Assembly (NCBI GenBank): GCA_965215015.1
Contig: OZ244042.1
Span: forward strand, 544,001 to 608,000
DNA: 64,000 nt
Direction of reading: 5' to 3'
From: Candidatus Poribacteria bacterium
Lineage (GTDB): Bacteria; Poribacteria; WGA-4E; PCPOR2b
The notes below the pieces were generated by a model. The model searched no databases and had not been told where the DNA came from. It saw only the letters and a program-made list of their open reading frames with translations. Numbering within the stretch: position 1 is the first letter of the stretch; each line of letters opens with the position of its first letter. Shown here in pieces: positions 1 to 64,000 of this stretch. Position numbers and translations under genes: made by a program.

Positions 1-440
1 TTGATTTCATTGGCGTATAGACCTGTAACGTATGCTTTAGAGGGAGGGATAAGGGCAATCTGCTTTGGGGTGGTATCGGAGTCAATTGGGATGCTTCCGA
101 CATTTGAGCGGGTCAACAGATTGATAATTTCGACAGACCCACCGCGTGGATCAAAAAATGGGTCTGGGTATTGGTTGAGAACGTAGAGAAGATTCCCTTG
201 AACCTCTAGATCACTGGGTATGACCTCCCCAAGTGGAATGATCTCATTCTCAACCGCCCTCTTCAAGTTAGGCTCATCAAGATTGACAATTGAGAGCGAC
301 GGGGAAATGCCGGCTTCTGGTTTTCGCAAACCGTTGGCGACGATTGCTAGATTTTGTACACCTTTTTGAGCATAAACGCTCAAGGCAAGAAAAATGAAAA
401 TTGCGAGTACAGATGCGAATGTGAACCTGCGTATAAACAT
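1..440 (-). CDS. Secreted YncE/BtuG-like beta-propeller protein, probably cobalamin-binding (partial, runs off window start)
   Basis: Manually translated open frame from ATG at 440: MFIRRFTFASVLAIFIFLALSVYA-QKGV... (signal peptide), with propeller-blade motifs LYVLN, SVEIINL and KAYVTGLYANEI. Lies downstream of a cobalamin riboswitch. Not in the ORF track because there is no stop in the window. Confidence 0.7.
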   Translation of the reverse strand, partial: MFIRRFTFASVLAIFIFLALSVYAQKGVQNLAIVANGLRKPEAGISPSLSIVNLDEPNLKRAVENEIIPLGEVIPSDLEVQGNLLYVLNQYPDPFFDPRGGSVEIINLLTRSNVGSIPIDSDTTPKQIALIPPSKAYVTGLYANEI

Positions 441-448
441 AACTGAAC

Positions 449-640
449 TAGGACTTACGCACTTCGATTGTGAAAATCGTGTCCTATTTCATGCTGCCTA
501 TGACCTTGGCAGACGCCCCGTCCATGGAAATTCATTCGTGGATACAGGTTTACCAACTTGTGATCGCCGGTAGATTAGGAAACCCGCCACCACGAATGGG
601 ATGCCCCCAAGGTGCTGATTGCTCAACTGCGTAAGTCCTA
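449..640. mobile_element. MITE-like non-autonomous element, 192 bp
   Basis: Perfect 13-bp terminal inverted repeats TAGGACTTACGCA (449-461) and TGCGTAAGTCCTA (628-640), flanked by 5-bp direct repeat TGAAC (444-448, 641-645). No ORF. Confidence 0.85.
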
Positions 641-694
641 TGAACCTTCCTTTCATCAATAATATAGCGGTGTCAGCTGTAGGTTTTGCAGTTT

Positions 695-734
695 AAAAAC
701 AAAAAACCCCAGCTTTCACGTCGAAAGCTGGGGT
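695..734 (-). terminator. Intrinsic terminator (riboswitch expression platform)
   Basis: Minus strand ACCCCAGCTTTC-gacgt-GAAAGCTGGGGT followed by TTTTTGTTTTT. Upstream AGCTTTCGCG (about 817-826) could pair with the 3' arm as an antiterminator. Confidence 0.85.
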
Positions 735-839
735 GTGGTCCGCCATTTACATCTGTAATATGCAAGTATACTCAAGCATGATGAGTCGGCAAAGAACCCT
801 ATTTCACAGCCTTCCCGCGAAAGCTACCATGTAAAATCA

Positions 840-1013
840 GATTCAGGTAGGTCTCCTGACTCACGACAACACATTGTCCGCCTTCCCATCCTGACTTGGG
901 ACAGTGGCTTTCTGGACACGGTTCAAGGTCGTTTACAGTGGCGGGGCCGTGGCGGATTCTCACCGCGCTTCCCTGTTCTCTGGCAATTTTCATCAATTGT
1001 CAGCACCTGAATC
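840..1013 (-). ncRNA. Cobalamin (AdoCbl) riboswitch
   Basis: Minus strand carries the consensus blocks AGGGAA..CGGTGAGAATCCG..CGGCCCCGCCACTGTAA..GCCACTG..GGGAAGG..B12 box AGTCAGGAGACCT, with P1 GATTCAGGT/ACCTGAATC. Confidence 0.95.
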
Positions 1014-1065
1014 AACAAATATGCAATTTTGAAATGTTTCTTCGCTTCTGTTTGAAGCGTCGCCA

Positions 1066-1094
1066 ATTATAACAGATTGTCGAAAAATTGTCAA
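1066..1094 (-). promoter_or_regulatory. Sigma70 promoter for the riboswitch leader
   Basis: TTGACA-17 nt-TATAAT with extended -10 TG, perfect consensus. Confidence 0.85.
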
Positions 1095-1182
1095 AAGAAT
1101 TTATGAAGAGCTAGAAAAGGGGGAAGTAAAAAAGTTGTGGAGAGACTGGTGAGGTGGACGAAAAAAGACTGAGAAAAGCGTG

Positions 1183-2370
1183 CTATTTCCTGTTCCCTAG
1201 TACGACTTCGCGCAGAAGGAATTGTCCATCTCGGTAAATTTTAACCGTAACGCGGGTATCGGGTGGAGAGCTTGCGACCCGTTTTTTGAGTTCAAGGAAT
1301 GTGCGGACAGGTTTCCCCTTAAATTCAACGATAACGTCTTGATTTTTAAGACCGGACTTGTGAGCGGGGCTACCCTTTGAAACTTCTGTGACACAGACAC
1401 CAACAGCAGTGGTTCGTTCGCTTTCTTGTTCAAGTCGAACCCCAAGCCAACCGCGAGGAACTTTACCGTATTGAGTCAGTTGTTTGGCGATATGTTTCAC
1501 TGTGTTAATCGGAATAGCAAAACCAACCTCGCTTCTCGTCCAGATTTGTCCGAAGGGTGTTCCGACGTTTAGCATGGTGGCTTGTCTCTGGGGTAATTCT
1601 AGAGTGGGGGCATTGAGCCAATGTGATATCTGTTTGAGATAGGGATCTTCCAGCTTCGCCGCGATGACGCCAACAATTTCTCCCGACATATTAATAACGG
1701 CACCCCCACTATTACCCGGATTCACAGAGGCGTTGATCTTAATTGCATCATAAAACGGTCGGTCGGGTAAAATTTCTAAGCCGCTGACCGTTCCAAAGGA
1801 GAGTGTTGGAGACCGTCCATAAGAGCAGCCGACTGTGATAACCCACGACCCCGTATCGATCTGATCGGAATCCCCAATTTTCGTCTGGGGAAGGTTATCA
1901 TTCTCAACAGAGAGGACAGCGATATCTGTTAGGGCATCTACGCCAAGCAGTGTTGCGGCTGCGCGCCCTTCATTTGCAAATACGACTTCAATTCCATCCG
2001 CATTTTCAACGACCCCCGCGGTGGTTACAATGTGTCCGGCTGAATCAATGATAATGCCGGATCCAATGTTCTCGTAACAGAAGACAGCTGTTGGATCGTC
2101 AGCTAGCAACTCCCTCTGTCTTCCCGAAATTTTTTGGGCGGTGACTGTGCACGTCGCCACAACCTCAACGACAGACGGTTCCACAGAGTTTACTATCGCT
2201 TGAAACTCTCGTTCCATGGACTGCAGCACACTTTCTTCAGCAATCGCATTGCAAAGGCAAGCCGAAAACAACGCAATAGCAAGGACGAATGACTTATGAT
2301 ACAGGTGAATGGAGAAACCGTTGACAGATCCCTTGCATCTGTTCTTCTGTATCTGAATTGTTTTGTTCAT
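1183..2370 (-). CDS. HtrA/DegP-family trypsin-like protease with one PDZ domain (catalytic His apparently absent)
   Basis: GSGIII, TDIAVL, INASVNPGNSGG, GFAIP, RGWLGV and C-terminal PDZ (GSPAHKSGL). Confidence 0.9.
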   Translation of the reverse strand: MNKTIQIQKNRCKGSVNGFSIHLYHKSFVLAIALFSACLCNAIAEESVLQSMEREFQAIVNSVEPSVVEVVATCTVTAQKISGRQRELLADDPTAVFCYENIGSGIIIDSAGHIVTTAGVVENADGIEVVFANEGRAAATLLGVDALTDIAVLSVENDNLPQTKIGDSDQIDTGSWVITVGCSYGRSPTLSFGTVSGLEILPDRPFYDAIKINASVNPGNSGGAVINMSGEIVGVIAAKLEDPYLKQISHWLNAPTLELPQRQATMLNVGTPFGQIWTRSEVGFAIPINTVKHIAKQLTQYGKVPRGWLGVRLEQESERTTAVGVCVTEVSKGSPAHKSGLKNQDVIVEFKGKPVRTFLELKKRVASSPPDTRVTVKIYRDGQFLLREVVLGNRK

Positions 2371-3014
2371 TACAAGCCTCCACCTGTAGGGGCTTCTGTG
2401 TAGTTAATGATCTGCAAAATATAGTTCTGTTCTAGCCGCTGCGGCTGTTGGCTGCTACGCACAGGTTGTAGGTTAAACGCCGGGAATTGTGGTTGCTGGC
2501 TGGTAGGCACAGGTTGTAGATTAAGCACTGAGGGTTCTGGAAAATTGACTAGGGATTGCGGCTCTTGACTAGGCATGGCTAAAGGAAATTGCTGCCTCCG
2601 CGACTCAACCCCGCGTCCTTCTAAGGTCTCTGGTGCTGTAACGATTTCAACCGGCTGGGGTTTAATCAGTGTTTTTTGATAAAAATAAAAACCCGCGCCT
2701 ATCACTAGCAGCACCGCAATTCCATTCAATACCAAACGAGTTTGACCATGCCAGGGCTGCAACACGCGTCGCCAAAACGGAATTGATTCAACTTGGGTAT
2801 CCGCAAGACGGACTTGCAAGGCAGCATTGAATCCGGTTGATGGTTCAATCTGCGGTAACTGATGTAGCAGATTGAGGGGCTTGCGGAATAGCGTAAACTC
2901 GCGATGGCACGACTTGCAGGTGTTCAGATGGGTTTCAAATGCCCTGACTGTCTGATAGTCTAATTCATCTTCCAGATACGCAGAAAACTGTTCTTCAGCT
3001 TTTAAGCAGTTCAT
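2370..3014 (-). CDS. Zinc-finger (zf-HC2/ZAS) transmembrane anti-sigma factor
   Basis: MNC...SAYLEDEL...HLNTCKSC (HxxxCxxC), one TM helix, overlaps the ECF stop codon. Confidence 0.85.
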   Translation of the reverse strand: MNCLKAEEQFSAYLEDELDYQTVRAFETHLNTCKSCHREFTLFRKPLNLLHQLPQIEPSTGFNAALQVRLADTQVESIPFWRRVLQPWHGQTRLVLNGIAVLLVIGAGFYFYQKTLIKPQPVEIVTAPETLEGRGVESRRQQFPLAMPSQEPQSLVNFPEPSVLNLQPVPTSQQPQFPAFNLQPVRSSQQPQRLEQNYILQIINYTEAPTGGGL

Positions 3015-3616
3015 GATGACTCCACAAAACTTCTTAATTTGTCTTTTAACATAAGTCGTGCGCGGTTGATGCGCGATTTTGTCGTTCCGAGCGGGAGAGT
3101 CAACGTTTCGCTGATTTCTTCATAGCTCAACTCTTGCAGGTCCCGGAGAATTAATGGCAACCGATACCGTTCGGGGAGTTCCGAAATCGCGCTTTGCACA
3201 GCGTGTTCACGTTCTTTTTGTTCAAGTTGGTTTCCGGGTTGGAGGGAGACATCTGCGGGGGCGGTCACAATCAGATCCTCTTCAGTCGGTTCTGGACCCA
3301 AGGAGGGTTCGGTGGTCACACTATCAACGAAGAATCGGCCACGCCGCCCCCGATTTCGTAGTTCATTCTTGCAAAGATTGGAGGCAATGTGATACATCCA
3401 AGTGCTGAACTTTGCCGCCCCGGATTTGTATCGTTTGATTGCTTTGAACATACGAACAAACGTCTCCTGTGCCAAGTCCTCAGCGGCGTCCGGATTGCCT
3501 AAGAACCGAGCGATGAAATTCACCAGAGGGACCTGATTTCGACGCACGATCAGATCAAACGCCTCCATATCCCCTTGTTGACATTGTTTCATCAATTCAT
3601 CGTCCAGATCTGGCAT
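3011..3616 (-). CDS. ECF RNA polymerase sigma factor (RpoE/SigW-like)
   Basis: AEDLAQETF, FSTWMYHIASN, LSYEEIS...GTTKSRINRAR. Confidence 0.95.
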   Translation of the reverse strand: MPDLDDELMKQCQQGDMEAFDLIVRRNQVPLVNFIARFLGNPDAAEDLAQETFVRMFKAIKRYKSGAAKFSTWMYHIASNLCKNELRNRGRRGRFFVDSVTTEPSLGPEPTEEDLIVTAPADVSLQPGNQLEQKEREHAVQSAISELPERYRLPLILRDLQELSYEEISETLTLPLGTTKSRINRARLMLKDKLRSFVESS

Positions 3617-3918
3617 AACGGGTCCTCCGCGGGTGCTTGATTAGAAACACACCAGTCGATCCAGGAAGTTGCAACCTTTGTCTAAAAATTTGACGGATTT
3701 CTTATTGATTCCTGTAGAAATTTCCTACGCTCCTATCAAATTCATAGATAAGGAGTGTCTAAAAGGAAATTTTTGTTGACTCAAGGTCAAAAAAACTGTA
3801 AAATGAGTCTTGTTGACAGGTGTTGTAGCGAAATAGGTAAACCGGTACGAGTTCCCATCTATATCGAAGCAACCCGCGGGATAGATTCGCATCAAATGAT
3901 TATAGCAAGGAGAGTACA

Positions 3919-4938
3919 ATGCAATCAACAAGAATTTTGAACCTAATGCTAATTTTAACCATGTTTGGGCTGTTGGTACTCCCCCACGCTTATGGCGGTG
4001 GGAAGTGGACAGTCCTACGGAATGATGACTTTATACGTGATGATGGTGTATGGGGACATCTTCAGGATGTGGAGTTTATCGATGGGATGAACGGTTGGGC
4101 TGTAGGATCTGATGGACTGATTTTACAGACAACTGATGGTGGAAAGACATGGGCACCGACAATAGTTGAGATGGAACGCCAAGTTTATTTTTGGAATGTT
4201 TATTTCCGGGACGCAAGTGTCGGTTTTATCACAGGAACGAGGGGGACTATCTTCAAGACAACCGATGGTGGTCAAACTTGGGAGCCTAAAGTAGCAATCA
4301 ATGAAAGCCGCCTGGATCGAGAGGGAAATCCCGCAGTCCTTGGTCGCCGCTTAATAGATACGTGGATGGTGGATGAACAGACTGGATTTATGGTTGGAGA
4401 AAACGACACCTTTATTAAAACCACCGATGGCGGTGAAAGTTGGGTTGGCACAGGCAAGCGCGTGGCTGTTGGAAATACGCGCAATAACTTTGAACGTATC
4501 CATTTTGCCTCGCCCACACTCGGTTGGATAGTCGGTTCTTTTGGAACGATCTTGAGGACCACCGATGGCGGTGAAACGTGGGAAAACCAGGACGCTGGCG
4601 TTGACAATAATCTGAAAGGGGTCAATTTTGTCGATGAAAACACCGGCTGGATTGCGGGCCAGGAAGGTGTAATCCTCCACACCCAAGATGGGGGAGTCAC
4701 ATGGACAAAGCAGGAGACAAAGTCTTACGATAGCTTATATGATATCGCCTTCGTTGATCCACAAACAGGCTGGGCTGTCGGCGATTTTGGAACCATCTTG
4801 CACACCACCGATGGCGGACAAACATGGATACGTGAAGAAACCGGAAACTCCACACCACTGTACGCCATCCACGCAATAGATAAAGCGCACCGATGGGGTG
4901 TTGGCGAGAACGGATTAATCATAGGAGTTGGGCAATAA
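3919..4938 (+). CDS. Ycf48/BNR-repeat secreted beta-propeller protein
   Basis: Signal peptide and six repeats of GW.VG..G.IL.T.DGG.TW. Confidence 0.85.
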   Translation: MQSTRILNLMLILTMFGLLVLPHAYGGGKWTVLRNDDFIRDDGVWGHLQDVEFIDGMNGWAVGSDGLILQTTDGGKTWAPTIVEMERQVYFWNVYFRDASVGFITGTRGTIFKTTDGGQTWEPKVAINESRLDREGNPAVLGRRLIDTWMVDEQTGFMVGENDTFIKTTDGGESWVGTGKRVAVGNTRNNFERIHFASPTLGWIVGSFGTILRTTDGGETWENQDAGVDNNLKGVNFVDENTGWIAGQEGVILHTQDGGVTWTKQETKSYDSLYDIAFVDPQTGWAVGDFGTILHTTDGGQTWIREETGNSTPLYAIHAIDKAHRWGVGENGLIIGVGQ

Positions 4939-4985
4939 TGTCCTTGCTGGAAGCCAATGACTCCATTTTCAGGTTGAGGTGCTGA

Positions 4986-6389
4986 ATGGCAGACCTCAAG
5001 AACAAGAACATTGACGAACATTTCGTCCAGACCGTGTGGAATGAGCAGCGGTTCTCCGATTTTGATTTCAAATCCACAGATGGGCGTTCAATTCAGGTGA
5101 TCAAGCCGGGCTTCTGGAATAGCGATGAAGGACCGGACTTTGTGCAGGCGGAGCTTTTGATTGGTGGGGCCCTATATGCCGGTGATGTAGAAATCCATAT
5201 CAATTCGTCCGGTTGGTATAATCACAAGCACCATCTCGATCCAAGGTACAATCGTGTCATCTTGCATGTCGTTTACTTAAACGATGACATCAACCTCCGG
5301 ACGCGGCTTCAGAACGGGAAGCGGATTCCAACGCTCGAAATCTTGAACCGACTTGATGCACCGATCGGCGATCTTTTTGACGAGAGAAGGGAAAGTCAGG
5401 AAATATCTGCCAACGACTGCCGGGTAACGGGCAAGACGCTCAAAATTGAGTGTGTCCAATCGGTCTTTGAGGACCTGGGGCAGGAACGCTTGATGGAAAA
5501 AGCCGATGGGATGCGAAATCTGTTGATTCGAGTTGATTTTGAACAGCTGTTATACGAAGGCATCATGGAGGCTCTGGGCTATGCAAGGAACCGCAAGCCC
5601 TTCCGGGAATTGGCACAACGGGTGCCTCTGTCAGAACTGCTTGGCAAATCCGATGAATTAATTCAGGCCATCCTGTTTGGTGTGGCAGGGTTGCTGCCCT
5701 CGCAGTCCCAGCAGAAAACCGAATGGGACGAAGGGGGTAGGAAGTTCATCGAACGGTTGGAGTCAAGTTGGGAATCCGCTGAACAGTACAAGCACCCTGC
5801 ACGTATGACAGCAGAACAGTGGCATTTTGCCAAGATGCGTCCAGCCAATTACCCCTCTCGCCGCATCCCTGCCATCGCCCAAATTATCAGTCGCTGTCAA
5901 GATACCCTGATGATGGATTTCCTGCCGTTAATTGAGGATGCAGCAACAGCAAATCAGAGGGCTTTGGCACGTATTCGGCACCGATTGCAAGAGAGGTTGA
6001 CCCTTGCTCCCTCCGGTTACTGGGAAGCCCATTCCCATTTCGGCAAAGGCATCCCGCAGCGCGGTGCTGCGCTCATTGGCACTGCTCGTGCCTCCGACAT
6101 TATTGTCAACACCTTGTTGCCAATTACGTTAGTATGGGCTGAACAGTCCCAAAGTCCAAAGCTGACAGAAGCGGTGCAGCGATTGTACGATAGCTATCCA
6201 AAACTACAGGAAAATCATACTACTCAACAGATTGAGACACAAATTTTCAGCCAAGAGCAACCAATTAAACTCATCTCCCCTTCTGCCAAGAAACAGCAGG
6301 GCGCAATTTATCTCCACAGAAATTTCTGTAGCAGCCGTCTCTGCGATTGCTGTCCTGTCATTGAGGGAAATGGAATCATTAAAAACTAA
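4986..6389 (+). CDS. DUF2851 family protein
   Basis: PGFWN..EGPDF, GDVEIH, W..H.HH.DPRYN.VILHVV, RPANYP.RRI and C-terminal C-x4-C-x2-C. Confidence 0.85.
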   Translation: MADLKNKNIDEHFVQTVWNEQRFSDFDFKSTDGRSIQVIKPGFWNSDEGPDFVQAELLIGGALYAGDVEIHINSSGWYNHKHHLDPRYNRVILHVVYLNDDINLRTRLQNGKRIPTLEILNRLDAPIGDLFDERRESQEISANDCRVTGKTLKIECVQSVFEDLGQERLMEKADGMRNLLIRVDFEQLLYEGIMEALGYARNRKPFRELAQRVPLSELLGKSDELIQAILFGVAGLLPSQSQQKTEWDEGGRKFIERLESSWESAEQYKHPARMTAEQWHFAKMRPANYPSRRIPAIAQIISRCQDTLMMDFLPLIEDAATANQRALARIRHRLQERLTLAPSGYWEAHSHFGKGIPQRGAALIGTARASDIIVNTLLPITLVWAEQSQSPKLTEAVQRLYDSYPKLQENHTTQQIETQIFSQEQPIKLISPSAKKQQGAIYLHRNFCSSRLCDCCPVIEGNGIIKN

Positions 6390-6481
6390 TGGCTCATGTT
6401 AAGAAATCGTGCAGCAGAAACCGAGCTTTCGGCAAAAACCATGAGTCAAACTAATATATCAGTATTTAGAGGAGGTTACGT

Positions 6482-6931
6482 ATGAAGTTGGGGTTTCTCT
6501 CAAAAATTTTTGAAGGTGCCCTCAGTATTGAAAGGACCTACAACGATTGTGATAAGGCACTAAATAGATTAGGAGCGTATAATGAACGGATTGAGGAAAT
6601 GCACAAGAGAGGTGAAGATGTAAGTCGGTTTCCCACCGAAGAGAAAGCAGAACTTGATGAAATCGTGAATAACGCGATCCAAGGGGCAACGCGGCTAATC
6701 AATCTGGAGTCGACGCGCAATTGGCCTGGTGTTTTCAGGGAGATGCACAAAAACCTAGCAAATATCTACTACGAGCTGCACGACTATGATAGAGTCCATG
6801 AAGAGTGTAATAAGCTAAAGGCGGACTACGGCGAAATCGGGCGTCAGGACGCGGAAGAAATCTTGGAGAAACTCGAGGATAAAGAAAACAGTAAAACCGA
6901 TTCCACTGAAGAGGCAGCTGCAACAATGTAA
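6482..6931 (+). CDS. Hypothetical alpha-helical (TPR-like) protein
   Basis: Strong RBS GGAGG, 149 aa, tightly coupled to the next gene. Confidence 0.7.
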   Translation: MKLGFLSKIFEGALSIERTYNDCDKALNRLGAYNERIEEMHKRGEDVSRFPTEEKAELDEIVNNAIQGATRLINLESTRNWPGVFREMHKNLANIYYELHDYDRVHEECNKLKADYGEIGRQDAEEILEKLEDKENSKTDSTEEAAATM

Positions 6932-6933
6932 CA

Positions 6934-8847
6934 ATGCACTTCCTGAATCCTTCCGCCTTTTATCTTTTAGCACTCATTCCAATTGTGGTACTGTTGCATT
7001 TCCTCAAATTGCGTCGCCAACGCCATGTTGTTTCTAGCATAATGCTCTGGCTTGAAGCCGTTGAGGATATGAAAGCTAACGTTCCCTTCCAACGCCTGCA
7101 AAATTCACTTTTGCTCCCACTTCAAATCCTGTTTTTGTTAATTCTGGTTGGTGGCGTTGCCCGTCCAGCATTGCGTCAACTAGGCGGCTTGAGTGAGCAG
7201 TCGATCATCATTATCGATACGTCAGCGAGTATGGAGGCAACCGATATAGGAAGAACCCGTCTTGATGCAGCAAAAGCGGAGGCGTTAAAACTGATTAATC
7301 AGCTTGGGGCAAATGGGCAGATGATGATTATGGATACATCCCGCCCCCCGTATAATATCCGTCAGGCATTTACATCGGATAAGGAAAAACTGCGTCAGGC
7401 TATTGAGAATCTATCTGTCAAGCATACAGAGCCGGTGCTCAAAGCAGTATTTGACTCTGTAGCTGTTTACGCTGGTCTACCGGGAGCGCAGATGGCTCTG
7501 AGCCCCGATGCAGTGGGGATCGTCTTTATCAGCGACAATTTTCGGATGCTCCCCGATGCTGCAAATATTACTCAACTTCAAAAAATCGGTTTAGGAGGCC
7601 GAAGCGAGAATATTGCAATTGTTCAGTTTAGCGTCACCCGTGCGCTAACTCCACCGAATCGCTACCAAGTGCTTGTTGGCGTACAGAGTTTTGCAGACAC
7701 CTCTAAAGAATTTCAGGTACAATTGGGAATTGAAGGGAAGCCATTCTTTGAAGACAAAAGCGTGGTTCTACCACCGAGAGAAATAACGTCAATTCTATTC
7801 TCTCTCGATGATGACGACAGGTTTTATGGACAAGTCGTCACGGCCCGCCTTGATATTAATGATGATTTCTCTGTTGATAACGTTGTTGCGGCGATTTTAC
7901 ACCCACCGCCGAGATGGAAGGTTTTACTCGTCAGCGATCGAAATCAACCACCGTTGACTGCAATTCTCAAAACGGATTCGCATGTCAGTCTTAATCAAAT
8001 CCAAACCTTGGATTATCACGGTCCGGGGGATAACGATATCCTTATTTTTGATCGGTTTGTCCCAGACCCGCTCCCCGAAGGAAATATCGTTTTCCTAAAT
8101 CCGATTGGCGGACTTCCATTTATGCCCGCCCAAGAAAACAGGCAATTAACTCAAGTCATCGGTCAGCACCCCACGCACGAGGTAATGCGTGATGTGTCGC
8201 TGATCGATTTGGAGGTCAAAGCGTCGCTGCAAGCCCAATTGCCACTGTGGGGTATTCCGCTTGTTGAAACAAACCAGACGCCGCTCATTTGGCTCGGAGA
8301 ACAGGACAACCAAAAAGTGATTGTTTTTGGGTTTGATCCGTTCGATCTCAATGTTTCAAATTTTGCAACATCTATACCTTCAGCTCCTATTCTAATGTCC
8401 CAGTGTTTGGAGTGGTTAGGATTAGGGACCTCCCCGATCCAACCGGACCTTGTTAGGACAGGCGAGTCTGTAAAGATCCGCCTTGAGCACCCCAGCGAAG
8501 TTGAGCGGATAACTGTTCAAACGCCCGATGACGCTGTGCAAGAACTACAAGCGCGGGGTGCACGAATCGTTTTTACAGATACAACGCAGATAGGTGTTTA
8601 CACTGTATTCGTTGATGGCGAATCGCTCGGTGGATTTGTAGCCAACCTACTCAACCCACAGGAATCTGACCTTTCACCGCCCCAATTAGCGAACGACCTC
8701 AATGCGGGTGTAGACACTAGACGGGTACAATCCGATTTGCCAGAGGTGAATAGAGAGGTATGGGTGTACGCAGCCTTTCTCGCACTATTGCTGCTTCTTG
8801 CGGAATGGTGGGTCTACCATCAGAATCGCCGTTTTAGACAACCGTGA
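6934..8847 (+). CDS. BatA-domain / von Willebrand factor A membrane protein
   Basis: MHFLNP...LLHFL BatA N-terminus, MIDAS motif DTSASM, TRLD.AK and C-terminal LLLLAEWW. Confidence 0.9.
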   Translation: MHFLNPSAFYLLALIPIVVLLHFLKLRRQRHVVSSIMLWLEAVEDMKANVPFQRLQNSLLLPLQILFLLILVGGVARPALRQLGGLSEQSIIIIDTSASMEATDIGRTRLDAAKAEALKLINQLGANGQMMIMDTSRPPYNIRQAFTSDKEKLRQAIENLSVKHTEPVLKAVFDSVAVYAGLPGAQMALSPDAVGIVFISDNFRMLPDAANITQLQKIGLGGRSENIAIVQFSVTRALTPPNRYQVLVGVQSFADTSKEFQVQLGIEGKPFFEDKSVVLPPREITSILFSLDDDDRFYGQVVTARLDINDDFSVDNVVAAILHPPPRWKVLLVSDRNQPPLTAILKTDSHVSLNQIQTLDYHGPGDNDILIFDRFVPDPLPEGNIVFLNPIGGLPFMPAQENRQLTQVIGQHPTHEVMRDVSLIDLEVKASLQAQLPLWGIPLVETNQTPLIWLGEQDNQKVIVFGFDPFDLNVSNFATSIPSAPILMSQCLEWLGLGTSPIQPDLVRTGESVKIRLEHPSEVERITVQTPDDAVQELQARGARIVFTDTTQIGVYTVFVDGESLGGFVANLLNPQESDLSPPQLANDLNAGVDTRRVQSDLPEVNREVWVYAAFLALLLLLAEWWVYHQNRRFRQP

Positions 8848-8859
8848 TGAACGGTGACA

Positions 8860-9648
8860 TCAACGATGTGAGTTCACAGGCTCTACATCGGCGTAGATAT
8901 AGATCGGGGATGGATTTTTCACATGAATGTTGTCACTGCTGTCGTCATCGGCGGAAACAATGCCCCTTTGGACTATCCGGCCGGGTTGTGCGTGTAGGGG
9001 CGATGTGAACATTGGACCGTCAGTGACGCATGTGTGAAACTCGCCGTTTTCGCCTAGTGGGTCTACCTCTGTGGGGAGGTCGGCGAGGAATTTGCGATCG
9101 AACCATCTACCTGCAAATTCAGCCGGCAACTTGGTGGGGTTGAGGGCAGTAACTATGGCACGCACGCCGGAGGCGATCATCTTCTGAGCGAGTGTGGGAG
9201 TGTCTTGTCCCCATATTGGAAAGAGTGGCGTAAAACCGGTTCCGCTGAGTTTATCTTCACGATAGCGGCGGATGTCCTCTAGGAATAGATCTCCAAACGC
9301 GACATGCGACGCCATCAAATGTTCGGGCAATGCCCGCACGCGATCCAGAAACTGTCGCATGGCGGCTTCGTATTGGGCGTTGGAACAGGGGTACGGTATC
9401 GGTATCTCGTATAATGGCACACTAAGTCTTTCGGATTGCAGCTTCAGAATCCAAGAGGGTGTGGAGTGGATAGAAACGCGGTCAAAGGTTTTGGTTACGG
9501 TCGTGAAAATGCCGCGTACATCGTAGCGTTCAGGCTGTTGGCGCAGGGTATGAAATGTCCAAGCAGAATCCTTACCTGAAGACCAAGAGACTAGAACAGG
9601 AGTGCGAGGGATAGGGTCAACCGTAGCGTGTGTCGTTTGTTTCGTCAT
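8860..9648 (-). CDS. Diphthine-ammonia ligase-like PP-loop ATPase (DUF71 / adenine nucleotide alpha-hydrolase)
   Basis: SWSSGKDS, FGDLFLEDIRRYRE, DPLGENGEFHT. Start taken at MTKQ. Confidence 0.85.
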   Translation of the reverse strand: MTKQTTHATVDPIPRTPVLVSWSSGKDSAWTFHTLRQQPERYDVRGIFTTVTKTFDRVSIHSTPSWILKLQSERLSVPLYEIPIPYPCSNAQYEAAMRQFLDRVRALPEHLMASHVAFGDLFLEDIRRYREDKLSGTGFTPLFPIWGQDTPTLAQKMIASGVRAIVTALNPTKLPAEFAGRWFDRKFLADLPTEVDPLGENGEFHTCVTDGPMFTSPLHAQPGRIVQRGIVSADDDSSDNIHVKNPSPIYIYADVEPVNSHR

Positions 9649-9703
9649 GATGAAAGAATTGTAACTTAAATAATAGTAGGCGTGCAACGTAAAACTTTCA
9701 ATT

Positions 9704-9731
9704 GTATGGAACAACAATCGTTGTTCCATAC
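9704..9731. repeat. Perfect palindrome (REP-like) between divergent genes
   Basis: GTATGGAACAAC-aatc-GTTGTTCCATAC, 12-bp arms. Confidence 0.8.
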
Positions 9732-9747
9732 CGAGGGTTTTCCTCCT

Positions 9748-10380
9748 ATGAAACTAATAGCTCCCGATCGCGGCATCATCGTCGGTATCACGGGGGGCAT
9801 CGCCTGTGGCAAGTCGACTGTATCTAAACTACTTTCAAAAAAGGGCGCGATTTCAATCAACTCGGATGAGATTGGGCATCGGCTGCTCAAGCGTGGCAGT
9901 CCTGTCATGAGGGCCTTGCTTGAAGCGTTTGGATCTGACATCCTTGATGAATCCGGTGATGTTAGCCGTCAAAAGCTCGGCGCAATTGTCTTCGATGACA
10001 AAGCTGCCCGCGAGCGTTTGAACGCAATTATGCATCCACTGATTGTCGAGAAATCCCGTTCCGAAGCGAACAGGCTTGTCGCCAAGGATGCAAATTGCGT
10101 TGTCCTGATTGATGCACCGCTGCTCATTGAGGCGAACTCACAAGATACAGTGGATGTCATTGTTGTAGTCACAGCTTCAACGCAAACTCAGCTCCAGCGT
10201 CTATTGGAAAATCGTTCCCTCAGTCCGGCAGAAGCGCAGGCGCGGATTGACTCGCAGATGCCAATATCTGAAAAGGTAAAGTATGCAGACTTCGTGCTTG
10301 AAAATGATGGGACACTTGAGGAGTTGGAGCGAAAAGTGGATCGGCTTGGGCATGAAATTCGCCGCTTGAAAGCGAACTGA
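9748..10380 (+). CDS. coaE: Dephospho-CoA kinase
   Basis: GITGGIACGKS P-loop, LGAIVF, LNAIMHP, DAPLLIE, ARIDSQMP. Confidence 0.95.
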   Translation: MKLIAPDRGIIVGITGGIACGKSTVSKLLSKKGAISINSDEIGHRLLKRGSPVMRALLEAFGSDILDESGDVSRQKLGAIVFDDKAARERLNAIMHPLIVEKSRSEANRLVAKDANCVVLIDAPLLIEANSQDTVDVIVVVTASTQTQLQRLLENRSLSPAEAQARIDSQMPISEKVKYADFVLENDGTLEELERKVDRLGHEIRRLKAN

Positions 10381-10419
10381 TTTTACTACTTTACATCTGT
10401 GTAACGCAAGGAGCCCCTA

Positions 10420-11781
10420 ATGTTTAGTGCATTATTAGCGAAACGAGCATCAGAGGATAATCCCATCCGTGTGGGTATTATCGGTACTGGCAAATTCGGT
10501 GCGGGGTTGGTAGCACAACTTTCCCAGATGGAAGGGGTCAAAGCCTGTGCCATTGCCGATATTAACTTGGATCACGCGAAGCACGCCTACACAGCGAGTT
10601 GCGTACCAGCGGACACCATAAAAGTTGTACACAATGTTGAGCAGTTAAACGGCACCATCCACAGTGGCAAGCAAGCGATAACCGAGGATGGGCTGCTCCT
10701 CCCCCAATCGGATCTGGTAGATGTGGTAGTAGAAGCCACCGGGATTCCAGAGGTCGGTGCTCGCATGGCATATCATACATTGACCCATAACAAACACCTA
10801 GTGATGGTCAATGTGGAAGCCGATGTGACCATCGGTCCCTATCTAAGTCATCTAGCGGATACCGCCGGCGTCGTCTACACCTTGGTGGACGGCGATCAGC
10901 CCGGTGTAACCATGAACATCGTAGACTGGGCGAGAGCACTCGGATTTGAAATTGTCGCCGCTGGTCGCGGTACAGTCTTCTATAGTGATGATAGAGAGGG
11001 GACGCCGGATACGGTGCCAGAGCGTTTTGGCTTCAGCGAAGAGATGATCGAGCGACGAACAATTAACTTAAAAATGTTCAACTCGTTCCGGGATGGCACC
11101 AAGGCACAGGTTGAGATGACTGCGCTGGCGAATATGATCGGGTTACCGCCGGACGTGCGGGGTATGCACGAACCTTCACTCAACATCTCTGAAATTGCTC
11201 AAGCTTTTAGTCTGCGAGAAGAGGGAGGGCTTCTTAGCCGGCATGGGGTGGTTGAATTAGCCAATAGCGTGGCTGAAGATGGGCTTACCCTGTTGGATTC
11301 ACCACTTCGGATGGGGGTTTTTGTGGTCATCCGAACCGATCACCCCTTCATTCAGGAGGATTTGACCGGTTACCATCTTCATCCGGGTGGTAATGGTAAA
11401 AACTTCCTGCTCTATCGTCCCTATCACCTGGTAGCGGTGGCAGCACCTATATCCATTGTAAAAGCCGCGCTCTACCAGCAGCCCACCGGCACCCCCTTGA
11501 CTACGCCGACCGCAGAGGTGATTACTGTCGCAAAACGAGATCTGAAGCAGGGAGAGATTTTAGATGGTGGGGGCGGGTATACAGTCAACGGGTTGATTGA
11601 AAAAGCGGAAACTGCGCGTGTGGAAAATCTGCTCCCTCTGGGCTTGGCACCCGGAGCTAAATTGAAGGAGGATTTAACGAAAGGAACAGCGGTTACCTAC
11701 GACATGGTAACACTTGACGAGGACTCTTTTATATTAAAGCTCCGTCGGCTGCAAGATGCAACCCTTAGTCATGAAGTGTGA
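10420..11781 (+). CDS. Homoserine dehydrogenase-like NAD(P)-oxidoreductase with C-terminal SAF domain
   Basis: VGIIGTGKFG, VEATG, NVEAD, DGDQPG, DGTK, YRPYHL, AKRDL..GE.LDG.GGY. Confidence 0.9.
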   Translation: MFSALLAKRASEDNPIRVGIIGTGKFGAGLVAQLSQMEGVKACAIADINLDHAKHAYTASCVPADTIKVVHNVEQLNGTIHSGKQAITEDGLLLPQSDLVDVVVEATGIPEVGARMAYHTLTHNKHLVMVNVEADVTIGPYLSHLADTAGVVYTLVDGDQPGVTMNIVDWARALGFEIVAAGRGTVFYSDDREGTPDTVPERFGFSEEMIERRTINLKMFNSFRDGTKAQVEMTALANMIGLPPDVRGMHEPSLNISEIAQAFSLREEGGLLSRHGVVELANSVAEDGLTLLDSPLRMGVFVVIRTDHPFIQEDLTGYHLHPGGNGKNFLLYRPYHLVAVAAPISIVKAALYQQPTGTPLTTPTAEVITVAKRDLKQGEILDGGGGYTVNGLIEKAETARVENLLPLGLAPGAKLKEDLTKGTAVTYDMVTLDEDSFILKLRRLQDATLSHEV

Positions 11782-11876
11782 AATGTAACGTGAGATCCCT
11801 TGTCTATCACGCTTCGCGCCTATAGGCATTTTCTATGCACAAGAAATGACGAGATCTGGCCCCATCTAAAGTAAAT

Positions 11877-11905
11877 TTGACATTGAGATGTGAGTATAAT
11901 ATAAT
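11877..11905 (+). promoter_or_regulatory. Sigma70 promoter of the iscU-iscA unit
   Basis: TTGACA-17 nt-TATAAT. Confidence 0.75.
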
Positions 11906-11964
11906 ATAAGTAAATGGCTTTCGTCGCCATAAAGCTGCATGACAACGGGGATTTGGAGGCGGAT

Positions 11965-12351
11965 ATGCACACCCCACAGGTTATCGAGCATTATGAAAAT
12001 CCGCGGAATGTTGGCACAATCACAGATGCAGATGGAGTGGGCATTGTTGGCACGCCTGCCAGCGGCGAAATGATGAAACTCACAATTAAGGTTTCTCAAG
12101 ATCGGGTTGTCGATGCAAAGTTTAAGGCATTTGGATGTCCAACTGCAATCGCAGCCAGTTCCCTCATCACAGAACTGATTAAAGAACACACAATTCAAGA
12201 AGCACTAAACATAACCAATCGGCAAGTTGATGAAGCACTTGGGGGATTACCACCGGATAAAACCCGCTATGCTGTGCTTGCTGAGAAGGTATTAAAAGTT
12301 GCAATTCATAATTATATTTCACATTTAAATGAAAAAGGAGAATTAACATGA
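11965..12351 (+). CDS. iscU: IscU/NifU-N-like Fe-S scaffold protein (only one of three Cys retained)
   Basis: VIEHYENPRNVG, KFKAFGC, LPPDK. GGAGG RBS precedes MHTPQ. Confidence 0.85.
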   Translation: MHTPQVIEHYENPRNVGTITDADGVGIVGTPASGEMMKLTIKVSQDRVVDAKFKAFGCPTAIAASSLITELIKEHTIQEALNITNRQVDEALGGLPPDKTRYAVLAEKVLKVAIHNYISHLNEKGELT

Positions 12352-12689
12352 TTACAGTCACTGAAGCTGCGGCGAAAAAAGCGCAACTGTTAATGCAGGA
12401 CGCGATGGGGGAAGAGAGTGTAGATGCTAGTGCGGCACACGGTCTACGTATGCAGGTTATCGGTGGAGGGTGCTCCGGTTTTCAGTACAACCTTGGGTTT
12501 GATGAACTACGGAGTGGTGATAAGATCTTTGAGCAGCACGGATTGAAAGTCTTCATCGATTCGCGCAGTACACTCTATCTCGCCGGTTCAACGTTGGACT
12601 ACAAAGATGGTCTAATGGAGTCAGGTTTCAAGATTACCAACCCAAATGCGAAGGCCGAATGTGGTTGTGGCGAATCCTTCAGCGTATAA
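12348..12689 (+). CDS. iscA: A-type Fe-S carrier (IscA/ErpA/HesB family)
   Basis: GGGCSGFQY and NPNAKAECGCGESF. Confidence 0.9.
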   Translation: MITVTEAAAKKAQLLMQDAMGEESVDASAAHGLRMQVIGGGCSGFQYNLGFDELRSGDKIFEQHGLKVFIDSRSTLYLAGSTLDYKDGLMESGFKITNPNAKAECGCGESFSV

Positions 12690-12707
12690 ACCAGATTCGC
12701 GTTTCAT

Positions 12708-12743
12708 AGGCAGGAGATTCGGGTCGAATTTCCTGCCTTTTTT
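12708..12743 (+). terminator. Intrinsic terminator
   Basis: AGGCAGGAGATTCG-ggt-CGAATTTCCTGCCT followed by TTTTT. Confidence 0.85.
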
Positions 12744-12782
12744 GTGCTCATACAGTCAGGTTTTTCCTCCTCGTTTCTTCTC

Positions 12783-15095
12783 TTATTCCTTTTTCATGAG
12801 CACATCAAGCTGCTGCCGGGCGTAGGCGACAATTACACTCTCAGGATAATCTCGAATGAGCGCGGAATAGGTTTCTTGTGCTTTGTCGGGCTCATTGAGC
12901 TGCCAACGATAGATGTCTGCGATTTTCGCTGTCGCCTCCGCCGCGATTGGACTCTCCTCCAAAACGGTGACCTGCTGATATGCCGCGATAGCATCGGTGT
13001 ATCGCGCCTCGCGCTGATGAATTGTACCTATCAGCATCCAGAGGTCATCAACGATGAGTGCTGTCGGGTATTCCTTCATCGTCTCCTGGCATAACCTTAA
13101 TGCCGCCTCAGTCTCTCCACTTAAATCGCCTTGTAGTGCTTCAAGGTAATGCTTGAGGGGTTCATTACTGTAGTCTGAGTTGGACTGGATCAGGACAATT
13201 CTGTCTAGGGAATCGTTACTCAATGGATTGGACATCGCAATATCAAGCACACGCTTGTATGCCGTAACCGCTGCTTCGATATCTCCCCGAAGCAGATGTG
13301 CATCACCGATTAGTTTTTGGGCTTCCACCTTGAAATTGCTATTTCCATTAGCAATCGGATAAAGCGTACTTTCTGCCTCGTCAGGCTTTCCCTGCAAGAC
13401 GTAACACGTCGCCACGCCGAGTTGGGCTTGTGTTGCTTGGTCAGTCGACAGTGGTTGATTGGCTAACTCTTGGTAGATTTGCAGTGCAGCATCCGCATTC
13501 CGTATTCCGTGCAACCACACGTGCCCCAAGAGCAGTTGCACAGAGGGTTGGTTGCTCCGCTGCGTCATAGTTGTTAAAACAGCTAGCGCAGCATCCCACT
13601 GCTCCCACCGCTCATAGAATTGTACCAACTTCATCTGTGCAGTCCAGGCCAGATGCGTATTCGGGAAGAGCTCAGCAATTGCCTGATAAAAATCTGCCGC
13701 TTTAGGATTTTTGTTCCGCTCCAGAATTTGTGCATACTTTTCAAGGATGCGTCCCCGGTCAGTAAGATAAAGTTGATGTAGCCGCTTAAAGTTTTTGAGT
13801 GCCAAATCTAAGCTTCCACGATAGAAATAGACCTCTGCCAAAGATAGGACCAGGCCTGGATTTTGTGGGTCTGTTCTCAGCATCGCTTGAAGCCGGTCAA
13901 TTACCTGCTCAAGTAGACGTTCCTGTTGAACTCCCTCATAGATCTCCGCCATGTTTTGGATAAGTGTATCGCGTCCACTGTAGCCAATATCCACCACTTT
14001 CAATGCTCGCAGATAGGTATCGACCGCCATATTGACATGTCCCTGAATTTTGTAGACATCCGCGAGCCAGTTGTAGAGTTGAGCACTTTTGGGACTAAGG
14101 CTAATGGCGGTTTCATAGGCTTCAACAGCTTTGTCATACATTTGGTGAGATGTGTAGATTGAACCCAGTTGTTGGTATCGATAAGCCTGATCTGGATCAT
14201 CTTGGACAATCTTCGTCCACTGCTCAGCTGCAAGGTCTTGCTGACCACGTTCTGCGTATAGCTCTCCTAGCTTCTTCAGGATATCTGTATTGTTCGGATT
14301 CTGGTCAAGGGCAGTACGGTATAGGGATAACGCCTCATCGTATTTCCCTTGCCCCTTATAGAGAGTCGCCAACTGCTCCATCAGATTGATATCGCTCGGT
14401 TTTTGGCGAAGTTCATCCCGGATTAATTTCTCCGCGTCAGCATATCTGTGACGAATTCGATATAGTCGAATAAGGCTATTGAGCGCACTGGTACGGTACG
14501 GAGAGGTTGGAAAGTCATTTAGGAAACTACGGTAACTTTCAATCGCCTCATCGTGGCCGCCCCCTGCGAAGGTATATTGGGCAACTAGATAACGGGCAAT
14601 TGCAGCGGTTTGCGTTTTCGGATATTTGTTGGCGAGTTGTCGGCATCGGGTAATTGTCTCTTTGTACTGATACCGGTCCCGGAAAAGTGCCCCAATTCGA
14701 TGCACCGCTTGGCTCGCGTACGAACCGTTCGGATCATCATCGATTACCGTATGGAAATTTTGGAGTGCCAGGGCATCATCGCCTAGTTTCGCATAGGACC
14801 GCCCTAAATTCATACGAATCGCATCTTTTGAGTGTTGGCGCAGCGGCGTTTTCAATAGAGCCTGATATGCCTCAATCGCCTCTGAATATTTCTGGGAATA
14901 GTAGAAATCATGGGCGTTCTGAATAGCGATTTGGTCTTCTTTAACGAGCGGAGCTTGAGCGAAAGTTGTCAGGGAAGTGAGGATATAGGTGGATATTAAG
15001 AAAAGCAGGCATAGAAACAACCTTAACCCTGTACCAATTCTCGTTGATTGTGGCTGACTTTGCAGGAGTGACTTTAGATGCTGCCTTCCTATCAT
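12783..15095 (-). CDS. Exported tetratricopeptide-repeat protein
   Basis: Signal/TM segment followed by many TPRs (A...Y..AL..NP; ..YP.S motifs). Confidence 0.85.
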   Translation of the reverse strand: MIGRQHLKSLLQSQPQSTRIGTGLRLFLCLLFLISTYILTSLTTFAQAPLVKEDQIAIQNAHDFYYSQKYSEAIEAYQALLKTPLRQHSKDAIRMNLGRSYAKLGDDALALQNFHTVIDDDPNGSYASQAVHRIGALFRDRYQYKETITRCRQLANKYPKTQTAAIARYLVAQYTFAGGGHDEAIESYRSFLNDFPTSPYRTSALNSLIRLYRIRHRYADAEKLIRDELRQKPSDINLMEQLATLYKGQGKYDEALSLYRTALDQNPNNTDILKKLGELYAERGQQDLAAEQWTKIVQDDPDQAYRYQQLGSIYTSHQMYDKAVEAYETAISLSPKSAQLYNWLADVYKIQGHVNMAVDTYLRALKVVDIGYSGRDTLIQNMAEIYEGVQQERLLEQVIDRLQAMLRTDPQNPGLVLSLAEVYFYRGSLDLALKNFKRLHQLYLTDRGRILEKYAQILERNKNPKAADFYQAIAELFPNTHLAWTAQMKLVQFYERWEQWDAALAVLTTMTQRSNQPSVQLLLGHVWLHGIRNADAALQIYQELANQPLSTDQATQAQLGVATCYVLQGKPDEAESTLYPIANGNSNFKVEAQKLIGDAHLLRGDIEAAVTAYKRVLDIAMSNPLSNDSLDRIVLIQSNSDYSNEPLKHYLEALQGDLSGETEAALRLCQETMKEYPTALIVDDLWMLIGTIHQREARYTDAIAAYQQVTVLEESPIAAEATAKIADIYRWQLNEPDKAQETYSALIRDYPESVIVAYARQQLDVLMKKE

Positions 15096-15262
15096 AGTTC
15101 TCCGTCTCCTTTGCACTATAGACGAACAGAGCAGAGCAGGGTTGATTTTCTGAGGTAGTAATCCGTTGTTATCTGAGACAGATTCAGATGAAATCCCACA
15201 AATGCCTCAAGTAAGCACCGATTATGTTTGCCCTCCATCGGTCTCCACAAGATTCAACTCCA

Positions 15263-16102
15263 CTAATCCAATCCAAGCAGGGGAAGAGAATCACGATGGA
15301 TGAGATCCTCAATATCTTCCGCTGGGACTTGTGGCATACCGGTGCCCTCAGCGAACCGGTTGGCAGTACGGAGGGCGTTAATGGTTTCCTCAACGGTCGC
15401 GATTGGGAAATCACTGCCGAAAAGGAGTTTGTGCATCACCCGGTTTTCATGACAGAAAGTCAGTGCCTGATACCCCCACCACGGTCGTAGGGGGACGCCG
15501 CCAGAGACATCGGCAAATACATTTGGATGCTTGCGTATCATCACCATTGCATCAGTGTACCAAGGGAGTCCGATGTGAGCAAGGATAATCTTCAGGTTTG
15601 GGAATTCACGAGCCACCGGATCGTAGAGCAGCGGATTTGCCCACTCCATTGGCGTATTGGCAATAACATGGTACGCCGCATGTGTAAGGATGGGAAGTCC
15701 CAATTCTTCTGCACGGCGATGCACCCGGCGTGCCCTATCGCCATTTGGATCGTAATGTTGGTATACCGGACTCATCTTGATGCCCTTGAGTCCCAAATCG
15801 TTGACACATCGATCGATTTCATCCAACGCGGCCGGATCGTTCGGGTCAACCGACATGAAGCCGATGATTTTGTCCGGGTACGCTTTAGCGTACGCGGCAA
15901 TGGCATCATTTGGTGTGTGCATACCTAGCGCAATGGAATTAATGCCGAAGACAATTGCACGTGAAACTGCCGTCACCGCCTCCCAATGTTTTTCGGGTGT
16001 TACCTCCAAGTCAATCCCGGTGTACCCCCGGTCGAACGCTTCAACAAAGATTTTGCCCCACTGCTCACGGGTAGAAAGGTGTGTGTGTACGTCAATAACC
16101 AT
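15263..16102 (-). CDS. Amidohydrolase_2 family metallo-hydrolase/decarboxylase
   Basis: IDVHTH, LGLKGIKM, ILAHIG, LLFGSDFP. Confidence 0.9.
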   Translation of the reverse strand: MVIDVHTHLSTREQWGKIFVEAFDRGYTGIDLEVTPEKHWEAVTAVSRAIVFGINSIALGMHTPNDAIAAYAKAYPDKIIGFMSVDPNDPAALDEIDRCVNDLGLKGIKMSPVYQHYDPNGDRARRVHRRAEELGLPILTHAAYHVIANTPMEWANPLLYDPVAREFPNLKIILAHIGLPWYTDAMVMIRKHPNVFADVSGGVPLRPWWGYQALTFCHENRVMHKLLFGSDFPIATVEETINALRTANRFAEGTGMPQVPAEDIEDLIHRDSLPLLGLD

Positions 16103-16352
16103 GATAAACCTCCGACTCGGGCAACTCCTGCCCCGGATAGATCTATAATCCAAAAGTTGTGTTACCAGAGTTTAGCAAATTGATACCCTATCCGTCAACA
16201 TCGAAATATTCAAACGGGCAAAGGGGTCCGCAACTAACACTTTTCCATTGACATGCAGGGAGGAATAGATATAATAGCGTAGCCAGAGCCAAGCGGATTC
16301 TGAGGTCTTGGCTTTCGCTGGATTTCGTACTGTTCACGGGATTGAGGAAAGC

Positions 16353-18272
16353 ATGGCGTACCCGACGGAAAATGATAGCAAAGGCGATGTTACCTTACGA
16401 TCGGTACTCATCGGCTTAGCACTTGTACCAATCAACGTCTATATCGTTGTGCAGTGGGAGACGGTCTGGAATACTCAGTACCCAACCACGATGACGATCT
16501 TCTATAATGCCGTTTTTACCTTCCTGTCCTTGATCTTGTTGAACATGCTGCTGAAACGGTGGTTGCCGCGGATTGCATTGAGTCAGCAGGAGCTGCTGAC
16601 AGTTTATACAATGCTTCTCATGGCAGTCTGTGTGAGTGGTCATGATTTCAGTCAATCCGTATTTTGCACGCTGGGTACCGCCCGTTGGTCTGCGACGCCA
16701 GAGAACGATTGGAGCAACCTCTTTTGGAAGTATCTACCGCAACGACTTACCGTAAATGACGATCAGGTGCTTTACGGGTTTTACAAGGGAGAATCGACAT
16801 TTTATACCGCTGCTCACATCAAAGGCTGGCTTGAACCGATGGTGTGGTGGACGCTTTTTCTCTCGGTGGTTGCGTTTACCATGTTCTGCCTGAACATCAT
16901 CATCAGGAGGCAGTGGATTGAGAAGGAGAAATTAACCTATCCACTCGTTCATCTACCTTATGAGATGAGTCGTGAGGGAAACGGGTATCACCCGTTTTTC
17001 AGAAACAAATTGCTCTGGCTGGGGTTTGGGCTAGCTGCTGGCATCAATCTGATTAATGGGACAACCTTCCTGTTTCCTGTGCTTCCCCAGATTCCACTCG
17101 GATACAACCTCAATGTGTACTTTACGGAGCGTCCTTTCAATGCGATGGGTAACTTTCCTGTCCAGTTTAATCCTTTCGCTATTGGCCTTGCTTTCGCCAT
17201 TCCGCTCGATCTCCTGTTTTCGTGCTGGTTCTTTTTTCTGCTTTGGAAAGCCCAGCGAGTCATAGGCAGTATGGCAGGGATTAACATGCCCGGATATCCA
17301 TTTGTTGCCCAGCAGGTTCTTGGCGGATACTTGGGAATCGCTGTCGTCGCTTTCTGGTTGGGACGGAAACCGATTTGGCAGGTCGTAAAGCGGGCTATCG
17401 GGGCACGGTCAGAGGTGGACGATTCTGATGAACCGATGAAGTACAGAACAGCGGTGCTTGGGATAATTTTGGGAATCAGCTTTCTGGTGTTCTTTTCATA
17501 TCAAGCGGGAACGACAGTTCAGTTTGGGTTGGCGTTCTTCAGCGTTTACTTCGTCATTGCCTTCGCACACACACGGACACGAGCAGAGCTTGGCCCCCCG
17601 ATACACGGGATTTTCCACTACGGTCCGCTCCAACTCTTCATAGCGATGGTAGGCAGCCGCAAACTCGAAAGTCAGACATTGACGGCAGCAGCCCCGTTTT
17701 GGACATTCACGAAGCAATTCAGAAACCATCCAATGCCGTATATGCTTGAAAGCTTCAAATTGGCAGACCGGTCCGGCATGGATACCCGCAAACTTGGGAA
17801 AGTCATTATGTTCTCCGTCGTTGCGGGTATCATCATAACCTTCTGGACATTCCTCCAATTCAGCTACAAATGGGGCGGCATAAGTGAAGGGCGTGGTATT
17901 GGTGCCTATACGGTGATTGAACGGTGGCTCGTACGTCCAATAGAACCGGATACACAGTCGCTTAGTGCCGTTGGCATTGGTGCCCTAGTCGTGTTCATCA
18001 ACACAGTACTGCGGCTACGGTTCTTATGGTGGCCTCTGCATCCGTTAGCTTATCCAATAACAGGGTATTTGCCATTTGAACACTTGTGGTTCCCGTTTCT
18101 CATCAGCTGGGTAGTAAAGGGAGCAATCCTCAGACATGGGGGCATACAAACTTATCGTCAAACGTTTCCATTCTTTCTGGGGTTAGTCTTGGGCGCGTTC
18201 ACAATAGGTAGTATCTGGGGAATCGTTGGACTAGTGACTGGCATACCCACCTATGCGTTTAAGCGATGGTGA
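16353..18272 (+). CDS. Multi-pass membrane protein, DUF6785/DUF6784 (OPT-like peptide transporter-related)
   Basis: Many TM helices, RRQW...EKLTYP, LDLLFSCWFF, RAELG, WWPLHPLAY, PFFLGLVLG. Confidence 0.75.
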   Translation: MAYPTENDSKGDVTLRSVLIGLALVPINVYIVVQWETVWNTQYPTTMTIFYNAVFTFLSLILLNMLLKRWLPRIALSQQELLTVYTMLLMAVCVSGHDFSQSVFCTLGTARWSATPENDWSNLFWKYLPQRLTVNDDQVLYGFYKGESTFYTAAHIKGWLEPMVWWTLFLSVVAFTMFCLNIIIRRQWIEKEKLTYPLVHLPYEMSREGNGYHPFFRNKLLWLGFGLAAGINLINGTTFLFPVLPQIPLGYNLNVYFTERPFNAMGNFPVQFNPFAIGLAFAIPLDLLFSCWFFFLLWKAQRVIGSMAGINMPGYPFVAQQVLGGYLGIAVVAFWLGRKPIWQVVKRAIGARSEVDDSDEPMKYRTAVLGIILGISFLVFFSYQAGTTVQFGLAFFSVYFVIAFAHTRTRAELGPPIHGIFHYGPLQLFIAMVGSRKLESQTLTAAAPFWTFTKQFRNHPMPYMLESFKLADRSGMDTRKLGKVIMFSVVAGIIITFWTFLQFSYKWGGISEGRGIGAYTVIERWLVRPIEPDTQSLSAVGIGALVVFINTVLRLRFLWWPLHPLAYPITGYLPFEHLWFPFLISWVVKGAILRHGGIQTYRQTFPFFLGLVLGAFTIGSIWGIVGLVTGIPTYAFKRW

Positions 18273-18376
18273 TACTGAAGAATGCGATGAGGCGACGGTG
18301 AGCTTTACTCACGTCCCTCGCTCGCCAGTTAGCAGATTAGCAGCAGATGGGTTGATAGCTAGTTTAGGAGAAAAAA

Positions 18377-19648
18377 ATGTATAAGCGTCATCGGCTTGCC
18401 TTGGCGGGATGTGGCGGTATGGGCCGCCGGCATCTGCGCGGCTATCGTGTCCTAGAGAATCTCGAGCCCGGACGAATTGAAGTTGTCGCCGTGATCGATC
18501 CGGAGTTGGAACGCGCCGAATTCGTCGCTGGCGAAGCAGAGGAGTTTTTGGGTGATCGACCACAGGTATACCGTTCACTTGAGGACGCCCTCGCGGGGTC
18601 AAGCGAACTGGAGGTATTGGACATCGTTGCTGCAGCCTCCGCGCACCACTCGATAGCCGGAATCGCAGCAGAAAACGGTTTACACGTCCTGTGCGAGAAA
18701 CCGATGGCACCGACTGTGGCTGCCTGCCGGGCGATGCAAGCTACCGCCCAGCAATACGACACCGTGCTTTCCATAGCAGAAAATTACCGGCGCGATCCGA
18801 TAAGCCGCTTGGCGAAGGCACTGCTTGAGGCAGGTGCCATCGGCAATATCCGCACGGTCCTAGATTTCTCTGCCGGTGGCGGCCGCAGCGCCTCCGCTGG
18901 CGGATGGCAATATCTCCGCAAACAAGGCGGATCAATTCTGGAGTCTGGCGTTCACAACGCCGACATGCAAATATACTTGGCCGGTCCTGTCAGGCAAGTG
19001 ACGGGCCAGGTTCGTCTTCAGGAACGCAAGCGAATCTTCAAAGGGATGCGCGTAAAGGGGTTTCACGATCATTACGCCCACACCTATCCCGATGTTCAGG
19101 CAGCAGACGCCCCCGATCTGATGATGGCAACCCTTGAATTTGAAAGCGATGCGTTGGGTCAGTGGCTATACGACCAAGCAGCACACGGACCCAGCTTTCG
19201 TCGCTTCACGATTTTCGGCAGTGATGGGCAGATAGATTTACCATCGGTGCGCACCGGTCAACCGTTACGCCTCTTTCGGAACAACCATGAAGGGGCACTT
19301 GATGACGAGGATGTGCTCGCATTTGTCCCAGACTTCGCACTTGATGACCGAACCGCTCGGCTTTTCGGTGGTGAACAACTCACGCATTACGGTCAGTCCG
19401 GATCGGGCGTGGGCGGTGGAGGTGACTTAAACATCCTCGCCATAGAGATTGCGGAACTTTTGGACGCTATCGACAAGGGAACACCAGTCGAAGTTGGGAC
19501 AGAGGAGGGGTTGTTAGCTGTTGCTCTCGTGATGGCTTGCCATGAATCGTCCGAGGCAGGTCGAACCGTCTGCATGGAGGAAGTTGTAGCTGGAAAGCTC
19601 GACACCTACCAGAACGTCGCAAACCGAGAGTTGGAAATTGAGACCTAA
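18377..19648 (+). CDS. Gfo/Idh/MocA family oxidoreductase
   Basis: LAGCGGMG, HVLCEKPM, AENYR, GVHNAD. Confidence 0.9.
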   Translation: MYKRHRLALAGCGGMGRRHLRGYRVLENLEPGRIEVVAVIDPELERAEFVAGEAEEFLGDRPQVYRSLEDALAGSSELEVLDIVAAASAHHSIAGIAAENGLHVLCEKPMAPTVAACRAMQATAQQYDTVLSIAENYRRDPISRLAKALLEAGAIGNIRTVLDFSAGGGRSASAGGWQYLRKQGGSILESGVHNADMQIYLAGPVRQVTGQVRLQERKRIFKGMRVKGFHDHYAHTYPDVQAADAPDLMMATLEFESDALGQWLYDQAAHGPSFRRFTIFGSDGQIDLPSVRTGQPLRLFRNNHEGALDDEDVLAFVPDFALDDRTARLFGGEQLTHYGQSGSGVGGGGDLNILAIEIAELLDAIDKGTPVEVGTEEGLLAVALVMACHESSEAGRTVCMEEVVAGKLDTYQNVANRELEIET

Positions 19649-19821
19649 AGCGTTGATTGAATGAATAAACTGCTCAATATGCAGGTTCACAGCTTTCGGT
19701 AATCCTAGAAGCGAAGGATAGCGTCTTAGAAACACTTTTTAACCTAACCAAGCGTCTGGCTAAAATCTAACACTTCACTCTGAAGGAAGTCTGACACCCA
19801 CACTCAAATGGAGGTAATCAC

Positions 19822-20394
19822 ATGAATTCATCTAATGAACAAATCATCTTTGAAGATAGCTTCGATGGTCAACTTGACGAAGGCTGGTCGTGGCTGCGAG
19901 AGGATCCGGACGATTGGCGTCTCCGGGAGGGCGGTCTGGAGATTCGCGTCCAACCCGGCGTGGCGGATACCGTTCGGAATGCGCTATTGAGGACCGCGCC
20001 AGACCGTAACGCTGGCACTTATGCCCTTGAAGTAACTATTACCAACCATACCCTTCCCACGCAGCAGTATGAGCAGGCGGGGATTACTTGGTATAACGAT
20101 GGTAAACCGGTCTTCAAGGAGGTCAAGGAACTGATTGACAGCGATCTCTACATTATCCCCGGTAGAGCAGCGATGTCAGCGAAAAGTGTCCGGTTGCGCC
20201 TGCTGGTTACCGCTGATTCGTGGGAAGCACAGTATTGTCCCTCAGATGGCACAGAATTTCAAACGGCAGCGACGGGTGAACTGCCCCCACCGGGTGATGA
20301 TCAAGTAAGTATCCAGTGCTATAATGGTCCGCCGGATGCCGAACATTGGATTCGCTTTGAGAATTTTTGTATTAAGCTTTTAAGTTCCGATTAA
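19822..20394 (+). CDS. DUF1349 / concanavalin-like jelly-roll domain protein
   Basis: FEDSFDG.L..GWSWLRE, YEQAGI.WY, beta-rich sequence. Confidence 0.65.
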   Translation: MNSSNEQIIFEDSFDGQLDEGWSWLREDPDDWRLREGGLEIRVQPGVADTVRNALLRTAPDRNAGTYALEVTITNHTLPTQQYEQAGITWYNDGKPVFKEVKELIDSDLYIIPGRAAMSAKSVRLRLLVTADSWEAQYCPSDGTEFQTAATGELPPPGDDQVSIQCYNGPPDAEHWIRFENFCIKLLSSD

Positions 20395-20563
20395 TCGGGA
20401 TAACTTTCGTAGTGACAGTGCGGTTTATACTCTGTATCCACGCCGGTGCCAGAATGCTTTTTCGGTTGAAGCCCTTGATAGTTGTGATATAATTTATTAA
20501 AATCGTTGGATGTGCAATAGCAGACAATTGGGTTTTTCACCTAAAAGAAGAAAGGAATTGAAA

Positions 20564-21538
20564 ATGGTAAAGATCGCTTTAGCCCTTGGACCGGAACCAA
20601 CCCCCGTCTGGACATTAGCCAAGCAAGCCGGTGTTGAGTATGTAGTTGGCAGCATGGACCTGAATCCAATACCGAATGCCAACGATGAACAGCAGCCTTG
20701 GAGTTACGTGTCGCTTGCTCGTGTGAAGGCTGCATACGAAGATGGCGGATTTGATCTACAGGTGATTGAAAGTCGTCCCCCAATGGAAAAAATAAAACTC
20801 GGTTTGCCGGGGCGTGATGAAGAAATTGATATCATCTGTGAGTTTATCCGTAATATGGGAGCATTGGAGATTCCAGTGTGGTGTCCTGCGTGGATGCCGA
20901 TTCTTTTTGTCCTACGAACATCTTTCACAATTCCTTCACGCGGTGGATCTCAGGTCAGCGGCTATGACCATAGTTATCTGAAAAATGCGCCTCTGACCGA
21001 TCATGGTGTCATCACTGAAGAGCAACAATGGGAGAATTTGAGATATTTTCTGGAACGTGTGGTACCTGTTGCGGAAAAAGCCAATGTCAAATTGGCGATG
21101 CATCCGGATGATCCACCGCTGTCCCCTATCCGAGGGGTTGCCCGAATTATGAGCAGCGTGGAGAATTATCAGAGACTCATCGATGTGGTCCCAAGTCCTG
21201 TCAACGGGATTGGTCTCTGTCAAGGTAACTTTTCCCTGATGACTGACAACCTTCCCGAAGTGATTCGGCATTTCGGACAGCAGGAGAAAATTTTCTTCGT
21301 TCATTTCCGAGATGTGCGGGGAACACCTGAGAAGTTCGTAGAAGTGTTCCATGACGATGGGCAAGCTGATATGGCAGCGTGTGTACGTGCCTATCGTGAT
21401 GTTGGCTATGAGGGGGTCGCACGGCCAGACCATTTTCCAAAAATGGGCGATGCTAGCATTGCGGATGAACATAGTATGGAGAGGCTCTTTGCCATCGGTT
21501 ATATGAAAGGATTGATCGAGGCAGTGTATACCGAGTAA
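20564..21538 (+). CDS. uxuA: Mannonate dehydratase
   Basis: IESRPP, WENLRYFLERVVPVAE, LAMHPDDPP, FVHFRDV, RPDH, LFAIGY.KG. Confidence 0.9.
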   Translation: MVKIALALGPEPTPVWTLAKQAGVEYVVGSMDLNPIPNANDEQQPWSYVSLARVKAAYEDGGFDLQVIESRPPMEKIKLGLPGRDEEIDIICEFIRNMGALEIPVWCPAWMPILFVLRTSFTIPSRGGSQVSGYDHSYLKNAPLTDHGVITEEQQWENLRYFLERVVPVAEKANVKLAMHPDDPPLSPIRGVARIMSSVENYQRLIDVVPSPVNGIGLCQGNFSLMTDNLPEVIRHFGQQEKIFFVHFRDVRGTPEKFVEVFHDDGQADMAACVRAYRDVGYEGVARPDHFPKMGDASIADEHSMERLFAIGYMKGLIEAVYTE

Positions 21539-21616
21539 GAATGATCAGGCGAGTCAACCGCGGATTGAAGATTAACGATTTCGATAACCATTCCATGAAC
21601 GACAAAGGGGGCTCAG

Positions 21617-22492
21617 GTGGTGAAAAAACGTTTAATTGTCAGGACATGGTTGGTTTTGGGCGTCTCCCTATTTTTTTTAAGTTGCGAAACCGACGATACC
21701 GTGGAGCCGCCAGATAGCATCACCCTTGTTGCACCTGATGGCATGGTGGTAATCCCGGCAGGCGAGTTTCAGATGGGGAGCGACGACAGTGATGCCGACG
21801 ACTATGATGAACAGCCGGTGCATACCGTCTACGTTGACGCATTCTATATGGATGTATACGAGGTAACCAATGCACAATATAAAGAGTTTGTTGATACAAA
21901 CCCGGGATGGCAGAAAGACCGCATCCCGAGCGCATATCAGGATGGCAACTACCTATTGCACTGGAATGGAAACAATTACCCAAACGGGAAGGGCGAGCAC
22001 CCTGTTGTCTATGTGAGTTGGTATGGTGCGATGGCGTATGCCCAGTGGGTAGGGAAGCGTTTGCCGACAGAGGCAGAATGGGAAAGAGCAGCGCGAGGTG
22101 GTTTAGTTGGACAGAAATATCCGTGGGGTAATTCGATTGATTCCACCCAGGCAAACTACGGCGATAATGTTGGCGAAACGACTCCTGTGGGGATATACCC
22201 GCCCAACGAGTATGGGCTCTACGACGTAGCTGGCAACGTGTGGGAGTGGTGCCTTGATGGATACGGTAGTGATTTCTATGAAATGTCACCGCGTCGCAAT
22301 CCGATTGCAGGGGGAGATAGTGTTACACATATTATAAGTAATTTCACAAATCTTAAAAATGCCCGCGTGTTGCGTGGCGGTTCGTGGCTTTACGATCCGA
22401 CTAGCCTGCGTGTCGCTAGTCGCTTGGGATCTACACCAACGTTCACGAGCAGCTTCTTCGGGTTTCGTTGTGCGAGGGCTCTAAGTCCTTAA
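21617..22492 (+). CDS. Lipoprotein with FGE-sulfatase (SUMF1, C-type lectin fold) domain
   Basis: Lipobox FLSC, F.MG..DEQP.H, EVTN, RLPTEAEWE.AARGG, GLYD..GNVWEW, RGGSW...GFRC. Lacks the catalytic Cys pair of true FGE. Confidence 0.9.
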   Translation: MVKKRLIVRTWLVLGVSLFFLSCETDDTVEPPDSITLVAPDGMVVIPAGEFQMGSDDSDADDYDEQPVHTVYVDAFYMDVYEVTNAQYKEFVDTNPGWQKDRIPSAYQDGNYLLHWNGNNYPNGKGEHPVVYVSWYGAMAYAQWVGKRLPTEAEWERAARGGLVGQKYPWGNSIDSTQANYGDNVGETTPVGIYPPNEYGLYDVAGNVWEWCLDGYGSDFYEMSPRRNPIAGGDSVTHIISNFTNLKNARVLRGGSWLYDPTSLRVASRLGSTPTFTSSFFGFRCARALSP

Positions 22493-22644
22493 ATCGTTAT
22501 ATCTTTATCCTCTTTGGTCTGCTAGGGAGGGGGACCTTCGGTCTCGCAGGTGGGGAGAAGTTCCCTGTTCTTGTTCCACTGGTAGAAACTAGGGGGTAAA
22601 GTTTTTTTGGGGGCAAATCGTTAACATAAATGAGGGAGGCACGT

Positions 22645-23493
22645 ATGGACGCTGCATGTTTAGATTACTGTCTAACTGAAGATGAGCACCTTGAATTTGA
22701 GCGTAACGGTTTCCTAATCATCCCTGATGCCCTGACGCCACAGATGACATCTGACATTGAGACGGTTGTAGACCGAATTGAGGCCCAACACAGGGGCGAG
22801 ACGGAGATGGAGGCTCACGAGTGGGTGCACAAGCTGGACTTCATGGGGCAGGATGAGGTCTTTCTGGAACTGCTCGATTGGCACAAGACATTCCCTAAAG
22901 TGTGGGGGATACTCGGCTGGAACATCCAACTCTACCTCACCCACATGGATGTCACACCTCCGCCTCCCCCCGATGTAAAGCGGGAAAAGAAGCGGTTGGG
23001 GTGGCATCAGGACAGTGGACGCTTGAATTCCGAGTTGGAAACCGATCCCCGTCCACGAATATCGGTCAAGGTCGGCTACTTCCTTACCGATACGACTGAA
23101 GTGGGCCGGGGAAATTTCTACGTTATTCCGGGAAGTCATATCCAGAACAAACTGGAATTTCCGCCCGATGATGTTTCAGATCCGGAAGGAGCAACCCCGG
23201 TTTGTGTTTCCCCCGGTACGGCTGTTATTTTTGATCGGCGTATCTGGCATTCTAGAAGTCCGAATGAATCGGATATTACGCGCAAGGTGCTATTCTATGG
23301 CTACAGCTACCGATGGCTGCGTCCTAGGGACGATATGACCGTTGGGAACTTTATAGACCGTTGTGATCCGATTCGACGACAATTACTGGGTGCCAGCACT
23401 AGTTGGCACGGTTATACCTCCCCGGCTGACGAAGATGTTCCGCTGAGAATCTGGCTGGCGGAACACCTCGGAGAAGCGGCAATTGCATCTTGA
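22645..23493 (+). CDS. Phytanoyl-CoA dioxygenase (PhyH) family 2OG-Fe(II) oxygenase
   Basis: FERNGFL, WHQD, VIPGSH, IFDRRIWH, R. Confidence 0.9.
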   Translation: MDAACLDYCLTEDEHLEFERNGFLIIPDALTPQMTSDIETVVDRIEAQHRGETEMEAHEWVHKLDFMGQDEVFLELLDWHKTFPKVWGILGWNIQLYLTHMDVTPPPPPDVKREKKRLGWHQDSGRLNSELETDPRPRISVKVGYFLTDTTEVGRGNFYVIPGSHIQNKLEFPPDDVSDPEGATPVCVSPGTAVIFDRRIWHSRSPNESDITRKVLFYGYSYRWLRPRDDMTVGNFIDRCDPIRRQLLGASTSWHGYTSPADEDVPLRIWLAEHLGEAAIAS

Positions 23494-23539
23494 CTCCTAT
23501 CTGATTTCCAATAGGTTAAATTCATGAGGGTACACAAAT

Positions 23540-24094
23540 ATGGGGCAGATCAGATCCCATCCACCTGTTAAACTGATTGTTGGGATTATTACGGCGGTTC
23601 CCGATTTATTCTCCGGCGTACATCAACAACTCTCAGCACAGTTTGGACGAATTGATTTCGCCAGCGATTTGTTACCTTTTGATTATACCACCTACTATGA
23701 AGCGGAGATGGGGAAAGATTTGAAACGTCAGTTCGTGAGTTTTGAGAAACTGATCCCCGCCGAGGAACTCGCGTCTGCCAAGTGCTTTTCTAACGCAGTT
23801 GAGTACGAGTTTGCAAAGGGTGATACGGCTCCCCGTCCAGTCAATCTCGATCCGGGCTATATTTCGGCGGCAAAGCTGGTTCTCGCTTCGACGAAAGACC
23901 ATGCACACCGAATCTATCTTCAAGATGGTATTTATGCTGAAATTACGCTCAAATTTTACTGTAAGTCCTTTCAATCTTGGGAGTGGACTTACCCTGATTA
24001 CCGTACATCCACCTATATTGACATCTTCAACCACATCCGCCGTATCTATATGGAGCAACTAAGGGCAACTGGGTTAAGCCCTCACCCATTTTAA
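23540..24094 (+). CDS. DUF4416 family protein
   Basis: TYYEAEMG, RPVNLDPGY, LASTK..HRIYL..GIYAE, WTYPDY. Confidence 0.9.
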   Translation: MGQIRSHPPVKLIVGIITAVPDLFSGVHQQLSAQFGRIDFASDLLPFDYTTYYEAEMGKDLKRQFVSFEKLIPAEELASAKCFSNAVEYEFAKGDTAPRPVNLDPGYISAAKLVLASTKDHAHRIYLQDGIYAEITLKFYCKSFQSWEWTYPDYRTSTYIDIFNHIRRIYMEQLRATGLSPHPF

Positions 24095-24096
24095 TT

Positions 24097-25383
24097 ATGA
24101 AATCAAAAATCTGGTCAACCTTATTTGTTTATTTCCTTTTAATTAGCTGTTATATACCTCCAGCTTTTCCTTGGGGAAACAATGCCCACGAGCGAATGAC
24201 CGAGGTCGCTTGTGATTCTCTGCCTTCAGAAATTGCCCCGTTTTTCGATAAACACCGCCGAGAAGTTGCCGATCACTCAAACGATCCAGATCGGTGGAGG
24301 AGGACACTGCTGTTTTGGATCGGATTGAAGTACGAAGATGATCTGAACAATGGGAAGGTTACAGCAGATTTACGTCAGGTGTTTGAAACTCATAGAATTG
24401 ACTTTCCACAAGACGCCCCGGTCTCTCTCCGCGGAAAAAATGGGAGATGGTTCATAACAATAGGTGAACAGGAGTACCCAATTCGGAAGGAAACAGATAA
24501 GCTATACCTAATTGACTTTCCACAAGACGCCCCGGTCTCTCTCCGCGGAAAAAATGGGAGATGGTTCATAACAATAGGTGAACAGGAGTACCTAATTCGG
24601 AAGGAAGCAGACAAGCTATACCTAGAGGATAAAACGAATATTTTTGAGAATCGAAGTGCGGCGACGGTGCTGCTTGGTTCTGAAGAAGACATCCATTTTG
24701 TCCTTGATACAAAGGAAAAGCTGTTATCTTTAACGAGGCTCAATGTCTACAAAACGGGAGATCGCGCCGAAGGTCCTCGGCATTTTCTTGATATTGATAT
24801 TTATGGTCCCTATCCGTTTGTAGAACTTCCCCACGATTATGATGACGCCGTTGCGAAATTTGGCGTGGAAACTGTTACAAAACGCGGGATAGCGACGTGG
24901 CGTATCGCTGAGTACACACAGTTGTTATCTGAGGCGATGAAGTCGGGAGATACCCAAAAAATTGTACAGACCGCCGGTGCACTCGCCCACTACGTTGAGG
25001 ATATCCACATGCCGCTGCATGTTGTCAAAAACTACAACGGGCAATTGACCAACCAACACGGTGTCCATCAACGCTTTGAGGACGATATGGTGGACACCTA
25101 TGCAGAAAGAATCCACCTCACACCGAAGATGGCATCGGAAATTGAAGACCCGTTGGAAGCTGCTTTTGATATTGTACTCGACAGCTATGTATACGCCGAC
25201 GACCTCCTCCATGCCGACCGCAAGGCAAAGTTAGGCGAAGATACCTACGGTGCATCGTACTTAGAAAAGCTATTCCGATTCAGTGGTCGGATAGCAGAGC
25301 AGCGAATGAGTGATGCGGCAATAGCGACTGCAAGCTACTGGTATACCGCCTGGCTTCGTGCCGGGAAGCCTGAGTTGAGGTGA
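24097..25383 (+). CDS. S1/P1 nuclease / Zn-dependent phospholipase C-fold protein with an approximately 150-aa insertion
   Basis: Signal peptide then WGNNAH, DPD, HFLDID, HYVEDIHMPLH..KNYNGQ..Q.GVH..FE. Confidence 0.8.
   Translation: MKSKIWSTLFVYFLLISCYIPPAFPWGNNAHERMTEVACDSLPSEIAPFFDKHRREVADHSNDPDRWRRTLLFWIGLKYEDDLNNGKVTADLRQVFETHRIDFPQDAPVSLRGKNGRWFITIGEQEYPIRKETDKLYLIDFPQDAPVSLRGKNGRWFITIGEQEYLIRKEADKLYLEDKTNIFENRSAATVLLGSEEDIHFVLDTKEKLLSLTRLNVYKTGDRAEGPRHFLDIDIYGPYPFVELPHDYDDAVAKFGVETVTKRGIATWRIAEYTQLLSEAMKSGDTQKIVQTAGALAHYVEDIHMPLHVVKNYNGQLTNQHGVHQRFEDDMVDTYAERIHLTPKMASEIEDPLEAAFDIVLDSYVYADDLLHADRKAKLGEDTYGASYLEKLFRFSGRIAEQRMSDAAIATASYWYTAWLRAGKPELR
24397..24624 (+). repeat. In-frame tandem duplication, 2 x 114 bp
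   Basis: Units 24397-24510 and 24511-24624 differ at 3 nt and encode IDFPQDAPVSLRGKNGRWFITIGEQEY(P/L)IRKE(T/A)DKLYL. Confidence 0.95.
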
Positions 25384-25410
25384 AATTTAACATGTCGATC
25401 CGGATTTAGT

Positions 25411-25494
25411 ATGAAGCTGCAGAACTAAGTGAACCTAACCCAAGCCCATGATCTGCTCCTGCTGCGGCTGATGAATAGGAATACAGCTATATGA
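25411..25494 (+). pseudogene. Remnant of a type I restriction specificity subunit (HsdS) C-terminus
   Basis: Frame reads KLQN*VNLTQAHDLLLLRLMNRNTAI*, resembling the HsdS tail L.QARDLLLPRLMNGEI.V*. Contains an internal stop. Confidence 0.5.
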
Positions 25495-25599
25495 ACGATA
25501 GGTTTTCAAGACAGTGGACTACATCCTAGGCCTGCTAATCAAGCCCCGCTTTGGAATCACACGTCATTTCTACACTTTTTCAACGGAGGTAATTAAAAT

Positions 25600-26544
25600 A
25601 TGGACTGGAGAACGGTTGCCCACGTCTTGGACAAGGCAATCGTAACTGTAGCGGCACAAGAGTTCAATCGACTTGCCGGGGACTTAAATAATGACCGGAT
25701 AGTGGCAGAGAAAGTTACAGAGGCACTTGAAGCACTAGATAGACTTCAGAGCGGCTATAAGCCTGAGTTCAACGAGTGGGAAGCCCTCTTCTACCTCACA
25801 TGGTATCAGCCGCGCCAAATCAACATTGCGCTCACAATATTGCGGCAATTCGCAAATGCCCGAAACGAACATCTGAGAGAGGGTTATCCGCTTCTCATTA
25901 TTGATGTCGGCTGTGGTGCTTTGGCTGTACAAATCGCTGCGGCAATCGTGGCAGCTGAGCATCAACTAGAAGGCCTCGGCGTTAGTGTCCAAGGGATCGA
26001 CCCGAGCGAGTCAATGAAAAAGATTGGTGAAGATCTATGGCTGGAGTTCTGGATTATTGCCGATCGGCATCCCAGCCTATCATATTTGTCGAGTACCTGC
26101 GACGTGATGACTGACACATACAGCTTATTTGACTCGGATACCTCGTACTACCATTCGGAGGAGGCTTTTTTACAGTATTATCCGGCCCCCGAGTGTTGGC
26201 TGACGGCTGTGCATATAGTGTATGAATCAAACAAACAATGTATAAAAGACATTCTACAAAAAATTCAGGATAGGTCCGGTCCAAATTTAATCTTGGTTAC
26301 ATCCCATGCAAGCAAGTGCGGCATAGCTAGTTTTGCTGCTGGAGGAAACTTCGAGATCGACTGGTTAGAATCAAATACACTTCTGTTATCAGGAGAACTT
26401 CCTAAAACTACTGAATGGCGAAAGCATTTGATCAGCCGCTTGTCGCCACAAGCTCGCGGAGACATAGTCCAACCCTTTCTAAGCAACCCAGTGCAATGGA
26501 ATCCACTAGAAAGCCGCACGGCAGTTGTATGGAAAGGAGATTAA
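25600..26544 (+). CDS. Putative class I SAM-dependent methyltransferase-fold protein
   Basis: IIDVGCGALA motif I, GIDPS motif II, GGAGG RBS. Confidence 0.65.
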   Translation: MDWRTVAHVLDKAIVTVAAQEFNRLAGDLNNDRIVAEKVTEALEALDRLQSGYKPEFNEWEALFYLTWYQPRQINIALTILRQFANARNEHLREGYPLLIIDVGCGALAVQIAAAIVAAEHQLEGLGVSVQGIDPSESMKKIGEDLWLEFWIIADRHPSLSYLSSTCDVMTDTYSLFDSDTSYYHSEEAFLQYYPAPECWLTAVHIVYESNKQCIKDILQKIQDRSGPNLILVTSHASKCGIASFAAGGNFEIDWLESNTLLLSGELPKTTEWRKHLISRLSPQARGDIVQPFLSNPVQWNPLESRTAVVWKGD

Positions 26545-26547
26545 ATC

Positions 26548-27453
26548 ATGAGTACCCTGTTCCAACAATCCCTGCCCTTTGAAGAGTTAAATCTTGAGCG
26601 GCCTAATCATATTGGTCAAGCCAACGTAGAGTATAAGCCTGCCAGCGCGATATTAACGCCTGCTACTGGGTTCATGGATGCGTACGACTATACATTGAAC
26701 CCGTACAGCGGCTGCTCATTTGGCTGCACCTACTGCTATGCCGCATTTTTCAGCCATGACCGCGAAAAACGCGACAATTGGGGTTATTGGGTCAACGTCA
26801 AAGAGAACGCTGTCAGCAAGCTAGAGAGTCTCAAGCGTTCTCTCGATGGCAAGCTTATCTACATGAGCAGCGTCACCGACCCCTACCAACCGATTGAACG
26901 TAAGCTGGAGATAACCCGCGATCTACTGAACATTATGGCAGAGCGGCATAAACCCAAGTTGGTAGTACAAACACGCAGCCCCATGGTCGTCCGCGACTGT
27001 GACCTGTTCCGCCGCATCAAAGACAATGGTGGGTACGTACAGGTGAATATGACAGTTACTACTGATGACGAAGACATAAGGCGCACCTTCGAGCCATATT
27101 GCCCGTCCAACTCTGTGCGGATGCGCGCAATTGCAGAGATACGAGCTGCTGGGGTTGAAACCTGCATTACGATGACGCCCTTACTGCTAGTGAAAGACGC
27201 CTACGCTTTCAGTGAGGGTTTGCTAAAAACAGATATTAAAAAGTTTATCGCCCAGCCTTTTCACTTCCAGCAGGGAAAGTTTATTGCAAATACACGCGAG
27301 AAGGCATTTGCGATTATGACGGAAAAGCTTGGCTGTACGCCTTCATCATTTCGTGATGAATATATGAGGCACTATGATGGAGTTTTTAAGGTTCTTCGCG
27401 AGAATCTGCCGAATCTAGGTGAAGGCAAGGACGGATTCGGTCCACCTTTCTGA
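26548..27453 (+). CDS. Radical SAM protein, spore photoproduct lyase-like (SPL/Rv2578c) family
   Basis: LNPYSGCSFGCTYCYA (CX3CX2C), MSSVTDPYQPIE, VQTRS, RR.FEP. Confidence 0.9.
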   Translation: MSTLFQQSLPFEELNLERPNHIGQANVEYKPASAILTPATGFMDAYDYTLNPYSGCSFGCTYCYAAFFSHDREKRDNWGYWVNVKENAVSKLESLKRSLDGKLIYMSSVTDPYQPIERKLEITRDLLNIMAERHKPKLVVQTRSPMVVRDCDLFRRIKDNGGYVQVNMTVTTDDEDIRRTFEPYCPSNSVRMRAIAEIRAAGVETCITMTPLLLVKDAYAFSEGLLKTDIKKFIAQPFHFQQGKFIANTREKAFAIMTEKLGCTPSSFRDEYMRHYDGVFKVLRENLPNLGEGKDGFGPPF

Positions 27454-27521
27454 GTATACCCTCCAAATCTGGCTTTATGCTTGCGTTCTTACACTTAGCA
27501 TAATATCGAGGAGACAAAACA

Positions 27522-28685
27522 GTGAAAAAACAAAATATAAGATTAGGGTTCTGCTTGTTCTTATGTTTGATATCGGGCTGGATACCTGCCAACTCCGACC
27601 AAAGTGCCGGCCTGCCCGAAGGTAGGGCACGGGCGCGGGATCTCGGTATTAAAATCGGCATCTATGAACCAGGTAAACACAATGCAATCACGGATGTCGC
27701 AGGGGTGAAGGTGGGGCATGTCACATTGAAAAACGGTGATAATGTTCGGACAGGTGTTACTGCTGTCATTCCACGCGATGATATCTGGACACATAAGCTG
27801 TTTGGTGCGGGCTATGCGATTAACGGTAACGGCGAAGCGACAGGGTTGGCATGGGCTAACGAAGCAGGGTGGATCGAGTCCCCGATTATGCTGACGAATA
27901 CACTCAGTGTTGGCCCCGTTCACGATGGTGTTGTGCGATACATGATAAAACGTTACCCGGATAACCATATCATTTTGCCAATCGTTGCAGAGTGCTATGA
28001 CGGTGGCCTGAATGATATTAGCGGGCTTCATGTCACCGCAGAACACGCAATTCAGGCGATAGAAGATGCTGTAGATGGTCCTGTTGCAGAGGGGTGTGTT
28101 GGCGCAGGTACAGGAATGCGGTGCTACAGTTTTAAGGCAGGTATCGGTACATCGTCACGGGTATTGCCCGTAGATCGAGGGGGATACACGGTCGGTGTGC
28201 TGGTCAATTCCAACGGTGGGCGGCGCCACCAGCTGCAAATCAGTGGTGTTCCCGTCGGCAGAGAAATCACGGAACTCACACCGGAATGGGGTCGAGACGG
28301 TTCGTTTATCATCGTTGTCGCAACGGATGCCCCCTTGGTACAGCGTCAATTGATGCAACTCGCCAAGCGGGTGACCCATGGGCTTGCCCGCACCGGTACG
28401 CCAAGTACCGTTAGCAGCGGCGAATTTGTAATTGCTTTTTCGACTGCTAACACGATTCCGCGTCGGACGGACGCTGGCACATTTTCTATCACAATGCTTG
28501 CCAACCGTCGGATGGATGCGCTGTATCAAGCCGTCATTGAAGCGACAGAGGAGGCAGTCGTCAACTCCATGACTACAGCAGTGACAACCGTCGGCAGAAA
28601 TGGGAATACGATCCACGCTATTCCTTTGGATCGGTTGCAAGCTGTGATGAAACAATATGGGCAGTTTGCCTCTGAAGGCAATTGA
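27522..28685 (+). CDS. dmpA: DmpA-like L-aminopeptidase/D-esterase (peptidase S58)
   Basis: NAITDVAGVKVGH, NGNGE, PIVAECYD, EGCVGAGTGM, autoprocessing DG-S..VVATDAP. Confidence 0.9.
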   Translation: MKKQNIRLGFCLFLCLISGWIPANSDQSAGLPEGRARARDLGIKIGIYEPGKHNAITDVAGVKVGHVTLKNGDNVRTGVTAVIPRDDIWTHKLFGAGYAINGNGEATGLAWANEAGWIESPIMLTNTLSVGPVHDGVVRYMIKRYPDNHIILPIVAECYDGGLNDISGLHVTAEHAIQAIEDAVDGPVAEGCVGAGTGMRCYSFKAGIGTSSRVLPVDRGGYTVGVLVNSNGGRRHQLQISGVPVGREITELTPEWGRDGSFIIVVATDAPLVQRQLMQLAKRVTHGLARTGTPSTVSSGEFVIAFSTANTIPRRTDAGTFSITMLANRRMDALYQAVIEATEEAVVNSMTTAVTTVGRNGNTIHAIPLDRLQAVMKQYGQFASEGN

Positions 28686-28689
28686 AGAA

Positions 28690-29709
28690 TTAAAGGGTAT
28701 CACCCGTCAGCTTGTTTAGGTTTTGTAGCTGCTCATTATCCGCGATGACAATCAAGGCGTCGCCAGTCTCCAACCTCACCCCCCCAGAAGGGTTATAGAT
28801 AAAATCCCCTCGTCGTTTGCGAACTGCGACAACTACCAGGTTCGTTCGATCTGGAATGCGTGCCTCGCCCAGAGTGAGTCCCACTAATGGTGTCCCTGAC
28901 TGGATAACGGATTCGGCGAAGCGCGTAGTTACTTGACTCCTGAGCATAATGTCGAGAAAGTTAACCACGATTGGGCGTGTAATCGTCGACGCCAACCGCA
29001 TGCCGCCGATATAGTCTGACAGGACCACTTCATCTGCCCCTGCTTGTTGCAGCTTGGCTAACGAATTGGCTTCAACCGCTTTAGAGGCAATCTTCAACCC
29101 CGGATTCAGTTGTTTCGCAGATAGAACAACGAATAGGTTATCTTGATCGCGCGACAGCGAGGCGATTAGTCCCCGTGCACGTTCAATGCCCGCCCGAATC
29201 AAAACTTCGTCTACCGTTGCATCACCGTGAACATACAGGAAATCTTTTATTTCCAGTAAGTGATCAATCCGTTCCTGCTCAGACTCAATAGCAACGAAAT
29301 CCATGTTCATTTGGAGCATCTCTTCGAGCGCATGAACTCCCGTATCCCCTATGCCACAGACAATATAATGATTTGAAAGTTTATCGATTGATTTTTTCAT
29401 CTTTCTTCGTCGAAACACCTCGCGGAATTGTCCTTCTATAATAAAAGCGGTCGCCACGCTAACACTATATACAAAGATGCCAAATCCACCAAGCAACAGA
29501 AAAACGGTGAAAACCCTTCCCACTTTGGACATATTGTCATCGCTGTATCCGACTGTGGTCAATGTAATGACAGTCATGAAAATTGCGTCGAATACGCTCC
29601 AGTTCTGATGTGGATTTTCCCCTTCAATAATCCGATACCCGACCACCCCGGTGGCAAAAAGGATGATCAGCGAAATCATCGCGATGATGAAGTTTCGTTG
29701 ATACCTCAA
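28690..29709 (-). CDS. Two-TM potassium channel with RCK (TrkA-N/TrkA-C) domains
   Basis: Pore TLTTVGYSD, HYIVCG.G..G, GDAT, AGI.RA, AGADEVV. Confidence 0.9.
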   Translation of the reverse strand: MRYQRNFIIAMISLIILFATGVVGYRIIEGENPHQNWSVFDAIFMTVITLTTVGYSDDNMSKVGRVFTVFLLLGGFGIFVYSVSVATAFIIEGQFREVFRRRKMKKSIDKLSNHYIVCGIGDTGVHALEEMLQMNMDFVAIESEQERIDHLLEIKDFLYVHGDATVDEVLIRAGIERARGLIASLSRDQDNLFVVLSAKQLNPGLKIASKAVEANSLAKLQQAGADEVVLSDYIGGMRLASTITRPIVVNFLDIMLRSQVTTRFAESVIQSGTPLVGLTLGEARIPDRTNLVVVAVRKRRGDFIYNPSGGVRLETGDALIVIADNEQLQNLNKLTGDTL

Positions 29710-30210
29710 GAGATATTTCCCTCAATTGCGGACAAACCTATGCAGTGGGGTAGATGAACTTTATTATGTGCCCCACCTTCTTTAGAACCGTTTCTATTTT
29801 TATGGACGAATTAAGAGGTTTTGCGGATTAAACGAAAACCCGGTGAAATCAGTTGAATGAATGATTGAAGTTTGTTCGTCCTTTGAAGTAAACTTTACCA
29901 TACAACAAAGCGTCAATCAATGGTAATAATAAACTGTGTCTCACTAGCAACCGTGTTACAAAAATGATACGGAATGGAATGTGAGGTGCTAATTGGTGGT
30001 GTCCGACCAATTGCGTTTTCACGAGTTGTTTTCGAGTAAGTGCTTCTTGGTTGCTATCATGGTATAAAATTTGCTAGAATATCGCTGTGATTTTCGGTTG
30101 CCAACCAAGGAATCGTAAAAATCTATATTGGATTCTTTGGATTTTTTTAAAACATCTTGGCAAAAAAATTGTCAGGACTACGCGATATTAGTTAAAGGAG
30201 TGAACGAAAA

Positions 30211-30966
30211 ATGTTACCCCGCAAGTTTCACCTCAGTTTCCTTATTCTTTCCATTTTTCTGTTTGCTGGCTTCGCCAATCCAAGTCATGGGGAAGTGGAA
30301 AGCATTCAAATCCACCTTTTTGGGTTCGTCAATAATGATGACGCTCGACAGATTCGACGTTTATTGAAACCTTGGGCGGATCCGGAAAATGTGAGTTTCT
30401 ACGCACCGGTTGATAAAAAGGGACGCAAACGCCATTTTACAACCATCGTTGAAGTCACTCCGCGACGGAGTAAGAGCCCTTACAGCGAGGGCCATACTTT
30501 TGATATTTATAATATTACCCGTCAACTGAAAGATCAACGCTTTCGGGGCAGCCAAGCTGGAAGTCGGGCTTGGGTCGCTAAATCCGAAGCGACACTCACA
30601 GGCAACCTCTACGCGCATCCGGGGTTCTCACGGAGTTACATACGTAATGTTCCTTTTTGGCGACATTGGCGTGCCGATACATCAGAAATCAATCATGCGA
30701 TGGTTGTTAGTCCGGACCAGAAGGTCGTCTTTAGCGACGGTGATAAATTTGATGAGTTAATACAAGAGGCAAACCAAGGCACTCAAGGGGTCGAAGTCAA
30801 AGGACAGATTGCAGGTTTTGATGGACCGTATCCTGTTATATCCGTCCGAGATTTTCGGGTTGAGTACATGATTGAACCAAATATGAAGGAGAAAGACGAT
30901 GAGGCAGAGGAGACCCCAAAGGGAGAGCCCGAATATCTAAAAAAGAATGAAGCTACTGCCAAATAG
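30211..30966 (+). CDS. Hypothetical secreted protein
   Basis: AAGGAG RBS, signal peptide, 251-aa ORF. No family recognised. Confidence 0.7.
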   Translation: MLPRKFHLSFLILSIFLFAGFANPSHGEVESIQIHLFGFVNNDDARQIRRLLKPWADPENVSFYAPVDKKGRKRHFTTIVEVTPRRSKSPYSEGHTFDIYNITRQLKDQRFRGSQAGSRAWVAKSEATLTGNLYAHPGFSRSYIRNVPFWRHWRADTSEINHAMVVSPDQKVVFSDGDKFDELIQEANQGTQGVEVKGQIAGFDGPYPVISVRDFRVEYMIEPNMKEKDDEAEETPKGEPEYLKKNEATAK

Positions 30967-31061
30967 ACATGCCGACTACATAGGGACGAGTTACAATATA
31001 TGAGGGGTTGGGAATTATACGACGAATACAGATTCGCGTTTCCCAACCCCTCAGTTTATTA

Positions 31062-31101
31062 ATTGACCTTATACGTGCAATATTGACCTGATGCGTGCAA
31101 T
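31062..31101. repeat. Tandem 20-bp quasi-palindromic boxes (possible operator)
   Basis: ATTGACCTTATACGTGCAAT / ATTGACCTGATGCGTGCAAT (18/20 identical), each of the form ATTG-N12-CAAT. Confidence 0.7.
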
Positions 31102-31405
31102 TTAACGTTGGAAAGATTGGGTTATTCACTAATTTATTAACGCAATAAGTAGAGAGGGGCGCAAGGCCCGACTCAATTGCCTTCCAAAGGGAATGCTTAC
31201 CGCATCATAGGTTCACAGTTTCATCGGGAGAAAGGAAACCGGAGCTTTTCCTGACGAAGAGGAAAACGGGAAGCCGCTTCTCTCGCTTTCTCATTTTCTT
31301 TTTTTGCGTTCCCTTCCCCCTGCTTGCGGGGGGACTGAGGGGGGTGCGTCCCTGCGTTTTATTAAAAGCTAGTAACGATTTATTCCCTTTATTGAGGAGA
31401 ATGAT

Positions 31406-32449
31406 ATGCACATTTCTGAATTGGATACACCTGCTCTCACCGTAGACCTTGATGCCCTTGAACGCAACATCCATAATATGGCAGCTCTCTGCCGAGAGAT
31501 TGACATTGATTTGCGTGTTCACACAAAAACCCACAAAGTTCCAGAGATTGCCAAAATGCAGGTTGCTGCTGGCTCAAAAGGGATTACCTCCCAAAAACTC
31601 GGTGAAGCAGAGGCTATGGTTGATGGCGGACTTGATGACATCCTGATTCCCTACAATATCGTTGGAAAGCCGAAACTGCAACGGCTGACACAGTTAGTCA
31701 AACGGGCAAAGATTACCCTTGCCCTCGATTCGGAGATAACCGCCGAAGGAATCTCTAGACAAGCTGTGGCAGATGATTGTACCGTGTGCGTAGTCATTGA
31801 GCAGGATACAGGGGGCCGCCGGGTCGGCGTGCAATCTCCCCAAGCCACACTTGAACTCGCTCAAAAAGTGACGAAAATGCCCGGACTTGATTTTCAGGGC
31901 ATTATGACCTATGGGAGCAATATTCGCGCAAAACCCTTCATTGATGAAACGGTTAATTTCCTAAATGGTGCAGGTATTCCTATCAATATCATCAGTGGAG
32001 GCGGGACAGGTGCCGAACAGGCATCAAAAGATATTGGTTGCACAGAAACACGCAGTGGCTCGTATGTCTACGAAGGTATGACACGCATTTCTGGCTCGGA
32101 AGCACTCAATCCGGACCGATGCGCCTTGCGGATGCTCGTGACAGTTGTGAGCACTCCAACCGTAGATAAAATTATCATCGACGGCGGAGCCAAGACGTTC
32201 ACTAGCTATCCTCCCACGCCTTATGGGCACATTATCGGACACCCTGATGTGAAGATATATGGAATGTCCGTCGAACACGGACATCTTGATGTGGGTAAAT
32301 CGCAGCATAAATTCCGCGTCGGTGACCAATTAGCTGTCATTCCCCTACACCAAGGCATGACAAGCAATCTGCACGATGAGTTGGTCGCAGTGAGAAATGA
32401 GCAGGTAGAGACCGTTTGGAAAATTGCCGGGCGCGGTAAGGTCAAATAG
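31406..32449 (+). CDS. PLP-dependent D-threonine aldolase / D-serine dehydratase (DSD1, alanine racemase fold)
   Basis: LDTPAL.VDLD...RNI, LRVHTKTHK (PLP Lys), SGGGT, DGGAK, SVEHG. Confidence 0.9.
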   Translation: MHISELDTPALTVDLDALERNIHNMAALCREIDIDLRVHTKTHKVPEIAKMQVAAGSKGITSQKLGEAEAMVDGGLDDILIPYNIVGKPKLQRLTQLVKRAKITLALDSEITAEGISRQAVADDCTVCVVIEQDTGGRRVGVQSPQATLELAQKVTKMPGLDFQGIMTYGSNIRAKPFIDETVNFLNGAGIPINIISGGGTGAEQASKDIGCTETRSGSYVYEGMTRISGSEALNPDRCALRMLVTVVSTPTVDKIIIDGGAKTFTSYPPTPYGHIIGHPDVKIYGMSVEHGHLDVGKSQHKFRVGDQLAVIPLHQGMTSNLHDELVAVRNEQVETVWKIAGRGKVK

Positions 32450-32471
32450 CTATAGCCAGCCAAACCGAGGT

Positions 32472-33221
32472 TCAGAGACCGTAAATCGCCTTCAGATTTC
32501 CCCCAAGAATGCTCGCTGCTTCCCCGTCGGTAAATCCGATATTTCGGATACCGTTGACGCCATTCACGGCATCTCCACTGGGTGAGTTAGATCCGAAAAC
32601 GATTCGATCCGCGCCAATCCGTCCGCCGCGTGCAATACCCTTGATAGTGATCGGCTCTGCAGCCGCAATGAGAGTTGTGCCGAGATAAATATTGGAATTT
32701 TCAACCGCGGCTTGAACAGCCAGGGGCGTCCACTCACGATATCCCATGTGATCCATAATGATCGTCACATCCGGGTGACGTTCCGCAAGTGTTCCAATGA
32801 ACTCCGGTGAGCATCCGCTCATCGGCGAGCCGGAGTGGATAGTGGCAGGAATGCCAAGTGCCTTCGTAAGGTCCATGACCGGATCAAGGCAGGGGGCGTC
32901 AAGGCGATAGCGATGTGCCGCCGCCATTAACTTAACTGTCCGGGCACCGGCATCAACGCACCGCTTTAAGTCATCACAGGCATCGGAGCCCATTGTGGGA
33001 TTAATCAGGCACCCCGGCACGATGCGCGGTTCGCCCTTTGTCTCTTCGAGCAAATGGGCGTTGATTTCCGCTGGATCGGGTGGCAATCCACCGGGAAATA
33101 CAACACAAACGTCAATTCCCGCTTTATCGGCAACGGCTATCAGACCCGCCTTACCGTAAGGCTCGTCGTTAAATTCAGCTGGCATGTAGGCCTCAAAATC
33201 CGCAACAAATTGTATAGACAT
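32472..33221 (-). CDS. Amidohydrolase_2 family protein
   Basis: IPATIHSG, IIMDHMG, RIVFGSN, ILGGN. The N-terminal HxH motif is degenerate (DFEAY). Confidence 0.8.
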   Translation of the reverse strand: MSIQFVADFEAYMPAEFNDEPYGKAGLIAVADKAGIDVCVVFPGGLPPDPAEINAHLLEETKGEPRIVPGCLINPTMGSDACDDLKRCVDAGARTVKLMAAAHRYRLDAPCLDPVMDLTKALGIPATIHSGSPMSGCSPEFIGTLAERHPDVTIIMDHMGYREWTPLAVQAAVENSNIYLGTTLIAAAEPITIKGIARGGRIGADRIVFGSNSPSGDAVNGVNGIRNIGFTDGEAASILGGNLKAIYGL

Positions 33222-33401
33222 AAAGTTCTCCTTAACGTCTATCCGGAATCCTTCCCCAACCAACCAAGAGAGGGAGTAGGCTTCCCATTCTTCGTTCTGT
33301 TAAGGAATGGAAGGTTCGGTTTTCGGATCGATATTTAACTTGAAAAGTGAATAAAAGGAAACGATTGATAGAATAGAACGGCACTTTCTATATCCAAAGT
33401 A

Positions 33402-33824
33402 TTATCTCTGTACAAGCTCAATGAGGATGCCGTCCGGATCTCTTGCACAAACGACCCCCCCGGCATCCGGTGCTCCAATCGGATCTGACAAAAATTCCAC
33501 CCCCTTCTGCTTCAATTCTTCAACGGTCCCCCATACATCCTCGACAAAAAAGGTGAGCCAGCGCACGCCAGCCGAGAAGAAATCGTAAGAGGGGGTTGGC
33601 GGAGGCGATTCGATGTCCATCAGCTTAATGAGTGTTTGTCCAGCTTGCAGGCGAACTTGGCGAAATCCTCGCGGTGCCAATCCTGCACCTTTCGCTACGT
33701 CTTCAGGGATTTGAATGTCCAGAACAATCTCCAAGCCTAAGCATTCGTGGTAGAAGCGCAGCGACTCCTTAAAGTTACTGCACGTAATAGCGATGTCAAC
33801 AATGGGATGCGTTAATTGTAACAT
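33402..33824 (-). CDS. VOC (glyoxalase/bleomycin resistance) family protein
   Basis: SLRFY..CLGL, LTFFVED, RDPDGILIELV. Confidence 0.9.
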   Translation of the reverse strand: MLQLTHPIVDIAITCSNFKESLRFYHECLGLEIVLDIQIPEDVAKGAGLAPRGFRQVRLQAGQTLIKLMDIESPPPTPSYDFFSAGVRWLTFFVEDVWGTVEELKQKGVEFLSDPIGAPDAGGVVCARDPDGILIELVQR

Positions 33825-34226
33825 AGTAACCAGTCTCTCCTCTCAATGTCAAACTTTACCAGAAAATAGATTTGGTAGGATTTCATAGGCACTGTGAAAC
33901 TTTCACCCTCCCTCAAAAACTTAGGAATTTCACTTTTAATAATTGTCGCTTACTAATTTTGTCGACATGTTCTTTCCCTCTGAACAGTAGGGAGATTATA
34001 TCACGGTAGATTGATATCGTCGAGAGAAACGTAAGCGATTGATGAGCACCGAAATGAAAAAGCCTCTCGCAGGAACACTTTATGTGCAGTTATCTGATAA
34101 GTTTTAGCAAGTTCGATAAACATGCTCAGTCAACATTACCGCTTGACGATGTTTCCCACACGGTGTTATCATCTCCAACGCCAAATGGAAACGCCGAAAC
34201 AGAAACTCAACGGAGGCTTTTTACCT

Positions 34227-34625
34227 ATGCATCATCACTCGTATAGTAGATTACAGGACAACATTCGCCAAATGGAAACGCCGAACATTGAAACTTGGAA
34301 AAATGAGTATAGCGACAAAGATTACACCATTGAAGTCACGAATCCAGAATTTACGGCGGTTTGTCCTAAGACCGGGTTGCCAGACTTTGGAACAATTCAG
34401 ATTACCTATATTCCTGACAAACAATGTATTGAACTTAAATCGCTAAAAGAGTATTTTCTATTTTACCGGGATGTTGGAATATTTCACGAACACGTTGTCA
34501 ATAAAATTCTGACGGATTTTGTTGCGGCGTGCAATCCACGGAAGGTCGAAATTATTGGGGATTTCCACATCCGTGGAGGCATTAAAACCGTCGTCCGTGC
34601 TAATTATGAACGAGAGGAGGTATGA
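34227..34625 (+). CDS. queF: NADPH-dependent preQ0 reductase (QueF type I)
   Basis: PEFTAVCPKTGLPDF (catalytic Cys), QueF motif ELKSLKEY, GIFHE, RGGI. GGAGG RBS. Confidence 0.95.
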   Translation: MHHHSYSRLQDNIRQMETPNIETWKNEYSDKDYTIEVTNPEFTAVCPKTGLPDFGTIQITYIPDKQCIELKSLKEYFLFYRDVGIFHEHVVNKILTDFVAACNPRKVEIIGDFHIRGGIKTVVRANYEREEV

Positions 34626-34742
34626 TCAAAAAAAATCCAGTTGTAGCAGCTGTTCAACAAAGTTGTTTACCTGGACCCAACTCGCCATAACCCTACCAAC
34701 TGCTATAAAACCGCTCTTCCCTCCGTTACATCCATCGTGAAC

Positions 34743-35378
34743 CTATTTTAAAAAACTATGTAATCCGTGCCGGAAGACAACAATGTTGCCTCCATGAGCT
34801 AAGAGAAGCTTCAGATCATACTGGCTAAACCACCTGATAATCCCCGTGATAATCTCCCCGCCTCTAAGGGTTAAGCACACCGGAATTTTCTCCTTGCGAC
34901 AACGTGCAAGCACACGGTCATCAACTTGGAATCGCTCGGATTTGTGAACAATCGAGACCAAATTTTGGGCTTTCAAATCTGCATCCACCTCAATGTCTTG
35001 AACAATTTGAGACATTTCATCCTGCTTATACATATACTTGATGTTGAGTTTTTCAAGATGGTGTATCTCTCCATTGGCTAGTACGACAGCAAGGGTGTAA
35101 GTCAATCGGCGACTGATGATACCTTCAATGTGTTCCCCGTAAAGTTCAAAGACCATCGGTGTTTTCTTCCGAATCTGCTTTTGAACGTAGGAACGTCCGT
35201 AGCTTTCAGCGCGAATCTGGGTTAGCAGCTCCGGAGATAGATGATGGGTTTGCCTGCTATGATGTGAGGACTTACGACGCTTATCATGATTTTTAGACTG
35301 CCGGGATTTCTGCGAGGCATTCTTTCGTCGCGGAAAAATGAAATCACTTCGCCGAGCTGAGCTTTTTGACCGTGCCAT
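34743..35378 (-). CDS. Tandem Hfq/Sm-like RNA-binding protein with basic disordered N-tail
   Basis: C-domain DRVLARCRKEKIPVCLTLRGGEIITGIIRWFSQYDLKL...VVFRHGL aligns with Hfq (FLN.LR.E..PV.I.L.NG..L.G.I..FDQ....VYKHAI). A second degenerate Sm-like unit lies upstream. Confidence 0.7.
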   Translation of the reverse strand: MARSKSSARRSDFIFPRRKNASQKSRQSKNHDKRRKSSHHSRQTHHLSPELLTQIRAESYGRSYVQKQIRKKTPMVFELYGEHIEGIISRRLTYTLAVVLANGEIHHLEKLNIKYMYKQDEMSQIVQDIEVDADLKAQNLVSIVHKSERFQVDDRVLARCRKEKIPVCLTLRGGEIITGIIRWFSQYDLKLLLAHGGNIVVFRHGLHSFLK

Positions 35379-35455
35379 CAATAAATTGATTCTCCTTTTA
35401 GAACATCCCATTTTAATCCAAATTGTGACTTGCCCGATAAATGACAGCTTTAGTC

Positions 35456-35484
35456 ATTATAACACTTCCTGGAGTTCAATCCAA
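35456..35484 (-). promoter_or_regulatory. Sigma70 promoter of the Hfq-like gene
   Basis: TTGGAT-17 nt-TATAAT with extended TG. Confidence 0.6.
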
Positions 35485-35914
35485 CTTTAAAAAAAGGGAA
35501 CAATGTATTTACGGGCTTAAATCTGATTGACGGGCATCACGCTACGCGATGAGATATAGAGAGGGAGTCGCGGACTTTGAAGCTGAGGTCAAACTTGAGG
35601 ACGCTGCTACGGTACACCCGGGTGTGAATTACCGGGACACGATGTTTCCACTTTAACCAAGTGGCCCGACGAAGCACATTTTATTAGATGGGAAGTATCC
35701 ACGGCAAATAACGGGAATAGAATAATAGCCGAGTCCCTAGCAGCAGCTCAACGGCGATCAAAAGTTAGTGGCGGAAGCTCATATTGGCAGTGGAAAGCCC
35801 ACACCTACATAAATTCAAAAAAGTAGGCAATCTAGTAATGTAATTGTGCAAAGGACTGTAATTGGGAAACGAGAGAGGTTTCTTGCTCAATAGCGCATTT
35901 GTCAAGAGATGTTC

Positions 35915-35958
35915 AAAAAATAAAAAAGGCGTCTGGGAAAAATATCCCAAACGCCTTT
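35915..35958 (-). terminator. Intrinsic terminator of the giant TPR gene
   Basis: AAAGGCGTTTGGGA-tattt-TCCCAGACGCCTTT followed by a T tract. Confidence 0.85.
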
Positions 35959-35998
35959 GTTGAAATGGAGTTAATGAACCAAAAACATGTGTGGTGTA

Positions 35999-38900
35999 CT
36001 ATTCGCCACCCCCGCCGCCACTAGTGCGACGTGGAATGTTTTGTGATTTCATATACTCCGTGATTGTAGTAATTTGAGTCTGCGCGTATCTCAACGCTCT
36101 GTTAACCTGCGTGTCACTAGGCGGAACGGTCGGGTATTTCCTCCACAACGCATCAAAGAAATCAAGCGCGTCGTTATAATACTCATCATTTTGACCCGCT
36201 AGCAGCATATACGCTTCACCAATCTGCACCAAAGAAAGGTCGGCGTATTTGGTAGTCGGATATGTTTTGATGATGTCTTTGAACCCAACGATTGCCTGCT
36301 CAACGCCTTCTTTTTGTTGATCTTCAGGTGCCACTCTTGCCCGATCGAAATCGGCGGTCGCCTGAATATACACATCTGCCGAGAGGGCTCTTTTGGTATC
36401 ACGCAGGAATAGTTCGGCCTCCTCCTTCGATTTTGCATTGATACCGGGAACTGTCAACGCCTTCTCATACTGCTCAATAGCCATCGTATAGAAGCGGATA
36501 CGGTCTCCTTCTGTCACACCCGGGACCACCCCTTGGTTATAGTAGGTGTTACCGATGTTGAGAAATGCTTCTGCTGCAAATGGACTGGTTGGATAGTTCT
36601 TCGCAAGCACCTCATTTACTTCAAAGACCTTGTCCAGCCATTTTTCTTTTTCCGCTTCATCTTCGGTATTTTTCTCTAGCAACGCATAGCAAGTCGAAAT
36701 CGCAGCAAGAGATTCAGCGGCTTGTGCATGCTGTGGATTGATGCGGCGAACCTTCCTATACTCTTCAATAGCTTTCAGGTACTGTTGACCTGCATAGTAA
36801 GCCTCGCCCGCCTGATACTGCCAGAACGGTGCTTCTTTCGCGTTAGGGAATCGTCGAACGAGATCCTTGAACGCACCCGCCGACTGCTCAAAGAAGCTAA
36901 TGGTTTTTTCAGAAAACCCCTCGTCAAAACCGAGCTGCATCCGCCCCAATTCATAATAGGTGGGTGCGAGGTAGCCCAATACGGTCTGGACACTTTTCGA
37001 TATATCTACCTGTGACGAAACCGCAAAAAGCCCCTTGTCCGCGTATTCGACGAACTGCTTCAACACCGGAATCGCACTATTGAGGTCGTCAGGGAGTTTA
37101 ATCCCTGTACCGAGTGAATAGTAAATCTGCCCAGCTGAAAAGAGTGCATTCTGAACAAATGGACTTATAGTATCATTAACCTTATCGGCTGGTGCCACAT
37201 TAGCCGCTTCAATATAGGCAACTGCGGCTTGGCGACTCGCATCAATATATGGCTGTAAGTCGGTACCCGGTTTATCCGAGAAGAGCTTCCGTGCTTCGCC
37301 GAAGTACAACAGACCGAGATTATATTGTGCGGAGACTTTCTGTGGAATCGTTTGCGCTGCTTCGAGAGCGGCGATTGCTTGAGCAATAGCATCATCCACA
37401 CGCCCCAATTTTAAGTAGAGGTCAGACCGACGAATGCCACTGTCAGCCACCATGGATTGGATACTGGTGTTAGATTCAGCACCGAACTGATTAATCAAGG
37501 TTTCGTATGCTTTCAGCGCATTCTCCGGGTCGTTCAATCTTTCTTGGTAAATCAGACCCATCCGATAATACGCTTGCGCCTTGATGAGCGAATCCTTAGA
37601 AAGCTGAATCGCATTTTGATAATTGAGGAGCGAATCATCATGCTGATTGAGATGTTCGTCCTGAGCATATGCGATGGAGAAGTAGGAGCGTCCCTTCTGA
37701 TCATCATCATCCGTATGCTGAATCACATACTGATATTCTCGCACGGCCGCCGCATGGTCGCCGACAGCGGTATTCAAATCTGCGAGACGGGTATGCGCTT
37801 GACGAATTAGATCCTGTCGGGGCTCGTCCTCCGTTTGCCCCTCATACGAGGTTGTCTGACGAAACGCCGTAATCGCTCCCTTGCTATCATTCAATGCGTG
37901 CTTTGCCAGTCCTATTGTGTAATAAGCACTGATTGCCGCATCGACATCGGGATTTCTGTCGGTAACTTGTGTCGCGGTATTTACAGCATTCTGGAATGCG
38001 AGCTGTTGGGCACCTGCATCTGTGCTGTTTTGACCAATCTGATAGTAGCAAACGGATGCCTGATATAATGCATTCGTCACGAGCTCGCTATTAGAGAACA
38101 TCTGAACAAATGCTTGGTATTCAGCGAGTGCTTTTTCATGCTCACCGTCACCATAATACAGGTGCCCGATTTTCAACTGCGCTCGTGAACGAGAATCTTC
38201 TGGGGCACCAGTATTCTGGGCAATTCGCTTCAGACTTGCAATGAGCTCAGCCTTTTCTTCCTCAGATTCGAGTCCCTGTTTTTCAATGGCGGTTGCTTTG
38301 ACCAAGTCTATGTGCCCCAACGTCTTTTGGACTATGGTGTTGTCGCTACCGCCATGTTTTTCGTAAGCAGTATCGGCAACTTCTAACACCTTTGGCCACA
38401 CACTTGCATTCCCAGCCAATGCCATATCACGATAGGCGAGTGCTAAACCGTAATATGACTCAACCGCATTCGGGCTGTCCGGATAATCCCCAATTGATTT
38501 CTGGAACGCGGCAACAGATTGGTCCAAAAGGGCTGCATCATCGGAAGCCGCTTTTGCCGCTTTATAGTAACACAGTCCGACAAGATATTGTGCATCGTCG
38601 GCGTATTCGCCAGCTGGGTTGCCTGCAACAACGTTTTCATACTCAACCGCTGCTTCAGCATATCGTTCCTCAGAGCGGAGCAGGTCTGCCAGCTTGATTT
38701 CCGCGAGCGAACGATTATCCGTATCTAAAGCATCCATTATCGCCTGATAATGCGCCACGGCTTCGCTGTTCTTGCCTTCCTTGACAAGACTCTGTGCAAT
38801 TAGCAACTGTGCACGTTGATAATTCTCGCTCTCTGGAAGAATTGCTTTGTAAAGGTCGCGAGCTTTACCCCAGGCATTCAGCTTTTCGTGGGAAAGGGCT

Positions 38901-40696
38901 TGATTCATGACACAGGCTTCGACCTGCATTGGACGCTGCGGGAAATCATCATAGCGTCCTTGTTCGATACCACCGAGGAAGGTACCATCTTCTCCACCTT
39001 GAATCTCTGGCCCCTTGAACTTATCTATCGCTTGCTGATAAGCGTTTACAGCCTTCTGGAGCAGTGCTTCGTTAAAGACTGCGTCTGGATCGCCTTCACG
39101 ATAATCTGCCGGTTTGGCGGCTTCGTAGTATGACCGTGCCTCCTGAAATTTTCCAATCAATTTAATGAGATGGAATTTGGGGAAATCACGATATTCCCAA
39201 AGTTTGGAATATTCCGCAGCTGCATCTTCATACTGCTTAAAGTCGTTAAATTTCAGATCCGCAAACTTCAACTGAACTTCAGCAGCAAGAAGGTCAAGCT
39301 CATTATCCATGCGGTTTTTATCGATAAATTCCCTTGCGACGGTTTCTAGTTCATCCTTTCGACCGAGCGCGTTCAACGCCCAAATCGCGCCATAGAGTGC
39401 GTGAGACGCAACTGGGTCCGCTGGGAAGTCATCAACAGCTTTCTGATACCACATAAGTGCTTCTTCAAAGGACGCGTTTGCCGCCTCTGTTTGACCGTCG
39501 TCTTTCAAGTCAGAAGCTAACTTATAGTTTGATTCCCCCATCTGGTAGGTGAGATAAGGGATAAAATCGGTTTCATCGGGATGCTCATCCAAAACACGCT
39601 GGTACGCGACAGCGGCTTCACTCCAGACCGACGACTTGAAATAGCTATCAGCAATACCCAACTTCGCTTCACTAATAAAATCGCATTCCGGATATTCTTC
39701 AAGTAGCGTGTTGTATGATTCGATCGCGTTGGGGTAATCTTGCTGCTCGTAGTAGGTACGCCCAATGGTTACCTGAATTTCTGCTTGCAGGTCCCGATCG
39801 TCCGTATTCTGTAGAGCGAGTTCATAGTTGACTCGTGCATTGTCATAGTCTTTCTGTTTTGAGTAAATCGCACCTATGTCAAAATAGGCAGCAGTTACAT
39901 AACCACTGGTCGGGTGTTCCGTGATAAACTGGGTATATCGCCCAATCGCCTCTTCATCACGGGCGAGTTGGTTCAAACAGAAAGCGGCTTTGTACATCGC
40001 CTCCGCCTGTAGGTCTGCGAAGGTCTTAAATTCTTCGGTAGCAAGCTTATCAAATTCTGGATATGCCTGCTCGTAATTCTTTTCGTTAAGGAAGGATTGC
40101 GCAATTAAGTGTTGTGCGTCATCTTTGAACTCTGAGTTCGGAAATCCGTCTAGTACTTCTTTGTACGCCCGACGTGCTGCATCATACTTTTGCAGTTTGT
40201 AATTGAGCTGCCCAATTGCATACCAGGCGTTTTCGACGAACAGGCTATTGGGGAAGTTTTCAATCAATGTATGAAACTTCGGTTCAGCGAGTTCATATTT
40301 TTCTTGTTTGTAGAGAACGTGTCCCCATAGGTAGGTTAATCCCTCCTGATGCTTCGGCACAGTGGCATTCGGCGCAACCTTTTCAATCTGCTCGATTGCA
40401 TTATCGTAGTAGGTTATATCGCCACTCTGCTCAGCCCATTTTGAGTAGTTGACAGCGATTTTGTAATTTGCAAGTGTATAGAAGTCTTTATCAATGACCT
40501 CAGTCTTGACCCCCCATTTGACAGATTCTTCAAGGGCTAGATTGTGTTTTGCAATTGACCCTTCATAATCGTTTTGACTATAGAGTTGTTCTGCTTCGTT
40601 ATAGAGTCGTTCGACCTTTTTGGAACTGCCTGCCGGCCAAAACAGAACGACAGCTAAAGCGATTCCGGCGAGGGCACCTAAAAGTTTCGGATTCAT
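35999..40696 (-). CDS. Giant membrane-anchored TPR protein (BamD/CpoB-type repeats), 1565 aa
   Basis: N-terminal TM anchor and many TPR pairs with ..F/YP.S..A..A.Y..G motifs. AAGGAG RBS. Confidence 0.9.
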   Translation of the reverse strand: MNPKLLGALAGIALAVVLFWPAGSSKKVERLYNEAEQLYSQNDYEGSIAKHNLALEESVKWGVKTEVIDKDFYTLANYKIAVNYSKWAEQSGDITYYDNAIEQIEKVAPNATVPKHQEGLTYLWGHVLYKQEKYELAEPKFHTLIENFPNSLFVENAWYAIGQLNYKLQKYDAARRAYKEVLDGFPNSEFKDDAQHLIAQSFLNEKNYEQAYPEFDKLATEEFKTFADLQAEAMYKAAFCLNQLARDEEAIGRYTQFITEHPTSGYVTAAYFDIGAIYSKQKDYDNARVNYELALQNTDDRDLQAEIQVTIGRTYYEQQDYPNAIESYNTLLEEYPECDFISEAKLGIADSYFKSSVWSEAAVAYQRVLDEHPDETDFIPYLTYQMGESNYKLASDLKDDGQTEAANASFEEALMWYQKAVDDFPADPVASHALYGAIWALNALGRKDELETVAREFIDKNRMDNELDLLAAEVQLKFADLKFNDFKQYEDAAAEYSKLWEYRDFPKFHLIKLIGKFQEARSYYEAAKPADYREGDPDAVFNEALLQKAVNAYQQAIDKFKGPEIQGGEDGTFLGGIEQGRYDDFPQRPMQVEACVMNQALSHEKLNAWGKARDLYKAILPESENYQRAQLLIAQSLVKEGKNSEAVAHYQAIMDALDTDNRSLAEIKLADLLRSEERYAEAAVEYENVVAGNPAGEYADDAQYLVGLCYYKAAKAASDDAALLDQSVAAFQKSIGDYPDSPNAVESYYGLALAYRDMALAGNASVWPKVLEVADTAYEKHGGSDNTIVQKTLGHIDLVKATAIEKQGLESEEEKAELIASLKRIAQNTGAPEDSRSRAQLKIGHLYYGDGEHEKALAEYQAFVQMFSNSELVTNALYQASVCYYQIGQNSTDAGAQQLAFQNAVNTATQVTDRNPDVDAAISAYYTIGLAKHALNDSKGAITAFRQTTSYEGQTEDEPRQDLIRQAHTRLADLNTAVGDHAAAVREYQYVIQHTDDDDQKGRSYFSIAYAQDEHLNQHDDSLLNYQNAIQLSKDSLIKAQAYYRMGLIYQERLNDPENALKAYETLINQFGAESNTSIQSMVADSGIRRSDLYLKLGRVDDAIAQAIAALEAAQTIPQKVSAQYNLGLLYFGEARKLFSDKPGTDLQPYIDASRQAAVAYIEAANVAPADKVNDTISPFVQNALFSAGQIYYSLGTGIKLPDDLNSAIPVLKQFVEYADKGLFAVSSQVDISKSVQTVLGYLAPTYYELGRMQLGFDEGFSEKTISFFEQSAGAFKDLVRRFPNAKEAPFWQYQAGEAYYAGQQYLKAIEEYRKVRRINPQHAQAAESLAAISTCYALLEKNTEDEAEKEKWLDKVFEVNEVLAKNYPTSPFAAEAFLNIGNTYYNQGVVPGVTEGDRIRFYTMAIEQYEKALTVPGINAKSKEEAELFLRDTKRALSADVYIQATADFDRARVAPEDQQKEGVEQAIVGFKDIIKTYPTTKYADLSLVQIGEAYMLLAGQNDEYYNDALDFFDALWRKYPTVPPSDTQVNRALRYAQTQITTITEYMKSQNIPRRTSGGGGGE

Positions 40697-40868
40697 TAGA
40701 TCTCCTTTCGGATGAAAGTTAAAAAGTGTTATTAAACTGACATATTCCCCTGCCTAAGTCGGAGGATTCACATCCTAACCCCCATTTTTAGTTGGCAGAT
40801 TGTGGTATCAACGATACTTGCCATCTGAAATGATGGCATTATAACTTTCTTTAATGGCCGATGTCTCG

Positions 40869-40983
40869 TATCAACCCAGTGGCGTAGCAAGTTAGGGAAC
40901 GGCGTAGCAAGTTAGGGAACGCAAATCTGCGTTCTGCACGAGAAATCGTAGCATATTTTCATAAGAAACACAAGTTTTTTGTT
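40869..40983 (-). promoter_or_regulatory. Sigma70 promoter plus palindrome, copy 1 of a duplicated module (contains a 20-bp tandem duplication at 40881-40920)
   Basis: TTGTGT (40973-40968)-17 nt-TACGAT (40950-40945) with extended TG, then GAACGCA-gatt-TGCGTTC. Homologous to 44502-44595. Confidence 0.7.
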
Positions 40984-41035
40984 GAGATATAGATCGAGGT
41001 TGGCTTTCTATTCCGCCTCTCCTTAATTAGTCTAA

Positions 41036-41959
41036 CTACAGTTTGACAGAATCATACACTTCCGTAATTGAGAAACTGGGTAACGGTACATTCATCAACA
41101 TCTCAACAACACCATTCAGCGAAGGGTTGTCCCTCCAACCAATTTCCGCTGAAGCAGGAATAGCTACAACACCCAAAGGCTGCGAAAAATCCTCTCTCGC
41201 GGCAATGGGTTTAGGACTTAAGAGCTGGGCATCTGTCATCAGTTCGGGGGAAGCATCATCGATTGCCATTGTTGTGAGGGCATCACCCTCGCTAATAGGA
41301 TCTGGTTGGTAACCTTCCCACCTTGACAGTTCTGTGAGTGATTCAATAACTTCAATTTCTTTGTCGGAGCCCTGAACAACATGTTCAGGGAAAGCCTGTG
41401 AGATTTTAACAAGTGGCTCCCGGTTACTGATTAACTCTCGATTTTCACTCTGCTGCAGGGGAGCGGTCGGCTGGACTTTCAGGACCTGCGACAAGTTTGC
41501 AGTGTTAGAGCGATTCTGTTCTTGAGGTTGGAAGAATTGATACGCAGACAGACTAACAAGAACAGCGAGCAGCATCCACGCATAAACAGGAGATTGCTTA
41601 GCCCAGCGTATGGGAAAACTAATTAGCGTCCAAAAAGAATAGATAGACTGATGTAAAAACTCTTGGAATCTCCAAGTGATTGCACGCGAAAGCGCAGTCG
41701 CACCCCACCATACAGGACGAGAACGCTTTTCAATTATCCGCTGCAACTGCTCCCCAAATTGGTCATAATAACCTTCCGGGGGTTGTGGAGGCGCATGAAG
41801 ACGAAGCAACGTCTCTGTCCGCCGCAAAGATTCCAATTCGAGTTGGCAATCTCGACAAAATCGCAGATGTTGAGCTACGATCATGGTTTGCCGACTTGAA
41901 AGTGTGTAGTCTATATAATCCGATAAACACCGTTGAATTGAACGGCATTGAGGTTTCAT
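41036..41959 (-). CDS. zf-HC2 transmembrane anti-sigma factor
   Basis: C...LSDYID...HLRFCRDC, a TM helix, and position directly downstream of an ECF sigma gene. Confidence 0.8.
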   Translation of the reverse strand: MKPQCRSIQRCLSDYIDYTLSSRQTMIVAQHLRFCRDCQLELESLRRTETLLRLHAPPQPPEGYYDQFGEQLQRIIEKRSRPVWWGATALSRAITWRFQEFLHQSIYSFWTLISFPIRWAKQSPVYAWMLLAVLVSLSAYQFFQPQEQNRSNTANLSQVLKVQPTAPLQQSENRELISNREPLVKISQAFPEHVVQGSDKEIEVIESLTELSRWEGYQPDPISEGDALTTMAIDDASPELMTDAQLLSPKPIAAREDFSQPLGVVAIPASAEIGWRDNPSLNGVVEMLMNVPLPSFSITEVYDSVKL

Positions 41960-42030
41960 GATTTCCTCGTTATGTTTCTATTGTTGCTAAGATAACCCAT
42001 ATAATCGCTGGAGTATATTTATAGTGCATT

Positions 42031-42633
42031 TCAGTTGGCTTTTGTTGGAGGAAAGTCTGCGGAATCCACATAAGGCTTCAACAGATCTCTCAGTTTTTGC
42101 CTAGCGTAATGCAGCCGGGAACGCACTGTTCCCTCAGAGCAGTTGAGAATTGAGGCGATTTCTGGGTGCGTTAAGCCTTCAAACTCGTGAAGAATCACAA
42201 CGGTTCTTTGCTTGAGTGGCAAACTATTTACCGCCTGGGTGACCCACCTTTGTCGCTCTTTTCTTTCAAGGTTCAGGTGAGGATTACTCGTCAACTCTGC
42301 GGTCCACCTCAGATCCGGACGAATCTCCATTTCGCTGGTGGCTGAAAGCGGAGATTCACGACGGCGCTCTCGACGCTTGACAAGATTCGTGGCATGGTTG
42401 ACGACAATACGATAAAGCCATGTTTCAAAAGCAGCATCCTTGCGAAAGCTATGAATGGATTCATACACTTTCAGAAACGTATCTTGCATGACATCATTCG
42501 CGTCTTCATGGTTTTTTGTAATCTGCATCGCGACCCGATAAACGAGTCGCTTGTACTTTTCAACCAGAATCGCTAATGCCGCCATATCTCCTTCACGGAG
42601 TTCATCAATAAGCAACGTTTCGATTCGTTCCAC
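42031..42633 (-). CDS. ECF RNA polymerase sigma factor
   Basis: DANDVMQDTF, FETWLYRIVVN, EIASIL.CSEGTVRSRLHYAR. Confidence 0.95.
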   Translation of the reverse strand: MERIETLLIDELREGDMAALAILVEKYKRLVYRVAMQITKNHEDANDVMQDTFLKVYESIHSFRKDAAFETWLYRIVVNHATNLVKRRERRRESPLSATSEMEIRPDLRWTAELTSNPHLNLERKERQRWVTQAVNSLPLKQRTVVILHEFEGLTHPEIASILNCSEGTVRSRLHYARQKLRDLLKPYVDSADFPPTKAN

Positions 42634-42669
42634 AGAACTTTCTCCCTGATTTTGCTGCTCTCAACTATT

Positions 42670-42698
42670 TTAGACAACTCAACTTCAAGAACCGTTCA
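42670..42698 (-). promoter_or_regulatory. Putative ECF (autoregulatory) promoter
   Basis: TGAAC-18 nt-GTCTAA just upstream of the sigma gene, matching the generic ECF AAC.../GTC architecture. Confidence 0.5.
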
Positions 42699-42727
42699 AA
42701 AAAAATTTTAGCAGATTTTGATCTTTT

Positions 42728-43037
42728 TAGGACTTACACAGTTGAACCCTCGAAGCCAACACTAGAAAAGGGCGCGCAATGGTCATGGCCGGTTGAGACA
42801 TGACTAGTGCGCTATAGTCATGGTATCCTCGGTGATTCATCGCCGGTGAACATGCCTCTCAACGCCCGATTCATCGGGAGGCAACAGCTAATCTCAAAGT
42901 AATAGGCACGCTCCGCCCTGCCATCATTGGCATAACGGTTACGGCATACGCCGTATGCCTACTACTGTCGGGTGATTTAGCGTCTATGGTGACGCGGATT
43001 GAAGGGCGTTACGACAAACTCAACTACGCAACTCCTA
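42728..43037. mobile_element. Degenerate MITE of the same family as 449-640, 310 bp
   Basis: Ends TAGGACTTACACAGTTG and CAACTACGCAACTCCTA (imperfect TIRs), flanked by 5-bp direct repeat CTTTT (42723-42727, 43038-43042). Confidence 0.7.
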
Positions 43038-43157
43038 CTTTTATTAAAAAGCTAGATTGAATGAATGTTATTTTACCAGATTCCGTATTCCTTGTAAAGT
43101 ACTTTGAGGGCGATTTTGCTGACAAACTTGCATGGCATATTGGAAATTTCCAAGATC

Positions 43158-43194
43158 AAAAAAAGGGCAACATGCCTGTGACACGTTGCCCTTT
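43158..43194 (-). terminator. Intrinsic terminator
   Basis: AAAGGGCAAC...GTTGCCCTTT followed by TTTT on the minus strand. Confidence 0.85.
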
Positions 43195-43226
43195 ATTTAA
43201 ACATTAAAACCGTAAGAACGGCTTAT

Positions 43227-43973
43227 TTATTCTTTTGGTTTGGTAACGAAGGTAATCTTTGCTGCATTTTCATTACCAGAACCGTCTTTGACAGCAATCT
43301 CAACGATGTAGGTTGTCTCGTTAGCGAGTTCCTGTCCTGCAATCGCAGTCAACGTTGCCGTTTGACCGGCCACACTTGCCTGCCAATTGAGGTCAGCACC
43401 AGCTTCATCGGTCAGCTTAACGGTTCCCGAGATAGGTTCATCGAAGTCAAACCGCAGACCGCCTTGATTGATTGGCGCGGGGTCGACATCTGCATCCCCA
43501 TCATTCACCGTTTGAGCGGTAAATGCCGGCGGTGTTGTATCCGGGTCTTTAACGGTATAAGGACCAACTGCTTGAGAGCCGGTACTGCCGCCTCGGTTTG
43601 TCCACTCAATATTCAGACTTTGCCCCGGTCCTTGCTGCAACGCCGGCGACGCAGTCCAGTTGATTCCAGCTCCGGTGGCTGCAGCACCATTGACTGTCGC
43701 CGCGGTGACCCCCTGATCAAACGTCAGTGTGAACTGGGTATTCGAGGGAATTTCCGCGCCCCCTGGAGCAGGATCTACCGTGACTGTTGTTGCATCCGGT
43801 GGACCCGCATCGTCGTCATCGTCGTCATTTGCTACATCATTATTATCATCATTATTATCATCATCATCATCATCACCACAACCGGTGACCATGAAGGCGA
43901 CAAACATGATAGATATTATAAGGGCTAATACGCCCCAGAATTTGTGCTGCGTGAGTTGGTACATTTGTTTCAT
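43227..43973 (-). CDS. Lipoprotein with Asp/Asn-rich linker and bacterial Ig-like (Big_5-type) domains
   Basis: Lipobox VTGC, poly-D/N tract, DTTPP...V.DG...VDP...FDE.I...L...TTY...V.D.SGN...F.T. Confidence 0.8.
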   Translation of the reverse strand: MKQMYQLTQHKFWGVLALIISIMFVAFMVTGCGDDDDDDNNDDNNDVANDDDDDDAGPPDATTVTVDPAPGGAEIPSNTQFTLTFDQGVTAATVNGAAATGAGINWTASPALQQGPGQSLNIEWTNRGGSTGSQAVGPYTVKDPDTTPPAFTAQTVNDGDADVDPAPINQGGLRFDFDEPISGTVKLTDEAGADLNWQASVAGQTATLTAIAGQELANETTYIVEIAVKDGSGNENAAKITFVTKPKE

Positions 43974-44384
43974 GTCTCCTAATTGTTTGCCGCAACCCTT
44001 TTTTTATATGCTAAGGTTTATGAATCTCATGTCGTGTGAACTTTTCGTGCTCCTCATTTATATGAGAGTCTCTCAAGTCCAGTTGACTCCGTTCTGGCAA
44101 GGGCGAGTTGCGACTGAAAAATAGTAACTTGCTTCCAACGAAGCCAGACATCAAAAGCATTCATAAAATGGTCATTTTGACCTTTGCGTTTCTACTCGCG
44201 GTGACCTTTCATACTTTCGGAAAGCACCCCGCGTGTGGCCACAACGCAGGTTAAACGTTGTTTATCCATTTAGCCTATCAAACTTTGTGATTTTTGTAAA
44301 GAGAAATCTTCACATTTTTTCACAAAATTTTGATTTCTAAACGTTTGATGGGCGATATTCTACCAAACTTTCTAAAAAAAGTAA

Positions 44385-44595
44385 AGTGAAAAAAACGAAA
44401 AAGGCGATATTGTCTACGACAAAATCTAAATTGACATATTCTATTGTCTTAGATTCGGGGTAATTCGCTTCTTGGTATATCCCATATACCAAGCCAATAC
44501 CTATCACCCCAGCGGGGTGGTAAGTTCGGGAACGCAAATTTGCATTCCGTATAGAAATCGTAGCATATTTGCTTAAGAAACACAAGCTTTTTGTT
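44385..44595 (-). ncRNA. Candidate sRNA/leader behind copy 2 of the duplicated promoter module
   Basis: TTGTGT (44585-44580)-17 nt-TACGAT (44562-44557), then four hairpins and a U-rich tract. No credible ORF. Confidence 0.4.
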
Positions 44596-44657
44596 TTAAT
44601 GCGGGAGGTAGGGGTCTATAAGAACCTCCTCAAAATTAGATTTGAACCTTTGTATTC

Positions 44658-45596
44658 CTAGAACAGATTCATCTGTTCCCCCGTAAGGTGAGCGGATTGA
44701 ATCTGTTCTAGACGATTAGAGTCCGATAAAGCATCAACGACCTTATCCAGCTGGTTCGGCGAGATAGGGTAAGCCCCCTGCTGAATGAGTTTGCGTGGGC
44801 CCTCACTTAATCGAGAACGACTCTCCCAATTACAAGCAAACACGAGACGCCCTTGTTCCAAAGCAAAGCCTGCTGTCCGAATCGCCCCACCGTTCTCATT
44901 CGCTTCAACAACAATAATTGCTATCGAAAGCCCACTGATGAGGCGATTCCGAAGGATTAGATTGGCCGGTGTCGGTTGAGTCGTAAATGGGTGTTCGGAA
45001 AAAAGTGCACCGTTTTCGCAGATCCAATCAGCAAGTTTCCGTTTTTCGCTGGGATAGATTGAAAGCAGATCGCTCCCCACGACACCAACCGTTGTACCAT
45101 TGGTGGATAATACCCCTAAATGTGCGGAGGTGTCAATCCCTTTGGCAAGTCCACTAACGATGGTTACCCCTGCTTGAGCCAGCCGTGTTGAAAGTTCAAG
45201 CGTTGTCAAGATTCCCGGCTCCGTGGGATCTATTGTGCCGACAATAGCGACAGCTTTCTCGCTGACCGGGGATAAATTCCCTTTTTTACAAAGGATTGCT
45301 GGGGCGTTCGGGATTTCCTTGAGTTGCGCGGGGTAGCCGTCGTCGTCAACACAGAGAATGTCAATGCCGCGACTTTTGAACCACTTAATATGCCGGCGGA
45401 ATTCAGCGACCCGTATTCTTGCCTTTAAGATTCGCGCTGCTAACAGTGGGTTAAGGAGTGGGATCCGTGCGATCTCGGAAAGTTCTGCATCAAAGATAGC
45501 TTCAATTGTCCCAAAACGATTGAGCAAGCGCTTAATTCGCATTGGTCCCACACCGTCAACTGACGCGAGTGCGAACCAAAACTCTTGTCCGGCCAT
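44658..45596 (-). CDS. dprA: DNA-processing protein DprA
   Basis: YP.QL.EI..AP, VAIVG, VSGLAKGID..AH, RNRLISGLS, VVEA...GGA..TA..A.EQGR. Confidence 0.95.
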   Translation of the reverse strand: MAGQEFWFALASVDGVGPMRIKRLLNRFGTIEAIFDAELSEIARIPLLNPLLAARILKARIRVAEFRRHIKWFKSRGIDILCVDDDGYPAQLKEIPNAPAILCKKGNLSPVSEKAVAIVGTIDPTEPGILTTLELSTRLAQAGVTIVSGLAKGIDTSAHLGVLSTNGTTVGVVGSDLLSIYPSEKRKLADWICENGALFSEHPFTTQPTPANLILRNRLISGLSIAIIVVEANENGGAIRTAGFALEQGRLVFACNWESRSRLSEGPRKLIQQGAYPISPNQLDKVVDALSDSNRLEQIQSAHLTGEQMNLF

Positions 45597-45706
45597 AATC
45601 CTTTGCCAACCTTAGTGTTCTTTCTTTAATTATATAGCAGAAATGGAAGGGACATAATCTCAACGTCAAAAGATAGAAATTCCCTAATATTTTGGAAGGG
45701 AAAAAC

Positions 45707-46966
45707 TCATTTGTACACATAACGGCGTGCCAGAATAACCGCATGCATCTGGTGCTGAGCTACATCAATTCGCAAAGGGGATTCGCGGGGATGGTTTTGT
45801 ACCCCGCCTAGTGCAAGCGGATTATCTGTCGGATGGCTGCGTATAAATCCGTTCATTAGTGGACTACCGACCTGCCACGAGGTCAATTTTTTCAAGCCAG
45901 TCTCAATAACATGGGCGAATTTCTCGATATGCTTGGTGTCATTGCGCTGCAAAGCAAGTTGATAGGCATGGATAATACCTTCATAGGCATACGCGGTATT
46001 TCGTCTTCGTTTTAGGGTCTTGTGAACGTCAATCATCCAATTGGCAAGGTCAATAACGTAATCACCGTACTTCTCTGTATCATGCCAGCCGGAGGTGGCA
46101 ATTTCAAAGAAAACCATGGAACTCCACTGATAGTATCCCTTCGTTATAGACGAATCCGGATCTTTCTGAAGGGCTTCTTGAATATTGTGGCGATAGCCAG
46201 CATCGGCAGAAGCGATGATAATAGATTGCAGATCTTCGCGTCCCATATACTTCGCCGTTTTAATCAGTGCAAGAAGGGATTCACCATCAAAATAGGGAGA
46301 GGGCTGCCCGTAAGGGTGTCCGCTGGAGATACTGTAGCTTCGATGCCAAAGCCCCGCCTTCGGTTGCGTTCGTATACGCGCCCTGATGAGAAATTTAAGA
46401 TATTCTTCGAGAAGTTGCCGATAGTTTTGAAATTTTTCCTCGGAGATCCAAGATTTAGCAGCACGCAGGTAATCAATATGAGAGAGCGCACAGAGTGCCA
46501 CAGTTCCTATACGTCCGGCCTCCTCCCCCGGATAGGTTACATAGCGGTGACCGTCGTGGGTGAGTTTAGAGTTTTGGGCGAAGAAATCCATCGCTTTCTC
46601 GACCGCTGCTCCGACTTCTGGATTCGGTGAATCGTTATATATCGTCGCTAATCCCCACATCGCTCCAGCCTGCCGCACCTGACTGTCACCGGGGTCATAA
46701 GTTTTTTTAACCCAATCGTAAATATAGGTAAAATTACCCTCCGGCTTCTGGTGATTGAGCATAAACTGCGTACCCAGTTCAAGCGAACGGTCAAGAATCG
46801 TACGGTTTAGCGGTTTCGATTGATCGGAATCACAAGAGAATAGTAGTAGAGTAAGAGACGTTACGAAACCTATCACCCCCGCCACCAGGGGAATGTGACG
46901 TAATAGTTTTCTCGTTTTCATGGTCAGCTCAGTGTTGTTTTTGTTAATAATATCCTTTTTGTTCAT
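45707..46966 (-). CDS. Exported alpha/alpha-barrel-like protein of unknown function (paralogue B)
   Basis: Lipobox-like LFSC and motifs GNFTYIYD, VRQAG, YFDGES, NTA.AYEG, RIDVAQH. Confidence 0.7.
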   Translation of the reverse strand: MNKKDIINKNNTELTMKTRKLLRHIPLVAGVIGFVTSLTLLLFSCDSDQSKPLNRTILDRSLELGTQFMLNHQKPEGNFTYIYDWVKKTYDPGDSQVRQAGAMWGLATIYNDSPNPEVGAAVEKAMDFFAQNSKLTHDGHRYVTYPGEEAGRIGTVALCALSHIDYLRAAKSWISEEKFQNYRQLLEEYLKFLIRARIRTQPKAGLWHRSYSISSGHPYGQPSPYFDGESLLALIKTAKYMGREDLQSIIIASADAGYRHNIQEALQKDPDSSITKGYYQWSSMVFFEIATSGWHDTEKYGDYVIDLANWMIDVHKTLKRRRNTAYAYEGIIHAYQLALQRNDTKHIEKFAHVIETGLKKLTSWQVGSPLMNGFIRSHPTDNPLALGGVQNHPRESPLRIDVAQHQMHAVILARRYVYK

Positions 46967-46972
46967 AACATC

Positions 46973-48307
46973 CTACTGAAAGCGATTGACACCTTGCACA
47001 ACGGGCGGTACTTTATAAATAAAGCGTAACCCCTTTGCAAAGCTACTAATCGCATGTTGTGTGTTATCAATCCGTAATTGAGAGTCGGTGAGGGTCTTGC
47101 GAAAGCCGCCCTGTGCCATATTGGGACGTTTCAAAGTGGCAACATCGGATTCCCCGTATTGGAGCATGAACAGCCAGCGATATCCCATTTTTGCACGTTC
47201 TTGATAGAGCCACAGTCGCCCTGCCTCCCCTATCAGGCGTGCAACATGGATGGCGTCTCCCAGTCCCTCCATGTAACTTGCCGTATTCGCAGAAGGCACG
47301 CTATGAAAGCTGCCATAAGCCTCATCATCCGCTTCTAAATTTTGTTGCGTCAGCAGTTGATCGCTTAAGAAAAAAACATAGTCAGCGTATTTCTGTTCCC
47401 CGGTTTGCTCATAGAGCGATGCGAAAGCGGAAATGGTCCACGGGAGGAATGCGTGCGACTTCCATTTTTCACCATAATAGAAATCTAACGCCCAATCCAT
47501 ACTCTTTTTATATCGGGTATCCCCAAAAGCCTGATACATGCTCGCTAACGCATAAAGTGCTTCACCGGGGTAAATCCGCGATTCCCAACCGGAGGTTTTC
47601 TCATACTCGTAGTCGCCGCGATACACATAGGTACTCTTATATTGGCCCGTGTTATATTTTTCCTGTAGAAACAGGATCATGTTTGCTAGTTTTGTCAAGA
47701 TTGCATCAAATTCGGGCGTCCCTGTTAGCTGACGAATTTTGAGCATCGTCAGCATGGGGAGGCTAATTCCGCCGAGCTTTGCCTTCTGACGGAAAAGGAA
47801 GTAGGCTTTGTCAGCATCGAGTAACTCCGTAAAAGCCAACAGATACTGAACACTCTTCCGCGCTGCCTCCAAATAACGGAGATCGCCCGTCATTTCATAA
47901 ACTAACGCCAGCGAAAATGAGGTGCCTGCTTGGCGCAGAAAGTTATCATCACTTTTACTGCTGAACTTGTCCCCAATAGGATCATACCAGTATTGAAACC
48001 GTCCGTAGGGTTCTTGCATACCGACGATCCAATCGGCACCGAGACGCATTGAACGCTCCAGTGTTTCTGCGGTCACATGCGCGTAGCGTTCAGGCTGCGG
48101 CGCCGGAGGGAAAATATTTTTCCAGAATCGTTTAATTTCTAAGTTAACCGCTCGGTGTTTCTCAGATCCGGAAAGATTTTTCCAGTATTTCCACTCTTTA
48201 GGATACTGACGCGTCAGATAGTAACCTGCTCCAATTCCAGTGACCAGTAAGGCCAAAAACACTATACCTAGCACTCGGAACTTACGGAGAAATTGATCAA
48301 TTTTCAT
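46973..48307 (-). CDS. Membrane-anchored alpha/alpha-barrel-like protein of unknown function (paralogue A)
   Basis: N-terminal TM and motifs GRFQYWYD, LRQAG, YPGEA, NTASYMEG, RIDNTQH. Confidence 0.7.
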   Translation of the reverse strand: MKIDQFLRKFRVLGIVFLALLVTGIGAGYYLTRQYPKEWKYWKNLSGSEKHRAVNLEIKRFWKNIFPPAPQPERYAHVTAETLERSMRLGADWIVGMQEPYGRFQYWYDPIGDKFSSKSDDNFLRQAGTSFSLALVYEMTGDLRYLEAARKSVQYLLAFTELLDADKAYFLFRQKAKLGGISLPMLTMLKIRQLTGTPEFDAILTKLANMILFLQEKYNTGQYKSTYVYRGDYEYEKTSGWESRIYPGEALYALASMYQAFGDTRYKKSMDWALDFYYGEKWKSHAFLPWTISAFASLYEQTGEQKYADYVFFLSDQLLTQQNLEADDEAYGSFHSVPSANTASYMEGLGDAIHVARLIGEAGRLWLYQERAKMGYRWLFMLQYGESDVATLKRPNMAQGGFRKTLTDSQLRIDNTQHAISSFAKGLRFIYKVPPVVQGVNRFQ

Positions 48308-48468
48308 TGGTTCTCCTGTTGCGTATTTTTATTTATTTTATCATGCACTAGAAAAAATTGAAAGCGAAAAAAGTCGCCTATGTCCGAAACTTCTATTGGT
48401 CAAGCAGCTGTACAGTATTGTATCAGAGTTCAGTCGAGCTTGAATGCTATCAAGAGGTCAGCGTTGCA

Positions 48469-49128
48469 TCATTTTGATATGGCACGCTCAATAGACCAAT
48501 GCCGGTCAGAGCTTTGAACGACAATAGCGTCGGCAAGGCTCGTTTGATCGAGCATCACTTCGATTTCGGGAATGGTAAGGGCGGCGAGAAAGGAATCGTA
48601 GAAGAGCTTCTTTTGGTAGAGGGTATCGTCAGCGGCGTAACGGTCAACGAGGGCTTGGGCGGCTTCAGGCGTATCAGGACGCATTAGGTCGCGGATGAGA
48701 ATTAATCCGCCGGGACGAATGATACGGCTGATCTCCCGAAAGGCGGCCATCGGATCGGGGAGGTGATGGATAATGCTGTTGGAAATCACACCATCAAATG
48801 ATAGATTGGGATAGGACAAGGATTTTGCATCAACACATTCCAATGCAATCCGATCCGCCAACCCGGCTTCAGCGACGTGCTGCTCGCCGAGTGTAAGCAT
48901 ATTTACTGAGAGGTCAATCCCGGTGATTCGGATCTTGGGGCAACGCTGGGCTAAAAAGATGGGAATGTGGGCGGGACCTGTCCCAAGATCGAGAAAATGT
49001 CCTTCACTCGCACCAAGCTCAACCACACGCTCCACGAATGCTGTGTTGACAGCAGAGTGATCCATGGCGTCATACGCCTCCGCTTCTTCACGGGTATCCA
49101 TCACTTCGGGTTCTAAAATACGCTTCAT
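48469..49128 (-). CDS. Class I SAM-dependent methyltransferase
   Basis: RILEPEVMD, LDLGTGPA, GIDLS, FDGVISNSIIHH, RPGG...RDL. AAGGAG RBS. Confidence 0.9.
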   Translation of the reverse strand: MKRILEPEVMDTREEAEAYDAMDHSAVNTAFVERVVELGASEGHFLDLGTGPAHIPIFLAQRCPKIRITGIDLSVNMLTLGEQHVAEAGLADRIALECVDAKSLSYPNLSFDGVISNSIIHHLPDPMAAFREISRIIRPGGLILIRDLMRPDTPEAAQALVDRYAADDTLYQKKLFYDSFLAALTIPEIEVMLDQTSLADAIVVQSSDRHWSIERAISK

Positions 49129-49176
49129 TGACTCTCCTTTCGGGTTGTTCACTCCATAAAAAATATCGAATCTTAC

Positions 49177-49362
49177 TGGCAAGACCCCGTGCCCTTAGGC
49201 TAGGGAAAGCCTGTTAGATGATACCTAACAAGCTTTGGGCAGAGCGTTGTCCATTGTGAGAGCAATTGTCAGACGGACTTCGGTTCGCTGTCGTGTTGAC
49301 CGCACCATTCGATACCCTAACGGATAACAATCCCTACCCTTCAGGATGTGGGAATACGTCAA
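49177..49362 (+). mobile_element. Non-autonomous IS200/IS605-family (IS608-like) mini-element with TnpB reRNA-like scaffold
   Basis: Begins after TTAC (49173-49176), left hairpin CCCCGTGCCCTTAGGCTAGGG, right hairpin TCCCTACCCTTCAGGATGTGGGA ending in GTCAA. No transposase or tnpB ORF. Confidence 0.7.
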
Positions 49363-49888
49363 AGACGCTAACTACTCCGATAGTTCTTTCATCTCTTTCC
49401 CGTAAACTTCAATTTTCAAATTGTGGTGAGATTCCCATCAGCTTGCGGGTGTGGAAGGGTTTCTGGTATTTCGCTTGAAGTAGAATAGCTTTAGTAACAG
49501 TGTGGATTTTGTCAATTGATTGCTTCTGGCGAAATTGGACTTTGGCTTGCGGCTGAATCTTAACTGGCGTGAATTTCAGCATTCCGGGGGTTTTTCTCCA
49601 ATGGGCTGCCGCTGTATCCTTATTTTTTTTATAGACTGTTCCAGCTCCTTTATTCCGAATAATTGCAGCAGCCATTTGTCCCACCAACCTGTAGGCCAAG
49701 TTTTCCAAATGCCTGGAGGTTTCCGTCGTTCATTTCAGGGCTTGAACAGTGTCCTCCGTTCGTATCAAGTGCGTAATTTTCACTTCAGATGTAGTTCGAT
49801 TGAGGAATTATCGCGCTGCAGCCACTCCACATCAAACACCCCCAGAAAAAGAACAATAACTCCAGTTTTGGTGCACTGAAACGGGGCG

Positions 49889-50680
49889 TCATGATAGGCC
49901 CCCGTCCTCCTTAATGAGATGAGTAACTAGTGTTACATTATCATAAATTTGATCTGGATGGTCTTTTGTATACATTCCAATCGCCATTGCATCAATCGGC
50001 TTGATATGTTCGAGTGCGAACTGAAACGCGGGCAGCGGTTCATTTCTACCTGCGGCGAGGACTTTAATAACGATCACTGGAAAATGCACCGCTTGAATCG
50101 CTGCAATTGCTGCGTCCCGATCCGCATCAAGATACATCTCACGGTGACGAGTATGATTGTAAAGCGCACAAACATAGAAATCAACATCGTATCCTTCGTA
50201 ATAGCACTGTTTCAGAATGTGCGGTTCATGCGTTCCCAAACCGGGGGAAACTCCCAAATCTCGGATCAGTTTCAACGCATCGTGCAATGTATCCATTTTT
50301 CCGGCGTTGTAAAGTTGATCCGTTGTGCCCCCATGGTGATAGATGGCAATTGGTTGATAGCGAGCAATCAACCGAATATGTGCCGCCAAATCGGCATATT
50401 CACTCCCTTTTGCTGTCTGTGCAATCCACTGAATCTTTCCGCCAGCATTTCGGTACTCATTTAGGACCCGCATAATGTGGCGATCCGCCCGCGCCAGTAC
50501 GGTATTAATGCTGCACCGTTCCGCTTCGCGTAGGTCTGCCATAATCTGATCAGCAGTGTAGTAATCTTCCATCTCCTTCGACTTTGCGGGGGAATGGTGG
50601 GAAATACCGCTATATGGGTTGCCACCAATAATCAGGCGGTTCACCTGGTGAGCTCCAATGGCAATCGTTGGTAATTTCAT
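49889..50680 (-). CDS. Aldo/keto-reductase-like TIM-barrel hypothetical protein
   Basis: RLIIGGNPYSG.SH, WIAQT, IYHHG, IKVLAAGR. Confidence 0.7.
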   Translation of the reverse strand: MKLPTIAIGAHQVNRLIIGGNPYSGISHHSPAKSKEMEDYYTADQIMADLREAERCSINTVLARADRHIMRVLNEYRNAGGKIQWIAQTAKGSEYADLAAHIRLIARYQPIAIYHHGGTTDQLYNAGKMDTLHDALKLIRDLGVSPGLGTHEPHILKQCYYEGYDVDFYVCALYNHTRHREMYLDADRDAAIAAIQAVHFPVIVIKVLAAGRNEPLPAFQFALEHIKPIDAMAIGMYTKDHPDQIYDNVTLVTHLIKEDGGLS

Positions 50681-50726
50681 GACAAACTCATACCTTTACT
50701 TCAAATTATCGAGTCTTGTCATGCAG

Positions 50727-50742
50727 TGCAGATTGTGTGCCA
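50727..50742 (-). promoter_or_regulatory. Putative sigma54 promoter
   Basis: TGGCAC-ACAAT-CTGCA (one mismatch to TGGCAC-N5-TTGCW), about 47 bp upstream of the ATG at 50680. Confidence 0.5.
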
Positions 50743-50908
50743 GTCCAAAAGTCGCATTTTCACCGTTTAGAGTGCCACTATTGCACGAAATTGGGCAAAT
50801 TCACTCCACGGGATAGTGACAATTTGGTGCGAATTTGTTTTGGACTTGCGAATGTGCCAACCGATTTTTAGTGTTGCATAATCTACCCGTTTTCCACGCG
50901 GATACGCA

Positions 50909-51643
50909 TTAATATTTTATAGATAAGAGTGCCAAACCGTGTGGCGGTACAGAAGCACCAGCTGCTGCTCTGTCCCGCGCATCAAGGACTCCGCGCAATT
51001 GATTGACGCCATCCTCTTTGTCATGTAATTTCAGGACAGTGCCGACAATGGCGCGAACCATACCCCGCAGAAAGGCATCCGCTTCAACCTCAAAATGGAC
51101 TAAATCTTCTTCCCGCCAACAGCGACATTCGTAAATCTCACAGATTGGGTTAATCCGTTCACTGCCGGAGCGTTGAAGAGAGGAAAAATCCCCCTTGCCG
51201 ACCAGCAATTGGCAGATTGTGTTTGCACCTTGCACATCAATCGACTCAGGAAAAAAGTAAGTATTGCTCCGTAACAGTGCGGAAGGATATGCACGATTGA
51301 GAATCGTGTACCGATAGGTCCGGCTTACTGCGCTGAATCGAGCGTGGAAATCTGGTGGGACCTCTTTCACATCAACAATGACGATGTCTCGCGGCAGGGT
51401 AGCGTTAAGTGCTCTCTGAAAAGCGATTGGCAGCATCTGAGAACGGGTGTGGAAATTGGCAACCTGACCGGCGGCATGTACTCCCGTGTCCGTTCTCCCT
51501 GCCCCAATGATTTGCACCTCTGTCTTGATAATCTTTGCAAGCGCGTCTTGGATGGCCGCTTGAATCGTTGTTGCGTTGGGCTGGATCTGCCAACCGTGAT
51601 AGTTTGTGCCGTCGTATTCGATTGTGATCTTGATATTTCGCAT
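50909..51643 (-). CDS. truA: tRNA pseudouridine(38-40) synthase
   Basis: IEYDGTNYHGWQ, GAGRTDTGVHA.GQV, FHARFSA..R.YRY, FLRGMVR. Confidence 0.97.
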   Translation of the reverse strand: MRNIKITIEYDGTNYHGWQIQPNATTIQAAIQDALAKIIKTEVQIIGAGRTDTGVHAAGQVANFHTRSQMLPIAFQRALNATLPRDIVIVDVKEVPPDFHARFSAVSRTYRYTILNRAYPSALLRSNTYFFPESIDVQGANTICQLLVGKGDFSSLQRSGSERINPICEIYECRCWREEDLVHFEVEADAFLRGMVRAIVGTVLKLHDKEDGVNQLRGVLDARDRAAAGASVPPHGLALLSIKY

Positions 51644-51755
51644 TGTTATTTATAGCCGCGCAATGCGTTTAGGACATCACGTTTTCCGCTTGATTCTTTT
51701 TTTTTGTAATGCTAAACTACCGTGAAATGAATCTCTACATCTACAGAGGGAAAAT

Positions 51756-52496
51756 ATGCCGATTAGTGAAGCACAGAAAGAGCAGTTTGCAGAAAAGGGA
51801 TTTTTCATCCTTGAAAATATCTTCAACGAGGTGGAAATCGACAATCTCACCGCCGAAATCGAAAGGTATGTTGATGAAGCGAATCGACAGCTTAAGGCGG
51901 ATGGCGGAAAAGGGATTAGCCGTCCGGACGAGATTGTGTTTACCTCTTTCATCGCGGAAAAAAACGAGAAGATTTTATCCTTCGTCAAACAGGATAAATT
52001 TGTCCAACTGACGACAGATCTCATCGGTCCAGATGTACGCCTCTACTGGAATCAGGCAGTCTTCAAATATCCTGAAACACCCCAAGAATTTCCATGGCAT
52101 CAAGACAACGGATATACACCACTCGATCCGGAACAGTATTATACCTGCTGGTTGGGGCTCAGTGATTCAACAGTAGAAAATGGTTGTATCTGGGTGCTGC
52201 CCGAAAGTCATAAGCTCGGCACGCAGCCACATGAGCGAACAATGTTGGGACAGGTCGGATACTCCGGCGATAATCCGGGGGTTTCCGTGCCGCTTAGAAA
52301 AGGAAGTATGGTGGTTTTCTCATCATTGCTTTTTCATCGAAGTGGTCCCAATCTGACAGAGGGCGTCCGCAAAGCATATATTATTCAGTATATACCGGCT
52401 CACGCGAGAAACGCAAGAAATAACGAACCCTTTACGGATAGACTCTGGGTTGCGAAAAACGGGAAGCGGTATGATGGTGAGGAATCGGATAGGTAG
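51756..52496 (+). CDS. Phytanoyl-CoA dioxygenase family protein
   Basis: FPWHQDNGY, TCW..L.D.T.ENGC, LPESH, LFHRSGPN...VRKA. Confidence 0.9.
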   Translation: MPISEAQKEQFAEKGFFILENIFNEVEIDNLTAEIERYVDEANRQLKADGGKGISRPDEIVFTSFIAEKNEKILSFVKQDKFVQLTTDLIGPDVRLYWNQAVFKYPETPQEFPWHQDNGYTPLDPEQYYTCWLGLSDSTVENGCIWVLPESHKLGTQPHERTMLGQVGYSGDNPGVSVPLRKGSMVVFSSLLFHRSGPNLTEGVRKAYIIQYIPAHARNARNNEPFTDRLWVAKNGKRYDGEESDR

Positions 52497-52551
52497 GTGA
52501 GATCGGCAAACAGTTTTTGACGCTTTGAGCAAGAGAGTAGGAAAGGTTAAT

Positions 52552-52977
52552 ATGGATGACATCACACTTGAGTATTCAACCGATTCTGTTGATTGGAAGG
52601 AATTGGCTGAAGTGTATCGCCTAGCACCGTTGGGCACATACGATCCAGGGAAGCTACAACGTGCTTATGAGGAGAGCCAGGGCCGCTGCTTTGCATATCG
52701 CGGCACTCAGCTGATTGCCGCGGGGAGAGCATTGTCGGATGGAGAGTACTTCGCTTTCATCTGTGATATCGTCGTTCTGCCGGAATTTCAACGGCAGGGG
52801 ATAGGAGCACGCATTATGAACGTTCTATCTGAGAGGTCGGCTGCTGAAAAGATTCTTCTCGCCTGTGTGATTGGGCAAGAAGGCTTCTATAGAAAACTGG
52901 GTTTCTTGAAACATAAATCCGTCATGGCTCTGTATCCAAATGCCGAATGGTATAAGGAGAATGGGCTTTTGGAGTGA
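52552..52977 (+). CDS. GNAT N-acetyltransferase
   Basis: DIVVLPEFQRQGIG and GFYRKLGF. Confidence 0.9.
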   Translation: MDDITLEYSTDSVDWKELAEVYRLAPLGTYDPGKLQRAYEESQGRCFAYRGTQLIAAGRALSDGEYFAFICDIVVLPEFQRQGIGARIMNVLSERSAAEKILLACVIGQEGFYRKLGFLKHKSVMALYPNAEWYKENGLLE

Positions 52978-52988
52978 AGGAGGGTAAC

Positions 52989-53759
52989 ATGGAACGTCTT
53001 GAATACGGAAACACAGGAATCGAAATTTCACGCCTCTGCTTTGGGGCAGGGCATCTCAATAACGTCTGTGCGAGTTACGCAGCAGGCGGCGACCTGTTGC
53101 ATGAGGCATTTGATCAGGGGATTACCTTCTGGGATACGGCTGAAGGGTATGGAAGCCAACCACATCTGGGCGCAGCGTTGAAGGGACTTGAGCGAAGCCA
53201 AGTGGTCATTCAAACAAAAACCGGGGCGCAGGATTATGACGGTGCGCGCGAGAGTATTGAACGCTCTCTCCGAGAAATGGGGACCGATTACATCGACGTG
53301 CTGTTGCTGCATGGCGTTTCCTCACCTGAAGATTTGGAATCGCGGGAGGGGGCTCTGTCAGCATTTCTGGATGCCAAAAGCGAGGGGATTGTTCGTGTCA
53401 TCGGTTGCTCAACGCACATTCACACTGGATCGATCATGGATGCCGTCATTGATCATCCTGAGATTCAGGTCATCTTGGCAACGGCGAACAAAGAGGGCAG
53501 AATGCTGGAGGGCGGTCCGTGGGATCAGCATCTTGAATACCTCCAGCGTGCCTATGACCTCGGCAAAGGACTCAGCATAATGAAGGTCATCGCAGCGGGG
53601 GACCTCCCTGAATCGGAACTTGAAGCTTGGATTCGCTGGGGATTTGAGTTGGAGATTGCACACGCCATCAATCTCGGCATGTCCAACCACCCAGAGATTG
53701 ATTTCGATGTGCGGATTGCACGTGAACATGCGAGACAACGTCTACGCAAGGTTGCGTGA
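52989..53759 (+). CDS. Aldo/keto reductase
   Basis: GNTGIEISRLCFG, DTAEGYG, IQTK, SL.EMGTDYID.LLLH. Confidence 0.9.
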   Translation: MERLEYGNTGIEISRLCFGAGHLNNVCASYAAGGDLLHEAFDQGITFWDTAEGYGSQPHLGAALKGLERSQVVIQTKTGAQDYDGARESIERSLREMGTDYIDVLLLHGVSSPEDLESREGALSAFLDAKSEGIVRVIGCSTHIHTGSIMDAVIDHPEIQVILATANKEGRMLEGGPWDQHLEYLQRAYDLGKGLSIMKVIAAGDLPESELEAWIRWGFELEIAHAINLGMSNHPEIDFDVRIAREHARQRLRKVA

Positions 53760-53800
53760 GAAGCTACAAGGACTTTTAACCCCTCAAAGGAGATTTCAAC

Positions 53801-54829
53801 ATGACAGAACATACGCATAACGCTTCACCTATATCCACAGTGATCCCTGCCTCCGAGACAGCTGAACAGATGGCAGTTGCTTGTGCGAACTTCTTAGAAG
53901 CCTTGACGCCGGAGCTGCGGCGGCAGGCGGAATTCCCGTTTGAAGATGCTGAACGTCAACGTTGGCACTACATCCCACGCGAGATGTTCGACCGCAAAGG
54001 GGTATATCTCCAAGAAATGAATCAGAAGCAAAGGGATGCGGCTTTCAATCTACTTGCCACCGGATTAAGCAGGACAGGCTATCAAAAGGCAACAGCGATC
54101 ATCGACTTGGAAGCCACGCTCGGTGAGCAGGAACGGATGGAAGGGATGGCACGGCTCGTCCGAGATCCCGGGCTCTACGCCTTCAGCGTTTTTGGAGATT
54201 CGACGAATTACGGTCCTTGGGGGTGGCGGGCGGAGGGACACCACGTCTCACTCCATTTCACCGTTGTAAACCGGGAGTTGATTACGCCAAATCCGTTCTT
54301 CTTTGGATCTAACCCCGCAGAGGTTCGACACGGGCCCGACAAGGGCCTAAGGATATTGTCTGCGGAAGAAGATCTCGCAAGACAGCTTTTGGGATCTCTT
54401 AATCCGGAGCAAAAAAGCAAAACAGTTATCAACGAAACGGCACCTGCGGACATCCTGACACGAGACGTTCCAAAAGTTGAGCTTGAGGCCGCCGAAGGGT
54501 TGGCAGTCGAGTCGATGACGATTGGACAACGTGAAATTTTGGCGGAGCTCATTGACACGTACATCGATCGGCTCCCGGATCAGTTGGCAAAAATTGAGGG
54601 GCGGAAACTGCGCGATGCGGGTATAAATGATATCCACTTCGCTTGGGCAGGACCGGCAAATCGTGGACAGCCGCATTACTATCGTCTGCACGGCCCCTTC
54701 TTCTTCGTAGAATATGACAACACACAAAATAACGCCAATCACATCCACACCGTTTGGCGACATATCGAAGATGATTTCGGTATAGACCTACTCCGTTCTC
54801 ATTATCAAAACGGACATCATCACGCGTAA
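53801..54829 (+). CDS. DUF3500 family protein
   Basis: WHYIP, LS..GY.KA, WGWR.EGHHVS, P.FFGSNP, YYRLHGP, EYDNTQNNANHIHTVWR...DFG. Confidence 0.9.
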   Translation: MTEHTHNASPISTVIPASETAEQMAVACANFLEALTPELRRQAEFPFEDAERQRWHYIPREMFDRKGVYLQEMNQKQRDAAFNLLATGLSRTGYQKATAIIDLEATLGEQERMEGMARLVRDPGLYAFSVFGDSTNYGPWGWRAEGHHVSLHFTVVNRELITPNPFFFGSNPAEVRHGPDKGLRILSAEEDLARQLLGSLNPEQKSKTVINETAPADILTRDVPKVELEAAEGLAVESMTIGQREILAELIDTYIDRLPDQLAKIEGRKLRDAGINDIHFAWAGPANRGQPHYYRLHGPFFFVEYDNTQNNANHIHTVWRHIEDDFGIDLLRSHYQNGHHHA

Positions 54830-54881
54830 AGTGGGATTCGGCAGCGGTGAACCGTGCGAGGGGCATATCCTTCGCACGGTT

Positions 54882-55745
54882 TTATGATTCCAGTCGATTC
54901 ACTCGAAACCACTCATATATTAACACACTCCCTGCCACCGCCACGTTGAGGGATTCCACCTCGCCCGTCATCGGCAGCCGCGTCCACCCTTCGATTTGTG
55001 CACGCACCGCATCGGATATGCCTCGTACATCGTGGCCCAAAACTATGGCGATCCGACCTTTCCAACTTTCCTGATTCCAGAGTTTTCCGAGGTGTGGATC
55101 TGCCCCCATCGTTCTGAACCCTTTTTTACGCATCCATCTAAAAAGCCCAGGAATGTCCGCCGTCTGCACGAGGGGAACACTGAACAGCGAGCCGTGACTC
55201 CCTCTCACAGCTTTCGGATGGAAGATATCCACGCAGGGTGGAATCAGAAAAACCGCTGCAACCCCAACAGCATCTGCGGTGCGGAGAATCATCCCTAGAT
55301 TGCTTGGCGTTTGTGTCCCATCGAGAACAAGGATTAGTTCATCGCCGGTCAGAGCGATGTCTTGAAATGACCTCTCGAATCGGGCGAAAGTCGCTACGAT
55401 ATGCGTATGTATGACATGGGGCGAGGCCTTATGAGGGGCGGCGTACACGTTGCCGGCGGCAGCCGATAGTGTATGCAGCACTTGAGCCGACACCGGGGCA
55501 AGGGTTGCGTCGGCCTCTCGCAAGCGATTGAGAAGCTGCTGGGTTGCCTTATCACCACATTGTTCCTCACAGTAGAAGACTTCAATCGGTCGTATACCTG
55601 CATCTAATGCCAGGTGCAAGATCTCAAAGCCTTCGACTAGGAAACGTCCTTGGTGCTGACGGTGCTTGCGCGTCTGAAGTTTGCGGGCGACGACAACTCG
55701 TTGGTTATTGACACTGGTAATAACGGAATGCGGCTGGGGGGGCAT
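54882..55745 (-). CDS. TrmH/SpoU family RNA 2'-O-methyltransferase
   Basis: ITS..N, FLVEG, P.NLG.ILRTADA, ESLNVAVAG. Confidence 0.9.
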   Translation of the reverse strand: MPPQPHSVITSVNNQRVVVARKLQTRKHRQHQGRFLVEGFEILHLALDAGIRPIEVFYCEEQCGDKATQQLLNRLREADATLAPVSAQVLHTLSAAAGNVYAAPHKASPHVIHTHIVATFARFERSFQDIALTGDELILVLDGTQTPSNLGMILRTADAVGVAAVFLIPPCVDIFHPKAVRGSHGSLFSVPLVQTADIPGLFRWMRKKGFRTMGADPHLGKLWNQESWKGRIAIVLGHDVRGISDAVRAQIEGWTRLPMTGEVESLNVAVAGSVLIYEWFRVNRLES

Positions 55746-55832
55746 GGGTTAGATTTTTGTGTTTTTGTGAGGTAACTGTTCTCCTACGCCTAGCGGAAAC
55801 GGGGAAGAGAGAACTTGAACGGTTATTCACAA

Positions 55833-56690
55833 CTAAATACTGGCCAGAACTACACGCTCAATACCAGAATAATCTTTGATGATTTCACAACGCTTATAGG
55901 CTGGTTGTGATCTGATCAGGTCCTGAACAGTGTAACTCTGGTTGTAACCAATTTCCAAGATTAGCTTTCCTTGCGGATTCAAAAACTGGGGTGCGTCTGT
56001 TACGATACGCCGAATGATATCGAGACCATCAACCCCGGCAAAGAGCGCGATTTTGGGTTCGTGCTTCCGAATATCTGGCGGGAGGGTTGACGCCTCGTCT
56101 GTGCTCACGTAAGGCGGGTTAGACGCAATCCAGTCAAAACGAGAGTCGGATAGCTCTTGCAGGGGTTCAAACAGATCGCCTTGCAGGAAGGTGAGCCGAT
56201 CCGCACAGTTGTGGGTGAAAGCATTTTGTTGGGCAACTTCTAGGGCTTCCGTTGAGAAATCTGTGGCAATGAGCTCCCAATCGGGCCGGTGATGACCAAA
56301 ACTAATCGCGATGGCACCACAACCTGTTCCAATGTCAACGAATCGGCATGGATCCTTCTGCTGTTGTAAGACCGTTTCAACTATGGTCTCCGTTTCGGGT
56401 CTCGGAATCAGGACGCGTGGATCTACATAGAAGTCCAGGGACATAAACTCCTTGTGGTTTGTCAGGTAACTCACAGGCGTGTGGGCTATCCGCTTTTTGA
56501 TTAGCCCCCGAAATTTCGAGAGCGCATCTTGGAAAACAGGCATCTCGAAAGAGAGATAGAGTTGTAAGCGGCTCTTTTGCAGGAGGTGTCCAAGCAATAA
56601 TTCCGCGTCTAACCGCGGGGTGGGGACTTCGTGACGTTCAAAGTATTTCGTCGTCCATTCGATGAGATCAATCACGCGCCAGGTTTTCAC
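55833..56690 (-). CDS. prmC: Release factor glutamine methyltransferase
   Basis: PRLDAELLL, VLIPRPETE, DIGTGCG, SNPPY. Confidence 0.97.
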   Translation of the reverse strand: MKTWRVIDLIEWTTKYFERHEVPTPRLDAELLLGHLLQKSRLQLYLSFEMPVFQDALSKFRGLIKKRIAHTPVSYLTNHKEFMSLDFYVDPRVLIPRPETETIVETVLQQQKDPCRFVDIGTGCGAIAISFGHHRPDWELIATDFSTEALEVAQQNAFTHNCADRLTFLQGDLFEPLQELSDSRFDWIASNPPYVSTDEASTLPPDIRKHEPKIALFAGVDGLDIIRRIVTDAPQFLNPQGKLILEIGYNQSYTVQDLIRSQPAYKRCEIIKDYSGIERVVLASI

Positions 56691-56692
56691 GA

Positions 56693-57757
56693 CTATAGGT
56701 TTTTTAATTGCTCCGCTTGGTCGGCGTCTATCAAGGCATCAATGAAAGCGTCGATGTCTCCATCTAAGACTGTATCCAGTTGATAAACGCTCAAGCCGAT
56801 ACGATGGTCTGTCACCCGATTTTGGGGGAAGTTATAGGTGCGAATTTTCTCACTTCGATCGCCACTACCAATCATGGATTTCCGCGTTTGAGCGCGTTCG
56901 GCATCCTGTTCAGCTTGCATCTGTTCAAGCAGACGGGAGCGCAGAATCTTCATCGCTTTGGCTCTATTTTTATGTTGGGATTTTTCATCTTGGCAGGATA
57001 CCGTGAGCCCTGTCGGAATGTACGTGATTCGGACCGCCGAATCGGTTGTATTGACACTTTGACCGCCTGGCCCCGATGAACGGAACACTTCAATCCGCAA
57101 ATCTTCTGTGGCCAGCTTGAGGTCGACCTCTTCCGCCTCCGGCAATATGGCGACAGTTACCGCTGATGTGTGGATACGACCACTGGCTTCCGTCGTCGGG
57201 ACGCGCTGCACACGGTGTGTACCACCTTCAAACTTCAGCCGGCTATATGCCCGGTTCCCGTCGATTGAAAAAATAATCTCTTTGAAGCCTTTCACGCCGG
57301 TTGCATGGGAGTTGAGCAGTTCTATTTTCCATCCTTTCTGATCAGCATATCTTGCATACATCCGGAAAAGTTCCCCGGCAAATAAACTTGCTTCTTCGCC
57401 CCCTGTGCCCGCGCGAACCTCCATAATCACATTCTTCTCATCGTTCGCATCTTTGGGGATCAGCAAGATCTTCAGTTGCGTTTCTAAATCGTCTTTCCGC
57501 TCGGTGAGCCCCTCAAGTTCCTGCTTGGCAAAAGCAATAAATTCCGCATCGGTTTCCTGTTCAAGGAGGTTAGAGGTTTCTTCAATTTCTTTTTTTGTTT
57601 TTTGATAAGCTGTATACTTTGAAACAATCGGCGCGAGTTCCGCGTGCGACTTTGCGAGGTGTTGCAAATTTTGCTGATCGGCGATTTGCACAGGATCGGC
57701 TAAACCCTTTTCAATTTCTAAATATCTCGTTTCTATCTCTTTTAACTTCTCAAACAT
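56693..57757 (-). CDS. prfA: Peptide chain release factor 1
   Basis: [18 protein letters not shown] (PxT), GGQ, RTYNFPQ.RVTDHR. Confidence 0.98.
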
Positions 57758-57778
57758 AGTTGGGTACCATCTCACTAT

Positions 57779-58621
57779 TTAAGCCGGTGTTGACGCTGCT
57801 CTATCAGTAACGTTGAAATTTGGATTCTCCATACCGATGCCAGCTTCACGCCGCTTGCTTGCTTCGGTTTGCGCTTTTTTATACCAAGCCTCGAACTCAG
57901 GTGTCCAGGCACTGTCGTGTAACGTTGCTCGTTTACGGTAGGGGACATAGTTGCCCAGATGCCAGAGCGTATTTCGGTAGAGCGCAAAATCTCCCGCTTC
58001 TAGATGCAATTGTGCCGCCCCGGGCATACTGCGACAGTATTCGAGGCAGAGCGATTCTCGTGCTTCGGTGAACTGTCCATCAAGTTCCACGCTCGGTATT
58101 GGCCGATCTGGGAAGCGTTCAATTTCCGCCGGCAGGTCGCGTCTCAAATGGCTACCCAGAACAAACCATGTGGAACTGTCTTCATACAAGGCGCAGTTAA
58201 TCTGGTTGAAAAGGTTGATGTCGTTGAACACTTCATCCCACATTGAGAGCGGTAAGCCTACGGCGTTATCACGCCAGTCGCGGTGCCATGGCGTACAGTA
58301 TGGCATCTCCGCGGGCTCAAAAAGAATGCCAAAGTGATTTCGATTCCCATGGCGATGACGCGGCGTCAGCACTTTGGCAATGGCGTCAACGAGTGCCGGT
58401 AGGTTGGCGTAGTCAATGAAGGGCTGCTGGTCAAGATCGTAGTTTGCAACGGGCTGGAGGCGCTGCACTTGAGGGCCACTCTTCTCACGTGCAATTGCTT
58501 TGGCTCTGTCACTGACTTGCCGTAGATCCCGAATCAATGACGGTGGGAGAATCTTTCGGAAAACTGTGTAACCGAGCATATGGTATTCTTCAATATGTTT
58601 ATCAGATACTTGAAATCCCAT
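57779..58621 (-). CDS. Phytanoyl-CoA dioxygenase family protein
   Basis: GYTVFR, WHRDWRD, GSH, GDFALY....WH.G.Y....R.TLH. Confidence 0.85.
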   Translation of the reverse strand: MGFQVSDKHIEEYHMLGYTVFRKILPPSLIRDLRQVSDRAKAIAREKSGPQVQRLQPVANYDLDQQPFIDYANLPALVDAIAKVLTPRHRHGNRNHFGILFEPAEMPYCTPWHRDWRDNAVGLPLSMWDEVFNDINLFNQINCALYEDSSTWFVLGSHLRRDLPAEIERFPDRPIPSVELDGQFTEARESLCLEYCRSMPGAAQLHLEAGDFALYRNTLWHLGNYVPYRKRATLHDSAWTPEFEAWYKKAQTEASKRREAGIGMENPNFNVTDRAASTPA

Positions 58622-58842
58622 GCTTTCGTTATTTCCTTCTGTGCCCCCTATCCGCCGTGAAATTTTCTCAGGACCTCAAAAAGGCGGATAGTTGTCCCTA
58701 CAATTACCGTATCTGGTTTATCGGTAATGACCTTTTTCCCTAAGTTTCATAGACGGACGCATTCGTGAGAATTCAGCACCGCTGCGACACAACGCCCGAA
58801 CTCTGCGAGGTTCGGCTGCCGGTGTTTGTGGCCAAGTGTCAT

Positions 58843-59052
58843 TTAATTTTCATCGGTAAGGCCATACCTACGGCGGAAGCTTTCCACACGTCCCGCTGTA
58901 TCCACAATTGTCTGCTGTCCTGAGTAAAACGGGTGGCACTTTGAACAAATTTCTACGCGAATCTGGGGTTTAGTAGAATAGGTTGTATATGTTGCACCAC
59001 ACACACAATTGATGACACATTCCATGGTTTCTGGATGGATATCTGATTTCAT
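58843..59052 (-). CDS. rpmE: 50S ribosomal protein L31 (Zn-binding type A)
   Basis: [39 protein letters not shown]. Confidence 0.97.
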
Positions 59053-59379
59053 GAGGACACTCACCTCCTTACAATGTTCAAGTTCTCTTAGGAAATCGGA
59101 GAACCTAAACGACTCAATCCCTCGGACTGTTAAACGGTGGCTTCCCCTGTTTTGGAAAAGTTCTGGGAGCCAAAATTTTTTCACTTGTAAGTGCCTTATT
59201 TCGTAACGCAATAAGTAGATAGGTGCTTTTTCTCTGAATTTAACGCAAAGTCACAGAATTACAAAACATCCATGAATCTCCACAAGCTGTCTTGAACAAT
59301 GTCTTTGCTCGCTTGCGTTTTATTAAAAGCCAGTAACTACTTATTCCCTTTCGTAATCGGTTCGTCAATGGATTTATTG

Positions 59380-60711
59380 CTACCACTGATAGCGTCCAGC
59401 GCGCGCGGGACCATTAGCTTTGGTATTATTCACCATCATATCAATAAACTGCTCATTTGTCTTTGTTTTTCCCAACTGTTCGACGAGGAGTTCCATTGAT
59501 TCAGCGGTGCTCATCTGTCCCATGAATTTGCGCAGGATCCACGCTTTGCTGAGTATCTCTGGCTTCAAAAGCAGCTCTTCGCGCCTGGTCTTCGATTTAC
59601 CGATGTCGATGGAGGGGAAAATACGTCGTTCTAGCAGAGAACGCTCTAGGTGGATTTCCATGTTTGCAGTACCTTTTAACTCCTCATAAATATGTTCATC
59701 GCCTCGACTTTCGGTATCAACCAATACGGTAGCTATGATTGTTAAGCTGCCGCCTTCCTCGAACTTTCGGGCCGCCCCGAAAAACTGACGAGGCTTTAGA
59801 AACGCGAGTGCGTCAATACCGCCTGACAATGTTTTACCACTATGCGGTGCCACAACGTTACAGGCTCGCACGAGGCGTGTCATACTATCCAGCATAATCA
59901 CAACGTCCTTGCCATATTCGACCCACCGTTTCGCCTTTTCAATGACCATATCCGCAACTTGCACATGCCGTTCCGGATGCTCGTCAAAAGTCGAGCTGAT
60001 AACTTCCCCTTTTACGGACCGGGAAACATCTGTTACTTCTTCTGGACGCTCATCAATTAGCAGGAAAATCATCATGACTTCCGGATGATTCTCCTCAATA
60101 CCGTGTGCGATATTTTTTAAGATTGTAGTTTTGCCACTGTAGGGGGGGGCTACAATCAGTCCACGCTGTCCCTTACCGATCGGAGACATCAAATCCACAA
60201 TGCGTGTAGAAAACTCCCTCGGATTATGTTCAAGCCTTAGCTGTTCGTGCGGGTAAACAGGGGTCAGGTTATCGAAAAGGATTTTATCCTTTGCGACCGC
60301 TGGTGCTTCGCTATTGACCTGTTCGATTTTTAACAATGCAAAGTAGAATTCATCTTTGTCGCCACCCTTTTTAGGGGGACGGATTTGTCCCTGAACCTCG
60401 TGACCTGTCCGGAGGTCAAATTTGCGTATTTGCGAGGGAGAGACATAAATATCATCGGTACTTTGCAAATAGTTATAGCTAGATGACCGGAGGAAGCCGT
60501 ATTTTTCTGGTAAAATTTCAAGGATGCCTTCTCCGAATAACATGCCGCTGCTTTCCGCTTTGGCTTCAACAATTTGGGCAATAAGCTCTTGCTTGCGGAG
60601 ACTACTGTATCCTGTCAGCCCAAGCTTCCGAGCCATACCATTCAATTCGGAGATCGTCATCTCTTGGAGTTTGACAATGTCCACATTCTCCATAATCTTG
60701 TTGCTCCTCAT
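59380..60711 (-). CDS. rho: Transcription termination factor Rho
   Basis: [48 protein letters not shown]. Confidence 0.98.
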
Positions 60712-61156
60712 TGCGAGATTCTAACCGTTTACAGATTGCCTAACACTCATATCGCTTAAACCAACCCAAAATTAGCACAAAGCATTTGCAGTAGGCAATC
60801 GACAGTTAATGCTGTGTTTTGAAAAAGATGATATGCTCCAAAGGATCATGTAACGGGTAAGTGACAGCATCATAGAGAGGAGATGTGCAACAACTCACCA
60901 GTTGGCCGCCTATAATTTGTGATCCTTGGCAGCGTAGTGGGGGGAAACTATCGAAAAGAAAATTGGATCAAATTAAAATTAAAGATAAGGATACGCAGAA
61001 TAGCGGTTGGTTAAATCTTGAGTGAAAAGGAATTCCCAAATGGGGTAACATAAGAAAGAAGAGGTGTCAAATCAGCGTTTATTAAGGTGTTCCAGATAAT
61101 GTAAATCGTTTGTATTAGACAATTGTTGGAGGGAATTATTCCTATTAACAACGGAC

Positions 61157-61186
61157 ATTATACACTAGTGGATCATTCAACGTCAA
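61157..61186 (-). promoter_or_regulatory. Sigma70 promoter of rho (long 5' leader)
   Basis: TTGACG-18 nt-TATAAT about 445 bp upstream of the rho start. Confidence 0.6.
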
Positions 61187-61259
61187 GATGTTTTTGAAGA
61201 ACATCAGAAATATGTCGAATTAATTAATAGAATAGCATCTTCAAAGTTAGCGAATTTCC

Positions 61260-62264
61260 TTAACTTCCTTCAGCGGAATCGGTTTGGGTTTCACCTTCTA
61301 CACCTGTCGTCAACTGTAAGAAGAGTTCCTCGAGTGTCATTTCGATGGAACGCATTTCAAGCAAGCTCCAACCGTGCTGAATAATGCTAGACGAAACCGC
61401 CGCGCGAATATCCGTATTTAGTTCATAATTGATGTGGAATGTTGGATTGATGTTGTCGTTCAAGCCTCGGCTTTCGACACAATTGACACCGGGCAGATTT
61501 TCGAGGACAGTTTTGACCTCTGCCTCTGGGCCCAATACCTCCAGATAAAGGGTTTTCGTCTCGCCCAACTCCGTGTGCCCGTCATCACCTGCGTCAATAG
61601 AAACGGCGTGTCCATCTGAGAGTCTTACACCACCGGCGATTTTGCCGTCATTGATTACGATTAGCCGCTCACAGGTCATACTCGCTTCAGGGAGGATATG
61701 CGTGCTGAGGATGATTGTGTGTTCCTTACCGAGTCCCTTGATCAGCTCACGAATCTCAATAATCTGCCGTGGATCGAGCCCGGCGGTCGGTTCATCGAGG
61801 ACAATGACATCTGGATCGTGAATTAGTGCCTGCGCTAAGCCGACCCGCTGACGATAGCCTTTGGACAGCTGCCCGATAATCTGCTCTCGCCGCTCGGTCA
61901 AACCACAGGATTCAACCGCCATCTCCAATCGCTCGGCGCGTTTGCTTCGCGGTACGCCTTTAATCTTTGACACAAATTTGAGGTAGCCGGTGACGGTCAT
62001 TTCCGGGTAAAGCGGCACACTTTCAGGCAGATAGCCGATACGCTTACGAACTTCCAAGGATTGCTTGAAAACATCGTATCCCGCGACTGTTGCATTTCCG
62101 CCGCTGGCGGGCATAAAACAGGTCAAAATTCGCATGGTGGTGGTTTTGCCAGCACCATTTGGTCCTAAAAAACCGATGACTTCGCCCTTGTCAATACGAA
62201 AGGAAATCCCTTTCAATGCCTGAAATGGCCCGTAATTTTTTGTGAGATCTTCAACTTCGATCAT
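61260..62264 (-). CDS. ABC-2 type transporter ATP-binding protein (GldA-like)
   Basis: GPNGAGKTT, LSKGYRQRVG, LDEPT.GLDP.Q, STHIL. Confidence 0.95.
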   Translation of the reverse strand: MIEVEDLTKNYGPFQALKGISFRIDKGEVIGFLGPNGAGKTTTMRILTCFMPASGGNATVAGYDVFKQSLEVRKRIGYLPESVPLYPEMTVTGYLKFVSKIKGVPRSKRAERLEMAVESCGLTERREQIIGQLSKGYRQRVGLAQALIHDPDVIVLDEPTAGLDPRQIIEIRELIKGLGKEHTIILSTHILPEASMTCERLIVINDGKIAGGVRLSDGHAVSIDAGDDGHTELGETKTLYLEVLGPEAEVKTVLENLPGVNCVESRGLNDNINPTFHINYELNTDIRAAVSSSIIQHGWSLLEMRSIEMTLEELFLQLTTGVEGETQTDSAEGS

Positions 62265-62589
62265 CCACCAATCTCCCGTGATAAATCTGTTTGCTGTCAA
62301 GGAGTCGTCGCCCGTCAAATCGCGGCACTGCCCCGAAGAATTGCTTGAAAATCCCGATGCCCTTCATATCGTCCGTTCCTCTAACGCCGGTACAACCACT
62401 TTGGTTACGAAACTCAAGCAAATGATAAATAATGAATACATAGGGTTTGATTCCTAACTGTATTGATTTTATCTGCCGTAAACCCTTTGACGGAATTTTG
62501 GACATAAGGTTGATTGGACGTATTACTTCGATAGACGATGTAGCAGGAATTCCGTGAGGCTCGTGACCTTGATATTACAATTGCTCTCG

Positions 62590-62945
62590 TCAATCCCTGT
62601 AGGATCAGTTCTCGGCTTTCTGTCGGTTCTGTGGGATAAATCGCTATCAGGAAGTCGCTCTCCGATAGATCGGGATGCAAGCACTTACAGTGAGATGTTG
62701 GGATTCGGAGATCTCTCCTATAGGAGAACTAAATATCCCTATCGATCTTGTAGGGGAACTGCATCTATAATAGAAATTAGGCAAGTGACCAATCAGAAGT
62801 TGGGGCGAACCCCGTCATGGTGCAGAGAGTAACCTCGATGGCTTCACCGTTTCCTAAACCACAGGCGATCTTCGGTTAGGCAACCTGTGGCTACTATAGG
62901 AAGAGGGTTACGGCATACGACGTATGCCGAGACTACTATATGCCG
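62590..62945. repeat. Cluster of degenerate REP-like palindromic repeats
   Basis: GGTTACGGCATACGACGTATGCC (62906-62928) matches 42937-42959 at 22/23. Further imperfect hairpins bounded by GTAG/CTAC-like ends. No credible ORF. Confidence 0.5.
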
Positions 62946-63123
62946 CCTACTGATGTGTTCATTCGTGCGTTGGTGTATTGGTTACGGCACGATCACAGGG
63001 GTTAGGAAGCCCCGATAAGATTGAGAGGATGCGCTGTGGCTACGATTCGATCTCGATTGTCGTATACCAAAGGTCTACACAATAATTTACATGCAATTGC
63101 CCTAATCAATCTTTGAAATTCGA

Positions 63124-63152
63124 TTGACGGGCTCTACAATTTTTGATATACT
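63124..63152 (+). promoter_or_regulatory. Sigma70 promoter
   Basis: TTGACG-17 nt-TATACT with extended TG. Confidence 0.65.
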
Positions 63153-63198
63153 GAGCACGGTTTTATCTGCTTAAATCAATCTATCTAAGGAGCGGAGT

Positions 63199-64000
63199 AT
63201 GAAAATTGACAAGATTGAATCCTTCTTTATCGGTGGCGGCTATGTGGTTCGCATTCATACTGATAACGGTATCAGTGGCATTGGTCAAACCGCTTGTTGG
63301 GGGTACCCTGAAGCGGTCGAGAGAATCGTCGCAACTTTTGAAAAATACCTAATTGGTCAGAATCCCCTGCGTATTGAACACCACTGGCAGTATCTCTACC
63401 GTATGGGTCCGTTTCGCGGCACCGCCCTCTGTGGCGCAATCAGTGCGGTGGATATTGCGTTGTGGGATATCAAGGGAAAGCATTTCGGTGTGCCGGTATG
63501 GGAGTTATTGGGGGGGAACTGTCGTGACAAAATTCGTCTGCATCTTATGGCTGGTGGCTCGACGCCAGAAACGATGTTTCAGACTGCGAAAGATGCGGTG
63601 GCGGAGGGGTTCACTGCGCTGAAGTTCGATCCGGTGATCGGCGGCTATCAGGACATGGCGTTAGATCGCTTGGTCAAAACTGCTCGCGATCTGGTCGCAG
63701 CGGCGCGAGAGGGAGGCGGGCCCGATCTCGATCTTATCGTCGAAGTTCACCGCAAACTCACACCAATGAACGGGATTGTCTTGGCGGAAGCGTTGACACC
63801 GTTTAATATCTACTTCCTTGAAGACCCTATCCAGATCGACAGCATTGTGTCACAGGCGGAACTCGCCAAGCGGATGACTGTCCCCCTAGGGAACGGTGAA
63901 CGCTTGACCACCATCTGGGAGTTCCGTGAATTGCTCGCGACCGGGGGACCTCAGTATGTTCGACCGGATGTAGCATTAGCAGGTGGGTTGACCCAATGCA
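63199..64000 (+). CDS. Mandelate racemase/muconate lactonizing enzyme family (galactonate dehydratase-like), partial
   Basis: Manual translation MKIDKIESF...TDNGISGIG...AISAVDIALWDIKGK..GVPV.ELLGG...ALKF...EVH...EDP...GER...RPD. AAGGAG RBS. Runs off the window end. Confidence 0.92.
   Translation, partial: MKIDKIESFFIGGGYVVRIHTDNGISGIGQTACWGYPEAVERIVATFEKYLIGQNPLRIEHHWQYLYRMGPFRGTALCGAISAVDIALWDIKGKHFGVPVWELLGGNCRDKIRLHLMAGGSTPETMFQTAKDAVAEGFTALKFDPVIGGYQDMALDRLVKTARDLVAAAREGGGPDLDLIVEVHRKLTPMNGIVLAEALTPFNIYFLEDPIQIDSIVSQAELAKRMTVPLGNGERLTTIWEFRELLATGGPQYVRPDVALAGGLTQC

Follow-up and report, generated by a model that had tools for sequence, protein, structure and literature searches.

Results

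The locus and its empty sites

The window analysed here, a stretch of 64,000 nucleotides, belongs to the genome of a Candidatus Poribacteria sponge symbiont, which is assembled as a single contig of 5.94 Mb and is 98% complete as judged by marker genes. It contains a class I SAM-dependent methyltransferase gene on the minus strand (48469-49131; Pfam Methyltransf_11, 7.8e-21), which in fact begins with the ATG at 49131, preceded by AAGGAGAG. An element on the opposite strand starts 32-36 nt upstream of this ATG. On its other side lies an unannotated frame of 99 aa, also on the minus strand (49409-49708). The insertion lengthens the gap between the methyltransferase gene and the same-strand gene upstream of it by about 199 nt. 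In another part of the window, and unrelated to the element, we noted a cobalamin riboswitch (829-1025, minus strand; Rfam RF00174, 109.7 bits).

Orthologues of the methyltransferase are found in 19/19 congeners, with 83-89% identity. Homology at this site breaks off near 49148 and is found again from about 49363 onward. The element was present at none of the 11 orthologous loci inspected. The original prediction had proposed to look for an empty-site allele, and such alleles exist: the left and right flanks are joined directly in 5 of these 11 loci by BLAST (L048, L052, L053, L056, and L058), a sixth empty site (L051) was judged by eye, and the remaining five loci differ on the right side. 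The junctions read ...AAAAAATAT|AAACGC in L048 and ...AAAAAAATA|GACGC in L056. With the element in brackets, the window's own genome reads ...AAAAAATATC[GAATCTTAC...ACGTCAA]AGACGCTAAC..., and the same site in the two congeners reads ...AAAAAATATAAACGCTAAC... (L048) and ...AAAAAAATAGACGCTAAC... (L056). No duplicated target bases appear when the element is compared with the empty sites. The segment from 49164/49168 to 49362 is thus a real insertion of about 195-199 nt, which occurred beside (T)TATC without target duplication, after this species had split from the sampled congeners.

At the same site, congener L054 (G013:C52, locus position ~2150-2180) reads ...AAAAAATATAGAATCTTTCATC..., is missing some 20 nt of the flank usual for empty sites and has AGAATCTT, which corresponds to the first bases of the left end in the window. 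We considered this site as a scar of the element and judged a small deletion in the empty site more likely. Contigs from four runs of one study match the window over 48900-49700, with neither joints nor variants; these contigs are possibly the source of the window DNA itself. A search of the runs recorded as RNA gave none that contains 48900-49700.

Boundaries, target and right end of the element

A DNA search of the own genome with the flagged stretch returned 17 matches at E<=0.001, the stretch itself included. More sensitive blastn yielded 41 pieces, which form a left and a right block, each with a sharply defined outer edge. The left block of homology between copies begins at 49164. In the right block (49236-49362), every copy closes with ...GTCAA and is followed by unrelated sequence. 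The homology thus starts earlier than the 49177 originally given, and positions 49363-49385, the last part of the stretch originally flagged, are host flank, present in the empty sites. The description of the element as ORF-less was accurate. The largest frames that touch it code for 45 aa on the minus strand and 70 aa on the plus strand, the latter extending into the flank, so that the largest frame inside the ~199-nt element is 45 aa, too short for a transposase. Likewise, in the 17 own-genome copies inspected, no open frame of TnpB size enters the right block.

The target, or transposon-adjacent motif (TAM), lies at 49163-49167 on the plus strand and reads ATATC here, the family consensus being TTATC. 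The C at 49167 may belong to the flank or be the first base of the element, and the boundary is ambiguous by this one base. We found TTATC directly 5' of left ends that otherwise differ from one another in 33 of 42 tnpB-bearing loci, as compared to 7 of 41 in a control window, and also 5' of the left ends in the own-genome copies examined. In contrast, insertion 3' of TTAC, which had been taken as the mark of an IS608-like element, did not hold. The TTAC at 49173-49176 lies inside the first left-end hairpin, and the homology among copies runs 9 nt further to the left, as far as TATC. Since the other copies shown have TTGC at this place, the TTAC of the window copy represents a point change that weakens the left-end stem, and not a target.

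On the other hand, the predicted right-end hairpin closing with TCAA is present, with TCAA at 49359-49362. The right-end motif GGAGTAYGTCA(A/C), followed by unrelated flanks, occurs in 38 of the 42 tnpB-bearing loci (final A in 34, final C in 4). The start of the left end and the finish of the right end are not inverted copies of one another; that is, the element has no terminal inverted repeats. Instead, it carries subterminal hairpins at both ends, a feature common to the tnpB-bearing elements, and those of the left end are weak in this copy. IS608 of Helicobacter pylori also has subterminal hairpins, inserts 3' of a short motif and ends in TCAA. The family logic of the window element is therefore the same as that of IS608, although the target is not TTAC and there is no tnpA-tnpB pair.

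The host flank that adjoins the right end on the plus strand (49363-49382; AGACGCTAACTACTCC...) directly adjoins the left flank in the empty sites of congeners. This would-be guide segment may form the guide part of an omegaRNA when RNA reads through the right end. A 16-mer of AGACGCTAACTACTCC is unique in the genome, and its matches with two mismatches or fewer are not commoner than those of a reversed control.

The left end and its 31-nt hairpin

The left end (49168-49205, plus strand) comprises two small subterminal hairpins in a degraded state. It aligns with the left ends of other copies, at genome positions 59064, 1563432, 3991938, 4891324, 4067264, 5027874, and 640407, as well as with the left end of an intact element in a congener (L042). 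Folded as DNA, the left end of the window copy reaches -4.8 kcal/mol (z -0.5), as against -8.5 kcal/mol (z -3.0) for L042.

Between the left end and the right block lies a 31-nt hairpin (49206-49236, plus strand) with a perfect core, TGTTAG-N7-CTAACA, and a covarying outer stem, situated inside the left end of one sub-lineage of copies. This is the TGTTAG/CTAACA stem noticed originally. Its arms, AAAGCCTGTTAG and CTAACAAGCTTT (49206-49217 and 49225-49236), measure 12 nt each and are 92% complementary, and its DNA fold of -6.5 kcal/mol was equalled by 0/200 shuffles. We counted 55 TGTTAG-N5-9-CTAACA sites genome-wide, with about 2 expected. The hairpin is a member of a separate family of small palindromic repeats. 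The same insert is found in the left end of the copies at 59064, 4067264, and 5027874, and the palindrome lies inside the right block of the copy at 1029143 and of several more. The palindromes are partly clustered, for example at G000:C1 4993-9268, 2381312-2384032, 3929471-3929656, and 4742299-4742786 in the own genome. They often lie within the ends of IS200/IS605-type elements, and their outer stems covary. They recall REP elements, or the SMR-A repeats of Haloquadratum that target PATEs, as these are described in the account of Dyall-Smith et al. (2011, PMC3119063).

The right block has the position and fold of an omegaRNA scaffold

The right block (49236-49362, plus strand; 127 nt) comprises an omegaRNA-type scaffold and the right end. 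It is homologous to positions 1441-1579 of L042, where the homology starts 66 nt before the tnpB stop (1506) and ends at GTCAA (1579). This alignment, which leads from inside the 3' end of the L042 tnpB gene to the right end, places the block in the omegaRNA position, and a resemblance to the reRNA at the 3' end of tnpB had indeed been anticipated. In the own genome, a profile of 49236-49362 lies directly downstream of 15 of the 19 remnants of the tnpB zinc ribbon (PF07282).

The structure written by hand for this block comprises helix 1 (49236-49253), nested helices 2-4 with a UUCG loop (49262-49294), a conserved linker (49295-49312), helix 5 (49313-49326), the subterminal hairpin of the right end (49331-49353), and a tail, ...ACGTCAA, which ends at the shared right boundary (49362). 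Its 29 pairs were evaluated across 21 copies aligned with MAFFT, some of them gene-less and the others linked to tnpB. In this alignment, 86.7% of the cells were paired, as compared to 38-50% when the partners were slid by 1-3 columns; 15 of the 29 pairs were changed on both sides, as compared to 4-8 when slid; and the covariation score was 0.33, as compared to 0.09-0.14 when slid, a value reached by 0/500 shuffles; all these measures are to be read with the structure being derived from the same sequences and with the kinship of the copies inflating them. Double changes between tnpB-linked and gene-less copies are plain in the alignment for helices 1, 2, and 4.

Support from covariation had been named as a check, and two of the predicted stems have it. 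The TGGGCA/TGTCCA stem is present, with changes on both sides in 4 of its 7 pairs across copies, and so is the CGGAC-TTCG-GTTCG tetraloop hairpin, with such changes in 3 of 5 pairs. There is no such support for the GTCA/TGAC helix, which is 77.4% paired, a value matched by 311/500 shuffles, and whose third pair is unpaired in 11 of the 21 sequences. A possible long-range helix of UUGAY (49296-49300) with GUCAA (49358-49362) is 91% paired and has no pairs changed on both sides. Folded as a single sequence, the 148-nt RNA has an ordinary minimum free energy (z -0.42). RNAalifold on a MAFFT alignment of 46 sequences recovered two helices only, because the 3' half is poorly aligned.

At gathering score, Rfam had no family within the element or close to it, and at E<=10 there were only three chance matches to eukaryotic lncRNAs or snoRNAs; five longer gene-less relatives gave no Rfam match at E<=1. 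We built a covariance model of the right block, which matches the window copy over its full length (119 bits, E 4.5e-28). With this model we obtained at least 63 matches at E<=0.001 in the own genome, with 150 of 1232 first-look candidates scored, and the window copy is the 10th by score among the 63 matches listed. At least 22 of these blocks have a tnpB remnant just upstream and at least 41 have none. Every helix of the window block can form. It has single mismatches only, one of which is common to tnpB-linked copies. The covariation is no proof of selection on the window copy itself, as it may have been fixed in tnpB-bearing ancestors.

By DNA similarity, the right block occurs in 17 of 19 congeners and in none of 21 genomes of other genera. 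By covariance model, with stricter filters, it was detected in 55 of the 101 genomes sampled from the phylum, including 12 of the 12 congeners sampled, and in 7 of 18 genera.

The tnpB-bearing parent type

A parent element with tnpB, which had been suggested as a check, was found as a type in congener L042, and other copies of the element are present in the own genome too. L042 consists of TTATC, left-end hairpins, a promoter-like site, TTGAAA-17-TATAAT (11/12), a structured leader, tnpB, and the right end GGAGTACGTCAA, in this order. Its tnpB gene codes for 378 aa (PF01385, 4e-21; PF07282, 1.6e-20). In 36 of 41 related loci of other Poribacteria, tnpB is open over at least 360 aa, and full-length frames for the Y1 transposase are present in congeners. 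These congeneric tnpB-only elements of the IS1341 group (for example L042 and L070-L110) share with the window copy the left-end type, the TTATC flank, the GTCAA right end, and the 127-nt block. They differ from it in having a promoter, a structured leader, and a tnpB gene of 375-379 aa, all of which the window copy lacks.

The leader is conserved and visibly structured from the promoter to the tnpB start (L042:279-369 and the same region of L070-L110). Its sequence is TTGTCTTTCGTGGGAG...CTCCCAC...ATGAAAGACAGAAAGAC; from locus to locus, substitutions in the inner hairpin compensate one another, and it is possible that the leader represents a regulatory 5' UTR of tnpB.

Typical gene-less relatives carry a promoter and a 5' module

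Typical gene-less copies, both in the own genome and in congeners, measure 330-400 nt (L002, L003, L019, L020, L036, L037, and others). Their left end is separated from the omegaRNA block by TTGAAT/TTGAAA-17-TATAAT and a 5' module of about 110 nt; promoter-bearing copies of the own genome include those at 1563048-1563432 and 4691188-4691600. The window copy has neither, and its left end, 31-nt hairpin, and omegaRNA block stand in direct succession. From this comparison of sequences, we conclude that an internal deletion removed the promoter and the ~110-nt 5' RNA module from the window copy.

The 5' module is located on the minus strand at L020:1629-1760, L037:1629-1760, L002:1635-1766, and L003:1614-1745; other gene-less copies have it at L036:1368-1499 and L019:1368-1499, and also in L005-L007 and others. 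At least four different architectures of the module retain a hairpin whose loop is of the GGGGTAAAATCC type and whose stem covaries (for example GC:10/AU:5/GU:3 and GC:12/UA:4). In the second hairpin, covariation with a GAC loop was seen by eye. The module occurs in none of the 42 tnpB-bearing elements examined, its loop motif was found 0 times inside them, and it has no Rfam match. We also considered the module as a leftover of tnpB or of its leader, and rejected this origin: BLAST against the 42 tnpB-bearing loci gave one significant match, which lies outside the element.

Decay of the window copy and loss of the partner enzymes

A consensus scan of both strands over 49000-49800, which is blind to read-through or non-sigma-70 promoters, found no promoter-like site, whereas relatives of the window copy have one (TTGAAT-17-TATAAT). 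A read-through or non-sigma-70 promoter may serve this copy. Of the 45 columns with a conservation of 90% or more, the window block departs from the consensus at 3, which places it at rank 34-37 of 46, in the worse third. Its nearest relatives share 82% identity in congeners and 77-81% in the own genome. As no sister copy in the own genome is closer than 81%, there is no sign of recent activity. In addition, the identity to the closest copy is no higher than that of orthologous genes between these species.

We could not find an intact tnpB gene in the own genome. PF07282 gave 19 matches, the longest open frame being 109 aa, and PF01385 and TIGR01766 gave 4 matches and 1 match, none of them intact. 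With the L042 protein as query, tblastn returned 55 pieces, none of which spans positions 1-378, and an HMM of congener TnpBs matched 39 open frames, the longest of 173 aa (of 378). An intact Y1 tnpA is likewise missing: PF01797 gave only two matches in the own genome, one interrupted by TAA and with an altered HUH motif, the other a 91-aa fragment preceded by stops. This absence bears on the present mobility of the element and not on its origin. About 170 nt downstream of a broken Y1 tnpA (G000:C1:1533127-1533726), the right-end model has a weak hit (E 2.4e-4), and remnant and hit together are probably the relic of an autonomous, tnpA-bearing element of the same family.

Altogether, at least 63 omegaRNA/right-end blocks remain in this genome along with about 39 tnpB fragments, with no intact tnpB or Y1 tnpA, while congeners have many intact ones. 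It looks as if one entire transposon family has decayed in this species.

Discussion

In this study, we characterized a short insertion upstream of a methyltransferase gene in a poribacterial genome. The reading we favour, with a probability of roughly 0.78, is that the element is a gene-less derivative, of the PATE/MITE type, of a tnpB-only transposon of the IS200/IS605 family, a type abundant in Candidatus Poribacteria, and that this copy is now inert. With the promoter, the nuclease and the transposase missing and the left-end hairpins weakened, the window copy is most likely an immobile and unexpressed fossil. Comparison of the sequences suggests that it is neither mobile nor used as a guide.

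Elements of this kind have been described before. Haloquadratum walsbyi PATEs, as presented in the description by Dyall-Smith et al. (2011, PMC3119063), have no terminal inverted repeats, carry palindromes near their termini and insert without target duplication. They are too small to code for a transposase and derive from IS605-type elements (with an IS1341-type tnpB) by deletion of the core. The window element is alike in all these respects, and it shows each of the criteria for PATEs given in that description. The genomic setting is similar as well, since the tnpA and tnpB genes of H. walsbyi are mostly pseudogenes and small mobile repeats are inserted in the ends of its elements, as in the genome studied here. 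However, the PATEs of H. walsbyi are archaeal and unrelated in sequence to the window element, and the paper predates the omegaRNA concept.

The link to omegaRNAs comes from a preprint by Meers et al. (2023, PMC10055086), which reports that TnpA moves such elements and that TnpB, together with an RNA encoded by the element, re-cuts the vacated site. According to this source, PATE-like elements without any protein gene frequently code for an omegaRNA, which depends on TnpB supplied in trans. The PATE-like ISGst elements of Geobacillus stearothermophilus described there are protein-less, keep the ends of tnpB elements and an omegaRNA, and require TnpB and TnpA in trans, as would be the case here (PMC10055086). 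In contrast to the Geobacillus elements of that report, the window copy resides in a poribacterial host, has a TTATC-like TAM and no promoter, and belongs to a genome where intact TnpB and TnpA were not found; in Geobacillus, the partner enzymes are present and omegaRNAs are seen in small-RNA data (PMC10055086). If these findings applied to the family studied here, an element with a cognate Y1 TnpA in the cell would move as single-stranded DNA. A transcript of the element that continues past the right end into the flank would then guide TnpB, which would re-cut the empty site, TTATC followed by AGACGCTAAC....

Whether the window copy itself still works in this way is another matter. The original prediction was right in seeing a non-autonomous IS200/IS605 mini-element composed of a left end, a scaffold, and a right end; its proposal of a working guide that borrows TnpA and TnpB in trans fared worse, as neither enzyme is intact and no promoter-like site was found. 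A working element would produce an RNA that is loaded on TnpB supplied in trans and cuts the empty site, and TnpA in trans would move the element. In this regard, the scaffold is complete and scores highly with the covariance model, the would-be guide flank is exactly the conserved sequence of the empty site, the concept has been published for PATE-like elements in the preprint cited above (PMC10055086), and congeners have intact tnpB and tnpA genes. Nevertheless, we regard a working element as improbable. Intact tnpB and Y1 tnpA are absent from a single-contig genome that is 98% complete, the promoter that relatives have has been deleted and the scan detected no promoter-like site, the left-end hairpins are weakened, and no sister copy in the own genome exceeds 81% identity, so that recent activity is unsupported. 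An unassembled plasmid or an incoming element may supply TnpA and TnpB, and a TnpB supplied in this manner might still use the RNA block of the window copy, which the covariance model suggests is still in good shape.

The position of the insert raises the question of domestication. In reverse complement, the element would lie in the leader or promoter of the methyltransferase gene, where its hairpins would modulate transcription or mRNA stability. It is directly upstream of the start codon and ribosome-binding site, it contains stable hairpins, and it moves the methyltransferase gene ~199 nt further away from its upstream neighbour on that strand. Yet there is no sign of selection. This species alone has the insertion, which none of the 19 congeners shows at the site, neither strand has a terminator-like or promoter-like site, and dozens of like copies lie at unrelated sites; we hold such a regulatory role to be very improbable. 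As for hairpins that merely happen to cluster in a spacer between genes and were never mobile, the unremarkable minimum free energy of the 148-nt RNA (z -0.42) is what would be expected, but a multi-copy family with sharp ends, the homology to tnpB elements, and the empty sites refute this view, to which we assign next to no probability. The inert, gene-less derivative of a tnpB-only element is thus the reading that we retain.

The typical gene-less relatives are open to a more speculative reading, which we think rather unlikely. They might be self-promoted "guide-RNA parasites" and not simple deletion products, the window copy being a decayed member that has lost its 5' domain. In place of tnpB, these relatives would have a conserved and covarying 5' domain fused upstream of the omegaRNA, made up of a hairpin with a GGGGUAAAAUCC-type loop and then a second covarying hairpin, and this domain might help the RNA to compete for TnpB from other elements. 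In a bolder variant, the promoterless window copy may be read through and may pre-position a homing guide for an incoming TnpB.

Gene-less IS200/IS605 elements that encode omegaRNAs are already published, and the window copy is a worn further member of this class. Among the papers searched, we found none naming both Poribacteria and TnpB. The flagged element itself is an ordinary outcome, a decaying transposon relic. Our analysis adds a documented insertion with matching empty sites for a gene-less element with an omegaRNA scaffold in an uncultured phylum of sponge symbionts. It also provides a usable definition of the family, consisting of the TAM-like TTATC, the right end GGAGTAYGTCAA, and a covariance model of 133 positions. 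The more interesting points lie outside the window copy, namely a genome that keeps at least 63 such blocks without a surviving nuclease or transposase, and the extra RNA domain carried by the relatives.
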